A DNA stretch of 11,112 nucleotides, filler included, from an uncultured Methanosarcinales archaeon (GTDB taxonomy: Archaea > Nanobdellota > Nanobdellia > Woesearchaeales > JAGLXL01), in the NCBI GenBank assembly GCA_964472345.1. It is 6 parts of 6 records of this genome, joined end to end, with 100 filler letters (N's around TTAATTAATTAA, not from the genome) between each part and the next. Parts side by side here need not be neighbours in the genome. Positions count along the whole stretch, not along the records: positions 6,032 to 7,777 come from CAYYLB010000117.1; 5 more parts are not named here. One strand, given 5' to 3'. The notes under the pieces are model-generated. The model was given only the letters and a program-made list of their open reading frames with translations, was not told where the DNA came from and searched no databases. The position numbers and the translations under genes are program-made. Shown one piece after another: positions 1 through 11,112 of this stretch. Numbering within the stretch: position 1 is the stretch's first letter; every line of letters begins with the position of its first letter.

Positions 1-1
1 C

Positions 2-607
2 CTCCTCGCATTCATCACGCTCATTGCCGCCTGCGTCCCTCCGCCGACCGGAACTAACTGTGATTCAATCAAGAAACCGGCGCTGCGCGACACCTGCTAC
101 GCGGAAGTCGGCATCGTGCGGCAGGATGTCAACCTCTGCGACAGGGCTTCTGACAGCAGGACGAAGTTCTACTGCTACACCAAAGTCGCGCAGGCAACCA
201 GCGCACCCGCACTCTGCGAGCTTGTCAAGGATTCGTACTGGCAGCCTATCTGCTTCAGGGAGCTCGGCGCCGCACTGGGCGATGAAGCCCTCTGCGACAA
301 GGTCGAGGACCAGAAGCTCCAGAACGCCTGCTTCTTTGCCATTGCGGAAAGCACGGGTGACCCGCAGCTCTGCCGCCGCATCATTGATGACTGGCCGCAG
401 TTCTACCGCTGTTTTGACGACGCGGCGGTTGAGCAGCAGAATGTCAGCGTCTGCTTTGAGCTTGAGGATGATCTTGCGCGCGACCGCTGCATCTTCGGGC
501 TCGCGAAGAACACCAGCAACAGCTCCCTCTGCAGCCTCATGACATTCAATCAGACTAATGAGATCTGCGTAGAGCGCCTCAGCCCGAAAGCAACGGCAAG
601 CTCATAA
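2..607 (+). CDS. Secreted Cys-repeat lipoprotein, 5' partial (start lies before the window)
   Basis: The frame is open from base 2 (LLAFITLIAACVPPPTGTNCDSIKK...). A hydrophobic stretch ends in a lipobox-like LIAA-C. Seven C-x11/12-C-[YFIV] units follow at a period of about 26 aa. Stop TAA at 605-607. Confidence 0.8.
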   Translation, partial: LLAFITLIAACVPPPTGTNCDSIKKPALRDTCYAEVGIVRQDVNLCDRASDSRTKFYCYTKVAQATSAPALCELVKDSYWQPICFRELGAALGDEALCDKVEDQKLQNACFFAIAESTGDPQLCRRIIDDWPQFYRCFDDAAVEQQNVSVCFELEDDLARDRCIFGLAKNTSNSSLCSLMTFNQTNEICVERLSPKATASS

Positions 608-677
608 TCTTCTTATAGCAGGTGCAGTATGCCTCGGGCGCTGCCATTGGTTACGACCAGAATTAACTTCCACAGCC

Positions 678-842
678 TTACACAACCTTCCAGGCATACC
701 TTCTCATCCGCGCGCTTCTTCCGTACCCGCAGCTTGAGCAGCGCTTGTGGCGGATGTGGTAGCTCCTTCTCCCGCAGCGGCGGCACCGGATCGTGCTCTT
801 CTTGCCGCTCTTCTTCCCCATGCTCGGCGTGCCTTTCGTCAT
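678..842 (-). CDS. rpl37e: 50S ribosomal protein L37e (54 aa; absent from the ORF track)
   Basis: Manual translation gives MTKGTPSMGKKSGKKSTIRCRRCGRRSYHIRHKRCSSCGYGRSARMRRYAWKVV*. It has the L37e N-terminus MTKGTPSMGK and a CxxC..CxxC Zn ribbon. It lies directly downstream of SmAP, the conserved archaeal arrangement. Confidence 0.97.
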   Translation of the reverse strand: MTKGTPSMGKKSGKKSTIRCRRCGRRSYHIRHKRCSSCGYGRSARMRRYAWKVV

Positions 843-848
843 GCCCGA

Positions 849-1079
849 TCACTCCGGAGAAATCGTGATGATGGTGTCGCCACGGATGAACACCTTGCCG
901 AGCTTGCGCTTCATCGCCCCATCGACGCGCTCTTCCGCGTCATCAAGAACCGTATTGATATGGATATCGAATGCGCGCAGCGTACCAGCATACTGCCTGC
1001 CGTTCTTGCAGTCGAGCATCACGCGCTTGTTGCGCGCCTGGTTCAATGCATCCAGCGGCCGCGAACCCTCATCGTTCAT
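849..1079 (-). CDS. Sm-like archaeal protein (SmAP1/Lsm)
   Basis: RPLDAL N-terminal helix, Sm1 motif (KNGRQYAGTLRAFDIHINTVLDDAEE) and Sm2 motif (LGKVFIRGDTI). The ATG at 1079 is preceded by SD-like GAGGGGTG; GTG at 1088 is an alternative start. Confidence 0.95.
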   Translation of the reverse strand: MNDEGSRPLDALNQARNKRVMLDCKNGRQYAGTLRAFDIHINTVLDDAEERVDGAMKRKLGKVFIRGDTIITISPE

Positions 1080-1127
1080 TGCATACACCCCTCAACAAAG
1101 CTTATGGATGCTGCGAAACGCGGGCGC

Positions 1128-1143
1128 TTTATAAACATTGTGC
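1128..1143 (-). promoter_or_regulatory. BRE-TATA promoter of the SmAP-rpl37e operon
   Basis: The minus strand reads GCACAATG-TTTATAAA, about 50 nt upstream of the ATG. The same motif precedes both tRNAs and secE. Confidence 0.7.
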
Positions 1144-1150
1144 AAACCGC

Positions 1151-1313
1151 GGCTCCGTAGAAAAAGTCTGCGCCTGCGAGCTCGCGCTTTTCCCGCTACA
1201 CTTTTCGCTGCGGATGTGTCAGTTTTACCGAAGGAAAAGCGTCCCTTGCGCGACTAAAGTCCACTCCCGCCCGCTCGCATTTCAGTTGCGCTGACGACTT
1301 TTTCTACCGGGCC
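1151..1313. mobile_element. MITE-like non-autonomous element, 163 bp, with 18-bp imperfect terminal inverted repeats
   Basis: Left end GGCTCCGTAGAAAAAGTC (1151-1168) matches the reverse complement of 1296-1313, GGCCCGGTAGAAAAAGTC, at 16/18. Flanking 9-mers GCAAACCGC (1142-1150) and GCAAGCCGA (1314-1322) match at 7/9. There are nested internal inverted repeats and no credible CDS inside. Confidence 0.6.
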
Positions 1314-1501
1314 GCAAGCCGAGGTATCTCCGTGCCTGCCACGATGCCGCTGCCGACGGTCCGCCGCCTCGACGGATCGCATACGTAACGCGCCCTGACG
1401 GTGCCGCCACCCCAAGCAGCGCCGGAGCCGCAGGCGAAGGCGCGATTGGTTGCGTTCGCCGTGATGAGCAAATGCGCAGCAGCGCAGCTTGAGCACAAGT
1501 C

Positions 1502-1517
1502 CCACAAATTATATAAA
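1502..1517 (+). promoter_or_regulatory. BRE-TATA promoter of rps8e (probably a leaderless transcript)
   Basis: CCACAAAT-TATATAAA ends 22 nt before the ATG at 1540. Confidence 0.7.
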
Positions 1518-1539
1518 CCTCCCCCCGCAGCGTCACCCC

Positions 1540-1932
1540 ATGCGCGCACAGTGGCGTTCCAAACGCAAGCCCAGCGGAGGGCGGTATCACCGGCCGTACC
1601 GGACGAAACGCAAATATGAGTTAGGCCGCTACCCCGCCGATACGGTCCTCGGCGAGCCGCAGCGGAAAGCGATCCGCACCCGCGGCGGCCATACAAAGAA
1701 CCGCCTGCGCTCGTCCAATCAGGCGAACGTTGCGCTCGGCAGCACGTCGCTCAAGAAGGTCCGCATCCTCAATGTCGTTGACAATCCCGCGAATAAGTTC
1801 CTCTCGCGCAGGAACATCATCACCAAAGGCAGCATCATCGAGACCGAGCTCGGCAAGGCACGCGTCACCTCGCGCCCCGGGCAGCACGGCGTGGTGAACG
1901 CCATCCTCATCGAGAAGCGTCCTGCTGCGTAA
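1540..1932 (+). CDS. rps8e: 30S ribosomal protein S8e
   Basis: [16 protein letters not shown]...KRKYELGR...RTRGG...NPAN...[35 protein letters not shown] carries the diagnostic S8e motifs. ATG 1540 was chosen over the upstream TTG because of the TATA spacing. Confidence 0.97.
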
Positions 1933-1976
1933 GAGTTTCTGCTTGTACCATTCTCCCCGCACAGCCGAAAAACCCC

Positions 1977-2076
1977 NNNNNNNNNNNNNNNNNNNNNNNN
2001 NNNNNNNNNNNNNNNNNNNNTTAATTAATTAANNNNNNNNNNNNNNNNNNNNNNNNNNNNNNNNNNNNNNNNNNNN
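1977..2076. other. Artificial contig-joining linker (N44-TTAATTAATTAA-N44)
   Basis: 100-nt spacer with stops in all six frames, repeated identically five times in the window. Confidence 0.98.
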
Positions 2077-2078
2077 GC

Positions 2079-2552
2079 AAAAGCTATTCGCTCGCAGACT
2101 TCAATGAAAAGATCCTCGTCATCATCTTCATGTGCAACCACTGCCCTTATGTCAAGGCAAAGATGGATGAGATCGCTGCGCTCCAGCGCGACTATGAGGC
2201 GAAAGGCGTTGCCGTCATCGGCATCAACGCCAACGACCCTGCGGATTACCCGGAAGACGATTTCGCGCACATGCAGCAGAAAGCGAAGGAGAAAGGCTAC
2301 CGCTACTATCTTGTTGATGAGACGCAGGACACCGCGAGAGCGTACGGCGCCACCTGCACGCCGGATCCGTTTGTCTTTGACCGGCAGCACCGGCTGGTAT
2401 ATCACGGCCGCATCAACGACCAGATGGAGCCTTCCGACAGAGTGAAGGAGCGCACGATGCGGGATGTTCTCGATAAGGCTCTCGCCGGGGAAACGGTCAG
2501 GGAGTGGTTCGTGCCGAGCCAGGGATGCAGCATCAAGTGGAAGAAGGCGTAA
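2079..2552 (+). CDS. Thioredoxin-fold AhpC/TSA (peroxiredoxin-like) family protein, 5' partial
   Basis: The frame is open from the contig start: KSYSLADFNEKILVIIFMCNHCPYVK (CxxC motif), then IGINANDPADYPEDDF, YGATCTPDPFVFD, LVYHGRIND and the C-terminal PSQGCSIKWK typical of this family. Confidence 0.92.
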   Translation, partial: KSYSLADFNEKILVIIFMCNHCPYVKAKMDEIAALQRDYEAKGVAVIGINANDPADYPEDDFAHMQQKAKEKGYRYYLVDETQDTARAYGATCTPDPFVFDRQHRLVYHGRINDQMEPSDRVKERTMRDVLDKALAGETVREWFVPSQGCSIKWKKA

Positions 2553-2611
2553 GCCATTCTCGCGGGAATGTGAGAGAGATAAGGATCGTTTGCTTCAGGC
2601 GCTCCGCCGTT

Positions 2612-2695
2612 CCGGCAGCTTCGCGCCTGCCATGGTGCCCTTGATGTGCGAGCGAGCAGGCACCATGCGCGGGAGCGAAGGCGCGAAGCTGCCGG
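2612..2695. repeat. 84-bp GC-rich nested palindrome (REP/MITE-like hairpin)
   Basis: A perfect 17-bp inverted repeat CCGGCAGCTTCGCGCCT (2612-2628 / 2679-2695) encloses a perfect 9-bp inverted repeat CATGGTGCC (2631-2639 / 2659-2667). Confidence 0.8.
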
Positions 2696-2707
2696 TTCGC
2701 CGTAACA

Positions 2708-2715
2708 TTTAAATA
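2708..2715 (+). promoter_or_regulatory. TATA box of the antitoxin-toxin-Nudix operon
   Basis: TTTAAATA lies 33 nt before ATG 2749, with SD-like GGTGAG at 2738-2743. Confidence 0.6.
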
Positions 2716-2748
2716 GTATCACCCCGGTAGAACGAATGGTGAGTCACC

Positions 2749-2943
2749 ATGGAAGCAGTTCCTGCGAAAATAACCCCACGTCTGCTGCATGAGATGGATG
2801 AGCTTGTCCAGGAAGGCTGGTATGCCAACCGCTCGGAGCTTATCCGTGATGCGGTCCGTGAGATGGTCAGGAAGCTCAAAGCGGATCGGTTAGAGGCAGC
2901 CATCAAGGAAGACATCCGGTGGGGCTTGCATGGGAAAGAGTAA
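2749..2943 (+). CDS. Ribbon-helix-helix (CopG/MetJ-like) protein, putative VapB-type antitoxin
   Basis: 64 aa with the RHH pattern VPAKITPRLLHEMDELVQEGWYANRSELIRDAVREMV. It overlaps the downstream PIN gene by 14 nt. Confidence 0.88.
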   Translation: MEAVPAKITPRLLHEMDELVQEGWYANRSELIRDAVREMVRKLKADRLEAAIKEDIRWGLHGKE

Positions 2944-3433
2944 TGCGGCAGTGTTTGATGCGGGGCCGTTCATCCACCTTCACGAGATTCAGCAGCTCCG
3001 CCTCCTCCGGCTGTTTCGGCACGTTCTGACAACGAAGGAGGTCTTTGAGGAATGCAAAGGGATCGCTCCGCTGCCCGCGAGAATCGGGAGTATCAGCGTC
3101 CGGGAGATCGCCGCGGGGAGCAAGGACTTCACCAAATATCTTATTGAACGGTACGCCATCCAGCTTGGAGAAGCGACCGCCATTGCGCTGTGCAGGCAGG
3201 AGAGCATCCGGCTCTTCTTCACCGATGATCTCGAAGCGCGGGGCGCTGCTCGTGCCGTGGGGTTTGAGCCGCACGGGACGCTCGCCATCGTGCTGCGTGC
3301 CTACCGGGAGAGGCTTTTGTCGAAAGCGGAAGCGGTGCGGGCAGTCGCTGCGCTCTATGAGAAATCAACGCTCTTTTTCACCAGGGACCTTTTTGAGTGG
3401 ACGCTGCAGGAGATTGGGAGTTTTCGGCCATGA
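2930..3433 (+). CDS. PIN-domain protein (VapC-like toxin, DUF3368/COG2405 type)
   Basis: PIN acidic motifs VFDAGPFI, EVFEE, LGEATAIAL and FFTDDLEAR, followed by HGTLAIVLRA and a helical C-terminal tail typical of DUF3368-type PINs. Confidence 0.88.
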   Translation: MGKSNAAVFDAGPFIHLHEIQQLRLLRLFRHVLTTKEVFEECKGIAPLPARIGSISVREIAAGSKDFTKYLIERYAIQLGEATAIALCRQESIRLFFTDDLEARGAARAVGFEPHGTLAIVLRAYRERLLSKAEAVRAVAALYEKSTLFFTRDLFEWTLQEIGSFRP

Positions 3434-3867
3434 CTTCCCCAGTACTGAATAAAGAAGGCAGAACATTGGCGCCTGCGCCGAAAGAGATCACAGTCAGCGT
3501 CGTGCAGCGCGGCGGCAGGCTCCTGCTCCTCAGGCGCGCGGAAGGCAAGCAGTTCGATCCAGGCCGGTGGGAGTTCGTCTCCGGATTCGTGAAGGGCGCT
3601 GGTGCGCTGCGGGAGCAGGCACGTGCGCAGGTCGCTTTTGAGACCGGGCTGCAGCCGCAGCTGGAGAAGGAAGGGGCCGCCTTCGAAATGCACGACGAGT
3701 ACGGAGCCTGGAAGATCCATCCGTTCCTGTTCTCTGCCGGTGCCGGCGATGTCAGGATACGCAAAGGAGACTACACAGAGTTCCGGTGGGTAAAGCCGGA
3801 CGAGCTTGCGCGGTTTGAGTGCGTGAATGAATTGGGGAGGAACCTGACAAGCTTGGAATTGTGGTGA
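3430..3867 (+). CDS. Nudix-fold protein with a degenerate Nudix box
   Basis: LLLLRR...PGRWEFVSG...ETGL...HPFLF...EFRWVKPDEL is a Nudix scaffold. The ATG at 3430 overlaps the PIN stop (ATGA). Confidence 0.85.
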   Translation: MTSPVLNKEGRTLAPAPKEITVSVVQRGGRLLLLRRAEGKQFDPGRWEFVSGFVKGAGALREQARAQVAFETGLQPQLEKEGAAFEMHDEYGAWKIHPFLFSAGAGDVRIRKGDYTEFRWVKPDELARFECVNELGRNLTSLELW

Positions 3868-3870
3868 GCA

Positions 3871-3951
3871 ATGCAGGCGTATCCTGTGCAGATTCTTGAA
3901 CCGAAGGGAAGAACTCCCGACGTCATTGAAAAGTTCCTAAATTCCCGTTGA
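3871..3951 (+). pseudogene. Short ORF (26 aa), possibly the 5' end of a gene truncated by the repeat that starts at 3934
   Basis: ATG lies 3 nt after the Nudix stop, with SD-like GGTGAG. Translation is MQAYPVQILEPKGRTPDVIEK|FLNSR*; the last five codons and the stop come from the 52-bp repeat. Confidence 0.35.
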
Positions 3952-3985
3952 AATAGGCATTAGGTTGGTGTGTTCTGATTGTGCT
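3934..3985 (+). repeat. 52-bp contig-terminal repeat, copy 1 (probable end of a multicopy mobile element)
   Basis: TTCCTAAATTCCCGTTGAAATAGGCATTAGGTTGGTGTGTTCTGATTGTGCT is the exact reverse complement of 6035-6086. Confidence 0.9.
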
Positions 3986-4085
3986 NNNNNNNNNNNNNNN
4001 NNNNNNNNNNNNNNNNNNNNNNNNNNNNNTTAATTAATTAANNNNNNNNNNNNNNNNNNNNNNNNNNNNNNNNNNNNNNNNNNNN
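3986..4085. other. Artificial contig-joining linker
   Basis: N44-TTAATTAATTAA-N44. Confidence 0.98.
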
Positions 4086-4268
4086 AATCTCCAGAAGACA
4101 GATCCGCAGTGGACCACTATCCTCAGAAAAGATCTGCTTATCCCCGGCTTCCTTGATACGGGAGGAAATGTCATCTCATTCAACCCTGCGCTCGAAGGAG
4201 CAGCATTTCCGGGATTCTGCGGGACGGCACGCAGGCTGTACTGCTTTGAGGTGCCTTGGGAAGGATGA
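4086..4268 (+). CDS. C-terminal fragment of a probable extracellular protein (possibly DUF1554/endostatin-like), 5' partial
   Basis: The frame is open from the contig start: NLQKTDPQWTTILRKDLLIPGFLDTGGNVISFNPALEGAAFPGFCGTARRLYCFEVPWEG*. The terminal C-x5-RLYCFE resembles the end of DUF1554-type domains; this is a motif-level resemblance only. Confidence 0.45.
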   Translation, partial: NLQKTDPQWTTILRKDLLIPGFLDTGGNVISFNPALEGAAFPGFCGTARRLYCFEVPWEG

Positions 4269-4305
4269 GGCAAATGATGGGAGAGAAGACCCAACAGAGG
4301 TTCAT

Positions 4306-5595
4306 ATGAAATACTCATCGTTCGTGCTCAAGAAGCTCTCGGCGGCGTTCTTGCTTTCTCTCCTCCTGCTCGTCCCTTTCGCCTTCGCGCAGAGCACAGG
4401 TGGCGCTGTGCTTCCTGAGCAGGCTGGCGGTCGTAGGGACACTGAGGTGACTGAAGAGGAACTGGCAAGCCTTGTTAGCCAGCTTATCAATCAAATTTAT
4501 TTTGATACAGCGAGCTCCGATACGGGGTCTGTTGCCCCCAACCGCGAGAAAGCATGCATCTGCAGCGAGGATCTCGAGCAGCGGCTTACGAAGATCGGGG
4601 AGTGGCGCGACGAGGCATACGAAAAAAAAGTTCCTCTTGAGCAGGGGATCATTACATCCGCCGGGAACACGCGTGGTGTCGGTGTTGTCAATGGAAAGCT
4701 CCTGTTTTTGATGGAGCCGGATGTTCTGGCCCAGGCAGTCAAAGGGTTTCCGCTTCGTGTCTGGCTTGATGACCAGACAGAGGAAGGTCTGACCTCACAG
4801 GGATTCGATCCTCCGTTCCGGCCGTATCCGCGCAGCATCGATCCCCAGGATAGGAATGAGGCAGAGGCAGTGATTCTGGAAGAGCATCAGCAGCGCCTGT
4901 ATGCACTTCAAAATCAGGCGCTGCAGGTAGCGGTCCTCTACACCCAAGCATATGATGAACTTTCCCAGATCATTCTCAACGGCATGCTCTGCGGCGACCA
5001 TTACCTTGCTGCGGTTGAGCTTCTCAAGAAAATCGGGGTTGCACAGGAACTCTCAACAGACATGCTTGAGCGCATCATCACGCTGACGAGCCTCCGGGGT
5101 GAGTGGAGGCAAGGCTCTCTTGAGGAGCAGCGGCTCCAGCAGGAGTATGAAAGAAGGGCCAGCGATGTCGCACTGGCAGTTGCCAGCATTCTTCCCATGG
5201 CCATTATGACTGCGGGTCGTGCGACGATGCTCATTACCAACCGGCTGCTCGCTCACCGCACTCCAACCTACGCGCAGGCCATGAAGGAGCTTTTGAAGCG
5301 TATGGCACGAGGCGAAACGCTCGAGCCTTTTGATTTCATGCCATTCGTCAAGGGAAACGATGGTGCGTGGGCTATCTGCAGGCTTCGGACAGTAGGCTCA
5401 ACCCATAACGCTGAAGTGATCAAGGCTGCGCTTGATTTGGTGGATGAAGGGGCTACCACGAACACTCAATTCATGCAACTCATAGCTGAATTGGAGGTTG
5501 AAGGAGAAAGCGGCATTGCATCAACCCATGAGCTCGTTACTGCCTTACGTAAGATTGTTGCAAAGCTCCTCGCCGAAGGTCCGCATCAGAACTGA
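4306..5595 (+). CDS. Hypothetical secreted protein, 429 aa
   Basis: ATG 4306 follows SD-like GAGGT (4297-4301). It has a classical signal peptide MKYSSFVLKKLSAAFLLSLLLLVPFAFA|Q and a long open frame, but no family that I recognise. Confidence 0.8.
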   Translation: MKYSSFVLKKLSAAFLLSLLLLVPFAFAQSTGGAVLPEQAGGRRDTEVTEEELASLVSQLINQIYFDTASSDTGSVAPNREKACICSEDLEQRLTKIGEWRDEAYEKKVPLEQGIITSAGNTRGVGVVNGKLLFLMEPDVLAQAVKGFPLRVWLDDQTEEGLTSQGFDPPFRPYPRSIDPQDRNEAEAVILEEHQQRLYALQNQALQVAVLYTQAYDELSQIILNGMLCGDHYLAAVELLKKIGVAQELSTDMLERIITLTSLRGEWRQGSLEEQRLQQEYERRASDVALAVASILPMAIMTAGRATMLITNRLLAHRTPTYAQAMKELLKRMARGETLEPFDFMPFVKGNDGAWAICRLRTVGSTHNAEVIKAALDLVDEGATTNTQFMQLIAELEVEGESGIASTHELVTALRKIVAKLLAEGPHQN

Positions 5596-5702
5596 TCGGG
5601 CCATCTTCTTTCATTTTTCTTCTTCTGTGCTCCGCGGGTGAGGAAGTACCCCTTGCCGTTGACCTCAATGTATAAATACCCCTGCTTTTTCTTTCGCAGT
5701 TT

Positions 5703-5930
5703 ATGAGCCGACCGAAAAAAGCGAAAAGTCACTGGGCCTGGCGCGCGACCAAATCCACCTTCCGCGGCCTCGGCAAGGGCAGCTGGTGGCTTGTCAGGAA
5801 CGTTTCCCGGGGGCTTTACAAGGGCGGAAAGGCGGTCGCTGTCAGGATAAAGGAAAAGAAGCAGCGGCAACAGCTCCAGAACCAGCCCCACTACCAGACT
5901 CCGGCAACATTCGCGCCGCTTCCCGTCGTA
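5703..5930 (+). CDS. Hypothetical protein, 3' partial (basic, amphipathic N-terminus)
   Basis: ATG lies 24 nt after TATAAATA (5671-5678), a leaderless spacing. MSRPKKAKSHWAWRATKSTFRGLGKGSWWLVRNVSRGLYKGGK... stays open to the contig end. Confidence 0.65.
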
Positions 5931-5931
5931 A

Positions 5932-6031
5932 NNNNNNNNNNNNNNNNNNNNNNNNNNNNNNNNNNNNNNNNNNNNTTAATTAATTAANNNNNNNNNNNNN
6001 NNNNNNNNNNNNNNNNNNNNNNNNNNNNNNN
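5932..6031. other. Artificial contig-joining linker
   Basis: N44-TTAATTAATTAA-N44. Confidence 0.98.
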
Positions 6032-6034
6032 ACG

Positions 6035-6086
6035 AGCACAATCAGAACACACCAACCTAATGCCTATTTCAACGGGAATTTAGGAA
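6035..6086 (-). repeat. 52-bp contig-terminal repeat, copy 2
   Basis: Exact reverse complement of 3934-3985. Identity ends abruptly at 6087/3933. Confidence 0.9.
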
Positions 6087-6087
6087 A

Positions 6088-6579
6088 TTATGTATCAGGC
6101 GCCCACAACCCCCGGATAAGGCGGTACGCTTGCGGGACATTGGATTCCCATCCGTAACAATGCCGCTCTGAGCCGGGGAACATGACACTCGTCGAGACGA
6201 CTGCGCTGCCGCGGGCATCGAAGCCGATTCGGTGCGGCGGCTCTTTCTCTGAGAAATAGATATATAGGCAGCCGCGACTCTTGGCAGTGCATGCATACAC
6301 CGGAAGCTCAGCTTCTGAGGTAATCCTCTGAATGCCGGAGCGCGTGTGCTGCTTGGGTCCGCGTGGAATGTTTATCAATCCAAGCAGCCCTTCATCCATG
6401 AACGCCCGGAGCACATCCTCGAATGTCGGATAGCGCAACGGCTGGACGATCTCCGCATACCCTTCGTCCGGCGGCTCCTCAAAATCTTCCTTGTTCTTGA
6501 ACCCTTTCCGTTTGCGCAATTGCTCATAGTCAACCCGGGCGATATCCCGCAGCAGCAATGTCTTCCGGATGCCTGCCAT
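6088..6579 (-). CDS. Hypothetical protein, 163 aa
   Basis: Starts MAGIRKTLLLRDIARVDYEQL at ATG 6579. An AT-rich TATA-like TTTTTGAAA lies about 22-30 nt upstream on the minus strand. It is divergent from tRNA-Lys and shows no recognisable family. Confidence 0.6.
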   Translation of the reverse strand: MAGIRKTLLLRDIARVDYEQLRKRKGFKNKEDFEEPPDEGYAEIVQPLRYPTFEDVLRAFMDEGLLGLINIPRGPKQHTRSGIQRITSEAELPVYACTAKSRGCLYIYFSEKEPPHRIGFDARGSAVVSTSVMFPGSERHCYGWESNVPQAYRLIRGLWAPDT

Positions 6580-6625
6580 GAGAGCGCGTGAAAGAACCCA
6601 TTTCAAAAACTTTTCGCGCCTGCAG

Positions 6626-6641
6626 GCACAACATTTTTAAA
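6626..6641 (+). promoter_or_regulatory. BRE-TATA promoter of tRNA-Lys
   Basis: GCACAACA-TTTTTAAA ends 24 nt before tRNA position 1. Confidence 0.75.
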
Positions 6642-6665
6642 TTGCCTGCGCCATGCGCGCACCGT

Positions 6666-6795
6666 GGGCCCATAGCTCAGCCTGGTGCGTGCTGCTTTCG
6701 AGGAGCATGCGGGCAGTTAGAGCGGATGGCTCTTACATCAAGGAGAGACCATCAGGCCGGGGGTTCGAAAAACACCGAAAATCCCCCTGGGCCCG
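6666..6795 (+). tRNA. tRNA-Lys(CTT) with three introns (19/20: 6686-6716; 37/38: 6736-6747; 59/60: 6770-6781)
   Basis: Joining the exons gives the 75-nt cloverleaf GGGCCCATAGCTCAGCCTGG|TTAGAGCGGATGGCTCTTA|ACCATCAGGCCGGGGGTTCGAA|TCCCCCTGGGCCCG. Stems are GGGCCCA/TGGGCCC, GCTC/GAGC, GATGG/CCATC and GGGGG/CCCCC. Anticodon CTT is at 6732-6734 and the discriminator is G73. Each intron forms a BHB-type 4-bp helix with a 3-nt bulge. CCA is not encoded. Confidence 0.93.
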
Positions 6796-6815
6796 CTTCT
6801 TTCCCCAGAAAACGG

Positions 6816-7496
6816 CTAAATGGCCCCCCGCTCTCCCCTGACAAACAGCAGCTCCTTGCCTTCGAGCCGCCTGAGCTCTGAGCGGACGGCAAAGCCTGCG
6901 TGCTTCAGCAGCACCTTCAGCTCCGCTTCGCCGTACGAGTTCCGGTAATGCATCCGGTGCAGCTCCATCACCGGCGCAAGGCTCTGCACCATCACCAGCT
7001 GCCCCCCCGGCGCGAGCACGCGCTTCGCTTCCGCGAGCAGCTGCGGCAGGTTCGCGAGGTAATTCGCCACAAACACCATCGTCACGCTGTCAAAGACGCC
7101 GCTCGCGAGCGGCAAAGGCTTTTCGAGGTCGAGCGCTACCTTGTGCGGCGCATCGTGCACGAGCAGCATCTCTTCGGCGAAGTCAGCAGCGACAGAATTC
7201 CGCACATAGCTGGACGAGCCGGAACCAAGGTCAAGGTTCAGTCCCTGCAGGGACGACAGCTCGCGCGAAATCGCTTCCCGGACGGCGTGATCCACCCGGC
7301 TCTTCCAGCACACCGCTTCCGCGTTCCAGAACTGCTGCGCATGCTGCGGCCACTGCGCGTACGGCGGCAACTGGCACGCGTACTGCTGCGCCTCCCGGAC
7401 AAGCCGCCGGAAGCGCTCACCCTTGGCGTAGTTCAGGCCGAGCAGCGTCTCAAAGAACGCCCCTTCGAGCCGCAGCCGGTCACCCTCTTTTGGCAT
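6816..7496 (-). CDS. Class I SAM-dependent methyltransferase (Methyltransf_11-like)
   Basis: Motif I LNLDLGSGS, then VAADFAEEML, LPLASGVFDSVTMVF and EAKRVLAPGGQLVM. Minus-strand TATTTATA at 7519-7526 gives a leaderless spacing. Confidence 0.88.
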   Translation of the reverse strand: MPKEGDRLRLEGAFFETLLGLNYAKGERFRRLVREAQQYACQLPPYAQWPQHAQQFWNAEAVCWKSRVDHAVREAISRELSSLQGLNLDLGSGSSSYVRNSVAADFAEEMLLVHDAPHKVALDLEKPLPLASGVFDSVTMVFVANYLANLPQLLAEAKRVLAPGGQLVMVQSLAPVMELHRMHYRNSYGEAELKVLLKHAGFAVRSELRRLEGKELLFVRGERGAI

Positions 7497-7580
7497 GGCA
7501 GCAGCAACGCATGCGCCCTATAAATAGGTTGCGGGCGGTGAACAGCAAAAAAGGGGCGGGCGGCTTTTCACCGAACGGCT

Positions 7581-7596
7581 GCACAATGTTTTTAAA
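7581..7596 (+). promoter_or_regulatory. BRE-TATA promoter of tRNA-Val
   Basis: GCACAATG-TTTTTAAA ends 24 nt before tRNA position 1, the same spacing as for tRNA-Lys. Confidence 0.75.
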
Positions 7597-7620
7597 CCGG
7601 CCGCTGCTCTGCCGCGCCGT

Positions 7621-7765
7621 GGGCCCGTGGTCTAGCGGCTATGACATCTCGTTGACGGGCGTCCCTCTGCTGACTGCAGCGGCGGCGCGCGAAATCGAGA
7701 AGGTCCCCAGTTCGAATGGGCAGGGCTGAACAGGAAGCGCTGCCACGGCAGTCTGGGCGGGCCCA
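7621..7765 (+). tRNA. tRNA-Val(GAC) with two introns (37/38: 7658-7694; 59/60: 7717-7751)
   Basis: Joining the exons gives the 73-nt GGGCCCGTGGTCTAGCGGCTATGACATCTCGTTGACG|TCGAGAAGGTCCCCAGTTCGAA|TCTGGGCGGGCCCA. Stems are GGGCCCG/CGGGCCC, TCTCG/CGAGA and CCCAG/CTGGG. Anticodon GAC is at 7654-7656 and the discriminator is A73. Both introns fold as hairpins with relaxed BHB motifs. A T-run follows the gene. Confidence 0.9.
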
Positions 7766-7777
7766 TGTTTTTCCAAG

Positions 7778-7877
7778 NNNNNNNNNNNNNNNNNNNNNNN
7801 NNNNNNNNNNNNNNNNNNNNNTTAATTAATTAANNNNNNNNNNNNNNNNNNNNNNNNNNNNNNNNNNNNNNNNNNNN
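7778..7877. other. Artificial contig-joining linker
   Basis: N44-TTAATTAATTAA-N44. Confidence 0.98.
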
Positions 7878-7930
7878 CGGAATTAAAGAGAAGGCACTTT
7901 CAGGTAACGCTTACTTTACAGCCCGTACCG

Positions 7931-7946
7931 CCACAACATTTATAAA
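7931..7946 (+). promoter_or_regulatory. BRE-TATA promoter of secE-spt5
   Basis: CCACAACA-TTTATAAA ends 27 nt before ATG 7974. Confidence 0.72.
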
Positions 7947-7973
7947 GAAACCTCATCTTGGGTCACTCTTCTT

Positions 7974-8267
7974 ATGGCTGATGAACAACAAGCAGCAGGG
8001 CAACCGCCAGAAGCAGCGGCGCCGCAGCAGCAGAGCGTGCCGGAGGCAGCTCCGCAGGAGGAAGCAGGAAAGCCTGCACGGGAAACACTCTGGCTGAAGC
8101 TGCAGCGGTTCCTGCGCGAAGCGCAGCGCGTGCTGAAGGTGACGAAGAAGCCGACGAAGGAGGAGTTCATCACGATCGTGAAGGTTTCGGGGCTCGGCCT
8201 GGCGCTGATTGGGCTGCTTGGATTCGCGCTGACCATGCTCCAGCAGCTGGTGATTTCAAATGGCTGA
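7974..8267 (+). CDS. secE: Protein translocase subunit SecE / Sec61-gamma
   Basis: FLREAQRVLKVTKKPTKEEFITIVKVSGLGLALIGLLGF is the SecE/Sec61-gamma signature plus its TM helix. It sits immediately upstream of spt5, as is conserved in archaea. Confidence 0.95.
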   Translation: MADEQQAAGQPPEAAAPQQQSVPEAAPQEEAGKPARETLWLKLQRFLREAQRVLKVTKKPTKEEFITIVKVSGLGLALIGLLGFALTMLQQLVISNG

Positions 8268-8751
8268 GGAGCAGGCGGCGCACATCTTCGCCCTGCGGAC
8301 GACGGCGAACCGCGAAGACCAGGTCATGGATTTTGTGAGCTCGAAGATCCGCAAAGATGCGTGCGAGGTGTATGCAGCGGTCCGGGCGCACGGCATGAGG
8401 GGGTACATCTTCCTCGAGGCGAAGGCGCGCACGGATGCGGATCAGGCCATCGGGCGCATCCCCTATGCGCGCGGCATCCTGCCGCAGGAGATCGCCTATG
8501 AAGAGATCGACCACATGCTCGAGCAGGTGAGGATTGAGCGCAACATCCACAAGAGCGACATCGTCGAGATCATCTCCGGCCCGTTCAAGCGCGAGCAGGC
8601 GAAGGTGATGCGCGTCGACAAGACAAAAGACGAGGTCGTCGTCGAGCTGCTGCAGGCAGCGGTTCCGATTCCCATCACCGTGAAGATGGATGCGGTGAAA
8701 GTGATCCGCCGCGAGCGCGCCGGCGAGGGAGAGAAAACGGCCGAAGAATAG
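8260..8751 (+). CDS. spt5: Transcription elongation factor Spt5 (NusG)
   Basis: NGN domain (IFALRTTANREDQV...MRGYIFLEA) plus KOW motif (DIVEIISGPFKREQAKVMRVDKTKDEVVVELL...IPITV). Confidence 0.96.
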   Translation: MAEEQAAHIFALRTTANREDQVMDFVSSKIRKDACEVYAAVRAHGMRGYIFLEAKARTDADQAIGRIPYARGILPQEIAYEEIDHMLEQVRIERNIHKSDIVEIISGPFKREQAKVMRVDKTKDEVVVELLQAAVPIPITVKMDAVKVIRRERAGEGEKTAEE

Positions 8752-8823
8752 TAGCTCCCCGCGTTTGCTTCTCCCTGTTTTCCTGTGAGGGCGGCAGCGG
8801 GCAGCATGGGCGCAGCGCCGCTA

Positions 8824-9495
8824 TTAGGGAGCAGGTGTTTTTGCCGCTTCTGCTACCTTATCAACTAATCTCGATGCTGTACCATACATCAAATCAGGAT
8901 TAACTTTCGGTGTAACGACCATTCTTATTCCATTAACCTCATAATCTCTTCCTTCGATACGGACTTTTCCGACACGAAAACCTTTATTCAGTAATCTGTC
9001 ATGGACGTGATCAACTTCTTCAGGAGAGCCTAATGCAACTGGAACTATTGACATCTCTGGAAAATGGACAAGAGAAACCCCTTTTCTTCGTAAACCATTA
9101 CCAGAGCGTTTTGCAATCTCAACGCATTGGTAGGCAATTTCTCGTAAGCCATAAACATCACCACAATCTTTTACAGTCTGTCCCCACGCGGCTACAGGTC
9201 CAGCGGAGAGAGTTGTATGGACAGTACATAGTGAATGAGCATAATATTCTACATTTGTTTTTGGTGCTTTATTTTTATCCACCAACAGAAGAGCAACGCC
9301 TGGCTTGCCAACGAACTTATATGGATCAATAGTAATTGAATCTGCATCTGGAACTTTTGCTTTAACATGGCTCGATAATATCCCCACATAACCACCATAT
9401 GCAGCATCAATGTGGAGCCATGTTCCTTCGCTTCTCAATTGTTTTACTAAATCGCTCTCGGCTAAATGCTCAACATGGCCTAATTGCGTAGTGCC
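8824..9495 (-). CDS. Group II PLP-dependent decarboxylase (MfnA/aspartate-tyrosine decarboxylase-like), 5' partial
   Basis: The frame is open from the contig end: GTTQLGHVE...WLHIDAAYGGYV...ADSITIDPYKFVG. This includes the GTT, H-x-DAA-Y-GG and S-x-x-x-D-P-x-K (PLP lysine) motifs. Substrate cannot be determined. Confidence 0.88.
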   Translation of the reverse strand, partial: GTTQLGHVEHLAESDLVKQLRSEGTWLHIDAAYGGYVGILSSHVKAKVPDADSITIDPYKFVGKPGVALLLVDKNKAPKTNVEYYAHSLCTVHTTLSAGPVAAWGQTVKDCGDVYGLREIAYQCVEIAKRSGNGLRRKGVSLVHFPEMSIVPVALGSPEEVDHVHDRLLNKGFRVGKVRIEGRDYEVNGIRMVVTPKVNPDLMYGTASRLVDKVAEAAKTPAP

Positions 9496-9595
9496 NNNNN
9501 NNNNNNNNNNNNNNNNNNNNNNNNNNNNNNNNNNNNNNNTTAATTAATTAANNNNNNNNNNNNNNNNNNNNNNNNNNNNNNNNNNNNNNNNNNNN
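9496..9595. other. Artificial contig-joining linker
   Basis: N44-TTAATTAATTAA-N44. Confidence 0.98.
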
Positions 9596-9739
9596 CTCGC
9601 CGCTGCCGTCGTCCGAGCCTCCCGCGGGAGCTACCGGAAAACACGCTTCCGTCCATTTCCACTCGAAGATAACATCAAAAACTATTTAAACCTCTATGAG
9701 CAGCTGATGGCCCATGATGCTCCGGGTCACGAAGACTAA
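9596..9739 (+). CDS. C-terminus of a probable GT4-family (GT-B) glycosyltransferase, 5' partial
   Basis: LAAAVVRASRGSYRKTRFRPFPLEDNIKNYLNLYEQLMAHDAPGHED* fits the LA-x-A...F-x-x-E-x4-Y-x-x-LYE-x-L ending of GT4 enzymes. It overlaps the next glycosyltransferase gene. Confidence 0.6.
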   Translation, partial: LAAAVVRASRGSYRKTRFRPFPLEDNIKNYLNLYEQLMAHDAPGHED

Positions 9740-11111
9740 TCTTCTGCTCACCCTCATCTTCCTGCTTGCGCTCACGCTTCGGATCATCGCTGCGTCGCAC
9801 GCGGTCATCGCGGCGGACGAGCTGGTCTATTCTTCGCTTGCCGTGAATATCCTCTCTGCAGGCAGGCTGTCCACCTGGCAGCAGTCCCACCTGTTCTTCA
9901 CCCTGAACGATATGGGGTACCAGCTTTTTGGGGGCGTCACCCCCATCTCCACGCGGCTTCCGTCCGTCATCTTCGGGTCATTTGCGGTCTTTGCCGTCTT
10001 TCTTGTCGCCCGAGAGCTGTTCGGGCAGAAGGCAGGCGTCATCTCCTCGTTCCTCTTTGCGGTTTCCGGCTATGCGGTGCGGTTCAATTACGAGACCGAC
10101 ATGCCTGCGTTCTTCTTTGTGCTGCTGAGCATGTTCTTCTTCCTCCGGGCGCTTTCGGACTGGAAGCAGACGCATTTCTACCTCTCTGCCCTGCTTTTCG
10201 GGCTTGCGCTCATCACCAAGAATATTGTCCTGTTTTTCATCCCCGCGTATGCCATTGTTGGGATTCTCCTTTACGCCAAAGGCCGCGGCTCTGCGCCGGT
10301 GCGGGAGAACATGGGCACAAAGCAGGTGCTGAAAACGGCTCTTGCCAGCGCAGCGATCCTCCTGGTTCTGCTTTCTCCCATCTTCATCTACAACTATCTC
10401 CTCTACAATGAAAAAGGAGTCACTGATTTTTATTTCGCGACATTCCTCGGCATCGGGGAGAATGTGTACGCCGGCCTTGAGAACCGGCCCTGGTCAGGAG
10501 CCGCCATCCTGCCGCGGCTGCAGTGGCTTGCCGTGCAATTCCTGCGCTTCGACGGGCTGCTGTTCGCTGCGGGAATCATCGGGATCATCTTCTCCTTCCG
10601 CAAACGGACGTACGCGACGCTGCTCTTCCTGCTCTCGTTCCTGTTTCTTTATGGCTATCTCGTCGGCGTGACGGGGAGCCCTTCGCACTATCTCTGGGTG
10701 CCGCTCGTGCTGAGCATTTTCGCAGGGCACCTGCTTTTCCAGCTGCACCGGAAGGTTGCGGAACGGTTCCATCTCCATCATTTCCTTGCGGTCGCGCTTG
10801 CTGTCATCTTCCTCTTCAACATGGTATTCCTTTTGGACATCCTCACAAAGAAAAATGCAGTGCTCACCCTCCGGGAGTATGCCCATGAGCACATCCCTGA
10901 CAATGCAGTGGTCGTTCTCGATCCGCGCATCTATCGCGGCATCTATGCCTGGGCGTTCAACGACAAGCACTATATCGAAGGGACGGCGTTCCCTCAGCTT
11001 GTCGATCTGATCGAGAAGTCTGATCTGCCGCGCTCCAATATCCCCATCTATTATGTTGAATGCGGGAAAGGGACGACCTGCATCTGGAGCACGGAGGACT
11101 ATGAGCGCGTC
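9714..11111 (+). CDS. GT-C fold polytopic membrane glycosyltransferase (PMT_2/ArnT-like, GT39/GT83), 3' partial; absent from the ORF track because there is no stop in the window
   Basis: Manual translation is open to the window end: MMLRVTKTNLLLTLIFLLALTLRIIAASHAVIAADELVY (DE motif after TM1)...RLPSVIFG...ARELFGQKAGVISSFLFAVS...FGLALITK. About 10 or more hydrophobic segments precede a soluble C-terminal domain. Confidence 0.9.
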   Translation, partial: MMLRVTKTNLLLTLIFLLALTLRIIAASHAVIAADELVYSSLAVNILSAGRLSTWQQSHLFFTLNDMGYQLFGGVTPISTRLPSVIFGSFAVFAVFLVARELFGQKAGVISSFLFAVSGYAVRFNYETDMPAFFFVLLSMFFFLRALSDWKQTHFYLSALLFGLALITKNIVLFFIPAYAIVGILLYAKGRGSAPVRENMGTKQVLKTALASAAILLVLLSPIFIYNYLLYNEKGVTDFYFATFLGIGENVYAGLENRPWSGAAILPRLQWLAVQFLRFDGLLFAAGIIGIIFSFRKRTYATLLFLLSFLFLYGYLVGVTGSPSHYLWVPLVLSIFAGHLLFQLHRKVAERFHLHHFLAVALAVIFLFNMVFLLDILTKKNAVLTLREYAHEHIPDNAVVVLDPRIYRGIYAWAFNDKHYIEGTAFPQLVDLIEKSDLPRSNIPIYYVECGKGTTCIWSTEDYERV

Positions 11112-11112
11112 A

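Follow-up and report, generated by a model that had tools for sequence, protein, structure and literature searches.

A lysine tRNA gene with three predicted introns in a Woesearchaeota-like archaeon from groundwater

The locus and its predicted introns

We have analyzed a stretch of DNA of 11,112 bases (the window from here on) made of six short contigs (C113, C114, C115, C117, C119 and C120) joined by runs of 100 N, so features are not to be read across the N runs. The assembly to which they belong has a size of 1.26 Mb in 120 contigs, with 57% G+C, and is 100% complete and 0.31% contaminated according to CheckM. The contig ends found in the window show exact overlaps of 55 bases with other contigs, i.e., they are unresolved joints of the assembly graph. 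Judging from its sequence, the host is a Woesearchaeota-like DPANN archaeon from groundwater, a name that we use because its splicing enzyme EndA is 67–77% identical to homologues in MAGs of Woesearchaeota or Nanoarchaeota. It is neither a member of the Thermoproteales nor an ARMAN archaeon.

The gene studied here, a tRNA-Lys(CTT), is located at positions 6666–6795 of the plus strand, on a contig of 1.7 kb (C117, positions 6032–7777 of the window) that is present in four groundwater metagenome runs, all from one study. It sits inside a gap of 209 nt with ORFs of the minus strand on both sides, one at 6088–6606 with no match in Pfam and one at 6816–7496 that codes for a methyltransferase. An A/T-rich, TATA-like box (TTTTTAAATT, 6634–6643, plus strand) lies 23–32 nt upstream of the 5' end of the tRNA and, as read from the sequence, would be a putative archaeal promoter. 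A similar box is found ca. 30 nt upstream in most of the tRNA loci of the relatives, according to our own reading of the printed segments.

The gene is composed of four exons of 20, 19, 22 and 14 nt and three introns of 31, 12 and 12 nt, all on the plus strand. Exon 1 (6666–6685, 20 nt) contains the 5' strand of the acceptor stem, positions 8 and 9, the 5' strand of the D stem and the D-loop as far as G19. It is followed by intron 1 (6686–6716, 31 nt), inserted in the D-loop at site 19/20. Exon 2 (6717–6735, 19 nt) provides the remainder of the D-loop, the 3' strand of the D stem, position 26, the 5' strand of the anticodon stem and the anticodon loop to A37, with the anticodon CTT. Intron 2 (6736–6747, 12 nt) occupies the canonical site 37/38, and exon 3 (6748–6769, 22 nt) goes from A38 through the 3' strand of the anticodon stem, the variable loop and the 5' strand of the T stem to A59 of the T-loop. 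There, at site 59/60, intron 3 (6770–6781, 12 nt) is found, and exon 4 (6782–6795, 14 nt) completes the molecule with U60, the 3' strands of the T and acceptor stems and the discriminator G, the CCA being not encoded. This arrangement, with introns at 19/20, 37/38 and 59/60, had been proposed in the preliminary description of the locus, whose coordinates and lengths proved to be exact.

When spliced in silico, the exons give a 75-mer that ARAGORN recognizes as tRNA-Lys(ctt), a cloverleaf without mismatches and with G as discriminator. Its acceptor stem has 7 bp, the D stem 4 bp and the anticodon and T stems 5 bp each, and all 21 pairs are intact. The conserved features are also present: U8, A14, the GG of the D-loop, U33 and TTCGAAT in the T-loop. 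The ARAGORN cloverleaf, the BHB rule described below and a spliced alignment bear out the previous assignment as tRNA-Lys(CTT), and also the claim that cutting after the second nucleotide of each bulge leads to a canonical tRNA. The unspliced locus, on the other hand, received no call from ARAGORN, with or without the -i option, nor from Rfam at the gathering score or at E <= 10; two weak Rfam rows (HOTAIR_3 and tpke11) are attributable to chance. Being cut into four short pieces, the gene is missed by the common tRNA finders, and the earlier suspicion that standard annotation would overlook it is true for ARAGORN and for the Rfam tRNA model. Two other kinds of interrupted gene were considered and rejected. 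The inserts, of only 12–31 nt, are not self-splicing group I or II introns, and no Rfam intron family was detected at the gathering score or at E <= 10. Neither is this a split or permuted tRNA gene, the four exons being colinear, on one strand and within 130 nt.

To describe the splice motifs we used a BHB rule in which a strand of 4 nt whose end lies 2 nt ahead of the 5' cut pairs with another, also of 4 nt, whose end lies 2 nt ahead of the 3' cut, the outer helix being on the exon side and the inner helix inside the intron. All three introns pass this rule, as pairing potential. In intron 1, an HBh' motif, the four central pairs of GCCT/GGGC form (one of them G-U), with an outer run of 1 and an inner run of 7, and the bulges are GG^T and AG^T. 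The inner run is the hairpin GCGTGCT/AGCATGC, with 7 bp, one of them G-U. On the exon side there is a single A-U pair, then a mismatch and then the D stem. The two 12-nt introns are of the hBH-loop type. Intron 2 has the central helix CTCT/GGAG, an outer run of 5 that corresponds to the anticodon stem and the 3' bulge AG^A, while intron 3 has TTCG/CGAA, an outer run of 5 that is the T stem and the 3' bulge AA^T. In both, the inner run is 0 and the 5' cut falls within a loop of 8 nt, with no inner helix. None of the three introns reaches the strict hBHBh' form, which requires 2 bp or more in the helix at each side of the core. The D-loop intron had been presented as a full BHB, and the helix GCCT/GGGC, the pairs of the hairpin and the bulges GG^T and AG^T were indeed found, but since its exon-side helix has only one A-U pair the motif is a relaxed HBh' instead of a full hBHBh'. 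Besides, the stem GCGTGCT/AGCATGC, which had been taken for the outer one, is the helix h' internal to the intron. We also considered that intron 1 might be a repeated mobile hairpin, an idea that was discarded, as blastn-short found no second copy in the genome, with a longest match of 13–15 nt.

Folded without constraints, the precursor of 130 nt has an MFE of -63.4 kcal/mol (z = -4.79), a value reached by 0 of 200 shuffled sequences. In this structure the cloverleaf has its four stems and intron 3 shows precisely its motif, and introns 1 and 2 are displaced by 2 nt from the splice register. The register in which all the BHB motifs form has -54.8 kcal/mol, i.e., it is 8.6 kcal/mol less stable than the MFE, and we have counted this against the explanation that we favor. 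Motif and tRNA calls must be read with care. Taken by itself, the BHB rule discriminates poorly, with 44 candidates in a region of 289 nt (ca. 0.09 per nt). ARAGORN, for its part, still saw a tRNA after 988 of 20,000 triple deletions placed at random within the gene, and in all of the 343 variants in which the boundaries had been moved by up to 3 nt, a tolerance that prevents it from settling where exactly the cuts lie. Both tools being so permissive, the decisive evidence is comparative. The weight rests on the colinearity with an intron-free orthologue, on the conservation of the exons with their compensatory changes and on the fold of the precursor.

Orthologues, intron turnover and copy number

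A DNA search of 40 relatives plus the genome itself gave matches in 16 of the 41 genomes. We compared the spliced product with ten orthologous Lys(CTT) loci and with its own locus (n = 11) by a spliced alignment that makes no use of motifs, adopted after the screen based on the removal of BHB-bounded stretches had picked wrong solutions for three of the loci (L003, L006 and L009). The same three insertions were recovered at the locus of the window. One of the orthologues (L006, genome G037) is free of introns, colinear with the spliced product, and scores 70 bits on the Rfam tRNA model. Each of the other nine has one or two insertions, mostly at 19/20, 37/38 and 59/60; L014 has one near position 42–45. 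Over the 11 loci, insertions are found in the D-loop of four, the anticodon loop of seven and the T-loop of eight, with one locus having none, and only the gene of the window has all three together.

The mature parts of the orthologues are 79–91% identical to the gene of the window. Standard pairs occupy 226 of the 231 stem cells of the 11 loci, the five exceptions being read as gap placements in the alignment. Covariation was detected in six of the 21 stem pairs, which have changed on both sides, including pairs whose strands are located in different exons. The D-loop intron appears at the same place in L002, L003 and L009 with its central helix kept, including one change from U-G to U-A: in L003 it is AGGC that stands opposite GCCT, versus GGGC in the others. 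In the same way, the T-loop of L005 has TTCA pairing with TGAA of the intron, a compensatory change. According to our own reading of the intron ends, a perfect 4-bp helix is found in six of the eight T-loop introns, including that of the window; three of the four pairs form in L014, and L015 cannot be fitted to the same register.

Two further observations were made in the relatives. In L013 (G016) and L014 (G007), extra copies of the 3' exon, with the 3' strands of the T and acceptor stems, appear once or twice ca. 100–150 nt downstream of Lys(CTT), and the extra copy in L014 is preceded by an intron-like end, ...GAAAA. Alternative 3' exons are one possible reading of them, leftovers of a duplication or of intron gain another. 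The 5' exon sequence of the Lys(CTT) genes also heads other tRNAs in relatives (L004 of G010, L007, L011, L016 and L008). Such tRNAs include Ile(TAT) with long introns in the anticodon loop and the T-loop and Ile(GAT) without introns, and also, in L004, a further tRNA whose D-loop intron ends in the same ...GCGGGCAA as the Lys genes.

Whether the genome has another gene for Lys(CTT), a question raised in the preliminary description, was examined by four approaches and none was found. The 17 calls of ARAGORN with -i and the 20 Rfam matches over the whole genome include no Lys(CTT). A genome-wide screen, in which one to three stretches bounded by BHB motifs were removed before running ARAGORN again (1,580,976 variants, 455 calls, 50 clusters), gave Lys(ctt) on C117 only. 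This screen is noisy and incomplete, with 15 of the 50 clusters at a quality score of 70 or higher, many of the low-scoring calls being false, and it misses introns that break the rule, such as the T-loop insert of the neighboring tRNA-Val. It was run on the whole genome without masking of ORFs, as the spurious ORFs of a genome with 57% GC cover known tRNAs. With blastn-short, the genome contains no further match to the tRNA-Lys gene longer than 16 nt. Finally, a spliced DP scan of both strands with the Lys(CTT) tRNAs of two relatives scored 93 and 72 at the locus of the window, the next distinct loci reaching at most 68 and six reversed-query nulls 58–67. We found no other candidate, and 6666–6795 would be the single Lys(CUU) gene of the genome as assembled; the assembly being fragmented (120 contigs), an additional copy could have been left unassembled. 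A gene for tRNA-Lys(ttt) was found on contig C27.

Splicing enzymes and the tRNA genes of the genome and the order

One EndA gene was found in the genome (G000:C2:253-786, minus strand), coding for an alpha-type protein of 177 aa that matches PF02778 and PF01974. No second EndA-like gene or beta subunit was detected in the genome at E <= 10 with either the Pfam model or the EndA protein itself as query. The titles of the close relatives of this EndA (the homologues with 67–77% identity mentioned above) are Candidatus Woesearchaeota, Nanoarchaeota or Nanoarchaeia, some being labelled otherwise. Among solved structures the best match is the catalytic alpha subunit of Nanoarchaeum equitans (3iey_A, E = 1.8e-38), followed by the subunit of the M. 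jannaschii homotetramer. Compared with N. equitans, 6 residues are missing from the loop between the aligned Tyr and the catalytic His, a loop that shows no gap versus M. jannaschii; the C-terminus, ...AWKRP, resembles the ...SWKKP of N. equitans. In the portion of PMC3488258 used here, the loop and the C-terminal Trp of N. equitans are discussed as RNA-recognition features. The same portion ties relaxed motifs at non-canonical sites to the (alpha-beta)2 and epsilon2 enzymes, strict hBHBh' being the substrate class of the euryarchaeal alpha4 and alpha'2 enzymes, and gives, as the older view, that alpha4-type enzymes do not cut relaxed motifs. Among 41 genomes of the order, the catalytic domain had exactly one match in 38, two in G008 and none in two incomplete genomes. 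The ligase RtcB was found on contig C6 (478.5 bits) in one open frame of 994 codons (G000:C6:6347-9169, plus strand; loci L018 and L019). The Pfam match of RtcB comes in two pieces (1–55 and 49–426 of the model) ca. 1.5 kb apart, which looks like an insertion of intein size.

Most tRNA genes of this genome appear to be interrupted. Only 12 Rfam tRNA matches pass the cut-off despite a CheckM completeness of 100%, and spliced searches recover many more genes with interruptions, so the genome fits the earlier proposal that the 'missing' tRNAs of reduced genomes are hidden by introns. In the motif-based screens, the 15 spliced genes with the highest scores contain 20 introns, half of them (10) in the T-loop. 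Like in the case of the orthologues, we also carried out a motif-free scan, with 54 tRNAs of two relatives, in which 34 loci were aligned, at least 16 of them with an insertion in the T-loop. The same alignment gave three insertions in tRNA-Val(CAC), on the minus strand of contig C35 and ending at 6169 (G000:C35), in the D-loop, the anticodon loop and the T-loop, and three in tRNA-Arg(TCT), on the minus strand of contig C49 and ending at 8321 (G000:C49), after positions 25, 39 and 61. In this genome there are thus other candidates for three introns besides the Lys gene. These inventories come from our own heuristics and are incomplete, with no clear structure obtained for the loci of Pro(CGG), Ser(TGA), Glu(TTC) and Thr(GGT), on C64, C12, C44 and C101, respectively.

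The window itself contains another interrupted gene, a tRNA-Val(GAC) at 7621–7766 of the plus strand, at the end of C117, with inserts after positions 37 (37 nt) and 59 (35 nt) and a spliced DP score of 100. Its T-loop insert does not fit the BHB rule. The first 37–38 nt of this tRNA (7620–7657) are common to many metagenome contigs at high depth, which diverge exactly after position 37, and the region 7701–7770 of the window shares 95.7% identity with a portion of the Val(CAC) locus of C35.

At the level of the order, the number of Rfam tRNA matches per genome (E <= 1e-4) goes from 8 to 41 over 41 Woesearchaeales genomes, with 14 or fewer in 16 of the 41. Low numbers are found also in closed or nearly closed genomes, such as G024 (1 contig, 13 matches) and G004 (4 contigs, 12 matches). 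This suggests that the interruption of tRNA genes differs greatly between Woesearchaeales families.

Explanations, known systems and significance

The explanation that we consider very probable, on the sequence evidence gathered here, is that 6666–6795 of the plus strand is a single Lys(CUU) tRNA gene with three BHB introns spliced by proteins in a Woesearchaeota-like DPANN archaeon. Transcription would start from the upstream TATA-like box and yield a precursor of ca. 130 nt with the four stems of the cloverleaf already formed. Each insert would then present a helix of 4 bp with a cut site on either side. The 3' site would be in a bulge of 3 nt, and the 5' site in a 3-nt bulge in the case of the D-loop intron and in an 8-nt loop in both 12-nt introns. 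The single alpha-type EndA would cleave at the six sites, in each case behind the second nucleotide of the bulge, and RtcB would join the exons of 20, 19, 22 and 14 nt into the tRNA of 75 nt, the CCA being added later. Transcription, cleavage by the 177-aa EndA, ligation and function in translation are all steps that we infer. Against this explanation we also count the relaxed form of the three motifs, since the older literature denies such substrates to alpha4-type enzymes (PMC3488258) and the only EndA found is of alpha size, with a shorter loop around the catalytic His than in N. equitans.

The locus might instead be a decaying tRNA-Lys pseudogene with three insertions, the codon AAG being served either by tRNA-Lys(UUU) and no other, or by a gene for Lys(CUU) that was left unassembled. 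The 120 contigs of the assembly and the location of the gene on one of only 1.7 kb leave room for such a second copy, and the tRNA-Lys(ttt) gene of C27 is indeed there. However, a pseudogene is hard to reconcile with the intact state of 21 out of 21 stem pairs in the spliced product, with exons that keep 79–91% identity to the orthologues through compensatory changes, or with a splice motif in each insertion that is in register with the canonical mature sequence. The orthologues of relatives carry introns at the same sites, the TATA-like box is in place at -23 to -32 and CheckM gives 100% completeness, and we regard decay as very unlikely. Still less to be expected, in our opinion, is that EndA cuts only some of the inserts, the one in the D-loop or in the T-loop being kept or otherwise removed, or that splicing follows a fixed order. 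The motifs are relaxed, the MFE prefers the shifted registers for introns 1 and 2, and the sole EndA found is a minimal alpha-type enzyme, all of which speak for partial removal. Nevertheless, 12–31 nt kept in the D-loop or the T-loop would break the tertiary contacts between both loops. T-loop insertions are so frequent, in at least 16 of the 34 loci of this genome and in 8 of the 11 Lys(CTT) loci, that the lineage must process such insertions routinely, and the three motifs, being local and non-overlapping, impose no order of splicing.

That the insertions are an artefact of the assembly or a chimera of reads from several strains, the real gene having fewer introns, can be practically dismissed. 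The contigs are short, with end overlaps of 55 bases, and those of the metagenome runs X2 and X3 break inside or beside the gene, which speaks for an artefact. But a contig of X4 (6607–7657) and another of X1, possibly the source sample (6085–7657), both cover the whole gene with 0 differences, and one of X3 does so over 6678–7055, also with 0 differences. No contig that joins across any of the three introns was found in the runs X1–X4.

The layout of the gene is not new for archaea, and it is frequent both in this genome and among its relatives. There is prior evidence of archaeal tRNA genes with up to three introns, Pyrobaculum calidifontis being the extreme in the part of PMC8450103 consulted. 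The multiple-intron tRNA genes of the Thermoproteales (Pyrobaculum, Thermofilum and Caldivirga) appear in the sections seen of PMC8450103 and PMC5829648, which cite Sugahara et al. (2008). As far as those sections go, the gene described here resembles them in having short exons that simple tRNA finders overlook, but it differs in belonging to a DPANN host and not to a crenarchaeote. In place of the (alpha-beta)2 heterotetramer with a Crenarchaea-specific loop there is a single alpha-type EndA of 177 aa. The introns differ too, being very short (12 nt) and returning at a small number of sites, namely 19/20, 37/38 and 59/60.

Within DPANN, the portion available of Kaneta et al. (2018; PMC5829648) reports more tRNA disruption, including multiple introns, in lineages with alpha4-type EndA, together with incomplete predicted tRNA sets, and includes tRNA predictions for one Woesearchaeota genome. 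That portion links the broad specificity of DPANN EndA to an 'L3' loop, whereas in our EndA this loop is the one shorter than that of N. equitans by 6 residues. The text of PMC5829648 used for the comparison describes no specific Woesearchaeota gene structures. In the open-access literature we found no detailed description of the tRNA gene structures of Woesearchaeota and, for DPANN, only PMC5829648; an Asgard preprint (10.64898/2026.10.13.758758) has no mention of DPANN or Woesearchaeota. ARMAN-1 and ARMAN-2 (Micrarchaeota) are likewise ultrasmall DPANN archaea with relaxed BHB introns at non-canonical sites, according to the excerpts used of PMC3239211 and PMC3488258. Their epsilon2 EndA, as presented in the excerpts of the latter, is a three-unit protein of ca. 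390 aa with an ASL loop, in contrast to the single-unit enzyme of 177 aa found here. The split and permuted tRNA genes of Nanoarchaeum equitans and Caldivirga share the same BHB-based logic of processing, in what could be consulted of PMC3218864, but in our case there is one gene with cis-introns and not halves that are spliced in trans.

The gene is an example of how a small archaeal genome that looks complete can seem to be without most of its tRNAs. Intron-aware tRNA detection is needed for DPANN annotation pipelines, for studies of codon usage and for arguments based on 'missing tRNAs'. The relaxed introns and the single minimal EndA, besides, form a concrete pair of substrate and enzyme that bears on EndA specificity. 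This specificity, and the age of the recurrent introns at 19/20 and 59/60, are more interesting than the gene itself. As a tentative proposal, more doubtful than not, the pattern might extend to the Woesearchaeales as a whole: a heavily interrupted set of tRNAs would coexist with one minimal alpha-type EndA devoid of the CSL, the ASL and the N. equitans loop, and relaxed hBH-loop introns would be met again and again at a small number of fixed sites, chiefly 59/60 in the T-loop and 19/20 in the D-loop. If this were true, there would be a further, undescribed way for an EndA of homotetramer size to accept relaxed substrates, and some introns, e.g., the D-loop intron common to the Lys(CTT) genes of several families, would be old and conserved in position, not recent random gains.
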